From positions 1,856,694 through 1,920,693 of the forward strand of contig OZ239628.1 of assembly GCA_965195345.1 (NCBI GenBank): a stretch of DNA of 64,000 nucleotides, written 5' to 3'. The position numbers and the translations under genes were made by a program. The notes beneath the pieces were generated by a model. The model was given only the letters and a program-made list of their open reading frames with translations. It was not told the origin of the DNA and did not search any database. Below, one piece after another: positions 1 through 64,000 of this stretch. This stretch comes from an uncultured Thiomicrospira sp. GTDB lineage: Bacteria; Pseudomonadota; Gammaproteobacteria; CAKMZV01. Every line of letters begins with the position of its first letter. The stretch's first letter is position 1.

Positions 1-414
1 ATATCAGGAGAACAAGGTTCGATTAAAGAATTGCCCTCTGATAGAGTCGTTAGTGTACAGTTTCCAGCAGCTGGTTATGGTTTCTTGCAACATGGCAACA
101 TGGTTTTTCACCGCGCTTGCCGTCTGCACGAACCCGCCGAACGTATTACTGTTGTTCCATCGTTTGTCGTTCTTGATCCGAGTAAAAAAGATGGCACGAA
201 CATCGATTCGCTCATGAATTGGAAGGATCCGGGCATGTTAGCTGAATTGGCAAGACACGAAGCATGGATTGCTCTAAATCATTTGGAAAATTTGATTGAA
301 GACATTGATCTAACTGCTCCACCTCAACAGATTGGTAAAGCATTGGATGAATCAGTTGCTAGTTTGAATCATTTCTCAGATAAGTTGAAACAGTTAAATC
401 AAACAAATCATTGA
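1..414 (+). CDS. 5'-truncated putative 2OG-Fe(II) oxygenase-like protein (possibly HalD/BesD-like), C-terminal part
   Basis: Frame is open from base 1 (ISGEQGSIKELPSD...). Segment GYGFLQHGNMVFHRACRLHEPAERITVV resembles the distal H...R strands of 2OG-Fe(II) oxygenases. Confidence 0.5.
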   Translation: MSGEQGSIKELPSDRVVSVQFPAAGYGFLQHGNMVFHRACRLHEPAERITVVPSFVVLDPSKKDGTNIDSLMNWKDPGMLAELARHEAWIALNHLENLIEDIDLTAPPQQIGKALDESVASLNHFSDKLKQLNQTNH

Positions 415-1370
415 TTATGTCTGCCAAATCAAATCAACAAAAAATCCTCCTTACAGGCGCTGCCGGGTGTATTGGTTCTTGGGTTATCAAGCAATGCTTG
501 GATAACGGACACGATATTGTTGCTGTCGACATCAGTGCCCAGCGTTCGCGTCTTGAACTATTGGTTGGGCAGGATAGGGCGCACTCTATCACTTGGGACG
601 TTTGCGACATCCGCAATAAAAATGCTCTGTTAGGAATAGCAGAAAAACATGAAGTAAATGCTATTATTCATCTAGCCGCTTTGCAAGTGCCATTTTGTAA
701 AGCGGACGCCACACTTGGAGCTGAAGTGAATGTCGTTGGAACCATTAACGTGTTTGAAGTGGCTCGTACACTAGGTATTAAGCGCATTGCTTACGCTTCT
801 TCGGTTGCAGCTACCGCTATGTTCGAGAAGTCAGCTTGGTTGAAAACATTGTATGGTGCATATAAAATATGTAATGAGCAGACTGCCAAAGTGTATTGGC
901 AAGATTACAACATTCCCAGTGTCGGCATACGTCCAAGTGTGATTTACGGTGTTTCACGCGACCAAGGAATGAGTGCTTTGCCAAGCATTGCGATACTGGC
1001 AAGTTGCTTACAGCAACCCTTCAATATTAGCTTTCGTGGTCATGTCGGTTTTGTCTACGCAGCCAATATTGCCCATGCACTGATTCAATCGGTAAAAAAT
1101 GCACACAGTGACGCACACGTCTTTGATTACAATGGCATTCAACTAAGCGTTGAGGATTTTGTCAAATCTGTAAAAAAACGATTGCCAACATCCAATATAA
1201 CCATTACGGGAGGCGAACTGCCTTTTCCATCGGACATGAGCAATCAACCTTTAATTGACCATATCGGAGAGTTTGAAGAGATTGGTATAGAAGATGGCAT
1301 AACGGAAACGATACAGCTGTTTCAATCATTGGTAAAAAGCGGGCAACTTAACTTATCACATTTAAAGTGA
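411..1370 (+). CDS. NAD-dependent epimerase/dehydratase (extended SDR)
   Basis: TGAAGCIG Rossmann motif, HLAA, YGAYK catalytic YxxxK. Confidence 0.9.
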   Translation: MIMSAKSNQQKILLTGAAGCIGSWVIKQCLDNGHDIVAVDISAQRSRLELLVGQDRAHSITWDVCDIRNKNALLGIAEKHEVNAIIHLAALQVPFCKADATLGAEVNVVGTINVFEVARTLGIKRIAYASSVAATAMFEKSAWLKTLYGAYKICNEQTAKVYWQDYNIPSVGIRPSVIYGVSRDQGMSALPSIAILASCLQQPFNISFRGHVGFVYAANIAHALIQSVKNAHSDAHVFDYNGIQLSVEDFVKSVKKRLPTSNITITGGELPFPSDMSNQPLIDHIGEFEEIGIEDGITETIQLFQSLVKSGQLNLSHLK

Positions 1371-1415
1371 ATTTCAAAAAATACTGCAAATTATAAATAT
1401 CACAAGGAAACATAC

Positions 1416-2264
1416 ATGAAAATCATACGCTTTGGAGATAGCAATCAGGAAAAGCCAGGAATTATTGATAAAAACGGTATATTTCGAGATGCATCGGCAA
1501 TAGTGGATGATTGGCACGGCAATAGCATAGGTGCTGACTCACTTGCTCAAATAGCCGCTCATGATTTATTATCATTGCCCGCTGTGCCCTCCTCTGTGCG
1601 TCTTGGAGCACCTATTACGAACATCAGCAAAATCATCGTCATAGGATTGAACTATCGCAACCATGCTAAAGAAGCAAATATGGACGTCCCCACTGAACCA
1701 ATCATGTTGTTAAAATCAACTTCTGCTGTGACAGGACCTAATGATTCAATCGAATTGCCTTTGGGTAGTTCTCAAGTGGATTGGGAAGTAGAGCTCGGCG
1801 TAGTTATTGGCAAAAAAGCTAAAAATGTATCGGTAGAAAATGCCCTATCACACGTTGCAGGTTACACCATTGCCAATGATGTTTCTGAACGTGATTGGCA
1901 AATAAATAGAGGCACTCAGTGGACAAAAGGCAAATGCGCTGATACATTTTGCCCACTTGGACCATGGTTAGTTACAGCAGATGAAGTGGGCGACCCACAA
2001 GATCTGCAACTTAATTTATGGGTTAATCAAGAAAATATGCAAAATGGCAACACCCATGATATGGTCTTCAATGTTGCAGATTTGGTCAGTCGCATTTCCC
2101 ATTACACCACACTAAATGCAGGTGACGTAATGATTACAGGTACACCCGCAGGTGTAGGAATTGGGCAGAAGCCTCCACGTTTTTTAAAGGCTGGAGATCA
2201 TTTGCGCTTAACCATAGCAGGGTTAGGAGAACAAAACAGTGTCGTGACAGCGCCGTATGCATAA
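1416..2264 (+). CDS. Fumarylacetoacetate hydrolase family protein
   Basis: IGLNY, DWEVELGVVIG, NDVSERDWQ, KGKCADTFCPLGP, TGTPAGVG motifs; RBS AAGGA. Confidence 0.93.
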   Translation: MKIIRFGDSNQEKPGIIDKNGIFRDASAIVDDWHGNSIGADSLAQIAAHDLLSLPAVPSSVRLGAPITNISKIIVIGLNYRNHAKEANMDVPTEPIMLLKSTSAVTGPNDSIELPLGSSQVDWEVELGVVIGKKAKNVSVENALSHVAGYTIANDVSERDWQINRGTQWTKGKCADTFCPLGPWLVTADEVGDPQDLQLNLWVNQENMQNGNTHDMVFNVADLVSRISHYTTLNAGDVMITGTPAGVGIGQKPPRFLKAGDHLRLTIAGLGEQNSVVTAPYA

Positions 2265-3027
2265 TAAAGTTGTTGTTGTAACAGGTGGCGCACAAAACAT
2301 TGGCAATGCCATTGCGCACGTTTTTGCTAGCGCGGGTGCTACTACTATTATTGGTGATATAAACGCTCCAAGCGTTGAGAAAAATGTTAAAGAAAACCAT
2401 GTATCGCACATCGATTTTCATCCGCTCAATGTATGCGATGAAAAGAGCGTTGATGCCTTTTTTCGTTGGCTGGAAGAGAAATACGGGTGCATTGGCGTAC
2501 TAGTCAATAACGCTGGCATTGCTATTGAGGAAAAATTTTCTGACACCAGCCTCGATGATTGGAATAGAGTCATGGATGTCAATGTTACAGGAGTTTTTCT
2601 TTGCGCAAAAGCCGCCATCAATCAAATAAAAAAACACAACCGAAAAGGCGTCATTGTCAACATCGGTTCGATTGAAGGATTGGCAGCCAATCCCATGCAT
2701 GGAGTGTACGGTACATCTAAAGGATCAGTACACGCCATGACACGTAATATTGCCATTGATCATGGTTGTGACGGTATTCGTTGTAATGCTATTGCACCTG
2801 GTTGGATCAATACCCCTTTCAACGATTCTTTTATACATAACTTTCCTAACCCAGAAAATGCACTTAAGGAGATTCTTGCACTGCATCCAATGGGACAAAT
2901 CGGCACACCTTCGAATGTAGGGCAGCTTGCATTATGGCTTGCAAGCGATGCTTCAGAATTCATCAACGGGCAGGTTATCTCTATTGATGGCGCACGCACA
3001 GCCAAACTCCCCCTTCCAGCACTATGA
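2257..3027 (+). CDS. Short-chain dehydrogenase/reductase (SDR)
   Basis: TGGAQNIG, NNAG, YGTSK, NAIAPG. Confidence 0.93.
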   Translation: MHNKVVVVTGGAQNIGNAIAHVFASAGATTIIGDINAPSVEKNVKENHVSHIDFHPLNVCDEKSVDAFFRWLEEKYGCIGVLVNNAGIAIEEKFSDTSLDDWNRVMDVNVTGVFLCAKAAINQIKKHNRKGVIVNIGSIEGLAANPMHGVYGTSKGSVHAMTRNIAIDHGCDGIRCNAIAPGWINTPFNDSFIHNFPNPENALKEILALHPMGQIGTPSNVGQLALWLASDASEFINGQVISIDGARTAKLPLPAL

Positions 3028-3800
3028 GTGTCCCGATAAACTTCGGTAAAAGACAGTTAGATGGCAAAGTTGCTATCATAACGGGTGCCAGCAGAGGTTT
3101 GGGAAAAGCCATTTCCCAAGTTTTCGTGGATGCTCAGATGCACTTAGTGCTCGTTGCACGTGATAAAAAATCCGTTGAAAGTATTGCTCAGGATTTACGA
3201 AACAGTGGTCAAAAAATCGTAACAGTTATCGGCGATGTTCGCGATGAATCTTTTTGTAACTCAATCGTTGAAAACGCCGTTCAACACTTCGGGAAGATAG
3301 ATGTTTTAGTCAATAATGCTGGTGTTATTGGTCGCTTACCTATCATCGAAACATCAACGAGCGAATGGAAGCGCGTAATGGAAACAAATTTAGACGCTGT
3401 TTTTTATCTGTCTCGTGCCGCCATTCAACATATGTCATCTGGAAGCACTATTATAAATGTCGCATCAACTGTATCTGCATTGGGGTGCGCCAACCTTGTC
3501 CCTTATTGCGCCAGCAAAGGGGCCGTAGCTAATTTCACCCGTGCACTTGCACTTGAACTTGCTCCCAGAAAAATCACCGTGAACGCCATTTCCCCAGGCG
3601 CAATGGATTCTCCTATGTTAATGTCTGAACATAAGGAAAATGTGACAGAAGAGATGGTACGAAAAATGAATTGCGACAGTATCCCTCAAGGGCGAATTGC
3701 CAATGTATATGAAGTTGCAAGAGGTGCTTTATACTTAGCGCAAGAAATGCATTCAACGGGCGTTATTTTACCTATTGATGGCGGGTATACTGCTCAATGA
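3024..3800 (+). CDS. Short-chain dehydrogenase/reductase (SDR)
   Basis: TGASRGLG, NNAG, YCASK, NAISPG; ATGA overlap with the upstream SDR. Confidence 0.93.
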   Translation: MSVPINFGKRQLDGKVAIITGASRGLGKAISQVFVDAQMHLVLVARDKKSVESIAQDLRNSGQKIVTVIGDVRDESFCNSIVENAVQHFGKIDVLVNNAGVIGRLPIIETSTSEWKRVMETNLDAVFYLSRAAIQHMSSGSTIINVASTVSALGCANLVPYCASKGAVANFTRALALELAPRKITVNAISPGAMDSPMLMSEHKENVTEEMVRKMNCDSIPQGRIANVYEVARGALYLAQEMHSTGVILPIDGGYTAQ

Positions 3801-3926
3801 GCGATCGGTTTTCAAAAGAGTGAAGCAGTAGTCATTTAAATCGTTTAAAAAAGAGAATATAAAATCGCGTGAGAGTATTCAGTGTGAAGGGGCTCATCTG
3901 AAATATTTTCTCAAATACTTGGACAA

Positions 3927-5030
3927 CTACAAAATAGCACGTTCCTTTCGATCGATGACATTAATGATATCTAAAGGAGTCAACCCTTCCATGCACTTTA
4001 TAGGATTGTAGCAATGGCTGTTACTTTTCACTAAATTACAAGGGCAACACGACAAATTTTTAACAATAAGTGCTTGATGCCTGTTGTTATAGATAGGGAA
4101 ACTTGATTCTGGAGCAAGCAAGCCAAATAATCCTATAACGCTAGGACCATCGGTTGATAACGCCAAATGCATGAATCCTGAATCGGTTGCTACAACCCAC
4201 TGACATTGCTGCAAAAAAGCGGCAGCAACTGTAATGGGCTCTTCAATGATGGGGATTTTTGCATCTACTGCATCTAATAATTTTTGAGTTGCCTGCGTTT
4301 CTCCCGGACCTACTACTGCCACAGGCAACATCTCCTTTAAAATTAACAGATTAACAAACTTAATCCAGTAGGCACTTGGCCACGTTCGTCTGTAATCTCT
4401 TGCAAAAGGATTAAACGCTAATAACGGTCTCTTATCTGGGTTAATATTTTGGGCAATATTTCGCGCTTTTGCATACGTTTTTTCATCACCCCAATAGTGG
4501 CGACGATACACGTCAACAGGCTCTAATCCGATAGCCCTTAGAAGATCAAAATGATTTTCACCTCGATAACGATCGTGAAACTCCTTGTGCAATCGAACCG
4601 TTAAAAACATTCCCCTGCCATCGCTATCGTAGCCTACTCGATTAGGCACATTTGCAAGCCACATCGCCAGCGCAGCATGAATGTTCCCAGAAAGCAATAG
4701 CGCAAGATCAAACGATTTCTCTTGCATCTTTTTAATGACCTGCCATTGATATTTCTTCGTTTCTTTAGATGAAAAAGGAACACATTCGTCTACATAAGGG
4801 CAATGCTGCATAAGCTCAAATCCATGACGATTGATGAGATTCATAATATGCGCATTGGGGAAAAGTCGGCGCACTTCTCGAAAAAATGCGCTTCCAATGG
4901 CTAAATCCCCTAAAGGATCAATCCCTCTAATAACAATTTTTTTAACACTTGAAGTATCAAAGTATTTGGCACGAATTAGCCTCGCATCACGATCAACAAA
5001 ATCACTGGAGACTGTAAAAGTATTCACCAA
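3927..5030 (-). CDS. Glycosyltransferase family 9 (heptosyltransferase-like)
   Basis: LGD motif near N-terminus, 'RRTWP', 'TDSGFMHLA', C-terminal CxPC...C; start may be GTG at 5027. Confidence 0.88.
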   Translation of the reverse strand: MVNTFTVSSDFVDRDARLIRAKYFDTSSVKKIVIRGIDPLGDLAIGSAFFREVRRLFPNAHIMNLINRHGFELMQHCPYVDECVPFSSKETKKYQWQVIKKMQEKSFDLALLLSGNIHAALAMWLANVPNRVGYDSDGRGMFLTVRLHKEFHDRYRGENHFDLLRAIGLEPVDVYRRHYWGDEKTYAKARNIAQNINPDKRPLLAFNPFARDYRRTWPSAYWIKFVNLLILKEMLPVAVVGPGETQATQKLLDAVDAKIPIIEEPITVAAAFLQQCQWVVATDSGFMHLALSTDGPSVIGLFGLLAPESSFPIYNNRHQALIVKNLSCCPCNLVKSNSHCYNPIKCMEGLTPLDIINVIDRKERAIL

Positions 5031-5416
5031 TACCTCTTATTATCAGGATGTTCGTCGGCAATAGTTATTGTTCCTAAAAGGATGTAAAGTAATAACTTGC
5101 TCTAAAAGATGACGGAAATTTAGTATGTGTATTCATAGCCATCTCAAGTTCATCTCCTCAAATACTATGCTTATTCTGCCCGTCTTTAAATCAATCAAAT
5201 AGTAGTATCAGAGACACAATCAAAGTGCATTATATAAGATAGTGTGAAAAGATCATATGCAATGATAATCACGCGCTTTATCAATTCCTTATGACTTCAA
5301 TCCATTCAGAGCATGGATGTAAGCTATCTGGATGGTTAAAAAATTCTAATTTTAAATGTACCATCACGCATTAACAGTCATAATAAGCGACATGATTATT
5401 TTTTGGCATCACCAGC

Positions 5417-5818
5417 ATGATAGATCACTTCAATCTCCCAGTATCAAACCTTGAGCGCAGTGCCAACTTCTATGAAGTAACACTGGCAAGCCTAAACATA
5501 GAACTGTTAATGCGAGATGGAGACGCTGTTGGCTTTGGCAAAAATACATGGGAGTTTGGTATCGTCCATGAATCAAGAGAGTTGATACAAATGCATTGTG
5601 CATTTATTGCGCATTCTCAAGAAGAGGTGCGAAGATTCTATGCAGCAGCATTGGAAGCTGGAGGCATTGACAATGGTGCTCCAGGATTACGAACCGAATA
5701 TGCGCCGTCATATTATTCAGCCTACGTGCTTGATCCTGATGGTCACAATATTGAAGCGGTATGCAGGTGTGACAACCTAGATATGCCTAACAAGGTAATA
5801 AACCTAGGCACAATATAA
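5417..5818 (+). CDS. VOC/glyoxalase family protein
   Basis: MIDHFNLPVSNLERS...HCAF...GGIDNGAPGLR...YYSAYVLDPDGHNIEAVC. Confidence 0.92.
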   Translation: MIDHFNLPVSNLERSANFYEVTLASLNIELLMRDGDAVGFGKNTWEFGIVHESRELIQMHCAFIAHSQEEVRRFYAAALEAGGIDNGAPGLRTEYAPSYYSAYVLDPDGHNIEAVCRCDNLDMPNKVINLGTI

Positions 5819-5856
5819 GCAAAATTTACGTTTGTTGACTTTAAATCCACCAGACT

Positions 5857-6312
5857 ATGAAAGAAACTCGACATATCAGAAAAGCCACACCGAATGATGC
5901 TGATGATTTGAAAAAATGCATGGAGTCGGCATACATAGGCTATCAAGAGAGAATGAAAGGCGCACCACTTCCGCCAATGGATGCTGATTATTCATTCGAA
6001 ATTAAAAACTACCCAACTTGGGTCATTGAATCAGAAAAAGGGCTGCTTGGCGGTCTTATTATGGTGTTCAAAGATGGTCGCGCCTCTATAGCAAACATTG
6101 CCATCAATCCTAAATATCAGGGACAAGGAATTGGTCGCGAACTGATGGATTTCGCAGAATCAAAAGCAAAGGAGAAGAACTTTTTTGAACTGCATTTGAC
6201 AACCCATGTATTGCTTGAAGAGAACTTATCTTTGTATCAACATCTTGGATGGCAAGAATTGAGCAGAGATGAAAACCGAGTTTTCATGAAGAAACAATTA
6301 CCTTTTACCTAA
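5857..6312 (+). CDS. GNAT family N-acetyltransferase
   Basis: IAINPKYQGQGIGRELM acetyl-CoA motif A; ENLSLYQHLGW motif B. Confidence 0.92.
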   Translation: MKETRHIRKATPNDADDLKKCMESAYIGYQERMKGAPLPPMDADYSFEIKNYPTWVIESEKGLLGGLIMVFKDGRASIANIAINPKYQGQGIGRELMDFAESKAKEKNFFELHLTTHVLLEENLSLYQHLGWQELSRDENRVFMKKQLPFT

Positions 6313-6471
6313 AAATCCAGTACTTACACGAAGAATCAAACGGATTATTGGTTACAAAAATCTTCTCTTTAAAACTTTTTGATGCTTCCTTTTATCAGCT
6401 TGACCTACTATGGCGCACTAAGAAATCCTTTAAAGAATTCCTTTAAAAACGGCTTTCAGTGTAACCTATAA

Positions 6472-6495
6472 CCTCTATTATTGGTAGAATAGAGG
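6472..6495 (+). promoter_or_regulatory. Putative suf promoter (extended -10 TGgTAGAAT) overlapped by inverted repeat CCTCTATT-N8-AATAGAGG
   Basis: Inverted repeat and extended -10 are read directly from the sequence, 35-60 bp upstream of sufB. Confidence 0.45.
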
Positions 6496-6529
6496 CCCTC
6501 AAAATTTCCCCAACGAACAATTATATAAT

Positions 6530-8002
6530 ATGGGCAAAAATACAGTGCCAGACATCTTGCACCAATCCAATGTCGATGTACAAGATGATATTGTTGACCT
6601 ACTTAAAAACACTAGTTATAAAGAAGGGTTTCATACTAATATCGTTTCTGAAACCTTTGAAAAAGGATTGAATGAAGATATCGTTCGCAGAATATCATCG
6701 AAGAAAAATGAACCTGAATGGATGCTTGAGTGGCGTTTGAATGCATTCAGAGAATGGCAAGAAATGGAAGAACCACATTGGGCGCATGTTGATTTCAAAT
6801 CATTAGACTATCAAGATTTTCATTACTACTCAGCACCAGAATCTTCCAGTTGTGAAAGCGACAAACCAAACGAAGAATTGGTTGATACGTTTGAGCGCCT
6901 TGGTGTAACTCTTAACGATACGAGCAATATAGCGGTTGATGCTATTTTTGATAGCGTATCAGTATCTACTACGCACCGTTCTAAATTAGCGGAGCTGGGA
7001 ATCATATTTTGCTCGTTTAGCGAAGCAATAGAAGATCACCCTGATTTGGTGAAAAAATACATGGGGACGGTCGTCCCACACAATGATAACTTTTTTGCTG
7101 CGTTGAATTCTGCTTGTGCATCGGATGGAACTTTTGTCTATATTCCTCCTGGAGTACGCTGTCCGCTTGAAATATCAACGTATTTTCGGATGAACGAAGC
7201 AAAAACAGGTCAATTCGAACGCACATTGCTTATCGCTGACAAAAACAGTTACGTAAGCTACATTGAAGGTTGTTCTGCTCCTATTCAAGACAGTTACCAG
7301 TTACATGCTGCTGTGGTTGAGGTTGTTGTACTCGAGGGCGCTGAAGTCAAGTATTCGACTGTGCAAAACTGGTATCCGGGTGATGAAGATTCAGAGGGTG
7401 GTATTTTAAATTTTGTGACTAAACGTGGCATTTGTGCTGAGGCCAACTCTAAACTTTCTTGGACACAAGCAGAAACAGGTTCTTCTATAACTTGGAAGTA
7501 CCCGTCTGTCATACTCCAAGGTGATAATTCGATTGGTGAATTCTACTCAGTAGCTCTAACAAACGGCAAGCAACAAGCCGACACAGGCACAAAAATGATA
7601 CATATTGGTAAAAATACCAGTTCAACTATTATCAGCAAAGGGATATCAGCAGGGCGAAGCCAAAATACATATCGCGGGCAAGTTAAGATAATGAAAAACG
7701 CTGAAGGTGCAAGAAACTTCACACAATGCGATTCCATGTTAATTGGCAACCAGTGTGGCGCACATACTTTCCCGTACATTGACTGCGCCAATCCAACGGC
7801 TCAACTTGAACACGAAGCGACCACTTCAAAAATCGGAGATGACCAAATGTTCTATTGTGCTCAACGTGGCATTAGTGAAGAAGATGCAGTGAGCATCATA
7901 GTCAATGGATTTTGCAAGGAAGTCTTTTCAGAATTACCGATGGAATTTGCAGTTGAAGCAAGAAAGCTTTTAGCGATCAGTCTCGAAGGTTCCGTTGGAT
8001 AA
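6530..8002 (+). CDS. sufB: Fe-S cluster assembly scaffold SufB
   Basis: [40 protein letters not shown]-terminal LEGSVG. Confidence 0.97.
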
Positions 8003-8016
8003 ACAAGGATTATTTT

Positions 8017-8772
8017 ATGTTATTGGAAATTAATAATTTACACGCATCGGTTACAGAAAGCGACACGCCAATTCTAAAGGGGCTCAATTTGAGCATAAAG
8101 AAAGGCGAGGTGCATGCCATTATGGGACCAAATGGATCAGGGAAAAGCACTCTGTCAAATGTTATCACTGGACGCGATGATTACGAAGTAACTGCTGGAT
8201 CGATTTCCTTTGAGAAAAAAGATCTATTAGAGATGGATGTTTCAGAGCGCGCTGGTGAAGGTATTTTTATGGCGTTCCAATACCCTGTTGAAATTCCTGG
8301 GGTATCCAATAAAATGTTCATGCAAGCATCTTTCAATGCCTTACGCGAGTATCGTAATGAACCAACGTTGAACACGCTTGAATTTAACAAGTTGCTTAAG
8401 CAACGCCTTACGTTGCTTAATATGCCTAAAGAACTACTTGAGCGCTCCGTCAATTGTGGCTTTTCAGGTGGAGAGAAAAAACGCAACGACATTTTTCAAT
8501 TAGCAGTGCTTGATCCAAAGTTAGCGATTCTTGATGAAACGGACTCTGGACTTGATATAGATGCAATGCGCGCAGTAGCAACGGGCGTTAATAAATTACG
8601 CAACGAAGAGCGTTCTTTTTTAATTATTACGCACTATCAACGATTACTCGATTATATCGAACCTGATTTTGTACATATTTTGTCCGACGGGAAAATCATT
8701 AAATCTGGGGATAAAAGCCTTGCCCTTAAGCTCGAAGAAAAAGGGTATAACTGGGTGAATGAAGGACATTAA
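8017..8772 (+). CDS. sufC: Fe-S cluster assembly ABC ATPase SufC
   Basis: GPNGSGKST Walker A, FQYPVEIPGV, FSGGEKKR, LDETDSGLDID. Confidence 0.97.
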   Translation: MLLEINNLHASVTESDTPILKGLNLSIKKGEVHAIMGPNGSGKSTLSNVITGRDDYEVTAGSISFEKKDLLEMDVSERAGEGIFMAFQYPVEIPGVSNKMFMQASFNALREYRNEPTLNTLEFNKLLKQRLTLLNMPKELLERSVNCGFSGGEKKRNDIFQLAVLDPKLAILDETDSGLDIDAMRAVATGVNKLRNEERSFLIITHYQRLLDYIEPDFVHILSDGKIIKSGDKSLALKLEEKGYNWVNEGH

Positions 8773-9989
8773 TGATTGTTATGCAAAAAACCAAAAAACT
8801 GCTTTCTTGTGAACAACGATTAAAGCAATCTTTTCAGCAGTTGCCAAAAGATTTATTAACTCAACGTCGAGAACAGGCGTTTGAAGCGTTTAACGTGAAT
8901 GGATTACCCTCACAGAAACATGAAGATTGGCAAAACACACCCATAAGCTCTCTAAAAACACCATCTCCTGCAAGCGTTCCAGGTCAGCTACCGATTTTTG
9001 ATGTTTTTGAGATTGATTTTCCTGTTATCAATATTGTTGATGGGCATATAGATTATGCTTCGCTACCGAAAAACATAACAATTGAAGAAAACCTTCCGCC
9101 ATCACTGCCAATTAGCGCCGAAGACGACCCACTTTTTTTGATCAACCAAGCCTTTATTCAAAAACATATTACTGTCATTGTTAAAGAAAATGGCTATTTG
9201 TGGCTTCGTTACCTTGGAACTCAAGCGAGCACCGCTAGCTCCCAAATAGACATTCAGGTTGGCTCATCATGTGAGCTAACGGTCATCGAAAGCCACGGGT
9301 CTGGGCATGCTGAAATGGTGGCCAACCATAGCTTAGGGTTCTGTGTTGGCGCCAATGCACAAGTTAAGCATTACAAGTGGCAAACGCAAAATAAAGAAAG
9401 TCAACATTTTGCACACCATTTCTTTCATCTTGGCAAAGACGCTCAATTTTCCAGCACGAGCATATTAGCTGGAGGCAGTTTGTGTCGTCAGAATAGTTTC
9501 ACGCGCTTGGCTGAATCAGGTTGCACTAGTGAAGTAAACAGCTTATACGTTGGTTCAAAAGGGCAAACAATTGATACCAGGACATTTACAAAGCATCAAG
9601 CACCGCATTGCAATAGCTATCAAATTCACAAAGGGATTCTGGATGATGATGCAAGAGGCGTTTTTCAAGGCCGCATATACGTTGATCCTCAAGCGCTTAA
9701 AACCGACGGGCAAATGGATAACCGTGCACTGCTGTTATCTGAAAAAGCACAAAATAACAGCAAACCACAATTGGAAATTTATGCGGATGATGTGAAGTGT
9801 TCACATGGATTTACTTGTGGGCAAATGGACAAAGACCAGTTATTTTATATACAAAGCCGTGGCATTCCGCTTAAAGAGGCTCAAAAATATCTTATGTATG
9901 CTTTTGCTGCTGAAGTGGCATTACGTATTGATTACGAGCCAATGCGCAATGCCGTCGAACGCGCTCTATCAAAACAATTAATTAAATGA
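8772..9989 (+). CDS. sufD: Fe-S cluster assembly protein SufD
   Basis: KPQLEIYADDVKCSHG, LFYIQSRGI; follows sufC. Confidence 0.95.
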   Translation: MIVMQKTKKLLSCEQRLKQSFQQLPKDLLTQRREQAFEAFNVNGLPSQKHEDWQNTPISSLKTPSPASVPGQLPIFDVFEIDFPVINIVDGHIDYASLPKNITIEENLPPSLPISAEDDPLFLINQAFIQKHITVIVKENGYLWLRYLGTQASTASSQIDIQVGSSCELTVIESHGSGHAEMVANHSLGFCVGANAQVKHYKWQTQNKESQHFAHHFFHLGKDAQFSSTSILAGGSLCRQNSFTRLAESGCTSEVNSLYVGSKGQTIDTRTFTKHQAPHCNSYQIHKGILDDDARGVFQGRIYVDPQALKTDGQMDNRALLLSEKAQNNSKPQLEIYADDVKCSHGFTCGQMDKDQLFYIQSRGIPLKEAQKYLMYAFAAEVALRIDYEPMRNAVERALSKQLIK

Positions 9990-11206
9990 AGTCTTTACAA
10001 AACATTCGAGATGATTTCCCTGCGTTGCATCAGGAAATTAACGGTCACCCTCTAATTTACTTAGATAATGCAGCCACATCACAAAAACCTTGGCAAGTAA
10101 TTGAGGCGTTGCGTACGCATTACGAATTTAACAATGCTAACGTTCATCGGGGCATCCATACGCTTTCAGATCGAGCAACACGCGCCTACGAGGGAGCACG
10201 TGACAAAATAGTACAATTTATAAATGCCTCCTCGCGTGAAGAAGTCATCTTTGTCCGTGGTGCTACTGAAGGTATAAATATAGTTTCACAGTGTTTTATT
10301 GCCCCCAACATTCAAAAAGGCGATGCCGTTGTAATTTCCGAATTAGAACATCATTCAAATATTGTTCCTTGGCAGCTTTTAGAGAAAATGGGATTGGAGG
10401 TGCGCTGGTTACCTGTGAATGACAAAGGGGAGATGGTAATAGATGACCTTGCTGGCTTATTAAATGGGCGTGTTAAGTTAGTAGCTATCAATGCCATTTC
10501 AAATTCACTTGGCACAGTTTCTTCGGTAAAGACCATTACCGATATTGCCCATCAGCACAATATCCCTGTGCTTGTTGATGCTTGTCAAGTCCCAGCACAT
10601 GCCAAATTGGATGTTCAAGAATGGGATTGTGATTTCTGCGTATTTTCGAGCCATAAAGCATTCGGTCCCACTGGCACTGGCATCCTATACGGGAAAAAAC
10701 ATCACTTAGAAAACATGCCCCCTTGGTTGGGTGGCGGTGATATGATTTCTGAGGTTCGCTTTGACGGTTTTGAACCAAATGACTTGCCTTATAAATTTGA
10801 GGCAGGCACACCAAATATAGCTGATGTGATCGCTTTTGGCGTGGCTATTGATTACATTAGTAATTTGAGCAGACCAGAAATATTGGCACATGAAACCAAC
10901 CTACTCAATGCAGCAACCGACGCATTACAACAAGTACCTGGTTTGGAAATAGTTGGCACCAGCAGTCATAAAACTTCAGTACTTTCTTTCTACTTGCCTA
11001 AAAGTGATTTACATCCTGCTGATATTGGTGCATTGCTTGATAAATATGGTATCGCTATTCGAGCTGGTCACCATTGCACCATGCCAATATTAGCTAAATA
11101 TGGTTTACCTGCAACTGCGCGTGCATCCTTTTCTATCTATAATACGGTTGAAGAGGCGCATGCTTTGGGTGAGGCAATGCAAAAAATTGTTGCTAAATTC
11201 TCCTAA
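9986..11206 (+). CDS. sufS: Cysteine desulfurase SufS
   Basis: YLDNAATSQKP, ELEHHSN, SSHK (PLP Lys), RAGHHCT. Confidence 0.95.
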   Translation: MKSLQNIRDDFPALHQEINGHPLIYLDNAATSQKPWQVIEALRTHYEFNNANVHRGIHTLSDRATRAYEGARDKIVQFINASSREEVIFVRGATEGINIVSQCFIAPNIQKGDAVVISELEHHSNIVPWQLLEKMGLEVRWLPVNDKGEMVIDDLAGLLNGRVKLVAINAISNSLGTVSSVKTITDIAHQHNIPVLVDACQVPAHAKLDVQEWDCDFCVFSSHKAFGPTGTGILYGKKHHLENMPPWLGGGDMISEVRFDGFEPNDLPYKFEAGTPNIADVIAFGVAIDYISNLSRPEILAHETNLLNAATDALQQVPGLEIVGTSSHKTSVLSFYLPKSDLHPADIGALLDKYGIAIRAGHHCTMPILAKYGLPATARASFSIYNTVEEAHALGEAMQKIVAKFS

Positions 11207-11268
11207 TCAGCTATTAGTTGCTTTTCCAATTTAGAGTGAAGGCGTTCAGCATCCTTTAAATATAGAGG

Positions 11269-12306
11269 TCATTTGAAAACGGGAAGTACTTCTTTGCAAA
11301 ACAAATCCATCGACCGTTTTTGTTCTTTCAGACCCAATCCCATACTAGCATAATAAATAAACGAGTCCACGCCAGCTTCTTGATACAACGTCAGCTTCTT
11401 GATAACTTCATCTGGTGTGCCAAACATCATATTTTCGCTAAGCATCTGTGCTTCGTATTCGGAACGATTCTGCAACTCATCCAACGGGATTCCTTTCGGA
11501 AAGCCATTTTCAACGTCCCCAAGATTTTTGAACAAATTTTCAAATTGGGATAACTGATTTTGAGCGGCTTGAATGGGAACCATCCATTCATCTTTTCTAT
11601 CATAGACTGCCGTATGGCGCATCATTGCAAAAGTCGGTCTTTTACAACCGGAATTGGCCTGCAACGCTTCGCTCAACCTATCGCAATACAACGCCACTTC
11701 AGACATAGGTTTAGTAATCGGCCACGACATGATATTAAATCCATTTTTCACTGCATAATCAAAGGTTATTGGCGCGCGTGCTGCTACCCAAATTGGTGGA
11801 TATGGTTTCTGTAACGGCTTAGGAACGGATGTCGAGAGAGGAAATTTCCAATACTCTCCATCGTGTGCATAATCCTCCTGCCACAATGCCTGAAGAGCAG
11901 GAACCATCTCCTGCATATAAAGCCAAGCATCCGATTGTTTAAGTCCGTTTTTTAAGCGATCAAATTCACGCTGGTAGGCTCCCGAACCTATGCCAAACTC
12001 AAGCCTCCCGCCACTAATTAAATCAATAAAAGCTGCTTCACCAGCCAAACGAATAGGATGCCAATAAGCTGCTACAGCAACAGCTGTCCCCAAACGAATA
12101 CTGTTTGTATTTTCTGCCCATCGAGCAAGGATAAGAAATGGATTAGGTGCGACGGTCATCTCCAAAGCGTGATGCTCGGCAGCCCATACTATTTCAAACC
12201 CACCTCTTTCGGCCATTTGCACCATTTCTAATGTATGCTTCTCAATCTCTGCCATGCTTTGATTGGCATTCATTCTTTCAATATTGATGGCTAAATGAAA
12301 TTTCAT
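11269..12306 (-). CDS. LLM-class (luciferase-like) flavin-dependent monooxygenase
   Basis: WAAEHH, IRLGTAV, HPIRLAGE, GRLEFGIGSG, PKPLQKPYPPIWVA. Confidence 0.93.
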   Translation of the reverse strand: MKFHLAINIERMNANQSMAEIEKHTLEMVQMAERGGFEIVWAAEHHALEMTVAPNPFLILARWAENTNSIRLGTAVAVAAYWHPIRLAGEAAFIDLISGGRLEFGIGSGAYQREFDRLKNGLKQSDAWLYMQEMVPALQALWQEDYAHDGEYWKFPLSTSVPKPLQKPYPPIWVAARAPITFDYAVKNGFNIMSWPITKPMSEVALYCDRLSEALQANSGCKRPTFAMMRHTAVYDRKDEWMVPIQAAQNQLSQFENLFKNLGDVENGFPKGIPLDELQNRSEYEAQMLSENMMFGTPDEVIKKLTLYQEAGVDSFIYYASMGLGLKEQKRSMDLFCKEVLPVFK

Positions 12307-12360
12307 ACTCTTCCTTTGTCAGTTTTGCGTTTTTTCGAACTATTTACTATAATCATCTCT

Positions 12361-13149
12361 TCACAATTTCTTCAAAAACTTCAAAATTGATCGGATAAAG
12401 CGTTGTGGTTGTTCACACAAACCCATGTGTTGTAATTTTGCCACTATCTCAACGGTGCTGCCCTTTATTTCAGAAGCGATTGCTTGGCTCATTTGTGGAG
12501 TAGAACCGCTGTCAAAATAACAAGTCATGACCAGCGTGGGTTGGGTTATCGGTGGATTGGGTCGAATCAACTCAATAACACCTTTTGCTAATACTTGCCT
12601 ACACTGTGTATAAATTCTTAAATTATTTGCTAAAACCCATGCACGTACTTGCTCAATGTATTCAGCATTTTCTTCGATAAAGCGTGCAGTAAACCAGCGT
12701 TTAATTGTTGCTTCTAAAGTGGACGCTATGCCTTCCGAAGCGGTATCGATAGCACGTTGTTCAACTAATTTTTGCGCTTGCTCTTCTCGCTCGTGCGGAG
12801 AGTTTAGGATGACTAAAGCCTGAACTCGACATGCATAATCCATTGCAAATCGTCGATTAATCATTCCCCCCAAAGAGAAGCCAACCAAAACACACTGCTC
12901 AATTTTCAGTGCATCAAGCAAAGTAAGTAACTGCTGTGCGTACAATTTTAAATCGGGATTTTTAAATAATTCATCGCTTTGCCCATGTCCTGATAAATCA
13001 TAGGTAATCATGCAGTACTCTTTGGAAAAGGCGCTGACCCAAGATGTCCATATTTGTTGATTCAAACCTAAACCATGTATGAAAACGACACATGGAGCAC
13101 CCACGCTGCCAAACTGTTGATAGGCTGTACCCTTGATTTTTTTCAACAT
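12361..13149 (-). CDS. Alpha/beta hydrolase (PcaD-like)
   Basis: FIHGLG oxyanion motif, YDLSGHG, GFSLGG nucleophile elbow, C-terminal His. Confidence 0.9.
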   Translation of the reverse strand: MLKKIKGTAYQQFGSVGAPCVVFIHGLGLNQQIWTSWVSAFSKEYCMITYDLSGHGQSDELFKNPDLKLYAQQLLTLLDALKIEQCVLVGFSLGGMINRRFAMDYACRVQALVILNSPHEREEQAQKLVEQRAIDTASEGIASTLEATIKRWFTARFIEENAEYIEQVRAWVLANNLRIYTQCRQVLAKGVIELIRPNPPITQPTLVMTCYFDSGSTPQMSQAIASEIKGSTVEIVAKLQHMGLCEQPQRFIRSILKFLKKL

Positions 13150-13426
13150 TTAAAATTAAGCAGATAAAGTGACTTCGTGTTTGAAATTATTCCTCATTGT
13201 ATGCTCTCAAGATACGTAATTCAAATAATTTTATTCATTTTACTTTGCGGAATAAGCGACAAGATAATTCTTAAAAATAACAGGTGAAAAATAACATTTA
13301 AACGAGCAATAGTAATAGTCAAATTAGCATTCTCTGTTTTGATGAATGTTTTACAATGCCCTAAAGTATCATGCCATCTTTTTGTGGCATGTTTTAAATT
13401 TAAAACAAAAAAATCTTGAGAGACTA

Positions 13427-13936
13427 ATGTTTCATTTTCACAAATTAAAAGGGCAAGGTGAAAGTGCACCACCCGCTCCTCCCTTGCGACAAGTCGCACA
13501 GGTTTGGTTAGGTGCCTTTCTCGCTGCTGGGATAATTGGTTTTCTTGCTTGGTACAGCAAGCAACCATTAATTTTAGGCTCCTTCGGCGCCTCAATTTTT
13601 GTGCTGTTTATTCTTCCAGACACCCCATTTGCTCAACCACGTAATGTAATTGGTGGACACCTCGTTGCCACATTGATTGGATTGTTATTTTTCCATTTAA
13701 TTGGTCCACAATGGTGGAGTATGGCGCTATCGTTAGCTACTGCCTTAGCTCTCATGCAACTACTGCGTGTTCCCCACCCGCCGGCAGGATCGAACCCGTT
13801 TATCGTTTTTTTGGCATCGGCAAACTGGGAATTCCTTTTCATTCCAACATTATTAGGTGCTGTGCTACTTGTGGTTGTTGCTTTGTTTTATAACAATATA
13901 AATGCTGATCGCACTTATCCCAAATACTGGTTTTAA
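13427..13936 (+). CDS. HPP family membrane protein
   Basis: SFGAS, AQPRNVIGGH, HPPAG motifs; likely start ATG 13427 after GAGAG rather than 13346. Confidence 0.92.
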   Translation: MFHFHKLKGQGESAPPAPPLRQVAQVWLGAFLAAGIIGFLAWYSKQPLILGSFGASIFVLFILPDTPFAQPRNVIGGHLVATLIGLLFFHLIGPQWWSMALSLATALALMQLLRVPHPPAGSNPFIVFLASANWEFLFIPTLLGAVLLVVVALFYNNINADRTYPKYWF

Positions 13937-13948
13937 AAACACCAAATT

Positions 13949-14716
13949 ATGCACTTATTAACCTCCACTGATTATTTTGCCCTTTTGAGTCTTATTCTCT
14001 GCTGGACTGGCTACATAGCCTTCTGCCGTCATTTGACGCGTAAAGGATTGGGATTAGTTGCCATTGTTTCTAATCTGAGATTACACTGGATGAAAAGTTA
14101 TGTGGATAGTGCTGCTGAATCACCTCGCATAGCAGAAGCTCAAGTTTTGAATATGCTGCAAAACAGCGTGAGTTTCTATATAACAATTACCATTTTTGTC
14201 CTTGCTGGGTTAATGGCTATGTTCACATCTCTCGACACAGTAATTGTTGTATTAGATCAATTGCCCTACCAAATTGAAAACGCAACAATAACATTGCCTA
14301 TTAAACTATTACTGCTCATCGTAATTTTCATAATTGCCTTTTTCCGTTTTTCATGGGCATTACGACAAGGACGTTATTACGTAATAGCGTTGTTTGCTTT
14401 GCCACAAAAAGAATTGTCCATACATCAGCAAAAGATTATTTCTGAAAAACTAGCAAAATCTTTATCTATTGCTGCACAATCTTATAACAATGCTTACCAT
14501 GCCTATTACTTTGGGCTTTCAGCATTAAGTTGGATTGTTCATCCGTTGTTATTTATCGCCACCAATATTTGGGTAGTGCTCGTTATATATCGTCGCGAGT
14601 TCAAATCAAGAACATCGCATGTTCTTTTTGAAATCAATACACTTTATGATTCCTTGGAAGACGATACACTAAGCGATAAAACCTTGACCAATACGGATGA
14701 ACAAAATAGAAGTTGA
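13949..14716 (+). CDS. DUF599-like membrane protein
   Basis: Hydrophobic helices; AFFRFSWALRQ and C-terminal VIYRREFKSR resemble DUF599. Confidence 0.8.
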   Translation: MHLLTSTDYFALLSLILCWTGYIAFCRHLTRKGLGLVAIVSNLRLHWMKSYVDSAAESPRIAEAQVLNMLQNSVSFYITITIFVLAGLMAMFTSLDTVIVVLDQLPYQIENATITLPIKLLLLIVIFIIAFFRFSWALRQGRYYVIALFALPQKELSIHQQKIISEKLAKSLSIAAQSYNNAYHAYYFGLSALSWIVHPLLFIATNIWVVLVIYRREFKSRTSHVLFEINTLYDSLEDDTLSDKTLTNTDEQNRS

Positions 14717-14726
14717 TTCTAAGTTA

Positions 14727-15671
14727 TTAATATCCTAATACGCTAACGACTGACCGAACTGCTTCAGCAGAGTTATCGAGCATGGCTTTTTCATTACTAT
14801 CCAAATCCATTTCGACAATACGCTCCACACCTTCGCGCCCCAAAATAACAGGCAACCCAAGAAAGAGATCGGAATATCCGTACTCACCATTGGTATGAAT
14901 AGCACACGGAATAACACGTTTTTGGTCACGTAAAATTGACTCAATCATAACTGCCATGCCAGCTGCTGGTGCATAGTACGCACTGTAACCCAATAAACCG
15001 ACGATCTCTCCCCCGCCAGCAGCAGTACGCTGGATTATTGAATCTAATCGGTCTTTAGAGATGAGTTCTGTTACTGGAATACCTCCTACTGAAGTATGTC
15101 GAGGTAAGGGTACCATGGTGTCACCATGACCACCAAGAACCATACCATGCACATCCTTAACACTTACATTCAATTCCTGTGCAATGAATGCTTTGTATCG
15201 AGCTGTGTCCAATGCCCCTGCTTGACCAATAATACGTTTTGATGAGAATCCTGTGACATGCTTCATAACATGGCACATAGCATCTAATGGGTTAGTCATC
15301 ATGATAATGATGCTATCGGGTGCGTATTTCTTAATATCTCCTGCCACTTTCTCCATGATGTTTTGATTGATTTGCACCAATTCATCACGACTTGGAAATT
15401 TCCCCGTTTTTGGGTCTTTACGTCGAGGAACTCCAGCAGTGACTGCCACAATATCTGCCCCTTCAATGATACTCGCTTCGTTACTACCTGAAACTCTTGA
15501 GTCAAATCCAATGGCAGGGCTCGCTTGAAACAAATCTAAGCTTTTCCCCTCTGCAACTGAGCCTGCAACGTCAAACATGACTACATCGCCAACCTCTTTC
15601 TGTGCCAACCAATGACCTGTAGTAGCACCAACGTTACCAGCTCCATATAGAGCAATTTTGTTTTTTTTCAT
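14727..15671 (-). CDS. mdh: LDH-like malate dehydrogenase with an extended specificity loop
   Basis: GAGNVG, TAGVPR, TNPLDAM, LDTAR, GGHGD, SAYYAP. Confidence 0.88.
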   Translation of the reverse strand: MKKNKIALYGAGNVGATTGHWLAQKEVGDVVMFDVAGSVAEGKSLDLFQASPAIGFDSRVSGSNEASIIEGADIVAVTAGVPRRKDPKTGKFPSRDELVQINQNIMEKVAGDIKKYAPDSIIIMMTNPLDAMCHVMKHVTGFSSKRIIGQAGALDTARYKAFIAQELNVSVKDVHGMVLGGHGDTMVPLPRHTSVGGIPVTELISKDRLDSIIQRTAAGGGEIVGLLGYSAYYAPAAGMAVMIESILRDQKRVIPCAIHTNGEYGYSDLFLGLPVILGREGVERIVEMDLDSNEKAMLDNSAEAVRSVVSVLGY

Positions 15672-15810
15672 TTTTTCTCCTAATTGAAAATTCGCTTAAA
15701 AAACGAGTGCGATATTATTTTCCTACTGCTTTTTAAAGACTATTCACGCAGCAACAAGACCTTCTTTAAATTGTACTGTAAATCACTTTTCTTTACAGAT
15801 ACTCTCTTTT

Positions 15811-16593
15811 TTATTGTTTGATTATTTTCCGCGAAAAAATGTCTCCCTTTTTCCAAACAATATACTCTTGCGGAAGCATAACGGTCCACTCTTCATTATC
15901 AGTCAACTCTTCGGTACTGATAACTGTAACAATATCGTTGACCCCAGTTACTCGAGAAAAATCAATAGACATGGCGGCATTCGCTAAAGCTGCCTCTCCA
16001 AAGGGAGCTCGTCGAGTAATCCAACGCAATTTAGTAGCACAATAACAATAAAGGTAACTCCCTTCTGTCATCAGTATATTAAATACGCCTAATTTTGCAA
16101 GAATTAGTGATTTTTCATATATGAAATTTGAAACTTGTAGATCAGTTTTCCTATCTGGAAATTTCTGATCCATCTCGTTGAGTAACCAACAAAAAGCGTG
16201 TTCACTGTCCGTGGTCCCAATTGGCTTAAATCGACCAAGTGGCATTTTTTTAACGCCTTTTAACTGACCATTATGCGCGAAAGACCATTCCTTCCCCCAT
16301 AATTCACGAGTGAATGGATGAGTGTTCTTTAAACATACACCCCCACTATTTGCTAACCGTATATGGCTGATTGCAACATTGCTTTTGATGGGGTAGTTTA
16401 ACATGAGTTTGGCAATGCTTGAACTGGTACTCGGCAAATGATCATGAAACGCGCGCATGCCACCATCCTCGTATAACACTAAACCCCAACCATCACGATG
16501 AGGACCTGCTTTTCCTCCGCGCACGACAAGTCCACGCAGACTAAAACATAAGTCAGTTGGTACATTAGCACTCATTCCAAGTAATTCACACAT
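15811..16593 (-). CDS. Class II glutamine amidotransferase-like protein (YafJ family)
   Basis: N-terminal MCELLGMSANVP, HRDGWG, NTHPF, FAHNG, GTTDSEHAF. Confidence 0.92.
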   Translation of the reverse strand: MCELLGMSANVPTDLCFSLRGLVVRGGKAGPHRDGWGLVLYEDGGMRAFHDHLPSTSSSIAKLMLNYPIKSNVAISHIRLANSGGVCLKNTHPFTRELWGKEWSFAHNGQLKGVKKMPLGRFKPIGTTDSEHAFCWLLNEMDQKFPDRKTDLQVSNFIYEKSLILAKLGVFNILMTEGSYLYCYCATKLRWITRRAPFGEAALANAAMSIDFSRVTGVNDIVTVISTEELTDNEEWTVMLPQEYIVWKKGDIFSRKIIKQ

Positions 16594-16688
16594 AATGTGC
16601 TATTGTAATCGGAGTATAGGAATAGGATTAGTTCGGTCACGCATTTTTATTAGATACAATAAGCACTATTCCATCTATTTGCCATATT

Positions 16689-19735
<3,047 letters not shown>

Positions 19736-19756
19736 CTTAACTAATCAACTATATTC

Positions 19757-20635
19757 ATGACTACTAATCCCTTTTCAATTAAGTCCCTTCCTTTAACACA
19801 TCAAGGAAAAGTGCGCGATATTTATTCCATAGACAATGATAAATTGTTGATGGTTTCTACAGACAGAGTCTCTGCATTTGATGTCATACTGCCCGATTTA
19901 ATAGAGGATAAAGGTGTTGTTCTTACAGATATTTCCAAATTCTGGTTCGATAAAACCAGTGGCATCGTCAACAACCATATTATCAAAGACTTCAATTTAC
20001 GGAGCGTTTTAACTGAAGATGAGTATCAACGCGTCCATCGCCATTCAATGGTTGTGCATCGGCTGAAACCTTTGCCTGTAGAAGCTATTGTGCGCGGATA
20101 TCTAATAGGATCAGGATGGAAAGAATATTGCCAATCTTCCTCTGTATGCAGCTTGCCTCTACCATCAGGCTTGGAGCAAGCGGAAAAAATGCCTCAACCA
20201 CTTTATACACCTTCTACTAAGGCAGCTGTAGGCGAGCACGATGAAAATATATCGTATGAACGCACTATTGAAATTCTCGGCGAAGCACTAGCTGATAAAA
20301 TTCGAAGCATCAGTTTGAAGCTTTATGAAAGTGCTGCTGAGTATGCTTTGATGAGAGGAATTATCATCGCGGACACTAAGTTTGAATTTGGATTAGACCA
20401 GAACAATGAAATCACCTTGATGGATGAAGCACTTACTCCAGACTCTTCTCGCTTCTGGGATATAAAAACTTACAAAACTGGAACGTCGCCTGAAAGTTTT
20501 GACAAGCAAATAATACGCGATTATCTGGAAACGCTTGATTGGGACAAAACGAACCCTGGACCTAGTCTTCCAAAACCAATCGTACAGCGCGCTCAATCAC
20601 GCTATTCTGAAATCAAGGAAATTCTTACCAGTTAA
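19757..20635 (+). CDS. purC: SAICAR synthetase
   Basis: GKVRDIY, DRVSAFD, TPSTKA, ADTKFEFG, DEALTPDSSRFW. Confidence 0.97.
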   Translation: MTTNPFSIKSLPLTHQGKVRDIYSIDNDKLLMVSTDRVSAFDVILPDLIEDKGVVLTDISKFWFDKTSGIVNNHIIKDFNLRSVLTEDEYQRVHRHSMVVHRLKPLPVEAIVRGYLIGSGWKEYCQSSSVCSLPLPSGLEQAEKMPQPLYTPSTKAAVGEHDENISYERTIEILGEALADKIRSISLKLYESAAEYALMRGIIIADTKFEFGLDQNNEITLMDEALTPDSSRFWDIKTYKTGTSPESFDKQIIRDYLETLDWDKTNPGPSLPKPIVQRAQSRYSEIKEILTS

Positions 20636-20766
20636 CTCCAAATAATCCTTATATTTTTCAAAAACATTGTAAATTTAAAAACTTATTTATAGCATAGTGT
20701 ATACTAATTGCATTAATACAGTTTTTTATCGGACAAAGCATTTAGATTAAACTTTAGGGAGAAATC

Positions 20767-21873
20767 ATGACAGAAGCTACAAAAAAAATGGATCGTAGAT
20801 CGTTTATCAAATCAACAGGAGTGGCTGCTATTGCCGCAACGGGCATCGCAGCTCCAACAATTGCCACAGCAAAAACCACACGTTTAAAAATGGTCACATC
20901 TTGGCCAAAAAACTTCCCCGGACTGGGCACAGCTGCTGCACGTTTTGCCAAGCGCATTGAAGAAGCTTCTGATGGTCGATACAAAATTCGCGTCTACGCA
21001 GGCAATGAATTAGTGCATCCTCTTAAGTGTTTAGATGCTGTTCAAGAAGGTACTGCCGAACTTTACCACTCTGCAGATTATTACTATAAAGGAAAAACTC
21101 CTGCTTTTGCATTCTATTCTGCCGTTCCTTTTGGCTTTACAGCGACCGAAATGGATGCTTGGATACATCATGGTGGTGGACAACAACTGTGGGATGAGTT
21201 GAGTGCGGATTTTGGAGTGAAGCCTTTTCCATGTTCAAATACTGGCGTTCAAATGGGTGGGTGGTTCAAAAAACCAATAACCTCTCTCGCCGACCTAAAA
21301 GGGCTGAAAATGCGTATGCCTGGACTGGGTGGAGATGTATTGAATGCCTTAGGTGGTAACGCCATTACATTGGGTGGCTCTGAAATTATGCCTGCTCTTC
21401 AAGCTGGAACAATTGATGCGACGGAGTGGGTTGGTCCGTGGAACGATCTTGCTTTTGGCTTCTACAAAGTAGTTAAAAATTACATGTACCCTGGATTTCA
21501 TGAGCCAGGAACTACTTTGTCGCTCGGTATTAGTCGTAAGTTTTGGGATAAATTATCTAAGGCAGACCAAGCTATGTTTACCGCTTGCGCTTATGCCGAA
21601 AACAACTACGGCTACGCTGAATTCACTGCCCACAATGGCCGCGCACTTGAAACACTTGTTAAAAAACATGGCGTTAATGTTTTTGAAATGCCTGACGATG
21701 TGTTCAAAGCGATTGGTGCCGCTTCAGCTGACGTATTGTCAAGCGCGGGTAAGAAAGATGCGATTTCTGGTAAGGTCTATAATAGTTTCCTCAAGTTCCA
21801 TCGTGATGTTACGAATTGGACTGCCTTAGCCGATCAAGCTTATGCAAACAAACGTTCTTTATATAGACTTTAA
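20767..21873 (+). CDS. TRAP transporter substrate-binding protein (DctP/TakP-like) with Tat signal
   Basis: DRRSFIK twin-arginine signal, TSWPK, QMGGWF, GLKMRMPGLGG, EWVGPWND. Confidence 0.93.
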   Translation: MTEATKKMDRRSFIKSTGVAAIAATGIAAPTIATAKTTRLKMVTSWPKNFPGLGTAAARFAKRIEEASDGRYKIRVYAGNELVHPLKCLDAVQEGTAELYHSADYYYKGKTPAFAFYSAVPFGFTATEMDAWIHHGGGQQLWDELSADFGVKPFPCSNTGVQMGGWFKKPITSLADLKGLKMRMPGLGGDVLNALGGNAITLGGSEIMPALQAGTIDATEWVGPWNDLAFGFYKVVKNYMYPGFHEPGTTLSLGISRKFWDKLSKADQAMFTACAYAENNYGYAEFTAHNGRALETLVKKHGVNVFEMPDDVFKAIGAASADVLSSAGKKDAISGKVYNSFLKFHRDVTNWTALADQAYANKRSLYRL

Positions 21874-21885
21874 TTATTTCTTGGT

Positions 21886-21910
21886 AAGGGGCGTAGTCTA
21901 AACGCCCCTT
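21886..21910 (+). other. Stem-loop between TRAP dctP and dctQ (AAGGGGCGT...ACGCCCCTT)
   Basis: Perfect 9-bp inverted repeat without a long U-tract; likely an mRNA-stabilising or partial-termination hairpin. Confidence 0.65.
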
Positions 21911-21919
21911 CCATTCACC

Positions 21920-22648
21920 ATGAACCTATTAAATTTATGGGAGTCGGTTTCTACACTCCCAATAACAGTTTCCGTTGCTGTCTTTTTTCTTGTCTTATTT
22001 CTGACAGTAGTTTTAGTAGGTCTGCCTATTTATTTTTTTGCCAAATCAGAAATCCCAGACTTAATCGCTCATTTTCGATCAATTCACACACACCGTCCAG
22101 AAAAATACGCTGGATGGATTAAAGTAAGTTTATTTTTAGACCTTGTTAATAGGTTCTGCGGGCAATCGGTTGCTTGGCTAGCCCTAATCATGGTCTTAAC
22201 TCAATTTTCTGTTGTTATATTACGTTACGTTTTCTCTTGGGGATCGGTGCAAATGCAGGAGTCTATCTGGTATATGCATGGATTAATATTTACCCTTGCC
22301 GTAGGGTACACCTTACTTCGAGAAGGGCATGTACGCATTGATCTGTTCTATCGAACGACAAGCGATAAAGTTAAGTCTTGGATCAATATCATTGGCGTTC
22401 TCGTGTTTATTTTCCCCGTATGTTGGATAACCTTTAATATTGCCCTCCCGTATGTCAGCAATGCTTGGGCAGTAAGAGAAGGTTCGACTGAAGGCACTGG
22501 ACTACATTTTGTTTACTTGCTTAAAACGAGCATCCTGTTTTTTTCAGCCTTGCTTGCTCTTCAAGGCACTTCATTGTTGATTAAATCTTCTTTGATACTA
22601 AATGGCCTTGATGATGATCGTTTACTTAATTTTTCAGGTAAACGTTAA
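21920..22648 (+). CDS. TRAP transporter small permease (DctQ)
   Basis: VVILRYVF, GYTLLREGHVRIDLFY. Confidence 0.92.
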   Translation: MNLLNLWESVSTLPITVSVAVFFLVLFLTVVLVGLPIYFFAKSEIPDLIAHFRSIHTHRPEKYAGWIKVSLFLDLVNRFCGQSVAWLALIMVLTQFSVVILRYVFSWGSVQMQESIWYMHGLIFTLAVGYTLLREGHVRIDLFYRTTSDKVKSWINIIGVLVFIFPVCWITFNIALPYVSNAWAVREGSTEGTGLHFVYLLKTSILFFSALLALQGTSLLIKSSLILNGLDDDRLLNFSGKR

Positions 22649-24261
22649 TGGATTGGATTGCTTCGCCTGAATTTCTTTCTCTGCTAATGGTTACAGGAAC
22701 CTGTTTGTTCTTATTAATGGGTTTTCCAGTTTCACTAACCCTTGCAGGAAGCTCTTTATTGTTTGCCTTTTTAGGCGTTTATTTTGATGTTTTCGACTTT
22801 AGTTTCATCTCAGCATTTCCTCAGAGAATTTTTTCGATTATCCGTAATGAAGTATTAGTTGCAGTACCCCTTTTTATATTTATGGGGGTAACTCTTGAAC
22901 GTTCAAAAATTGCCGAAGATTTGCTTTCTAACATTGGAAAATTATTTGGATCTTTGCCCGGTGGGCTCGGTTATGCTGTGTTTTTAGTAGGCGCGCTAAT
23001 GGCAGCTTCCACAGGCATAGTAGGAGCTACCGTTGTTACTATGGGACTACTTTCTCTACCCGTTATGCTACGCAATGGTTACAACCCCGCTCTAGCGTGT
23101 GGAAGCATATGCGCTTCTGGCACGCTTGGACAAGTCATTCCGCCATCTATTGTACTTGTACTGCTTGGAGATCAGCTATCCACTGCATACCAACAAGCGC
23201 AATATGAATTAGGGAACTTTTCTCCAGACACTGTATCTGTTAACGATCTCTTTGCAGGTGCACTAATACCAGGACTATGCTTAGTTGCACTATATATGCT
23301 CTATATTGCATGGACAACCATTCGAAACCCGCACAAAGCACCTCCTCTTCCAACTGTCGATGGAAAAACTGTAAAACTGGATCAAGAAATCTTAAAATCA
23401 TTATTGCCTCCAATTATTTTAATAATTGCTGTTTTAGGTTCTATTTTGGGAGGACTTGCATCCCCAACAGAATCTGCATCCGTTGGTGCCGTTGGTGCTT
23501 TAATGCTGGCTGGATATCGTCTTAATCAAAAAAATCGTAAACCAATATTGATGGCATTAATTGCTTTCATAATTATGCTAACGCTCACTTACTTTGTTGA
23601 TTTGCGTATGCAACGCAAAGTTATTTCTCTTCATGAATGGCTTCTGATAGGAATAGCATTACTTTGTGCTCTTGTAATGATATGGGGCATATTTTTATCG
23701 GTTATCCATTGTTACCGTCAAAAATTTCAAGACCAATCCGTTCTGGTTTATATAGTTCGAGAAACGACCACTTACTCAACAATGGTGTTCACTATTTTGA
23801 TAGGTGCTTCTATGTTCTCCTTGGTATTTCGTGGCTATGGTGGTGATGAGATAGTTGAGGAGTTTCTCTCCGCTTTACCTGGAGGGACAATTACTGTTTT
23901 TTTGGTCATTATGTTAACTATGTTTTTATTAGGATTCATTCTTGATTTCCTTGAAATTGTTTTTATCGTTGTGCCTATCGTGGCTCCTATACTGCTTACG
24001 ATGGAGATTGCACCAGGGGTGACCATTCATCCTGTTTGGCTTGGTGTCATGATGGCTATTAACTTACAAACATCTTTTTTAACGCCGCCTTTTGGATTTT
24101 CATTATTTTATTTACGCGGTGTAGCACCCAAAATAATACAGACCTCTGACATTTACAAAGGCGTTATTCCTTTTGTGTTCATTCAGTTACTCATGTTGCT
24201 CATTCTGTGGTTCTTTCCTTCTTTAGCCACATGGCTACCTGATGTCATTTACAGTCAATAA
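22648..24261 (+). CDS. TRAP transporter large permease (DctM)
   Basis: AVPLFIFMG, GTLGQVIPPS, QTSFLTPPFG. Confidence 0.95.
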   Translation: MDWIASPEFLSLLMVTGTCLFLLMGFPVSLTLAGSSLLFAFLGVYFDVFDFSFISAFPQRIFSIIRNEVLVAVPLFIFMGVTLERSKIAEDLLSNIGKLFGSLPGGLGYAVFLVGALMAASTGIVGATVVTMGLLSLPVMLRNGYNPALACGSICASGTLGQVIPPSIVLVLLGDQLSTAYQQAQYELGNFSPDTVSVNDLFAGALIPGLCLVALYMLYIAWTTIRNPHKAPPLPTVDGKTVKLDQEILKSLLPPIILIIAVLGSILGGLASPTESASVGAVGALMLAGYRLNQKNRKPILMALIAFIIMLTLTYFVDLRMQRKVISLHEWLLIGIALLCALVMIWGIFLSVIHCYRQKFQDQSVLVYIVRETTTYSTMVFTILIGASMFSLVFRGYGGDEIVEEFLSALPGGTITVFLVIMLTMFLLGFILDFLEIVFIVVPIVAPILLTMEIAPGVTIHPVWLGVMMAINLQTSFLTPPFGFSLFYLRGVAPKIIQTSDIYKGVIPFVFIQLLMLLILWFFPSLATWLPDVIYSQ

Positions 24262-24280
24262 CTCCTTAATTCTTTAGAGT

Positions 24281-25192
24281 GTGAGCATTAATCTACGCTC
24301 AAGACCCATGCAGTTAGCGATAGCTGGTTTAGTTGCAACTAATTTTTTTTGGGCTTTAAACGCTGTTCTAGCACGCTTTTTTCGTGATGACATCGGCGCT
24401 TTTGACCTTAATTTCCTCCGTTGGTTTTTTGCATTACTAATACTCACTCCATTTACGCTAAAGCACGTGAAAAAAGACTGGGCTCTGATTAGAGCCAATT
24501 TGGCGAAATTATTGGTTTTTGGACTATTAGGCGTTAGCTTTTTCAATTTTGCTCTTTATCAATCAGCGCATACTACTTTGGCTGTCAACATTGGATTATT
24601 CAATTCACTGGCGCCTATTTTTACTTTACTGCTCGCTATCCCTATTCTAAAAACCAAACCAAACTTGATGGTTTGGTTTGGTGTGACAGTGACATTTACA
24701 GGCGCTCTTTTAATCATTTTTAAATTCAACTGGCTTAATCTGATCAACTTCAAAGTCTATCAAGGTGATTTTTTGATGTTAAGTGCTTGTTTTGTTTGGG
24801 GTTTATATACCGTTTTATTAAAAAAATGGCCTATCAACATACATCCTTTGAGTCTGCTTTGGATAACCATAGCTCTTGGGCTTATCGTTCTATTCGCTAT
24901 TTTATTTTTAATAGACACTCCCAATCCCTCACCATTTAATGCTTTGAACGCCACCACTGTACCACTTGTTTTGTACACATCGGTGTTCCCAGCATTATTA
25001 GCCTATCTTTTCTGGTCAAACGGTGTGGCAAAAATAGGAGCGCCTTTATCTTCAGTTTTTTTATATCTCAACCCTTGCTTTATTGCAATCATTGGACTTT
25101 ATGTTCTTCAAGAATCTTTAGAATGGTTCCATGTTTTAGGGGGAGGGCTTATACTTGCCGGACTTCTAATTAATTTTAAATATCATAAATAA
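24281..25192 (+). CDS. DMT/EamA family transporter
   Basis: About 10 TM helices in two EamA repeats; GDFLML; YLNP. Confidence 0.9.
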   Translation: MSINLRSRPMQLAIAGLVATNFFWALNAVLARFFRDDIGAFDLNFLRWFFALLILTPFTLKHVKKDWALIRANLAKLLVFGLLGVSFFNFALYQSAHTTLAVNIGLFNSLAPIFTLLLAIPILKTKPNLMVWFGVTVTFTGALLIIFKFNWLNLINFKVYQGDFLMLSACFVWGLYTVLLKKWPINIHPLSLLWITIALGLIVLFAILFLIDTPNPSPFNALNATTVPLVLYTSVFPALLAYLFWSNGVAKIGAPLSSVFLYLNPCFIAIIGLYVLQESLEWFHVLGGGLILAGLLINFKYHK

Positions 25193-25405
25193 AAAAAATT
25201 ATTATTCCAGTGTGAAATGACTAAACTTTGCGTATTATCTTTATACGACTTGAAAATTTTCAATTAAAAAATGATATATCATCGATATGACTTTGTTTTT
25301 TTGAAAATTTTTCTCGCATTTGACATAAAATTAACCTTTAGTAGCTTCATAAGAGCTTACTATCGGATCGTTTAGATTAACACTTCTTTACACTTTAGGA
25401 AAATC

Positions 25406-27187
25406 ATGCATCCATTAATCAATCTTGTTAATAATTCACCTGTATCACTTAGCTTGCTAACTAAAAACTATTTAAGTACCCGTTGTGATTGCATTATCAT
25501 CGGAGTATATGAAGATTTAAGCATTATAGGAAATGCTTTTTCAAATGCTCTTGAACAAAAGAAAGCGCCTCTATTAAGCTTTTTAAATCGCAATTCTGGA
25601 TTTAAAGCGAAAGTAGGTACTTCACTACTGTGGCAAAAACCAAGTTTCCTTTTTACTCAACGCTTATTAATCGTTGGTCTCGGGGCAGAAAAAGAACTCT
25701 CACAAGCCGATTTTATTAAAGTACAGCAAACGATCTCTGCTACTATTCATGAAAACAGATGGGATAACAGCATCAATGCAACAACGGTCATTCCTGTAAA
25801 ACATCTCAACGAACTTTGGAAGTTGCGCACATGTGCGATAGAGCATACAAAAGCATTTTACAATTACTTGTGTCCACTTAAAGAAACAAAAGCTCCTCAA
25901 ATACGAAACATTCAGCTTGTACTTCCTAAAAATCCTCAAAAACTTCATCTTTACAATGAAGTACTTAAAACAGGCGTGGCCATCGGAAATGGCATAAATG
26001 TGGCAAAACAACTTGGCAATACACCTGCCAACTTATGTACCCCTACAGTTCTTAAAGATTTTGCTTTATCGCTTGAGAAAAAAAGCAAACATTTAAAAGT
26101 GCATATTCATGACAAAAATGCACTTGGAAAATTGGACATGAATGCTTTTTTATCGGTTTCTGAAGGTTCATCTCAACCACCATTTCTCATTGAGATACAC
26201 TATACTCCTGAAAAGGATTGTGGTTTAAATCCAGTTGTCTTAGTTGGTAAAGGTGTCACTTTTGATACCGGTGGCATTTCATTAAAACCTTCTGCTGGCA
26301 TGGATGAAATGAAATTTGATATGTCTGGTGCAGGCAGTGTTTTTGGTGCTATGAATGCTTTTGAAAGCATGGAAATTAATCGCAAAGTAATTGCTTTGAT
26401 TCCTGCTACGGAAAATATGCCCGCACACAATGCCACAAAACCTGGGGATGTTGTTAAGAGCGCATCTGGTCAAACTATCGAAATTCTCAACACAGACGCT
26501 GAAGGTCGTTTGATTTTATGTGATACCTTATCCTATGCGCACCGATTTAGTCCAGAGAGCATTATTGATGTTGCCACCCTTACTGGAGCTTGCGTGGTTG
26601 CTTTAGGCGCGCATTATAGTGGACTCATGAGCAATGATGAAAGCCTCGCATCTTCGTTGTACGATGCTGGACAACTATCGCATGATCGCTGCTGGCAACT
26701 ACCTTTAGATCAGGACTATGATGATCAGCTTAAAAGCAATTTTGCCGACATTGCGAACATTAGTTCAGGTCGAGGAGCCGGCACTATTACAGCTGGTTGC
26801 TTTCTCCAACGTTTCATCAACGATGTCCCGTGGGCGCATCTTGATGTTGCAGGCACTGCTTGGTTAACTGGGGATAAAAAAGGCTCCACAGGTCGCCCAG
26901 TTGCATTACTGTGCGAATACGTAATAGCCAGTAGTAAATTTCTTCCTCCCTCCTCAACCAAATCAACCTCTGTAGACTCCGAAAAAAATAGATTGCCCAC
27001 TCGAGGCGTTATCGGTCCAATTATTGAAGATGGATTGTTAAAGGGATTGAGCAGTCAGGCTATTATTGCTAATGTTTTGGAAAAAGCGCCCGCTGCGCGT
27101 ACCAAATCAACAACCATTGCTTTCTACGCGCACAGACTGCGTAAAAATAACGTTCAATTACCTCCCAGACCTCGTAAGCACATATAG
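25406..27187 (+). CDS. pepA: Leucyl aminopeptidase (M17) with a C-terminal extension
   Basis: VGKGVTFDTGG, MKFDMSG, NTDAEGRL, ATLTGA, WAHLDVAG, GRPV; about 85 extra C-terminal residues. Confidence 0.93.
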   Translation: MHPLINLVNNSPVSLSLLTKNYLSTRCDCIIIGVYEDLSIIGNAFSNALEQKKAPLLSFLNRNSGFKAKVGTSLLWQKPSFLFTQRLLIVGLGAEKELSQADFIKVQQTISATIHENRWDNSINATTVIPVKHLNELWKLRTCAIEHTKAFYNYLCPLKETKAPQIRNIQLVLPKNPQKLHLYNEVLKTGVAIGNGINVAKQLGNTPANLCTPTVLKDFALSLEKKSKHLKVHIHDKNALGKLDMNAFLSVSEGSSQPPFLIEIHYTPEKDCGLNPVVLVGKGVTFDTGGISLKPSAGMDEMKFDMSGAGSVFGAMNAFESMEINRKVIALIPATENMPAHNATKPGDVVKSASGQTIEILNTDAEGRLILCDTLSYAHRFSPESIIDVATLTGACVVALGAHYSGLMSNDESLASSLYDAGQLSHDRCWQLPLDQDYDDQLKSNFADIANISSGRGAGTITAGCFLQRFINDVPWAHLDVAGTAWLTGDKKGSTGRPVALLCEYVIASSKFLPPSSTKSTSVDSEKNRLPTRGVIGPIIEDGLLKGLSSQAIIANVLEKAPAARTKSTTIAFYAHRLRKNNVQLPPRPRKHI

Positions 27188-27209
27188 TTTTTAAAGCGCA
27201 TAAATAAAG

Positions 27210-28217
27210 ATGACTCTTAGTGATAGTTTTATGAAAAAAAAACGTTTCCCTCATATGTCAAAACTACTTCTATCGTTGACTTTTTTCTCAACTTTAGCAA
27301 TAGCAGATGTGCGTGTTGAAGCGTTCGGTAACCTAAAGTCATACCCAACGCATTCCCTAGCTTCAAAAGTTATCGCTTTGAGAGAAAGTAATATAGGTTC
27401 ACTCATCAATGCAAATGTTATTGAAATAAACGCCCACGAAGGCGATGAGATCAAAAAAGGGACTTGGTTAATTAAACTGGATTGTTTCAACTCAAAGATA
27501 CAATTTGATCAAAGAAAATCTGCATATGAACTCAACGAATTGAATCTTTCTTGGGATAAAAAAGAGCTAACCAGAATGGAAAATTTAGTGAAGAAAAAAC
27601 ATCTAGCTCAAGCTGCTTTAGACTCTAAACAAAGACAGTTAGAATCTAAAGTCGTTGAACAAAAACTTCTAAAAATCAATCTTCGACAGGCTCAAAAAGA
27701 AGTGGACCGTTGCACTCTATACGCCCCTTATGATAGTACTGTTATCAAACGTCACGCAAATCTTGGTGAATTTGCCACTGCAGGGAAAACCTTAGTAACA
27801 TTACTCGATACTAAAAACACACTCGTTGAAACAGAGGTCCCCTTAAGTTTAATTGAGGATTTCAAAAATGCTTCTTCGCACTGGCTACAAAATGGCGAAA
27901 AACGTGTTAACTTAACCATTAAAACTATGCTGCCCCAAGCCAATCTCAAGAACAATAGTCGAACAGTCCGACTAACAGCGGATGAAGCGTTACTTATTGG
28001 CGAGCAAAGTCGGATTTGGTGGACATCAAACACACCTCGCATCGATGGCAAGTACTTGCATCGATATGATGGAGATCTCGGTATTTGGGTAGAGTCAGAC
28101 GAGGATTATCGTTTCATTCCCCTACCTACGGCACAAGAGGGGCGTAATTTTGATATTCAATTAGATGATGCGATAAATATTGTTACTAGAAACGTTCATT
28201 TAATCACCAAACATTAG
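27210..28217 (+). CDS. RND efflux periplasmic adaptor (membrane fusion protein)
   Basis: Signal/anchor sequence, lipoyl half-motifs (EGDEIKKGTWLIKLD; TLYAPYDSTVIKR), coiled-coil hairpin. Confidence 0.85.
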   Translation: MTLSDSFMKKKRFPHMSKLLLSLTFFSTLAIADVRVEAFGNLKSYPTHSLASKVIALRESNIGSLINANVIEINAHEGDEIKKGTWLIKLDCFNSKIQFDQRKSAYELNELNLSWDKKELTRMENLVKKKHLAQAALDSKQRQLESKVVEQKLLKINLRQAQKEVDRCTLYAPYDSTVIKRHANLGEFATAGKTLVTLLDTKNTLVETEVPLSLIEDFKNASSHWLQNGEKRVNLTIKTMLPQANLKNNSRTVRLTADEALLIGEQSRIWWTSNTPRIDGKYLHRYDGDLGIWVESDEDYRFIPLPTAQEGRNFDIQLDDAINIVTRNVHLITKH

Positions 28218-28340
28218 TACAATTTTCCCTCCTCAGGGTCGCTGCCAAAGCAATCCCGTATCCTCGTCCTAGTTCATCAGTTTATTTAAAGAATACACCA
28301 TTATGCTTAAATGCTTATTGCATCTTAAAGTGCATAAAGG

Positions 28341-28607
28341 TGACCTATTTCCCAAAAACTATACTACGAGATGGATGAGATTTCCGATAATCCTAAAAGG
28401 AGGTCTCAATGAAAAGAAGATACAGCGAATGAAATAATTAAGGCAGTCAAACACCATGAATCAGGGTTAAAAGTTGAAGATATAAGCCGTGATTTAGGAC
28501 TATCTATAGAGACTCTCTACAACTGGCGTAGCAAGGTTGCGGGACTGGAAGTCAATGAAACTAAACGACAATATCCTCTACCTGTTGCTCAAATCCTTGA
28601 TGAGTAA
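28341..28607 (+). mobile_element. Degenerate IS3-family remnant: probable left end plus frameshifted, truncated OrfA
   Basis: TGACCT.. at 28341 resembles an IS3 left IR. RBS AGGAGG and ATG at 28409 give MKRRYSE*; a shifted frame continues EIIKAVKHHESGLKVEDISRDLGLSIETLYNWRSKVAGLEVNETKR, an IS3 OrfA HTH signature. No OrfB follows. Confidence 0.82.
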
Positions 28608-28847
28608 GATTGAATTCGGATTCCACAAAAAGTGTAAAGCCTTCTTTGTAAGCTCCCTCTACCTGCGCAGTTAGATAGCTTAAAATGAAATATTTGAACG
28701 CACTTTTATATGCAATTTTGATTATTTTCCGTGCGTTTATTTTTCAAATGAAGTGTAAACTAATCGAACCATATCGCAATTCTCACCTCACTATTCAATA
28801 CTGTGCGGTTTTCAGTATGCTTTTTGGTTTAGCTCGTGAGCGGAGTC

Positions 28848-28880
28848 ATCGGTTTTTGATTTCTTCATTTCAAAAACCGA
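28848..28880. terminator. Hairpin downstream of rpoC (ATCGGTTTT...AAAACCGAT)
   Basis: Inverted repeat about 70 bp after the rpoC stop; no clear U-tract on the minus strand. Confidence 0.4.
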
Positions 28881-28947
28881 TATAGGAATATTCGTAGAGT
28901 GCTTCCGTCAGAAATTTAGTAATATCAGACGCAAAAGAGACGTTTAT

Positions 28948-31900
28948 TTACTCGCTGTCTGAAAATACTTCTTGAACAGCCTTTTCAGCCTCTTTGGATA
29001 AAGGAGCTTTGCTTTCTAAAGTATTTTCTGTGAAAACGTTTTCAATATTTTCTTCATTAGCTGAGATAGTTGAGTCTCCAAGAATGTCATGTAACTCTTC
29101 ATCTATCTTATCAACCGCACTATATCCCGCCATGTCTTCCATGAGAAGCCCTTTTCCTTTTCTGCGAGCTTGTGTTTGGTGATGACGCAAACCAGTACCA
29201 GACGGAATTAAACGACCTACGATAACGTTTTCTTTGAGACCGATCAGTTTATCACGCTTACCAAAAACAGCAGCATCAGTTAATACTTTGGTAGTTTCTT
29301 GGAATGAAGCCGCTGAAATAAAGGACTCTGTAGCCAAAGACGCCTTAGTAATACCTAATAGGATACGATCAAATTTAATGGGCTGTTTTCCTTCAGCAAT
29401 CAAGCTTTCATTCATTTGAAGAGCACGATGGTAATCGACTTGTTCTCCTTGAACCAAGAAAGCATCACCTGGATCAGCCACTTCAACTTTACGTAGCATT
29501 TGGCGAATGATAACTTCAATATGTAAGTCGTTAATTTTAACGCCTTGTAAGCGGTAAACACTTTGCACTTCATCAATGATGTAATTAGCAAGTGGTTCGA
29601 CTCCTTTAACACGCAAAATATCATGAGGATTAGGTGCACCATCAACTAATACTTCGCCTTTTTCAACATGCTCCCCTTCGAAAACATTGATTTGTCTCCA
29701 TTTTGGTATCAATATCTCAACCGAATTGTTTTTTAAATCCGTAATAATCAATCGATACTTTCCTTTAGTCTCTTTCCCAAAAGAAACCAGTCCGCTAATT
29801 TCAGCAAGAACGGAGGGTTCTTTAGGAATACGCGCTTCGAACAAATCTGCAACTCGTGGCAGACCGCCGGTAATATCTCTTGTTTTTGATGATGCTTGTG
29901 GAATCTTAGCCAAAATTGTTCCAGCTCCAACAGCATCTCCATCTTTGACGTTTACGAGAGCGCCACCTGATAAATAGTAGCTGACAGGCGTTTTTGTTCC
30001 AGTGAAGGTAACATCTTTTCCTTTTTTATCAATCAGTTTAATCATTGGGCGATTATCCTTCGCCCCTGCATCAACACTTTTATCTACAATGATCGATGTC
30101 AATCCTGTTATCTCGTCAGTGCTTGTATCAATTGTCTGACCTTCGATGAAATTAACAAACTTCACAGTACCGCCCATTTCTGTAATCATCGGGTGGGTAT
30201 GCGGATCCCATTCAGCAACAATGTCACCAGTTTTAACTTTACCACCATCTTTGACGTTTAATTGAGTGCCGTAAGCTAATTTATAATGTTCGCGCTGTCT
30301 CCCTTGCTTATCATGAACAAATAGTTCAGCTGAACGAGAGATATTCAATAAATCGCCATTTTGATTTTTAATAACTCGATGATTTTTGAGCGTTACTTTT
30401 CCGTTATTGTTAACAGAAATTTCCCTCTCAGCTGCTGCACGAGATGCTGCTCCGCCTATGTGGAAAGTTCTCATAGTCAACTGAGTACCCGGCTCACCAA
30501 TGGACTGAGCAGCGATAATACCCACTGCTTCGCCAATATTAACCAATTTTCCTCGCGACAAATCTCGTCCATAACTATGTCGTGACATGCCAAATTGTGT
30601 TGTATCAGTAATCGGAGAACGTACAAATATTTCATCAACACTGTGTTCATGCAATGCTTCTACTTGTGGCTCATCCAGCAGAACATTTGCCTCAAGTAAT
30701 ATTTCCTTTGTTCCAGGAATATATACATCTTTCGCCAAAACACGTCCAAGCACACGATCTTTTAGAGGTTCAACAATATCCCCACCACCAATCAAGGCTC
30801 CTTTAGCAATGCCTTCGTCTTTTGAGTATTCGCTTGTAGTTATTACTACATCCTGAGAAACATCTACCAATCGACGTGTTAAATATCCTGAGTTTGCTGT
30901 TTTCAATGCTGTATCTGCCAAGCCTTTACGAGCACCATGTGTCGAGGTAAAGTATTGCAGTACAGTTAATCCTTCACGGAAATTCGCGGTAATAGGCGTT
31001 TCAATGATAGAACCGTCTGGCTTCGCCATCAAACCCCTCATTCCAGCAAGCTGTCGCAGCTGAGCCATCGAGCCACGAGCACCTGAATCAGCCATCATAT
31101 AAATCGAATTGAACGATTTAACCTTGTGATGCACACCGCCTTTATCGGTTACATCATCAAACTCGATGATACCGATCATAGCTTTGGTTACTTTCTCATT
31201 AGTATGCGTCCAAATATCGATAACCTTGTTATATCGTTCTCCTTCAGTAAGCAAGCCACTTTGGAACTGCTTGTCCACTTCTTTTACTTGTTCTTCTGCT
31301 TGTTCGATCGCTTCTTTCTTCATGTCTGGAATAATCATATCATCAACACCAAATGATATACCAGAGCGCGTTGAATAGTGGAACCCAGCGTACATCAATT
31401 TATCAGCAAGAATCACTGATTTTTTGGGTCCAAGTGTGTGGAAACTTGCATTTAACAAAGCCGAAATATTCTTTTTCGTCATTAGCTGATCGACAATGCT
31501 AAACTTAAGCCCTTCTGGCAACAATTTCCATAATAAAGCCCGACCTACTGTCGTGTCTTTACGATTGATTTCTTCATTTCGTTCTCCTTCTTCATCGAAG
31601 GATACTTCTGTTATGCGCACCGTGATTTTTGCATGCAAACTTAATTCACCAATGACATACGCACGCTCAACATCATCAGGAGAGCTAAATATCATCCCCT
31701 CTCCTTTAACGTTGAATTGCTCACGAGTCAAATAATACAAACCGAGCACAACGTCTTGGGAAGGTACTATAATCGGTTCACCATTCGCTGGTGAAAGCAA
31801 ATTATTAGTTGACATCATCAGCACTCGAGCTTCTGTCTGTGCTTCTATTGACAAAGGAACATGCACCGCCATTTGGTCACCATCAAAATCCGCATTGTAT

Positions 31901-33264
31901 GCAGCACATACCAATGGATGCAGCTGTATTGCTTTCCCTTCAATTAATACTGGTTCAAAAGCTTGGATACCTAATCGATGCAAGGTGGGTGCACGGTTAA
32001 GTAAGATAGGATGTTCACGAATAACCTCATCCAAAGCATCCCACACTGATGGATCGCGCATTTCAAGCATCTTCTTTGCCACTCGAATCGTAGCAGCCTG
32101 TTCCTTACGAATAAGCACGCTAAATATGAATGGCTTGAATAATTCTAACGCCATAAGCTTAGGCAAGCCACATTGATGCAGTTTAAGATTAGGTCCAACC
32201 ACTATCACAGATCGCCCTGAATAATCAACACGCTTACCGAGTAAGTTTTGTCTAAATCGTCCCTGCTTGCCTTTAATCATATCAGCAAGAGATTTTAATG
32301 GACGCTTATTGCCCATTACTGCACGCCCTCTACGACCGTTATCAAGCAATGAATCAACGGCTTCTTGCAGCATACGCTTTTCATTACGAACAATAATTTC
32401 AGGTGCTCCTAAGTCAAGTAGGCGCCGTAAACGATTATTACGGTTTATTACACGACGATACAAATCATTTAAATCAGAAGTTGCAAAGCGTCCTCCCTCA
32501 AGCGGAACCAAAGGGCGCAGTTCTGGAGGCAATATGGGCAATACTTTTAGTATCATCCACTCGGGACGATTGCCTGACTCGAGTAAGGCCTGCGTTAGGC
32601 GCAACCGCTTTGATAATTTCTTACTTTTTGCTTCGCTTTTAGATTCTTCAAGCAAAATTTGCAGATTGAGTGCCTCTTCGCGCAAGTTAATTCTTGAAAG
32701 CAATTCGCCAATAGCTTCAGCACCCATGGCGACACGAAACTCTTCCCCATATTTTTCACGCGCCTCTAAAAGCTCTTCATCACGTAATATCTGCATGTTT
32801 TCAAGATCAGTCATTCCAGGATCAACCACTACAGATGCTTCGTAATATAAAATTATTTCAATTTCACGCAGCGTTTTATCCAATAGCAATCCAATACGCG
32901 ATGGCAATGATTTTAAAAACCAAATATGTGCAACAGGTGCTGCAAGATCAATATGTCCCATACGATCACGGCGAACCTTCATCTGTGTGACTTCTACTCC
33001 ACATTTTTCACAGACTACACTTCGATGCTTGATTCCTTTGTATTTGCCACATAAGCACTCAAAGTCTTTAGTTGGACCAAATATTTTGGCACAAAACAAT
33101 CCATCTCTTTCTGGCTTAAAAGTTCGATAATTTATCGTTTCGGGTTTCTTTACTTCACCAAACGACCATGAACGTATCTTCTCAGGAGAAGCAAGACCTA
33201 TACGAACAACATCAAAATTGGCGTGTAAATTCTGTTGCTTTAGCAAATTTAACATGTCTTTCAT
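28948..33264 (-). CDS. rpoC: DNA-directed RNA polymerase subunit beta'
   Basis: NADFDGD, N-terminal Zn ribbon CLC...[17 protein letters not shown]; ATG at 33264 fits the GGAG RBS. Confidence 0.99.
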
Positions 33265-33278
33265 TGTCAATATCTCCG

Positions 33279-36200
33279 TTAATCGTTGTCCATTTGAATA
33301 TCAATCCCAAGTGCTCTAATCTCTTTAAGCAGAACACCAAGCGACTCTGGTTTGCCAGACTCCATTGTGTGGTCTCCGTCAACGATGTTTTTGTACGTTT
33401 GAGTACGTCCCTGTAAATCATCAGACTTAACAGTCAACATTTCTTGTAAAGTGTGCGCTGCACCATATGCTTCAAGCGCCCAAACCTCCATTTCACCAAA
33501 GCGCTGTCCACCATATTGCGCCTTGCCTCCAAGTGGCTGTTGAGTAACCAAACTATAAGGGCCTGTAGAACGAGCATGCATTTTGTCATCAATTAAGTGA
33601 TTCAATTTCAACATATACATGTATCCAACTGTAACCTCTCGATCAAAAGGATCTCCTGTTTGACCATCGTACAGTTGAACCTGACCACTGGTTGGAACGC
33701 CTGCTGCTGTAAGTAATGCTTTAATTTGTGCTTCGCTTGCTCCATCAAAAACAGGCGTCGCAATAGGCAAACCTTCACGTAAGTTATTGGTCATTTCCAT
33801 CAAAGCATTATCTTTCAGAGAGCTAATCTCCTTGAGTTCTTCTTTAGAAGTATAAATCTCTTTAAGATATTCACGAACTTTTTTAACATTGGCTTTGTGA
33901 CGAATTAATTCATCAATCTTACGACCAATACCATAAGCTGCCATGCCCAAATGCGTTTCTAAAATTTGTCCCACGTTCATCCGAGAAGGTACACCGAGCG
34001 GATTAAGAACGATATCAACTGTTTCACCATTTGCATCATAAGGCATGTCTTCAATAGGGCATATACGCGAAACAACACCTTTGTTTCCATGACGCCCAGC
34101 CATCTTATCTCCTGGTTGAATACGTCTTTTAACGGCTACTAAAACTTTGACCATCTTAAGAACACCAGGTGAAAGCTCGTCGCCTTTAGTTATCTTACGT
34201 TTTTGTTCCTTGAATCGACTTTCAAGCTCTTCTTTTAACTGCACTAACTGCTGTTGGCTGGATTCAATCTGACGATTTTTTGCATCATCTTCGCAACGAA
34301 GATGCAGCACTTCATCATCATTAACTTTTGCCAATCGCGCTGCAGTAATAGACTTACCGTCTTCGTCTTTAGCATTGAGTAATAGTTCCCGTGAGCGAGC
34401 TATAAGGTTTCTTTGAACAATTTCATATTGATCGTCAAAGTCCTTCCTAAAACGTTCAATTTCTGCTTCTTCAATTTGCAATGCTCTGATATCTTTCTCT
34501 ACACCTTCACGGGTAAAAACTTGCACATCAACAACAGTCCCTTCCATTCCTGAAGGTACACGTAAAGAAGTATCCTTCACATCTGAAGCCTTTTCACCAA
34601 ATATGGCTCTCAACAATTTCTCTTCTGCTGACAACTGAACTTCACCTTTTGGGGTAACTCGTCCAACGAGAATGTCTGCTGGTTTTACTTCTGCACCCAC
34701 ACGTACAATGCCCGATTCATCAAGGTGTACCAATTGCGATTCACCCACATTTGGAATATCAGCACTGACTTCCTCATCGCCTAATTTAGTTGACCGAGCT
34801 TGACAAGTTAATTCTTCAATGTGAATGGACGTAAAGTAATCTTCACGCACTACTTTTTCGGAAACAAGCATGGAATCTTCAAAGTTGTATCCATTCCATG
34901 GCATAAAAGCGACTCGAATATTCTGTCCTAATGCCAATTCACCTAAATCAGTAGCTGATCCATCGGCTATAACATCACGTTTGTTTAGTATGTCTCCTGG
35001 TTGGACAATTGGCTTTTGATTAACACACGTATTTTGATTAGAACGTGAATATTTATGCAAGTTGTAAATATCAACCCCGACATCTCCTGGTTCAAGCTCA
35101 TTCGCATTGGCTCGAATAACCACACGAGACGCATCAACACTTTCAACAATGCCTCCTCGAGTAGCCGAAACCACGTTGCCAGAGTCGGTAGCTACGATAC
35201 GCTCCATCCCTGTTCCTACTAATGGTTTTTTTGCACGCAAAGTTGGAACGGCTTGGCGTTGCATATTTGAACCCATCAATGCACGATTAGCATCATCATG
35301 CTCTAAGAATGGAATAAGAGAAGCCGCTACGGAAACTAATTGCTTAGTGGAGACCTCAACCAAATTAATTTTACCTGGTGCGCAAACAGTCGTTTCATTA
35401 GCATAGCGACAAGGCAATAATTCCCCTTGCAATACTTTTTTATCATCAACTTCTACATTTGCTTGGGCAATATAAAATTGCGGTTCATCGATAGCTGAAA
35501 CAAAAATAATTTCATCGGTTATTTTTTTGTTTTTAACTTTGAAAAACGGTGTCTCTAAAAAACCATAGTCATTGACTTGGGCATAAATTGCCAATGAATT
35601 CATCAAACCAATATTTGGTCCCTCTGGTGTCTCAATTGGACAAATACGACCATAGTGCGTTGGATGTACATCACGCACTTCAAATCCCGCACGATCTCTT
35701 GTTAGTCCTCCAGGACCTAACGCCGAAATACGCCTTTTGTGCGTAATTTCAGACAATGGATTAACTTGATCCATAAATTGAGAAAGTTGTGAAGAACCAA
35801 AAAATTCTTTCAAAGCACCTGTAATCGGTTTGGGATTTACCAAATCTTGTGGCGACCAATCCTCAGCTTCAGCTAAAGATAAACGTTCACGAACCACGCG
35901 ATCTATTCTTGCAAGACCAGTTCTGCAAGCATTTTCTGCCAACTCTCCAACCGCTTTTACACGCCGATTTGCTAAGGTATCAATGTCGTCTACTTGACTG
36001 CGTCCATTTTTAATAGCGATCAACTCTCTAATTACATCGACAATATCTTCTTCTAGTAGAACAAGCGAGCCTTCATCAGAATCTCTATGAAGGCGACGAT
36101 TTAGTTTCATCCTACCGACAACAGACAAATCATATCGTTGATCATCAAAAAACAAGCTATCAAACAATCGGTTTGCAGCATCTTCTGTAGGAGGTTCTCC

Positions 36201-37337
36201 AGGACGGATAATACGATAAATTTCTATTCGGGCTTCAAGCGCTGTTTTAGTGGCATCATGCCTCAAGGTTTCAGAAAAATAAGCGCCATGCTCAAGTTCA
36301 TCAACGTAGAGAATATCAAGCTTTCCACTTCCTTTCTCTCGAAGCATTTCAACAACTTCTTCCGTAAGAATGTCATTGGCACGCAATATAGGCGTGTCGT
36401 TATTTTTGTCAAAAACATCATGAACGACCACCTTGCCAATTGCGTATTCATTGGGTATTGTGATACGTTTAATATCGTTTTCATTGAGTTCTTTGACGTG
36501 TCTTGAATTAATTACTTTGCCAGCCTCAACAACCACCTTACTATTAATTTTTATTGGGAATCCAGCGCGTAGACCTAACCAATCTTCAGGTTTGAAATTC
36601 ATCTGTAAATTGCGCTTAGTAAAATGGAGCTTGTTTGTCTTGAAAAATGAACGAAGCATTTTCTCGTTATCCATTCCCATAGCACGAAGCATTACAGAAA
36701 GTAAGAATTTACGGTGTCGATCAATCCGAGCATAAAGAATGTCATTGTGATCAAATTCAAAATCCAACCAAGAACCACGATACGGAATTACACGTGTTTG
36801 GAATAATATTTTCTGCGAAGAGTGAGAGCGTCCTTTGTCGTGAGTGAAAATAACCCCAGGGGAACGATGCAATTGCGAAACAACAACACGCTCAGTTCCA
36901 TTAACAACAAAAGCGCCCCCCTTAGTCATCATAGGGACTTCCCCCATGAAAACTTCTTGTTCTCGAATGTCTTTGATGACCTTATTACGATCTGTTGATC
37001 GTTCTTTATCGTACAATTTCAACCGAAGAGTAACGTACATAGGTATGGCAAAAGTCATACTACGTTGACGGCATTCGTCTTCGGAGTACTCAGGATTTCC
37101 CAATCGATAGGACAAATACTCTAAATCAGCTGTTCCCGCTACTCCCATAATGGGAAATATGGATTGAAAGGCGCCTTCAAGACCAACCTTATTTTTTTCC
37201 TCAATTGGTGTTTCTTTTTGCAAAAACTTTGCGAAAGATTTCTTCTGCAATTGCAGAAGATAAGGAATTTCCATCTTCGTAGGCAACTTGCCATACGTTT
37301 TACGAATACGTTTCTTTTCGGTGAAAGAAAATGTCAT
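33279..37337 (-). CDS. rpoB: DNA-directed RNA polymerase subunit beta
   Basis: SQLSQFMDQ Rif cluster, [21 protein letters not shown]. Confidence 0.99.
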
Positions 37338-37421
37338 CTAAGAACCTCTCATTTCAATACTTCGCTTTAATGTCAATCAAAGCAAAAAATTGATGTTGTC
37401 TTAATCCACTAAACAAACTAA

Positions 37422-37448
37422 CGATTGGTTCTTTTTCAGAACCAATCG
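37422..37448 (-). terminator. rplL-rpoB intergenic attenuator/terminator hairpin
   Basis: CGATTGGTTCT-N5-AGAACCAATCG followed on the minus strand by T-rich TTAGTTTGTTT. Confidence 0.7.
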
Positions 37449-37463
37449 CGAATTTTCAAACCG

Positions 37464-37850
37464 TTACTTCAACTCAGCTTTTGCACCAGCCTCAACAAGT
37501 AGCTTAATTAATTCTTCAGCTTCAGTTTTGCTAACAGCTTCTTTAATTGTTGATGGGGCTCCGTCAACTTTTTCCTTAGCTTCTTTCAAACCAAGCCCAG
37601 TAGCAGTTCGAACTACTTTAATAACGCCGACTTTAGAACTACCAACTTCGCTTAGTACAACATCAAACTCTGTTTGTTCGACGCTTGCGGCTTCATCGCC
37701 GTCACCACCAGCAGCAGCGGGAGCTGCTACTGCAACTGAAGCTGCAGCGCTTACTCCAAATTTTTCTTCCATTGCAGAAATCAATTCCACAACTTCCATA
37801 ACGCTCATATTTGCGATAGCTTCTAAAATATCTTCTTTCTTTACAGCCAT
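37464..37850 (-). CDS. rplL: 50S ribosomal protein L7/L12
   Basis: [24 protein letters not shown]; start ATG 37850 with GGAG RBS. Confidence 0.98.
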
Positions 37851-37889
37851 TTTTAACTCCTTCTTATTGATAACCACGCTTGATGATAA

Positions 37890-38417
37890 TCAAGCAGCTT
37901 CTTTTGCTTCTTTCACAGCGGCAACTGTGCGAACCAATTTCCCTGGAACCTCATTAAGCGTACAAGCTAGTTTTCCTATCGGAGCTTGCATCACCGCCAT
38001 TAAGGTTGAAATTGCTTCTTCTTTATTAGGCAGCTTCGCCACCATATCCAGCTTCGATCCAGATATGACGCCACTTCCTAAAGAAATCCCAACTACTTTG
38101 AGAGCTTGATGATTACGACCCACCTTTTTAAATACCTTAGCGGCTTCGCCGGGACCATCATTTGAGAATGCCAAAATAAGTTGACCTTGTAGTACATCAA
38201 CCATTTCCGCATGCTTCGTGCCTTGAAACGCTCGACGAGCCAACGTGTTTTTAACCACGCGCACATCAACATTTGCTTCTCGTGCAGTTGAACGCAATTC
38301 CGTCAGGTCACTGACCGACATTCCACTATATTGAGCAGCCACGACAGAAGTAGCGCCTTCCAATCTGGACAACACCTCCTCAATAATGCCTTGCTTTTCT
38401 ACTCGTTTAAGTGCCAT
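37890..38417 (-). CDS. rplJ: 50S ribosomal protein L10
   Basis: VVKNTLARRA, LPNKEEAI; start ATG 38417. Confidence 0.97.
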   Translation of the reverse strand: MALKRVEKQGIIEEVLSRLEGATSVVAAQYSGMSVSDLTELRSTAREANVDVRVVKNTLARRAFQGTKHAEMVDVLQGQLILAFSNDGPGEAAKVFKKVGRNHQALKVVGISLGSGVISGSKLDMVAKLPNKEEAISTLMAVMQAPIGKLACTLNEVPGKLVRTVAAVKEAKEAA

Positions 38418-38489
38418 TGTGTTCCTCACATTGAGACAATACTTTTTAAGGCATTGCCTTTATATTATCATGTCTGAAAAGTATCAGAC

Positions 38490-38550
38490 ACTCCATCTAC
38501 GCAGGCAATTAAGTAATGGACAAACCCATTACCCCTGCGATCTTTGATGA
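38490..38550 (-). ncRNA. L10 leader (rplJL autoregulatory RNA)
   Basis: Minus strand AAAGATCGCAGG...TTAAT..CCTGCGTAGATGG matches the enterobacterial rplJ leader pattern; lies between rplA and rplJ. Confidence 0.8.
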
Positions 38551-38596
38551 CCGAGCCAGAAGCCTGGTCACCCTTTTTATGACTAATGTCAAAAAA

Positions 38597-39289
38597 TTAT
38601 TTAATCAGTTGAGAATGATCAACTGTCATGCCTGGTCCCATAGTAGAAGAAATGGTTACTTTCTTCATATAAACGCCTTTGGATGCATTAGGTTTTGATT
38701 TCTGTAAAGCGACAAGTAATGTTTTCAAATTCTCTTCAATCGCATCTTCACTGAATGACAACTTTCCAATGGAAGTGTGAATAATTCCACCTTTATCTAC
38801 TCTATACCGCACCTGCCCAGACTTAGCATTTCTCACTGCCTCGCCAACATCGGCTGAAACTGTTCCTACTTTAGGATTAGGCATCAACCCCTTAGGACCA
38901 AGTATTTGACCTAATTTACCTACCAACGGCATGGCATCTGGAGCTGCTATAATCACATCAAAATCAAGATGACCTTTTTTCACATCTTCCGCCAAGTCTT
39001 CAAAACCGACCACATCAGCGCCCGCTTCTTTTGCTTGATCTGCTAAATCACCTTGTGCGAAAACACCTACTCGAACTGTCTTTCCTGTTCCATTTGGCAA
39101 CACAGTAGATCCGCGTACTACTTGGTCTGATTTTCTTGGATCAACACCTAAGTTCACGGCAACATCAATTGCTTCATCAAATTTTGCTGGAAATGTCTTT
39201 AATAATGCAAGCGCATCAGTCACTGAGTAAACTAAGGTCTTATCAATAGATTGACGAGAAGACTTTATTTTCTTTGTTAATTTTGCCAT
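38597..39289 (-). CDS. rplA: 50S ribosomal protein L1
   Basis: [27 protein letters not shown]. Confidence 0.98.
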
Positions 39290-39720
39290 TACGACTCCTC
39301 CACTATTAGACCCATGCTAGTGGCTGTTCCAGCAATTATTTTAACTGCCGCATCCATATCATTAGCATTGAGATCAGTCATCTTTATAGTGGCTATCTCT
39401 TCAATTTGGGTTCTGCTAACTGTACCGACTTTATTTCTATTTGGTTCACCTGAACCCTTTGCAATACCTGCCGCTTTGCGTAATAATATTGCTGCAGGAG
39501 GTGTTTTGGTAATGAAATCAAAGCTGCGATCACCATAAACCGTTATCACTACAGGGATGGGCAAGTTTTTTTCCATCTCTTGAGTTTTTGCATTAAACGC
39601 TTTACAAAAATCCATAATATTGACCCCATGTTGTCCTAAAGCAGGACCAACAGGAGGGCTTGGATTTGCAGCACCTGCAGGTACTTGCAATTTAATATAA
39701 GCAGTTATTTTTTTTGCCAT
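39289..39720 (-). CDS. rplK: 50S ribosomal protein L11
   Basis: [20 protein letters not shown]; start ATG 39720. Confidence 0.98.
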
Positions 39721-39812
39721 ATCATTACTCCTTGGTGAGTGCAAACGCTTACTTAATTCAGCTCCTCATACTAAAAAACCAGCAACCTTGATATCAAGGG
39801 CTAGCGCTCTTT

Positions 39813-40346
39813 TTAACTTTTTTGGACTTGACCAGAATCCAATTCCACAGTGGTGGAACGACCAAAAATTAATACTGAAACATTGATTTTATTTTTGCTG
39901 TAGTCAATATTTTCCACAACCGCTTCAAAATCACTGAACGGCCCTTCCGTCACTCTGACAACCTCTCCTTCTTCAAACATTATCTTAGGTCTTGGGTTGT
40001 CTTCGCCAGCACGTATTCGATCAACGATAGCGTCCACTTCTGTTTTTGATATTGGAGTGGGTCGTAAATTTGTACCTCCTATGAAGCCCAGAACCTTAGG
40101 TACTTGTTTTACCAAATGCCAAGTGTCTTCATTCATATCCATTTCAATCAGTACGTAACCTGGGAAAAATTTGCGCTCAGTTGTGCGCTTTTTCTCTCCA
40201 CGAATTTCAACGACTTCTTCTGTTGGCACCAATATATCTCCAAAAAAAGCTTCCATCTGCTTTATGCCAATGTGCTCTCTAATGGAACGTACAACTTGTT
40301 TTTCAAAACCAGAGTAAGCATGAACGACATACCATTGTTTTGACAT
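39813..40346 (-). CDS. nusG: Transcription termination/antitermination factor NusG
   Basis: [21 protein letters not shown] motif GPFSDF, IFGR. Confidence 0.98.
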
Positions 40347-40467
40347 CTTAAAACCTCTTGTTAATGCGCTTCTAAACGCACAGAAAAATCGAATAAAATC
40401 TGCGAATCAATTCGCTCAAGTAGAAACTTACTACTAAAATCGCAAAAAACCATCTTCTTTAAAAACC

Positions 40468-40839
40468 CTATCGTCCTGCAATCAACTGTGTCAACCAAAG
40501 AAACAGACTATCAAGCAGCCATAGGAATATGGCAATAATAACAACAGCTATGACTACTGTTAAAGTAAGTTGAATGACTTCTTGGCGAGTAGGCCATACC
40601 ATTTTCCGTACTTCCGTACGTGACTCACCAACTAAGGACATTCCTTGCTTGCCCAGTGAGGTTTGGTAAACGATAGCAATGCTTACTCCTACCAGTCCAA
40701 TAAGCGCAAGGGCTCTCCACAATGTGGCTATTTGGTCTTCATACAGGTAAAAAGCAAATATTCCCGCCCCTAGAATAATTAACGCCAAAAACAACAGGGC
40801 TTTATCTGAGAAACTGGACTTATTTGACGTTTTTTCCAT
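40468..40839 (-). CDS. secE: Preprotein translocase SecE (3-TM type)
   Basis: EVRKMVWPTRQE; lies between tRNA-Trp and nusG. Confidence 0.96.
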   Translation of the reverse strand: MEKTSNKSSFSDKALLFLALIILGAGIFAFYLYEDQIATLWRALALIGLVGVSIAIVYQTSLGKQGMSLVGESRTEVRKMVWPTRQEVIQLTLTVVIAVVIIAIFLWLLDSLFLWLTQLIAGR

Positions 40840-40875
40840 AATTACTTTTTCTCTGTTCCTTTATTATTTTTTATC

Positions 40876-40952
40876 TGGCAGGGGTAGAGGGACTCGAACC
40901 CCCAACCTTCGGATTTGGAATCCGCCGCTCTACCAATTGGAGCTACACCCCT
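40876..40952 (-). tRNA. tRNA-Trp (CCA)
   Basis: AGGGGTGTAGCTCCAATTGGTAGAGCGGCGGATTCCAAATCCGAAGGTTGGGGGTTCGAGTCCCTCTACCCCTGCCA: cloverleaf, anticodon CCA, encoded CCA end. Confidence 0.97.
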
Positions 40953-40977
40953 TCAGGAAATTTTCACCCTATTTCAA

Positions 40978-40996
40978 GGGCGGGCGATTATACCGT
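40978..40996 (-). promoter_or_regulatory. sigma70 -10 (TATAAT) with GC-rich discriminator upstream of tRNA-Trp/secE
   Basis: Minus strand cggTATAATcgcccgccc. Confidence 0.6.
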
Positions 40997-41079
40997 ACAA
41001 AAAGAAATAAAATTAAATATTTTTAAAATACTGAAACTTACCTTTTATTTGTGCACTTTATCTTTGGAGTCTATTGTTG

Positions 41080-41676
41080 TTATTTTTTTTCGGTATTTTC
41101 TCGTTCCGACTCTGAATCAGCCTTTTCTTTTGCTTGAGTGCTCTCAGAAGAGGCCTGTTCATCATCAGCTGCAACCGTTTCTTCAATATTTTCCTCTACT
41201 GCCTCAACGGCAGCTTCTTCAGAAGTAACGGTTTCAACAGGTTTTTGTTTTTTAGCTTTTTCTACAGCAGGTTGTTCGATTTTCTTGGTCTTTTTTTCTT
41301 CTGGCGCACTAGACTCATCAACACTGTCAAGCAAAATAACCCAAGCCATAGGTGCTGAGTCAGACTTTCTAAATCCCGCCTTAAGAACGCGAATATAACC
41401 ACCTGGACGATCGTTAAATCGAGGACCAAGCTCTGCAAATAACTTACTTACTATTCCTCGCGAACGAAGGCGATTAAAAGCCAATCTTCTATTAGCTACA
41501 GTGTCTTTTTTAGCAAGAGTTATTAGTGGTTCTGCTACTCGACGAAGTTCCTTTGCCTTTGGCAAGGTGGTCTGAATTCTTTCATGTTCTATTAATGAAA
41601 GCGCTAAATTTCTAAACAGTGCCTTACGACTCGAGGCATCTCGATTCAACTGGCGACCGGAATTACGATGACGCAT
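41080..41676 (-). CDS. rplQ: 50S ribosomal protein L17 with acidic C-terminal tail
   Basis: [29 protein letters not shown]. Confidence 0.98.
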
Positions 41677-41708
41677 ATCTTATCCTATTTATTACAGTCT
41701 GGTAAAAA

Positions 41709-42713
41709 CTAAATTTGTTCAACTTGCCGAATTTTACTCGGTGGCCAATTCTCTATTTTTGTCCCTAGTTCAAGGTCCATTTCAACGAGCAATTTTTCAA
41801 TCTCTGTAAGTGATTTCTTTCCAAAATTTGAAATTCTCAATAGATCAGATCTTGATTTCTGCACTAAATCACCAATATAAGAGATGCTAGCATTTTTCAA
41901 GCAATTCGCAGATCGAACAGTCAATTCAAGATCGTCGACTGGGCGCAAATAAATCGGATCAACTTCTGCCTCCACTTCTTCATGCTTAGGCCTTTCAAAA
42001 GCTTTGATATCAACAAAAGACATCAACTGTCGATGCAATATATTTGCCGCTTTACAAATAGCATCTTTGGGTTTTATTGTCCCGTTTGTCTCTAAATTTA
42101 TGACGAGCTTATCAAGGTCATTACGTTGATCAACACGCACGTTATCTACTGTGTAATGTACTCGTCGAATCGGGCTATATAATGCATCAATCTGTAATGC
42201 GCCAACGTCCACTGTAGTCGAGTCTTCCTGCATCAGTTTTCTTGTGTTAATTGTCTCAAAGCCGATTCCACGAACGACTTTCAAGACGGCATTAAATGAA
42301 ACCTTTTTATTCAATTTAACCAATACCAGCTCTGGATTAGTTATTTCAACATTATGCGGCAATTCAATATCTGCAGCAGTAATGACGCAAGGGCCTTGTT
42401 TACTGACTTTTAGCTCAGTAATATCGCTTTCACCGTGCATAACTACAGCAACTTCTTTCAAATTTAGCAAGATATCAAGCACATCCTCTTGAACACCATC
42501 TATCGTTGAATATTCGTGATCCACTCCATCAATCTTAGCACTTACTACCGCTGAACCTGGAATTGATGAAAGCAAAACACGGCGCATAGCATTCCCCAAT
42601 GTATGCCCAAATCCTCTTTCTAAAGGTTCCAAAACGACCGTCGCTCTAAATTCATCCGTTTCTTTGATCTGTGAAAAATCGGGGGTTAGAAATTTCTCTA
42701 TATTTGTCTGCAT
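41709..42713 (-). CDS. rpoA: RNA polymerase subunit alpha
   Basis: [28 protein letters not shown]. Confidence 0.99.
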
Positions 42714-42781
42714 TCCCTGCTCCGTTAAACTGTTACGTTATGTGTTCTATCTTAATTAAGAAAATTGTATTTTTTAAAGAC

Positions 42782-43402
42782 TTACTTTGAATAAAGTTCT
42801 ACAATTAAGTGCTCTTCAATTTCGCTCGGCAAGTCAGAACGATCGGGATACCGTTTAAATGTTGCGTGCATTTTCTTTGCGTCAACTTCAATCCATTCAG
42901 ATCGAGGTGTTTGCTCAGCAATTTCAAGAGCAGTTTGTATTCTTTGTTGCCCTTGCTTACTTAAGCGCACGCTGACTTCATCACCTGGGCTTACTTGATA
43001 CGAAGCAATATTTACTACTGAGTTGTTGACTAAAATCCCTTTATGACTAACTAGTTGCCGTGCTTCAGATCGGGTTGAACCAAACCCACAACGGTATACT
43101 ACGTTATCTAAGCGACACTCAAGCAATTGAAGCAAATTCTCACCAGTTGAACCTTTGCGTCGTGATGCTTCTTTATAATAATTTCTGAATTGCTTTTCAA
43201 GCACACCGTACATCCGACGTACTTTTTGTTTTTGTCTCAACTGTGTACCATACTCTGTTAGTCTTCCGCCCCTCGCTCCATGTTGACCTGGAGGTGTGTC
43301 TAGTTTGCATTTAGACTCGAGCGTACGAAGACCACTTTTAAGAAATAAATCCACACCCTCTCTTCGAGCGAGTTTGCATTTTGGTCCAATAAATCTTGCC
43401 AT
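42782..43402 (-). CDS. rpsD: 30S ribosomal protein S4
   Basis: [18 protein letters not shown]. Confidence 0.99.
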
Positions 43403-43417
43403 TATTCTTGTTCTCCT

Positions 43418-43810
43418 TTATACACGACGTTTTTTGGGAGGTCTACACCCATTGTGTGGCATTGGTGTTACATCAGTGATGCTGGTTACCTTTAAACCAG
43501 CAGAATTTAGTGCACGCACTGATGACTCTCGACCAGGACCAGGACCTTTAACTTGTACAGAAACATTCTGAACACCAAATTCTTTAGCTTTCTCAGCTGC
43601 ATTATTTGCCGCTATTTGAGCTGCAAAGGGCGTGCTTTTACGAGATCCTCTAAATCCTGAACCACCAGCGGTTGCCCAGCACAAAACATTGCCTTGAGGA
43701 TCGCTAATTGTAATGATCGTGTTATTAAACGATGCATGAATGCTAGCAACGGCATCACTAACAATACGATTACGCTTTTTTGAGCGTACAGCCTTTTTTG
43801 TTTTAACCAT
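43418..43810 (-). CDS. rpsK: 30S ribosomal protein S11
   Basis: [26 protein letters not shown]. Confidence 0.99.
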
Positions 43811-43831
43811 GTTTTTATATTCTCAATTTCA

Positions 43832-44188
43832 TTAACGCTTAATAGGACGACGAGGCCCTTTTCGAGTACGCGCGTTGTTTTTAGTTTTCTGACCTCTTAC
43901 GGGAAGATTTCGACGGTGTCGAATTCCTCTATAAGTTCCTAAATCCATGAGCCGTTTAATATTCATCGAAACTTCACGCCTCAAATCACCTTCCACTTTG
44001 AATTCAGTGATTACTGTTCGAATACTCTCCAACTCTTGTTCGGTTAGTTCCGAGGTTTTTTTAGATGCCTCAATGCCTACTTTTGAACAGATTTGTTTTG
44101 ATAATGTATGACCAATGCCATATATAGATTGCAAAGCAATAACTATGTGTTTTCTGTCCGGTATGTTAATTCCTGAAATACGCGCCAT
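43832..44188 (-). CDS. rpsM: 30S ribosomal protein S13
   Basis: [24 protein letters not shown]. Confidence 0.99.
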
Positions 44189-44201
44189 AAAGTGTTACTC
44201 C

Positions 44202-45509
44202 CTATCTTGAAACTTGCGCTTTTTTTAATAAACCTTCATATTGACTGGATAGTAAATGTGATTGCAACTGCGTCATGAAATCCATCACAACAACAACTAT
44301 TATCAATAACGAAGTTCCTCCAAAATAAAAAGGAACGTTCCAGTACAAAATTAAGAACTCAGGCAATAGGCAAACGCCTGCAATATAAATAGATCCAGCT
44401 AAAGTCAAACGAGTCATAACGCTATCAATGTAGCCTGCTGTTTGCTCGCCAGGTCGAATGCCTGGAAGAAATGCTCCTGAGCGACGTAAATTATCAGCTG
44501 TCTCTCTCGGATTAAAAACGATCGCAGTATAGAAAAAGCAAAAGAAAATAATTGCACAGCCATAAAACAAGACGTACAAAGGCTGTCCAGGTCCTAACGT
44601 CGTAGCTATATCACGCAACCATTGAAGTGAGTTTGCAGAACCTAACCAATTACCTAACGTCGCTGGAAATAAAATAATACTTGATGCAAATATTGGAGGA
44701 ATTACACCAGCCATGTTTAGTTTTAGAGGAAGGTGGGAAACCTGCCCACCATACATTTTACGTCCACGCTGTTTTTGAGCATACTGAACAGTTAGACGTC
44801 TCTGTCCCCTTTCTGCAAAAACCACAAAAGCTGTAACCCCTAACGTCAGCGTTAACAGAATAATTAGCAATAAACCGTTCAATTCACCTGTTCTTACTAG
44901 CTCAAAGGTTCCACCAAGAGCAGAAGGTAAACCAGCAACAATTCCTGCAAAAATGATTAAAGAAATTCCGTTGCCAATACCTCGTTCAGTAATTTGCTCA
45001 CCTAACCACATTAAAAATATAGTGCCGGTAAGCAAGGTGATAACTGTCGTTAGTTTAAAGAGCAGTCCCGGTGCAATAACAACGGGCAACCCACCTGCAC
45101 TTTGAGACTCAAGAGCAATTGCAACACCCAGGCCTTGAAAGGTGGCAAGTACAATTGTTCCATAACGTGTATATTGAGTAATGCGTCTTTGTCCGCTTTG
45201 TCCTTCTTTTTTCAATTGTTCCAAACTTGGTACAACCGCGGTCATCAATTGCATAATAATAGAAGCTGAAATATACGGCATAACTCCTAATGCAAAAATA
45301 GATAGCCTTTCAAGCGCACCCCCAGAAAACATATTAAACATATCAAGGATCGTTCCTCTTTGTTGTTCAAACATAGAGGCTAAAGCAGTGCCGTCAATGA
45401 AGGGAATTGGAATATGCGTTCCAAGTCGATAGACAACAAACGCACCCAAAACAAACAGTATTCTATTGCGCAACTCTGTTGTTACTGAGCCCATAGGATT
45501 ACTAGCCAT
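44202..45509 (-). CDS. secY: Preprotein translocase SecY
   Basis: [31 protein letters not shown]. Confidence 0.99.
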
Positions 45510-45940
45510 TAGATTACCTTCCCACCATGTTCTTCGATCACTTTTCTAGCGCCAACAGTCACGTGAACACCACTGATGGTGAACGCTTTATCAACATTTC
45601 CTGAAGCGATTATTCGAGCACGACTTTTATTTCGTTGAATTAAACCAGCATTTTTCAAAGTTTCAACAGTAATCTCGTTTCCTTCTAATTTTTTCAGCTC
45701 AGACAACTTGACTTCAGCTGTAATGCGCGATGTACGTGATGTAAATCCAAATTTTGGCAAACGCATTTGTAATGGCATTTGACCGCCCTCAAATCCACGT
45801 GCAACATTTCCACCTGAACGAGATTTTTGACCTTTATTTCCTTTACCACAAGTTTTCCCGAGACCAGATGCTGCGCCTCGCCCTACACGTTTTCTTGCTT
45901 TTTTCGAGCCTGCCGCCGGCGATAGTTGATTCAATTTCAT
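45509..45940 (-). CDS. rplO: 50S ribosomal protein L15
   Basis: GFEGGQMPL. Confidence 0.98.
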
Positions 45941-46134
45941 CAGACTTCCTCCACCTTAAGTAAATAAGATACCTTTTTTATCATGCCTCTATTTTCAGGA
46001 GTATCTAATACTTTTGCTGAACTATTGACACGCCCAAGACCTAAACCTCGAACACATGAGCGATGTTTGGCAAGTCGCCCAATCACGCTTTTAATTAACG
46101 TAACTTTAAGAGTATTTTCTTGTTGCTTTGCCAT
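45940..46134 (-). CDS. rpmD: 50S ribosomal protein L30
   Basis: [23 protein letters not shown]. Confidence 0.97.
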
Positions 46135-46167
46135 ACATTTTTCCTGTTGTATATTTCTTTAAAATTT

Positions 46168-46686
46168 TTAGCGTAATATTTCAGAAACTTTCTTTCCACG
46201 TTTGGCAGCCATAAATTCTGGAGAGTGCATGTCAGCCAAACCTTTCACGGTCGCACGAACGACATTTACTGGATTAGTTGATCCAATACATTTTGCCACT
46301 ACATTATGAATGCCAACTGCTTCAAACACAGAACGCATAGCACCGCCTGCAATCACTCCAGTTCCATCAGGAGCTGGTAGCATAACTACTCTTGCTGCCC
46401 CATGCACTGCTTTAATTGGGTGTTGCAAAGTTCCCTCACGTAAAGGTACCGAGCATAAACTTCTGCGTGCCTGTTGCATGGCTTTCTTAATAGCAACAGG
46501 GACTTCACGTGCCTTCCCTCTGCCGTAGCCAACTTGGCCATTACCATCACCAACAACCGCTAGTGCAGTAAATGAAAAAATACGCCCACCCTTGACCACT
46601 TTTGCGACTCGGTTGACGCCAACCAGCTTTTCAATAAACCCGTCGCTATTACCGTTTTCAGAAACATTCATATTAGCCAGTGCCAT
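46168..46686 (-). CDS. rpsE: 30S ribosomal protein S5
   Basis: [19 protein letters not shown]. Confidence 0.99.
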
Positions 46687-46694
46687 ATATCCTC

Positions 46695-47048
46695 TTAAAA
46701 TTTGAGTCCGTTCTCACGAGCCATGTTCGCTAATTCACTTATGCGACCATGATATTTAAAACCACTTCTATCAAAAGCCACCTCTTCAATGCCAACTTCT
46801 TTAGCGCGTTCCGCCAGCAACTTGCCAACTTCTGCAGCAGCCTCTTTATTTCCTGTACTATCCAATCTGGATCGCAAATCTGATTCAACTGTTGAACAAC
46901 AAACCTTAACTTTAGCTAAGTCAGCATCAAATATTTGAGCATAAATATGTTTTGAGGTTTTAAAAACACTCAAACGATGCTTTCCTGATTGTGCTATTTG
47001 AGAACGTGTTTTCAGTGCTCTGCGTATACGTTTAACTTTTTTTTGCAT
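46695..47048 (-). CDS. rplR: 50S ribosomal protein L18
   Basis: [16 protein letters not shown]. Confidence 0.98.
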
Positions 47049-47059
47049 TTATTTCCTAT

Positions 47060-47587
47060 CTATTTTTTCTTAACTTCTTTGCGACGAATACGCTCATCAG
47101 AGTATTTAACACCCTTCCCCTTATAGGGTTCTGGTGGACGGAAAGCTCTAATTTCTGCAGCAGCTTGACCAACTTTTTGCTTATCAATACCACTAACCAA
47201 CACTTCTGTTTGCGAAGGCGTCTGAATTGTCAAATCTCCTGGTATTGGAAAGTTAATGTCATGAGAAAAGCCAAGATTGAGACTCAACTTATCACCTTTA
47301 ACTTGCGCACGATAACCAACACCAACTAATTCAAGTTTTTTCTGAAACTCATTGACCACGCCTAAAACCATGTTATTGATAAGTGAGCGTTCAGTTCCTG
47401 CAAAGGACCATGATTCTTCATTAGCGACACCAATTGTAATTTGTTCAGCATCCATTTGTAATACGACATCGGCGTGCACTTCACGTTCTAAAGTCCCTTT
47501 TGGCCCCTTCACTCCAATGTGTAATCCGTCAACGGTTACTGTAACGTTTTCAGGTATTTTGATTGGCTGTTTTGCTATTCTTGACAT
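47060..47587 (-). CDS. rplF: 50S ribosomal protein L6
   Basis: MSRIAK, GVGYRA, RPPEPYKGKG. Confidence 0.99.
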   Translation of the reverse strand: MSRIAKQPIKIPENVTVTVDGLHIGVKGPKGTLEREVHADVVLQMDAEQITIGVANEESWSFAGTERSLINNMVLGVVNEFQKKLELVGVGYRAQVKGDKLSLNLGFSHDINFPIPGDLTIQTPSQTEVLVSGIDKQKVGQAAAEIRAFRPPEPYKGKGVKYSDERIRRKEVKKK

Positions 47588-47594
47588 GACTTCC

Positions 47595-47993
47595 TTAAGT
47601 TACAGTACAAATAATTTCACCACCAACGCCTGCTTCACGAGCTTCGCGGTCATTCATAACACCTTTTGAAGTTGATATGACAGCAATACCTAAGCCATCA
47701 AGAACTTTTGGCAAACGGGTTTTAGGGCTATACACACGCAATCCAAGACGACTGGTGCGTACAATCGTTGTAATCACTGGCTGACCTTGATAATATTTAA
47801 GTGTCAACGTCAATGATTTCTTATTACTTCCTAATTCTTCTGAGCTAACATCTTGAATATATCCTTCTTTAAGAAGAACATTGGCAATGCTTTCTTTCAT
47901 GCGCGAATGGGGCATGCTTACGTTGTTTTTACTTGCCATTTGAGCGTTACGAATACGCGTCAACATGTCGGCAATGGGATCAGTCATACTCAT
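47595..47993 (-). CDS. rpsH: 30S ribosomal protein S8
   Basis: [17 protein letters not shown]. Confidence 0.99.
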
Positions 47994-48029
47994 GATTATC
48001 GATATCCTTTTATTATATAAACTATTTTC

Positions 48030-48335
48030 TTACCAGCTTGACTTCTTCAGACCTGGAATGTTTCCAAACATAGACTGCTCACGCACTTTATTACGCGATA
48101 AACCAAATTTTCTGAAATACCCTTTAGGCCTTCCTGTCATTGAGCAGCGCAAAGTTAGGCGACATGGTGAAGAATCTCTAGGCAATTTTTGCAATTGTGC
48201 CTGTGCCAACATTTTCTCTTTAATCGGTTTGTTATGTGCTTTCAATATGCTACGTAATTGATCGCGTTTAGCAGCATACTTTTCTATCAATTTGGCGCGC
48301 TTAACATCGCGTGCTTTCATACTTTGCTTTGCCAT
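48030..48335 (-). CDS. rpsN: 30S ribosomal protein S14 (long, non-Zn C- type)
   Basis: 101 aa, [16 protein letters not shown]. Confidence 0.98.
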
Positions 48336-48352
48336 AAGTTAATATCTTCCTA

Positions 48353-48892
48353 TTAGTCGTTGAAAGGGAACTTGAAGGCCTTCAACAAAGCTTTTGCATG
48401 CTCGTTGTCTTTAGCATTTGTTCCTATGGAAATATCAAGCCCTCGTAATTTATCTACCTTATCATAATCGATTTCAGGAAAAATAATCTGCTCCTTCACG
48501 CCAAGATTATAATTCCCACGCCCATCAAATGATTTTGCACTTAGTCCGCGAAAATCTCGAACCCTAGGTAATGCTACATTTACAAGGCGGTCAAAAAACT
48601 CATACATCCTTTCGCTTCTTAGTGTAACTTTGCATCCAATAGGCCAACCTTCACGTACTTTGAAGCTGGCTACTGATTTGCGAGCGTTAGTTTTCACAGG
48701 CTTTTGTCCTGAAATTAACTTCATATCTTCCAAGGCATGATCAAGTGCAGCTTTATTAGCAATTGCATCCCCAACACCCATATTGAGTGTTATTTTAGTA
48801 AGCTTTGGAACTTCATTAATATTTTTTAAACCCAATGTTTCCTGCAGTTCTTTCCGCAGTTTTTCATTGTATAGCGTTTTTAATCGAGCCAT
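48353..48892 (-). CDS. rplE: 50S ribosomal protein L5
   Basis: [19 protein letters not shown]. Confidence 0.99.
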
Positions 48893-48910
48893 GTTATATG
48901 CCTGTTTGTT

Positions 48911-49228
48911 CTAAACTGTTTCGTTATTTGATTTAAAAAAGCGCACTTTCTTTCCATCTTCAATACGGAAACCAATACGATCTCCTTTCTCTGTTTTGGG
49001 ATTAAAGAGCATAACATTTGACATATCAATTGCCGCCTCACGATTGACTATCCCACCGGGCTCATTCGCTTGTGGATTTGGGCGAACATTTTTTTTCACT
49101 AAATTCGCACCTTCAATAATCACACGCCTCTTGCCCTTTCTCTCTACGAAACGATCAATCTGACCTCTTTTCCCTTTATCTTTTCCTGCGGTAACGATAA
49201 CTTCGTCGCCTTTTTTCAAGCGTTGCAT
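48911..49228 (-). CDS. rplX: 50S ribosomal protein L24
   Basis: [17 protein letters not shown] motif. Confidence 0.98.
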
Positions 49229-49243
49229 TTCAACCTCTTTTAT

Positions 49244-49612
49244 TTATAGCACTTCGGGTGCCAAAGAAACAATTTTCATGAATTTACTGGTTCGCAATTC
49301 ACGAGTTACTGGTCCAAAAATACGAGTTCCTATTGGCTCAAGACGTGCATTTAAAATAACTGCAGCATTGCCATCAAAACGAATGGATGAACCATCAATT
49401 CGACGTACTCCTTTCGCTGTACGCACAACAACCGCATTATAAACCTCTCCTTTCTTAACACGCCCTCTTGGCTCCGCTTCTTTAATAGAAACTTTTATTA
49501 CATCACCAATACTTGCATAGCGACGTTTTGATCCACCAAGAACCTTTATACACTGAATGCGTCTTGCTCCAGAATTATCCGCTACCGTAAGGTTTGTTTG
49601 CATCTGAATCAT
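49244..49612 (-). CDS. rplN: 50S ribosomal protein L14
   Basis: [22 protein letters not shown]. Confidence 0.99.
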
Positions 49613-49872
49613 GACGAACTCTCTTCTTTATGATGGACATTGACCAGCATCCAAGATTTATGCTTTGAAATAGGGCGACACTCTCGTACAGTGACGATAT
49701 CTCCCATTTGACAAGCATTCTCGGCGTCATGAGCCATCACTTTAGTGTATTTATTGATATACTTTTTGTATAAAGGATGCTTAACTCTGCGTTGAATCTC
49801 AACAACTATTGAGCAATCCATCTTATTACTTACAACACGTCCAGTTAGGGTACGTACATTTACAGTACTCAT
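49609..49872 (-). CDS. rpsQ: 30S ribosomal protein S17
   Basis: [21 protein letters not shown]. Confidence 0.98.
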
Positions 49873-50075
49873 GCCTTGCTACCTTCTTTTTTCATAATAC
49901 TTACTTGAGTTTTAATGCGAGCAATATCTTTACGTACGCCATTTAATCGCGAGGTATTGGTACTTTGACCAGCTCGAACCTGCATGCGTAAATTAAACTG
50001 CTCTCGTTTTAACTCAAGCAACATATCTTGTAGTTGCTGAGCATTCTTGTCTTTTAATTCTGTCGATTTCATCAC
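49869..50075 (-). CDS. rpmC: 50S ribosomal protein L29
   Basis: [17 protein letters not shown]. Confidence 0.97.
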
Positions 50076-50485
50076 ATTACCGTGCGTTTGATAAATGAAG
50101 TGCCAACTGGCAATTTAGCAGCAGCCAATTCAAAGGCTTGGCGAGCTAAACTTTCAGTTACACCTTGTATTTCATAAAGGACGGTTCCTGGACGCACTTC
50201 CGCAACCCAATATTCAACCGAACCCTTACCTTTACCCATACGTACTTCTAAAGGCTTTTCAGTGATAGGTTTATCTGGAAAAATTCGAATCCAAATTTTA
50301 CCTCCACGGCGAATGTGACGAGTCATCGCACGACGTGCAGACTCAATTTGTCGAGAAGTAATCCGACCTCTCGCCTGCGAACGCAATCCGTACTCCCCAA
50401 AACTCACCTTATTTCCATTAGTCGCAACACCACGGTTACGTCCTTTTTGAGTTTTACGATATTTGGTCCTTTTGGGCATTAACAT
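50072..50485 (-). CDS. rplP: 50S ribosomal protein L16
   Basis: [15 protein letters not shown]. Confidence 0.99.
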
Positions 50486-50489
50486 ACTA

Positions 50490-51209
50490 TTATTCTCCTT
50501 GACTCTCTACATCACGACGAACTTTACGTCGAGAGCGTGTATCAACATCAGCAACAGGTTTAATTGATTCACGCTTTTGTTGAAATATTTCACCACGAAA
50601 CACCCAAACTTTAATTCCAATTTTTCCGTAAGTTGTGTTCGCCTCACAAACACCATAATCAATATCTGCTCTCAAAGTATGCAAGGGCACACGTCCTTCG
50701 CGATACCATTCTGTTCTTGCGATATCAGCGCCGTTTAAACGACCACCTACTGCAATCTTTATCCCTTCTGCTCCAAGACGCATAGCATTCCCTACAGCCC
50801 TTTTCATAGCACGGCGAAACATAATTCTGCGCTCCAACTGACGTGCAATACTATCTGCAATCAACGTTGCGTCAAGCTCGGGTTTGCGAATCTCTTCAAT
50901 ATTGATAGTGACGTTCATGTCAGCTAACTTGCCTATTTCGACACGCAACTTATCAATATCTTCGCCTTTCTTACCAATGACCACGCCTGGACGAGCAGTA
51001 TGTAAAGTCAAGCGCATATTATTATTCGTCATTCTTTCGATTTTTATACCAGATAGAGAAGCATTTGCTAATCGCTTAGAAATCAACTCTCTAACCTCTA
51101 TATCTTGACCTAAATTTTTGGCAAACGCACCACGCTCAGCATACCAAATAGCGTTCCAGTTACGCACAATCCCTAAGCGCATTCCAATTGGATTTATTTT
51201 TTGACCCAT
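50490..51209 (-). CDS. rpsC: 30S ribosomal protein S3
   Basis: [29 protein letters not shown]. Confidence 0.99.
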
Positions 51210-51215
51210 TCTTAC

Positions 51216-51548
51216 TTACTCCTCGCTCACACTAATAGTGATGTGACTTGTGCGTTTTAAAATTCGGTTACCGCGGCCCTTAGCACGCGCTCTTAAACGT
51301 TTCATAACAGGACCCTCATCGATACATATTTCGCTTACCACCAATGTATCAATATCAGCCCCATCTTTATCTTCTGCATTTGCAATTGCAGACTCAAGAA
51401 CCTTTTTAATCAACCCAGCGCTCTTTTTCGTACTAAAATTTAGTATATCAAGCGCAGAAGAAATTGATTTCCCTCTTATTTGATCTGCTACTAAACGTGC
51501 TTTTTGTGAACCAACACGAGCGTAACGATGTTTAGCTATTGCTTGCAT
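51216..51548 (-). CDS. rplV: 50S ribosomal protein L22
   Basis: SAIANA, RAKGR, KRTSHI. Confidence 0.98.
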
Positions 51549-51553
51549 AATTA

Positions 51554-51826
51554 CTACTTGCCCTTCTTGTTAGCAGCATGCCCTTTATAGGTGCGCGTTA
51601 AAACAAACTCACCTAACTTATGACCTACCATATCCTTTGATATAAATATTGGAACGTGTTCTCGACCATTATGTACTGAAATTGTCAAATCCATCATCAC
51701 TGGAAGAATCGTCGAGCGCCTTGACCATGTTTTTACTGGCCGAGGTGAGTTATTTGCCTTTGTATCTTCCACTTTTTTCAAAAGATGGTGGTCTATAAAT
51801 GGACCTTTTTTTAATGAACGAGCCAT
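51554..51826 (-). CDS. rpsS: 30S ribosomal protein S19
   Basis: [22 protein letters not shown]. Confidence 0.99.
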
Positions 51827-51840
51827 ACTTAACTTAACCT

Positions 51841-52671
51841 TTATTTAGAATTTCTACGACGCACAATTAATCTGTCTGTACGTTTATTATTACGGGTCTT
51901 GTATCCTTTTGTAGGTGTTCCCCATGGCGATACCGGATGACGCCCACCGGATGTACGCCCTTCACCTCCACCATGAGGGTGATCAACTGGGTTCATCGCA
52001 ACACCACGAACCGTTGGTCGAATCCCTCTCCAGCGAGAAGCACCCGCTTTACCTAATTTGCGTAACGCGTGTTCTTGATTTCCTACTTCGCCAATCGTTG
52101 CACGACAAGCAGCAAGTACCTTGCGCATTTCACCAGAACGCAGTCTCAATGTAACATAAATACCTTCGCGCGCAACTATTTGAGCAGACGTGCCAGCACT
52201 ACGGGCTAGCTGTGCACCTTTTCCTGGCTTCATTTCTACGCAATGCACATTGGTTCCCAAAGGAATATCACTACAGCTCAATGCATTTCCCGGTTTAATC
52301 GGAGCTTCGTCTCCAGAAACTACCTCATCACCAACATTCAAAGACTTCGGCGCGATGATATAACGTCGCTCTCCGTCAATATACTTTAATAATGCAATAT
52401 GAGAACTGCGATTAGGATCGTATTCAAGACGCTCAACTGTTGAAGTTATTTTGTCTTTGTTTCTTTTGAAATCAATAATGCGGTAACGTTTTTTGTGCCC
52501 ACCACCAGTATGGCGTTTGGTAATTCTTCCTTGATTATTGCGTCCACCTGTTCTTTTTTTATCTTCAGTAAGTGGACCCCATGGGTTTCCTTTGTGAAGA
52601 TTCTCGCCTACTACTCTAATAGTAAAACGACGCCCTGGAGAAGTGGGTTTAAGTTTAATAAGCTTAGACAT
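51841..52671 (-). CDS. rplB: 50S ribosomal protein L2
   Basis: [20 protein letters not shown]. Confidence 0.99.
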
Positions 52672-52679
52672 ATTTTTCC

Positions 52680-52982
52680 CTAACCAACATTCGATTCTGT
52701 GTATTCAATTGACTGTCCCTTTTGAAGTCGCACATAAGCTTTCTTCCAGCTTGCACGTTGACCTCGTCGACCACGATAAACTTTTTTCTTTCCTTTTACG
52801 TTAAGTGTACGTACCATCTCCACTTGAACATTAAAAAGACTTTCTACGGCCTCTTTTACTTCTTTTTTTGTAGCATCTACTGCTACTTTAAAAACCACCC
52901 CTGAACCTGATTGTGAAATACCGACTGCCTTTTCAGAGACAACGGGCCCACGTAATATATCAAACAGTCGTTCTTGACTCAT
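52680..52982 (-). CDS. rplW: 50S ribosomal protein L23
   Basis: [15 protein letters not shown]. Confidence 0.98.
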
Positions 52983-53596
52983 TTTAATCTCTCCTCAACG
53001 GCTTTGATTGCATCTACAGTAATAACAACCTTCTCATAAGCTATTAGAGAGAGGGGAACCACCCAATTTGCATCAATCAAGCCGACCTTGTACAAATTAC
53101 GCGATGCCAGATAAAGGTTTTCGTTCCAGTCTGCAGTAACTATTAGTGCATTGAGAGCATCTAAACCTTTCAGCTTATCTAGCAACAATTTTGTTTTTGG
53201 AGCTTCGATATCAAAGGAATCAACAACAATCAAACGATCAGTGCGATTCAACTCGGAAAATACCGAACGCAACGCGCCGCTAAACATTTTCCTGTTAACC
53301 TTTTGGTTAAAACTCCTCGGTTGAGCTGCAAATGTCACACCACCGCCTTTCCAAATTGGACTACGTGATGTTCCAGCTCGAGCGCGCCCTGTGCCCTTTT
53401 GGCGCCAAGGCTTAGCACCCCCACCTCGCACAGCACTTCTGTTTTTCTGTGCTTTTGTCCCCGATCGTTCAGCAGACATTTCAGCAATCACAACTTGATG
53501 CACCAATCCTTCGTTATATTCAACACTGAATATGGCATCAGCCACTTCCAACGCTTTTCCTTTGCCGCCGTCGCTTTTAAATGTTTTTAATTGCAT
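52979..53596 (-). CDS. rplD: 50S ribosomal protein L4
   Basis: [14 protein letters not shown]. Confidence 0.99.
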
Positions 53597-53607
53597 TACA
53601 ATCCCTT

Positions 53608-54249
53608 TTAATCCGTAGTATGCTTAACTGCAGGGCGAACTACTAAAGTAGAGCCAGTAAATCCAGGCACTGCTCCTCTGATCATCAATAAATTTTTCTC
53701 ACCATCGATACGCGCCACCACCAAATTTTGAACCGTAGAGGACACATTGCCCATTTGTCCTGGCATTTTCTTTCCTTTAAACACTTTACCTGGCGTTTGG
53801 TTTTGACCAGTTGAGCCTAAAGCTCTGTGGGACACTGAGTTACCGTGCGTCGCATCTTGCATGCTGAAATTATGGCGCTTCACGCCACCTTGAAATCCTT
53901 TCCCTTTAGAAGTGCCACTCACATCAACGATTTGACCTTCGCTAAACAAATCAACACTAAGAGTATCTGCAACAGCATAATCGGAAGCAGATTCTAAACG
54001 AAATTCTTTGAGGTTTTTTGCAGGCGAAACGCCCGACTTAGCATACAGCCCCGCTTCAGGTTTATTCAATCGACTTGCTTTTTGCTCGCCAAAAGCAACC
54101 ACAATCGCTTCATAACCATCACTTTCAGCCTGCTTCACTTGAGCAACGCGATTGTTAAGCACTTCCACAACTGTAACAGGCACGGACTCTCCGCTCTCCT
54201 GAAACAATCGGGTCATGCCGACCTTACGACCGACGACTCCAATACTCAT
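53608..54249 (-). CDS. rplC: 50S ribosomal protein L3
   Basis: [22 protein letters not shown]. Confidence 0.99.
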
Positions 54250-54323
54250 TCTATTCCTTATAATTTAAACGCTCTAATTTCGATTGATTAGTGCGTTAAT
54301 TGCTTAGCAATCTATTAGCTAAC

Positions 54324-54638
54324 TCAGTGTAATTCGAGATTAATCTCTACACCCGCCGCTAAGTTTAATTTCATCAGTGCATCAACTGTTTTTTCAGTTG
54401 GTTGCAAAATATCCATCAAACGCTTATGCGTTCTAATTTCAAGTTGATCCCTCGCATCTTTATACTTATGTGGTGAGGTCAAAATATCAAACCGCTCTTT
54501 GCGCATGGGCAAAGGAACTGGACCTCGCACTTGAGCTCCTGTGCGTTTGGCGGTCTCCACGATGTCTTTAGCAGAACGATCAATTAAACGATGATCAAAT
54601 GCTTTCAAACGTATTCTTATATTTTGGTTGGTTGCCAT
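54324..54638 (-). CDS. rpsJ: 30S ribosomal protein S10
   Basis: [25 protein letters not shown]. Confidence 0.99.
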
Positions 54639-54714
54639 AACCGTTTCATCTCTTTAAATAAGTATTGAAAAATCGAAGATAAGTGCTTAAAATAACGCAC
54701 TTGTCTCAACGAAA

Positions 54715-54751
54715 GGGCGCGCATTATATCCTTATAAGCAGTTGGTGGCAA
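54715..54751 (-). promoter_or_regulatory. sigma70 promoter of the S10 cluster: TTGCCA-17bp-TATAAT with GC-rich discriminator
   Basis: Minus strand TTGCCA ccaactgcttataagga TATAAT gcgcgccc; a leader hairpin (GACAAGTGC...GCACTTATC) lies at about 54678-54705. Confidence 0.8.
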
Positions 54752-54865
54752 TACCTTTTTTCAAATAAATAATTAGCTTTTTACTAATTCCACGTCAGAC
54801 GATGTCGCCACATCTTAAAATGCGTATATAAATACACCATGAATCCTTCTATACGGCAAATTAAA

Positions 54866-56059
54866 ATGAGTCCTTCCATCACTCCCAAATACTTCTTCTC
54901 TCACAAAGAATACCTCAATCGCATTCAAAAAACACGTCAATCGATGCAGCGTTCAGGTGTTGAGCTGATTATCATTAGCGACCCATCTAACATGGCTTGG
55001 CTCACAGGCTATGATGCTTGGTCATTTTATGTCCATCAGTGCGTGGTATTAAGACTCGAAGGCGAACCCGTGTGGTTTGGGCGAGGCATGGATGCAGAAA
55101 GCGCCTATAGGCGCTGCTTCATGCATCCTGATAACATCATAAGTTATCCCGATTACTTCGTTCAAAACCCCAATTACCACCCAATGGAATTACTTGGCGA
55201 GATTATTGGAAATAGGAAATGGGGGGAGCTACGCATCGGCGTAGAGATGGATAATTATTGGTTCTCTGCGGCTGCTTTTCAAGCATTACAAAGCAAATTG
55301 AAGAAAAATGATTTTGCCGATGTTACTGGTCTCGTAAACTGGCAGCGCGCAGTCAAATCGGAACAAGAATTAACATATTTAAGACAGGCAGGAAAAATCG
55401 TTAGTCGCATGCATCACCGAATCAGAGAAAAGGCCGAACCCGGAATTCGGAAATGTGATCTTGTAGCTGAAATTTATGATGCTTCACTGCGCTTTGATAG
55501 CAACGATGGTTTTGGCGGTGATTACCCAGCAATTGTCCCTCTGCTCCCTTCTGGAAGTGAATCAGCTGCAAGCCACCTTACCTGGGATGACAATCCTATG
55601 CAAAATAATGCTGGCACTTTTTTCGAAATTGCTGGAGCATCGCATCGTTATCAATGTCCTTTATCGCGCTCATTGTTTTTTGGCAAACCACCTCAAAAAA
55701 TTATTGATGCTGAAAAAGCGGTGCTTGAAGGAACAATCGCTGGATTAGAACAAGCAACAGCAGGTAAAACCTGTAATGATATTGCTCACGCATTCTTCAA
55801 TACTTTGGAAAAATATGGAATATCTAAGAACTCTCGAGCTGGCTACTCTATAGGTTTATCTTATCCTCCTGACTGGGGTGAGCGTACCATGTCAATCCGC
55901 CTAGGGGATATGAGTGTACTTGAAGAAAATATGGTTTTCCACTTCATGTCAGGGTTGTGGCAAGACGATTGGGGACTTGAGCTTACTGAAAGCATCATCA
56001 TTACAAATGATCAGCCAGAATTGCTTGCCAATGTACCAAGAGAAATTCTTATTAAGTGA
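54866..56059 (+). CDS. doeA: Ectoine hydrolase DoeA/EutD (M24 fold)
   Basis: DPSNMAWLTGYDAWSFYVHQ, LVNWQRAVKS, GGDYPAIVPLLPSG, HLTW, SYPPDWGERTMS; start 54839 or 54866. Confidence 0.88.
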   Translation: MSPSITPKYFFSHKEYLNRIQKTRQSMQRSGVELIIISDPSNMAWLTGYDAWSFYVHQCVVLRLEGEPVWFGRGMDAESAYRRCFMHPDNIISYPDYFVQNPNYHPMELLGEIIGNRKWGELRIGVEMDNYWFSAAAFQALQSKLKKNDFADVTGLVNWQRAVKSEQELTYLRQAGKIVSRMHHRIREKAEPGIRKCDLVAEIYDASLRFDSNDGFGGDYPAIVPLLPSGSESAASHLTWDDNPMQNNAGTFFEIAGASHRYQCPLSRSLFFGKPPQKIIDAEKAVLEGTIAGLEQATAGKTCNDIAHAFFNTLEKYGISKNSRAGYSIGLSYPPDWGERTMSIRLGDMSVLEENMVFHFMSGLWQDDWGLELTESIIITNDQPELLANVPREILIK

Positions 56060-56549
56060 ATCTTCAAGCATGCACTTAATGCTAAAAACGCTTTTCTAAT
56101 ATCAGATGCAACCGCTTACGGCAGCCGTTTTCTTACTTGTTCGAAGCCATGTTTTAGAACGTAATTGCAAAAAACCTCTCATACAGATGCACTGAAAAAT
56201 TAACTTCAAAGCATATAACACTTTTCCAGAATCAGAATGTCGATTTATTGCAGTTTCTGAGCGAACATTTCCACCGCCCGTGAGAAAATTCCATTCATCC
56301 CCCCCCGCGCAAACTTTCGTCAGATACCAAACAGGTATTCCTACACGCTCATTTTCTTCACACAGCCGATGCACCCTCTTCCTTCAGATATAGCAAGCCA
56401 TAATTGGTCATCTAAAGCCAGTAATCCACTGGAGTAGCGGTATGACTCATGCCGTACTATTTTGATTGTGTTTATGCTTATTGCTTTTGAAAAAGCGTAA
56501 TCAACAAGCTCGAGAAGAGGTTTCTTCAAAAAAATGCTTTTTAGGAAAC

Positions 56550-57446
56550 TTAGTTAAGGAGTACATGCGTGGTCGGAGGTACTATTGATGATGCAGCAAA
56601 GCTGCCTAACAATTTAGGTTTTGGAACGCGTATAACTCCGTAACCATTTGAATCAAGATTAAGTCTGTGTTGAATTTCACGATTGACTTGATTTGTTACA
56701 TTTGCAAAAAACCGTCCAGATTCATTACGAATTGCCTTGCTTCCTTCTTCCTCAGCAAAGCTAACAAGATCAAAGAAACCTAATGTAAGAATGCTCGTAA
56801 TTCCGCTCAAAAGAGTTACTAAAATACTAGAATGTCTACTGATATTAACGCTAACATCCTGCCCCACTATAAAAATACTAAAAATTGGTCTAAAATATAA
56901 AACATATTCACTTTCGGTTTCTACGAGACGTGCATCAGTCAATAACAATGACTCTATTTCTGCGTCAATACGCACACTTCCATCCACATGATCTCTAATG
57001 AGGAACACTACTCTCTGTTGAGTGTGCACTCTTATATCTCCTTTTAAATTCAATCTTGCTCGATAACGCAGTGCTGCTGATGAACTAATTATGTTCCTGT
57101 CTAATGATGGATATACATCTTCAAATTCAAAATTCAAGGAACCTTCAGAAATATCAGCCAAAATTCTAGCATTTACACGAAAAATAGCCCACGGGCGAGG
57201 GTTTTCATCAATTTCATAAGCTAAACTACCATTGTGCAGTGTTACGTTTACATCGTTCAATTTTTGCGCGACCATTTCTTGAAAATACGGGCAAATAATT
57301 CCGTTATTACCCCGTGCATTAATTGGACAATCTATGTCATTCAGGTAGTTATGCGAATCATTAAAATAGATCAAATAATCATTCCTATCGCCAAGAGCAA
57401 TACTCGGCAATAAAAGAAGGAGGGCAAAGATAAGATTTTTTTTCAT
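56550..57446 (-). CDS. Secreted hypothetical protein (about 298 aa) with hydrophobic C-terminal tail
   Basis: Signal peptide MKKNLIFALLLLLPSIALG after GAGG RBS; Cys pair; beta-rich core; ends SIVPPTTHVLLN. Confidence 0.8.
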   Translation of the reverse strand: MKKNLIFALLLLLPSIALGDRNDYLIYFNDSHNYLNDIDCPINARGNNGIICPYFQEMVAQKLNDVNVTLHNGSLAYEIDENPRPWAIFRVNARILADISEGSLNFEFEDVYPSLDRNIISSSAALRYRARLNLKGDIRVHTQQRVVFLIRDHVDGSVRIDAEIESLLLTDARLVETESEYVLYFRPIFSIFIVGQDVSVNISRHSSILVTLLSGITSILTLGFFDLVSFAEEEGSKAIRNESGRFFANVTNQVNREIQHRLNLDSNGYGVIRVPKPKLLGSFAASSIVPPTTHVLLN

Positions 57447-57476
57447 GACTACCTCAGATACAATCAATACAAAAAA

Positions 57477-64000: not shown

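What the first reader, a model, noticed from the sequence alone, without database searches (positions are those of the whole stretch)
30574..30828. RNA polymerase beta' has lost all four cysteines of its second zinc site
Seen (checked at codon level): [15 protein letters not shown] and [22 protein letters not shown] align without gaps to E. coli DLVVTEDDCGTHEGI and [22 protein letters not shown]. So C814 to Y, C888 to D, C895 to S and C898 to S, while the N-terminal Zn ribbon (CLC..CEKC) is intact. Known: this Cys4 site is strongly conserved in bacterial beta' and linked to folding and assembly. Four concerted in-frame substitutions are unlikely to be sequencing error. Inference: a naturally one-zinc RNA polymerase stabilised without metal at this site, possibly a zinc-sparing adaptation.
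Basis: partly seen in the sequence, partly recalled or inferred. Interest (0 to 1): 0.75.

Follow-up and report, generated by a model that had tools for sequence, protein, structure and literature searches.

The report
RNA polymerase missing its second zinc site
A small group of probably marine bacteria makes a normal-looking RNA polymerase whose second structural zinc site has been replaced by ordinary polar residues, alongside zinc-free versions of two ribosomal proteins and a polymerase partner, which suggests core machinery built to need less zinc.

Summary
The only rpoC of this 1.92-Mb genome (window 28948-33270, minus strand) reads Y815/D889/S896/S899 where E. coli beta' has C814/C888/C895/C898. 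The alignment is gapless, and the N-terminal zinc ribbon is intact. Contigs from a second sample show no differences, so this is not an error. All 5 species of the GTDB order carry x/D/S/S with the same codon families. Outside the order, 33/33 related gammaproteobacterial families, 80/80 named genome loci, 117/117 nearest database proteins and 347/347 assessable class genomes keep the cysteines. The loss is not unique: a Phycisphaerales-like clade of Planctomycetota has C/S/S/D. This scan has also noted second-site loss on other DNA (Saccharibacteria, large phages); I did not check those notes. I found no paper describing it. The zinc-sparing idea gains circumstantial support. All 5 order genomes have only type-B (Cys-free) L31, only type-B L36 and a DksA lacking 2-3 of its 4 zinc cysteines. 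Each trait is a minority state in other families. ClpX, DnaJ and overall cysteine content are normal. This is one lineage, and metal content is untested. Verdict: a real, ancient, lineage-wide variant of a known enzyme; interest 0.6.

The parts
28948..33270 (-). rpoC, RNA polymerase beta' subunit. 1440 aa counted from the TTG at 33270; the likely ATG start is at 33264, giving 1438 aa. The end coordinate includes the stop codon.
   Evidence: NCBIfam TIGR02386 scores 1724.7 bits against a cut-off of 963.5. PDB beta' chains match at E = 0. It is the only match in the genome.
33001..33057 (-). Intact N-terminal zinc ribbon (Zn1): C72, C74, C87, C90 in [19 protein letters not shown].
   Evidence: It is also kept in the full-length order proteins P0003 and P0004 and their cluster members.
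30859..30933 (-). [25 protein letters not shown] (residues 780-804), nearly invariant. From my recall, this is the bridge helix that ends just before Zn2 ligand 1.
   Evidence: Invariant columns. The structural name is recalled, not taken from a call.
30820..30831 (-). Remodelled first zinc knuckle. Canonical D-C-G-T reads E814-Y815-S816-K817. Position 815 (E. coli C814) is Y, I, Y, F or G in the five species.
   Evidence: In the 39 other sequences D, G and T are invariant; in the order G816S is 5/5 and D814E is 4/5.
30607..30819 (-). Small domain (residues 818-888) that the zinc site would close. It is still predicted as a folded module.
   Evidence: AlphaFold2 of residues 760-960 gives 10-residue pLDDT blocks of 69-93 for residues 810-899. 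The best Foldseek matches are E. coli and P. aeruginosa beta' chains.
30574..30606 (-). Former C-x6-C-x2-C knuckle, now D889-x6-S896-R897-x-S899 (E. coli C888, C895, C898).
   Evidence: The codons are GAT, TCN and AGT in all five species. R897 is invariant in the order.
30451..30534 (-). [25 protein letters not shown]... (from residue 913). From my recall, this is the N-terminal trigger-loop helix that starts just after the former zinc site. It carries the order-specific change V918I.
   Evidence: The structural name is recalled.
33279..37337 (-). rpoB, immediately upstream in the same operon.
   Evidence: Pfam RNA_pol_Rpb2 domains 1-7.
44189..44204 (-). 16-nt gap between secY and rpsM, where from my recall rpmJ (zinc-type L36) normally lies. 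It is empty here.
   Evidence: ORF coordinates and Pfam. The only L36 gene of the genome is type B and lies outside the window.

Best explanation
rpoC encodes a working beta' subunit in which the second structural zinc site was lost once, in the common ancestor of this small gammaproteobacterial order. In other bacteria four cysteines hold a zinc ion that staples the stretch after the bridge helix to the stretch before the trigger loop. Here that staple is most likely replaced by a metal-free network of polar and charged side chains: E814, S816, D889, S896, R897 and S899. Beta' would then fold and assemble without zinc at this site, and the enzyme would carry one zinc (the N-terminal ribbon) instead of two. 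The change most likely belongs to a hard-wired low-zinc version of the abundant transcription and translation proteins. The same genomes have only the zinc-free forms of L31 and L36 and a DksA2-like DksA. Shown here: the substitutions, their fixation and conservation, their rarity, and the co-occurring zinc-free proteins. Inferred: the absence of metal, the side-chain network, and zinc scarcity as the cause.
For: Fixation and purifying selection after the change:
- 5/5 species of the order (3 genera) read x/D/S/S, with GAT, TCN and AGT codons throughout.
- Their RpoC sequences form one clade with 100% SH-aLRT support on a long stem in a quick tree.

The protein otherwise looks functional:
- It is single-copy and has no internal stop.
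- It scores 1724.7 bits against the rpoC model.
- Zn1 is kept.
- The order proteins P0001, P0003 and P0004 average 64.5% identity to 36 other gammaproteobacterial beta' proteins.

The site is normally under strong constraint:
- CCCC in 33/33 other families, 80/80 named genome loci and 117/117 other nearest proteins.
- 345 of 401 class genomes carry the canonical DNA pattern for sites 3-4. Among them are genomes of 0.3-0.9 Mb (G028, G242, G388, G044, G305, G351).

Zinc economy in the same genomes:
- L31 is type B and Cys-free in 5/5 order genomes, against 4/36 other genomes.
- L36 is type B in 5/5, against 1/33.
- DksA lacks 2-3 of its 4 cysteines in 5/5, against 6/34.
- The curated names 'type B L31' and 'type B L36' pass their cut-offs.
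- The usual rpmJ slot in the window is empty.

The loss is targeted rather than general:
- Genome-wide cysteine is 1.14% of crude ORF residues.
- The ClpX CxxC..CxxC site and the four DnaJ CxxCxGxG motifs are intact.

Literature (passages read):
- Zinc shortage makes RpoC accumulate in inclusion bodies in a Cupriavidus zupT mutant (PMC12632275).
- Cys-free L31 and L36 paralogs and two-cysteine DksA2 are accepted zinc-sparing devices (PMC11672702).
Against: - No metal measurement exists, and the model gave no coordinates, so the proposed side-chain network is inference.
- The link to zinc economy rests on one lineage, and relatives are not independent.
- G020 has type-B L31, type-B L36 and a DksA2-like DksA yet keeps CCCC, so those traits do not require the beta' change.
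- The Phycisphaerales-like clade lost the site too, and I could not test its ribosomal proteins.
- Earlier unchecked scan notes report the loss in Saccharibacteria and phages, where causes other than zinc supply were proposed.
- FolE2-only is common among relatives: 22/36 others also lack FolE, so it adds nothing.
- Position 815 is unconstrained (Y/I/F/G).
- The long RpoC stem (0.51 changes per column) would also fit relaxed or accelerated evolution.
- The habitat is known only from unchecked earlier notes.
- One zinc per polymerase is a small saving in atoms.
Confidence: 0.5

Rival explanations
1. Neutral or compensated loss unrelated to zinc supply. In a fast-evolving, small-genome lineage the staple became dispensable after other stabilising changes. 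The cysteines then drifted to whatever polar residues were tolerated. The zinc-free L31, L36 and DksA are independent losses of redundant paralogs during genome reduction.
For: - Long stem branch of the order's RpoC (0.51, against a median tip length of 0.32).
- Lower identity to other Gammaproteobacteria along the whole protein (64.5% against 76%).
- Site 1 is free to vary.
- Genomes are only 1.8-2.1 Mb.
- Each zinc-free trait also occurs sporadically elsewhere without the beta' change.
- The site is also missing in a Planctomycetota clade.
Against: - Far more reduced and divergent genomes (0.3-0.9 Mb) keep the canonical pattern, so drift alone rarely removes it.
- D, S and S, and even their codon families, are invariant across three genera.
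- Four independent zinc sites all going the zinc-free way in 5/5 genomes is not what random paralog loss predicts, since each state is a 3-18% minority among the other genomes.
Confidence: 0.3
2. Protection from oxidation. Cys4-zinc sites are attacked by oxidants, and a Ser/Asp version makes beta' folding insensitive to thiol oxidation.
For: From general chemistry (recalled), zinc-thiolate sites are redox-sensitive. The review passages read describe the DksA zinc site as a redox sensor.
Against: - Zn1 of beta', ClpX and DnaJ all keep their Cys4 sites.
- Total cysteine content is normal.
- The same review states that zinc-free DksA2 is more, not less, reactive to peroxide.
Confidence: 0.08
3. 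The site still binds a metal, but through oxygen ligands (D889, E814/E817, S896, S899). That would be Mg, Ca or Mn instead of zinc.
For: Three acidic residues lie near the site in four of the five species (E814, E817, D889).
Against: - In the window's own protein position 817 is Lys, and R897 is invariant, which favours salt bridges over a cation site.
- G003 has S814.
- From my recall, serine is a poor metal ligand.
Confidence: 0.07
4. Artefact or dead gene: a sequencing or assembly error, a pseudogene, or a second non-essential copy.
For: None found.
Against: - Single copy and open frame.
- Identical contigs in a second sample.
- The same state in four other species.
- Normal rpoB-rpoC operon context.
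Confidence: 0.01

Closest known systems
Canonical second zinc site of bacterial beta' (E. coli C814/C888/C895/C898). Markov et al. 1999, Genes Dev 13:2439; I saw only its title in a reference list, and the paper itself is not held.
   Same: Same protein, same positions and a gapless alignment. The surrounding bridge-helix and trigger-loop motifs are intact.
   Different: All four cysteines are replaced, and the D-C-G-T knuckle is remodelled to E-x-S-E/K. From my recall, mutating these cysteines in E. coli blocks assembly, whereas here the Cys-less state is the fixed wild type.
Zinc-sparing C-minus proteins: type-B L31 (YkgM) and L36 (YkgO), and DksA2 (review PMC11672702, passages read).
   Same: A structural Cys4 zinc site in an abundant protein of the gene-expression machinery is replaced by non-ligand residues while the fold is kept. 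The same genomes carry these very proteins.
   Different: The known cases are second copies switched on by Zur when zinc is short. Here beta' is the only copy, and so are the type-B L31 and L36. No zinc-type partner was found, and only one Fur-family gene is present. No zinc-free beta' is mentioned in the held part of that review: 0 occurrences of 'RpoC'.
Beta' of a Phycisphaerales-like clade of Planctomycetota (found here).
   Same: Zn1 is kept and the Cys4 of Zn2 is lost. Again Ser, Ser and Asp occupy three of the positions. All 120 nearest proteins and 7 metagenome loci show this.
   Different: Different pattern: site 1 usually keeps Cys (111/120), sites 2-4 read S/S/D instead of D/S/S, an extra Cys sits just before site 3, and YGRDL becomes YGMDM. 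Different phylum, so an independent event. Looser relatives at 54-63% identity are canonical.
Zinc-free RNA polymerases noted earlier in this scan: Saccharibacteria (e1-2116584, e1-5263520) and large phages (e.g. e1-5802935). These are AI notes that I did not check.
   Same: They are reported to lack the four Zn2 cysteines.
   Different: They are reported to have lost Zn1 as well (the phages have lost all cysteines). The causes proposed there are unrelated to zinc supply. Here only Zn2 is lost, in a protein 64.5% identical on average to other gammaproteobacterial beta'.
Adenylate kinase lid domain (recalled, not tested here): Cys4-zinc in many Gram-positive bacteria, replaced by a His/Ser/Asp/Thr hydrogen-bond network in E. 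coli.
   Same: A structural zinc knuckle is replaced by Ser/Asp-type residues with the fold retained. It serves as a model for how D/S/S could work.
   Different: A different protein; this is an analogy only.

Membership tests
Bacterial RNA polymerase beta' (RpoC, NCBIfam TIGR02386) | Full-length match above the curated cut-off | tested here: met
   1724.7 bits against a cut-off of 963.5. PDB beta' chains match at E = 0 over residues 3-1374.
Bacterial RNA polymerase beta' (RpoC, NCBIfam TIGR02386) | Catalytic NADFDGD motif and an intact open frame | tested here: met
   [13 protein letters not shown] is present and there is no internal stop. Open frame of 1450 aa with no stops inside.
Bacterial RNA polymerase beta' (RpoC, NCBIfam TIGR02386) | rpoB-rpoC operon context and single copy | tested here: met
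   rpoB ends 8 nt before the rpoC ORF, and rplKAJL lies upstream. There is one match in the genome.
Bacterial RNA polymerase beta' (RpoC, NCBIfam TIGR02386) | N-terminal zinc ribbon CxC...CxxC (Zn1) | tested here: met
   C72, C74, C87 and C90.
Canonical two-zinc beta' | Four cysteines at E. coli positions 814, 888, 895 and 898 (Zn2) | tested here: not met
   Y815, D889, S896 and S899 in a gapless alignment.
Zinc-sparing C-minus proteins (as defined for L31B, L36B and DksA2) | Zinc-ligand cysteines replaced while the fold is kept | tested here: met
   Substitutions. The domain is predicted as folded (pLDDT 69-93) and matches beta' structures, although that model is weak evidence.
Zinc-sparing C-minus proteins (as defined for L31B, L36B and DksA2) | Exists beside a zinc-binding paralog and is induced by Zur under zinc shortage | tested here: not met
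   One rpoC only. There is one Fur-family gene of unknown specificity. Regulation could not be tested.
Zinc-sparing C-minus proteins (as defined for L31B, L36B and DksA2) | The protein is metal-free and functional at low zinc | not testable with these tools
   This needs metal analysis and biochemistry.

The most novel reading that the evidence does not exclude
An entire order of probably marine Gammaproteobacteria runs a hard-wired low-zinc gene-expression apparatus. Structural zinc has been removed from the ribosome (L31, L36), from DksA and from the assembly-critical second site of RNA polymerase beta', with no zinc-type back-ups and possibly no Zur switch. The beta' change would be the last and rarest step of that path. 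It would protect polymerase folding from zinc shortage, and it points to a short, transplantable sequence solution (E-x-S-E/K ... D-x6-S-R-x-S) for a zinc-independent polymerase.
Probability: 0.35. Interest if true: 0.75.

Novelty: new variant of a known kind. Interest (0 to 1): 0.6.

Why it matters
From my recall, and from the passage read, the second zinc site of beta' is treated as a firmly conserved feature needed for folding and assembly of bacterial RNA polymerase. A natural enzyme about 65% identical to those of well-studied Gammaproteobacteria that lacks this site is a ready-made test of what the zinc does. The roughly 100-residue segment can be swapped into E. coli beta', and assembly, pausing and zinc dependence can then be measured. 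The polymerase also joins the list of abundant zinc proteins with zinc-free forms. Here that form is not a stress-induced spare copy but the only copy, alongside type-B-only L31 and L36 and a DksA2-like DksA. If the link holds across the independent lineages that lost the site, it would show that trace-metal supply can reshape even the catalytic core of transcription.

Tried and rejected
- **Organism name.** It returned 80 other Proteobacteria and none of the order. Cluster look-ups gave no names.
- **Metagenome scan for the order's motif.** A degenerate DNA pattern for T-D-T..G-x-S-R-x-S-Y-G-R-D found 0 stretches in the JGI contigs.
- **P0270.** This 229-aa Logan fragment has Ala at all four sites and looked like a third lineage. 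Its 120/120 nearest full-length relatives (Lactobacillaceae by their source names) are CCCC. I treat it as an unexplained single fragment, not as a lineage.
- **Apparent variants among the 150 representatives.** Six (P0164, P0220, P0231, P0241, P0254, P0271) turned out to be alignment shifts or insertions with the cysteines present. P0212 (C to W at site 2, 156-aa fragment) and P0213 (garbled stretch around site 1) look like errors. P0266 is truncated.
- **General cysteine avoidance.** Rejected: cysteine is 1.14% of the crude ORF set.
- **FolE versus FolE2.** G000-G004 lack FolE, but so do 22/36 other genomes, so this does not discriminate.
- **'ZnuA' ABC transporter.** It sits beside a DtxR/MntR-type repressor and may carry manganese, so it is not used as evidence on zinc uptake. 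No ZIP transporter was found.
- **L31, L36 and DksA in the Phycisphaerales-like clade.** The records behind those loci are not held, so the test was not possible.
- **Structure.** The isolated 201-residue model has a mean pLDDT of 61 and low-confidence flanking helices, and no coordinates are returned. Side-chain contacts could not be examined.
- **Expression.** No RNA holder is listed for this stretch.
- **Markov et al. 1999.** The paper could not be read because it is not held.
- **Class screen.** 51 of 401 genomes gave no RpoC-segment match at all and were not assessable.
Full report
**The gene**

Window 28948-33270 (minus strand) is a 1440-codon frame starting at a TTG. The same protein is in the public collection as 1438 aa beginning at the ATG two codons later (P0002). 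I number from the TTG.

- It matches the curated rpoC model at 1724.7 bits (cut-off 963.5) and solved beta' chains at E = 0.
- It follows rpoB by 8 nt, in the order secE-nusG-rplK-rplA-rplJ-rplL-rpoB-rpoC.
- It is the only rpoC match in a single-contig genome of 1,920,693 bases that is 99.7% complete.

**The observation**

- Residues 780-930 align without a gap to E. coli beta' 779-929.
- Y815, D889, S896 and S899 therefore stand where E. coli has C814, C888, C895 and C898.
- The N-terminal ribbon (C72, C74, C87, C90) is intact. The protein has only three other cysteines.
- Contigs of a second sample cover all four codons with no difference (run X2). That sample is from the same study, so the support is only partly independent.

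**How far the state extends**

- The GTDB order of this genome holds five species in three genera. All five have D, S and S at sites 2-4, and Y, I, Y, F or G at site 1.
- The codons are GAT, TCN and AGT in every species. TCN and AGT are each one step from TGY.
- In a quick maximum-likelihood tree of about 1100 residues the five sequences form one clade. It has 100% SH-aLRT support and sits on a stem of 0.51 changes per column (the careful tree did not finish). G001 and G002 are almost identical, so there are effectively four sequences.
- This points to one loss in the common ancestor, followed by strict conservation of D/S/S and free drift at site 1.
- The neighbouring knuckle is remodelled too. 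D-C-G-T, which is invariant in 39 other sequences, becomes E-x-S-E/K. R897 and I918 are fixed in the order.

**How rare it is**

| Set examined | Result |
|---|---|
| Related genomes of other gammaproteobacterial families | 33/33 with a match read CCCC; 3 had no match (G010, G021, G027) |
| Named loci from the species-genome collection | 80/80 CCCC |
| Other listed hits among 5.8 billion clustered proteins | 117/117 CCCC; the only Cys-less hits were the window's own protein and two order proteins |
| 401 gammaproteobacterial species, DNA pattern for C-x2-C-[YF]-G plus I-G-E-P-G-T-Q at fixed spacing | pattern found in 345 |

The 56 genomes without the DNA pattern break down as follows:

- 3 are order members.
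- 1 is canonical but cut by a contig end (G377).
- 1 has a frame-broken gene with Cys at site 2 (G186).
- 51 show no RpoC segment at all and cannot be judged.

So 347/347 assessable genomes outside the order keep the sites. These counts include three unpublished genomes (G043, G298, G144). Genomes of only 0.3-0.9 Mb keep the pattern.

**It is not unique**

I searched 1.84 billion representatives with a profile of the five Cys-less segments. Of the best 150:

- 145 are canonical: 139 by script, and 6 more after I read the alignments.
- 3 are fragments or garbled sequences.
- 2 lack the cysteines.

One of those two, P0270, is a lone 229-aa fragment whose 120/120 nearest relatives are canonical. 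I set it aside.

The other, P0243, leads to a clade that its sources name Phycisphaerales, Phycisphaerae or Planctomycetota.

- All 120 nearest proteins have exactly one cysteine in the 20-residue stretch.
- In the 40 rows I printed, sites 2-4 read S, S and D, and the single cysteine sits just before site 3.
- 111/120 keep a cysteine at site 1.
- Seven metagenome loci show the same pattern. 73 other loci from that scan, including four at 54-63% identity, are canonical.
- Zn1 is kept there too.

Earlier notes of this scan report second-site loss in Saccharibacteria and in large phages. I did not test those notes.

**Is it in print?**

Six paper searches found no description of a natural beta' without this site (I saw listings and abstracts). 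The held part of a 2024 review of bacterial metal homeostasis does not mention RpoC. Markov et al. 1999 is not held.

**Testing the zinc-sparing idea**

The genome shows no general avoidance of cysteine or of zinc fingers.

- Cysteine is 1.14% of a crude ORF set.
- ClpX keeps CxxC...CxxC, and DnaJ keeps its four CxxCxGxG motifs.

Three abundant zinc proteins are present only in their zinc-free forms.

- **L31.** The single L31 gene has no cysteine and passes NCBI's 'type B L31' model.
- **L36.** The single L36 gene passes 'type B L36'. The usual rpmJ slot between secY and rpsM in the window is a 16-nt gap.
- **DksA.** It reads CxxT...CxxE, where 28 other genomes read CxxC...CxxC. This is the DksA2 pattern described in the review passages.

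Baseline over the same 40 relatives:

| Trait | Order genomes | Other genomes |
|---|---|---|
| Type-B L31 | 5/5 | 4/36 |
| Type-B L36 | 5/5 | 1/33 with a match |
| DksA lacking part of Cys4 | 5/5 | 6/34 with a match |

- Only G020 combines all three traits, and it keeps the beta' cysteines.
- FolE2 without FolE is too common to count.
- One Fur-family gene and no ZIP transporter were found.
- The ZnuA-family transporter lies beside a DtxR-type repressor and may carry manganese.

**Reading**

The order combines every zinc-free alternative I tested, plus the much rarer beta' change. This fits a hard-wired zinc economy in the abundant transcription and translation proteins. A passage read in PMC12632275 says that zinc shortage drives RpoC into inclusion bodies in a Cupriavidus zupT mutant. 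That would make beta' folding a plausible target of selection.

The case remains circumstantial.

- It rests on one lineage.
- The beta' stem branch is long.
- The independent Planctomycetota loss could not be tested for the other traits.
- The habitat is known only from unchecked earlier notes mentioning DMSP-demethylation genes.

**Mechanism**

No cysteine or histidine is conserved near the site. H898 occurs in only three of the five species. Zinc binding there is therefore very unlikely.

I propose that E814, S816, D889, S896, R897 and S899 tie the two former knuckles together by hydrogen bonds and a salt bridge. This would resemble the zinc-free lid of E. coli adenylate kinase (recalled).

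The AlphaFold2 model of residues 760-960 predicts the enclosed domain with pLDDT 69-93, and it matches E. coli beta'. It gives no coordinates, so the network is inference.

**Verdict**

This is a real, ancient, lineage-wide variant of a well-known enzyme. It is rare but recurrent, and I did not find it in print. The genome context makes the zinc-sparing reading testable. Interest 0.6.

Noticed in passing
window 43835-45509: secY (44205-45509) is followed after 16 nt by rpsM (43835-44188). The rpmJ gene that from my recall normally lies between them is absent. The genome's only L36 gene is type B and lies elsewhere (G000:C1:418926-419045).
   Followed up: yes
window 37464-45509: The alpha operon (secY-rpsM-rpsK-rpsD-rpoA-rplQ) runs directly into secE-nusG-rplK-rplA-rplJ-rplL-rpoB-rpoC on the same strand. 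This joins two ribosomal/polymerase clusters that from my recall lie apart in E. coli.
   Followed up: no
P0243 and relatives; loci L250-L255 and L267, around positions 2001-2312: In the Phycisphaerales-like beta', sites 2-4 read S/S/D, a conserved Cys sits one residue before site 3, and YGRDL is changed to YGMDM. Site 1 usually keeps its Cys.
   Followed up: partly
P0270 (229-aa protein from a 1.5-kb Logan contig): A Lactobacillaceae-like beta' fragment has Ala at all four zinc positions. It also has Cys where its relatives have Ser (TADCGYL, AAQCIGEPG). It is 77% identical to its nearest relative. Its origin is unexplained.
   Followed up: partly
P0254 (1274 aa), about residues 640-690: This beta' has an insertion of about 35 residues right after zinc site 1. 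The insertion carries its own CPKCG...CQYCG pair, possibly an extra zinc ribbon.
   Followed up: no
G000:C1:485409-489010 (locus L248): In the ZnuA-family ABC transporter cluster, the permease (416 aa) is fused to a DtxR-type metal-binding/dimerisation domain. A separate DtxR/FeoA-domain repressor is encoded divergently next to it.
   Followed up: no
G001 and G002 DksA (loci L206, L207): DksA of these two species keeps only one of the four zinc cysteines (C-S-S-A). G000, G003 and G004 keep two.
   Followed up: partly
G186:C4:37311-37769 (loci L331, L332, L334): The rpoC region of this gammaproteobacterial genome is broken into three frames with two TAG codons. This could be an assembly error or a damaged gene.
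   Followed up: no
class screen: 51 of 401 gammaproteobacterial species genomes gave no match at all to the highly conserved RpoC segment. Some are rated 100% complete (G164, G280, G370, G021, G027).
   Followed up: no
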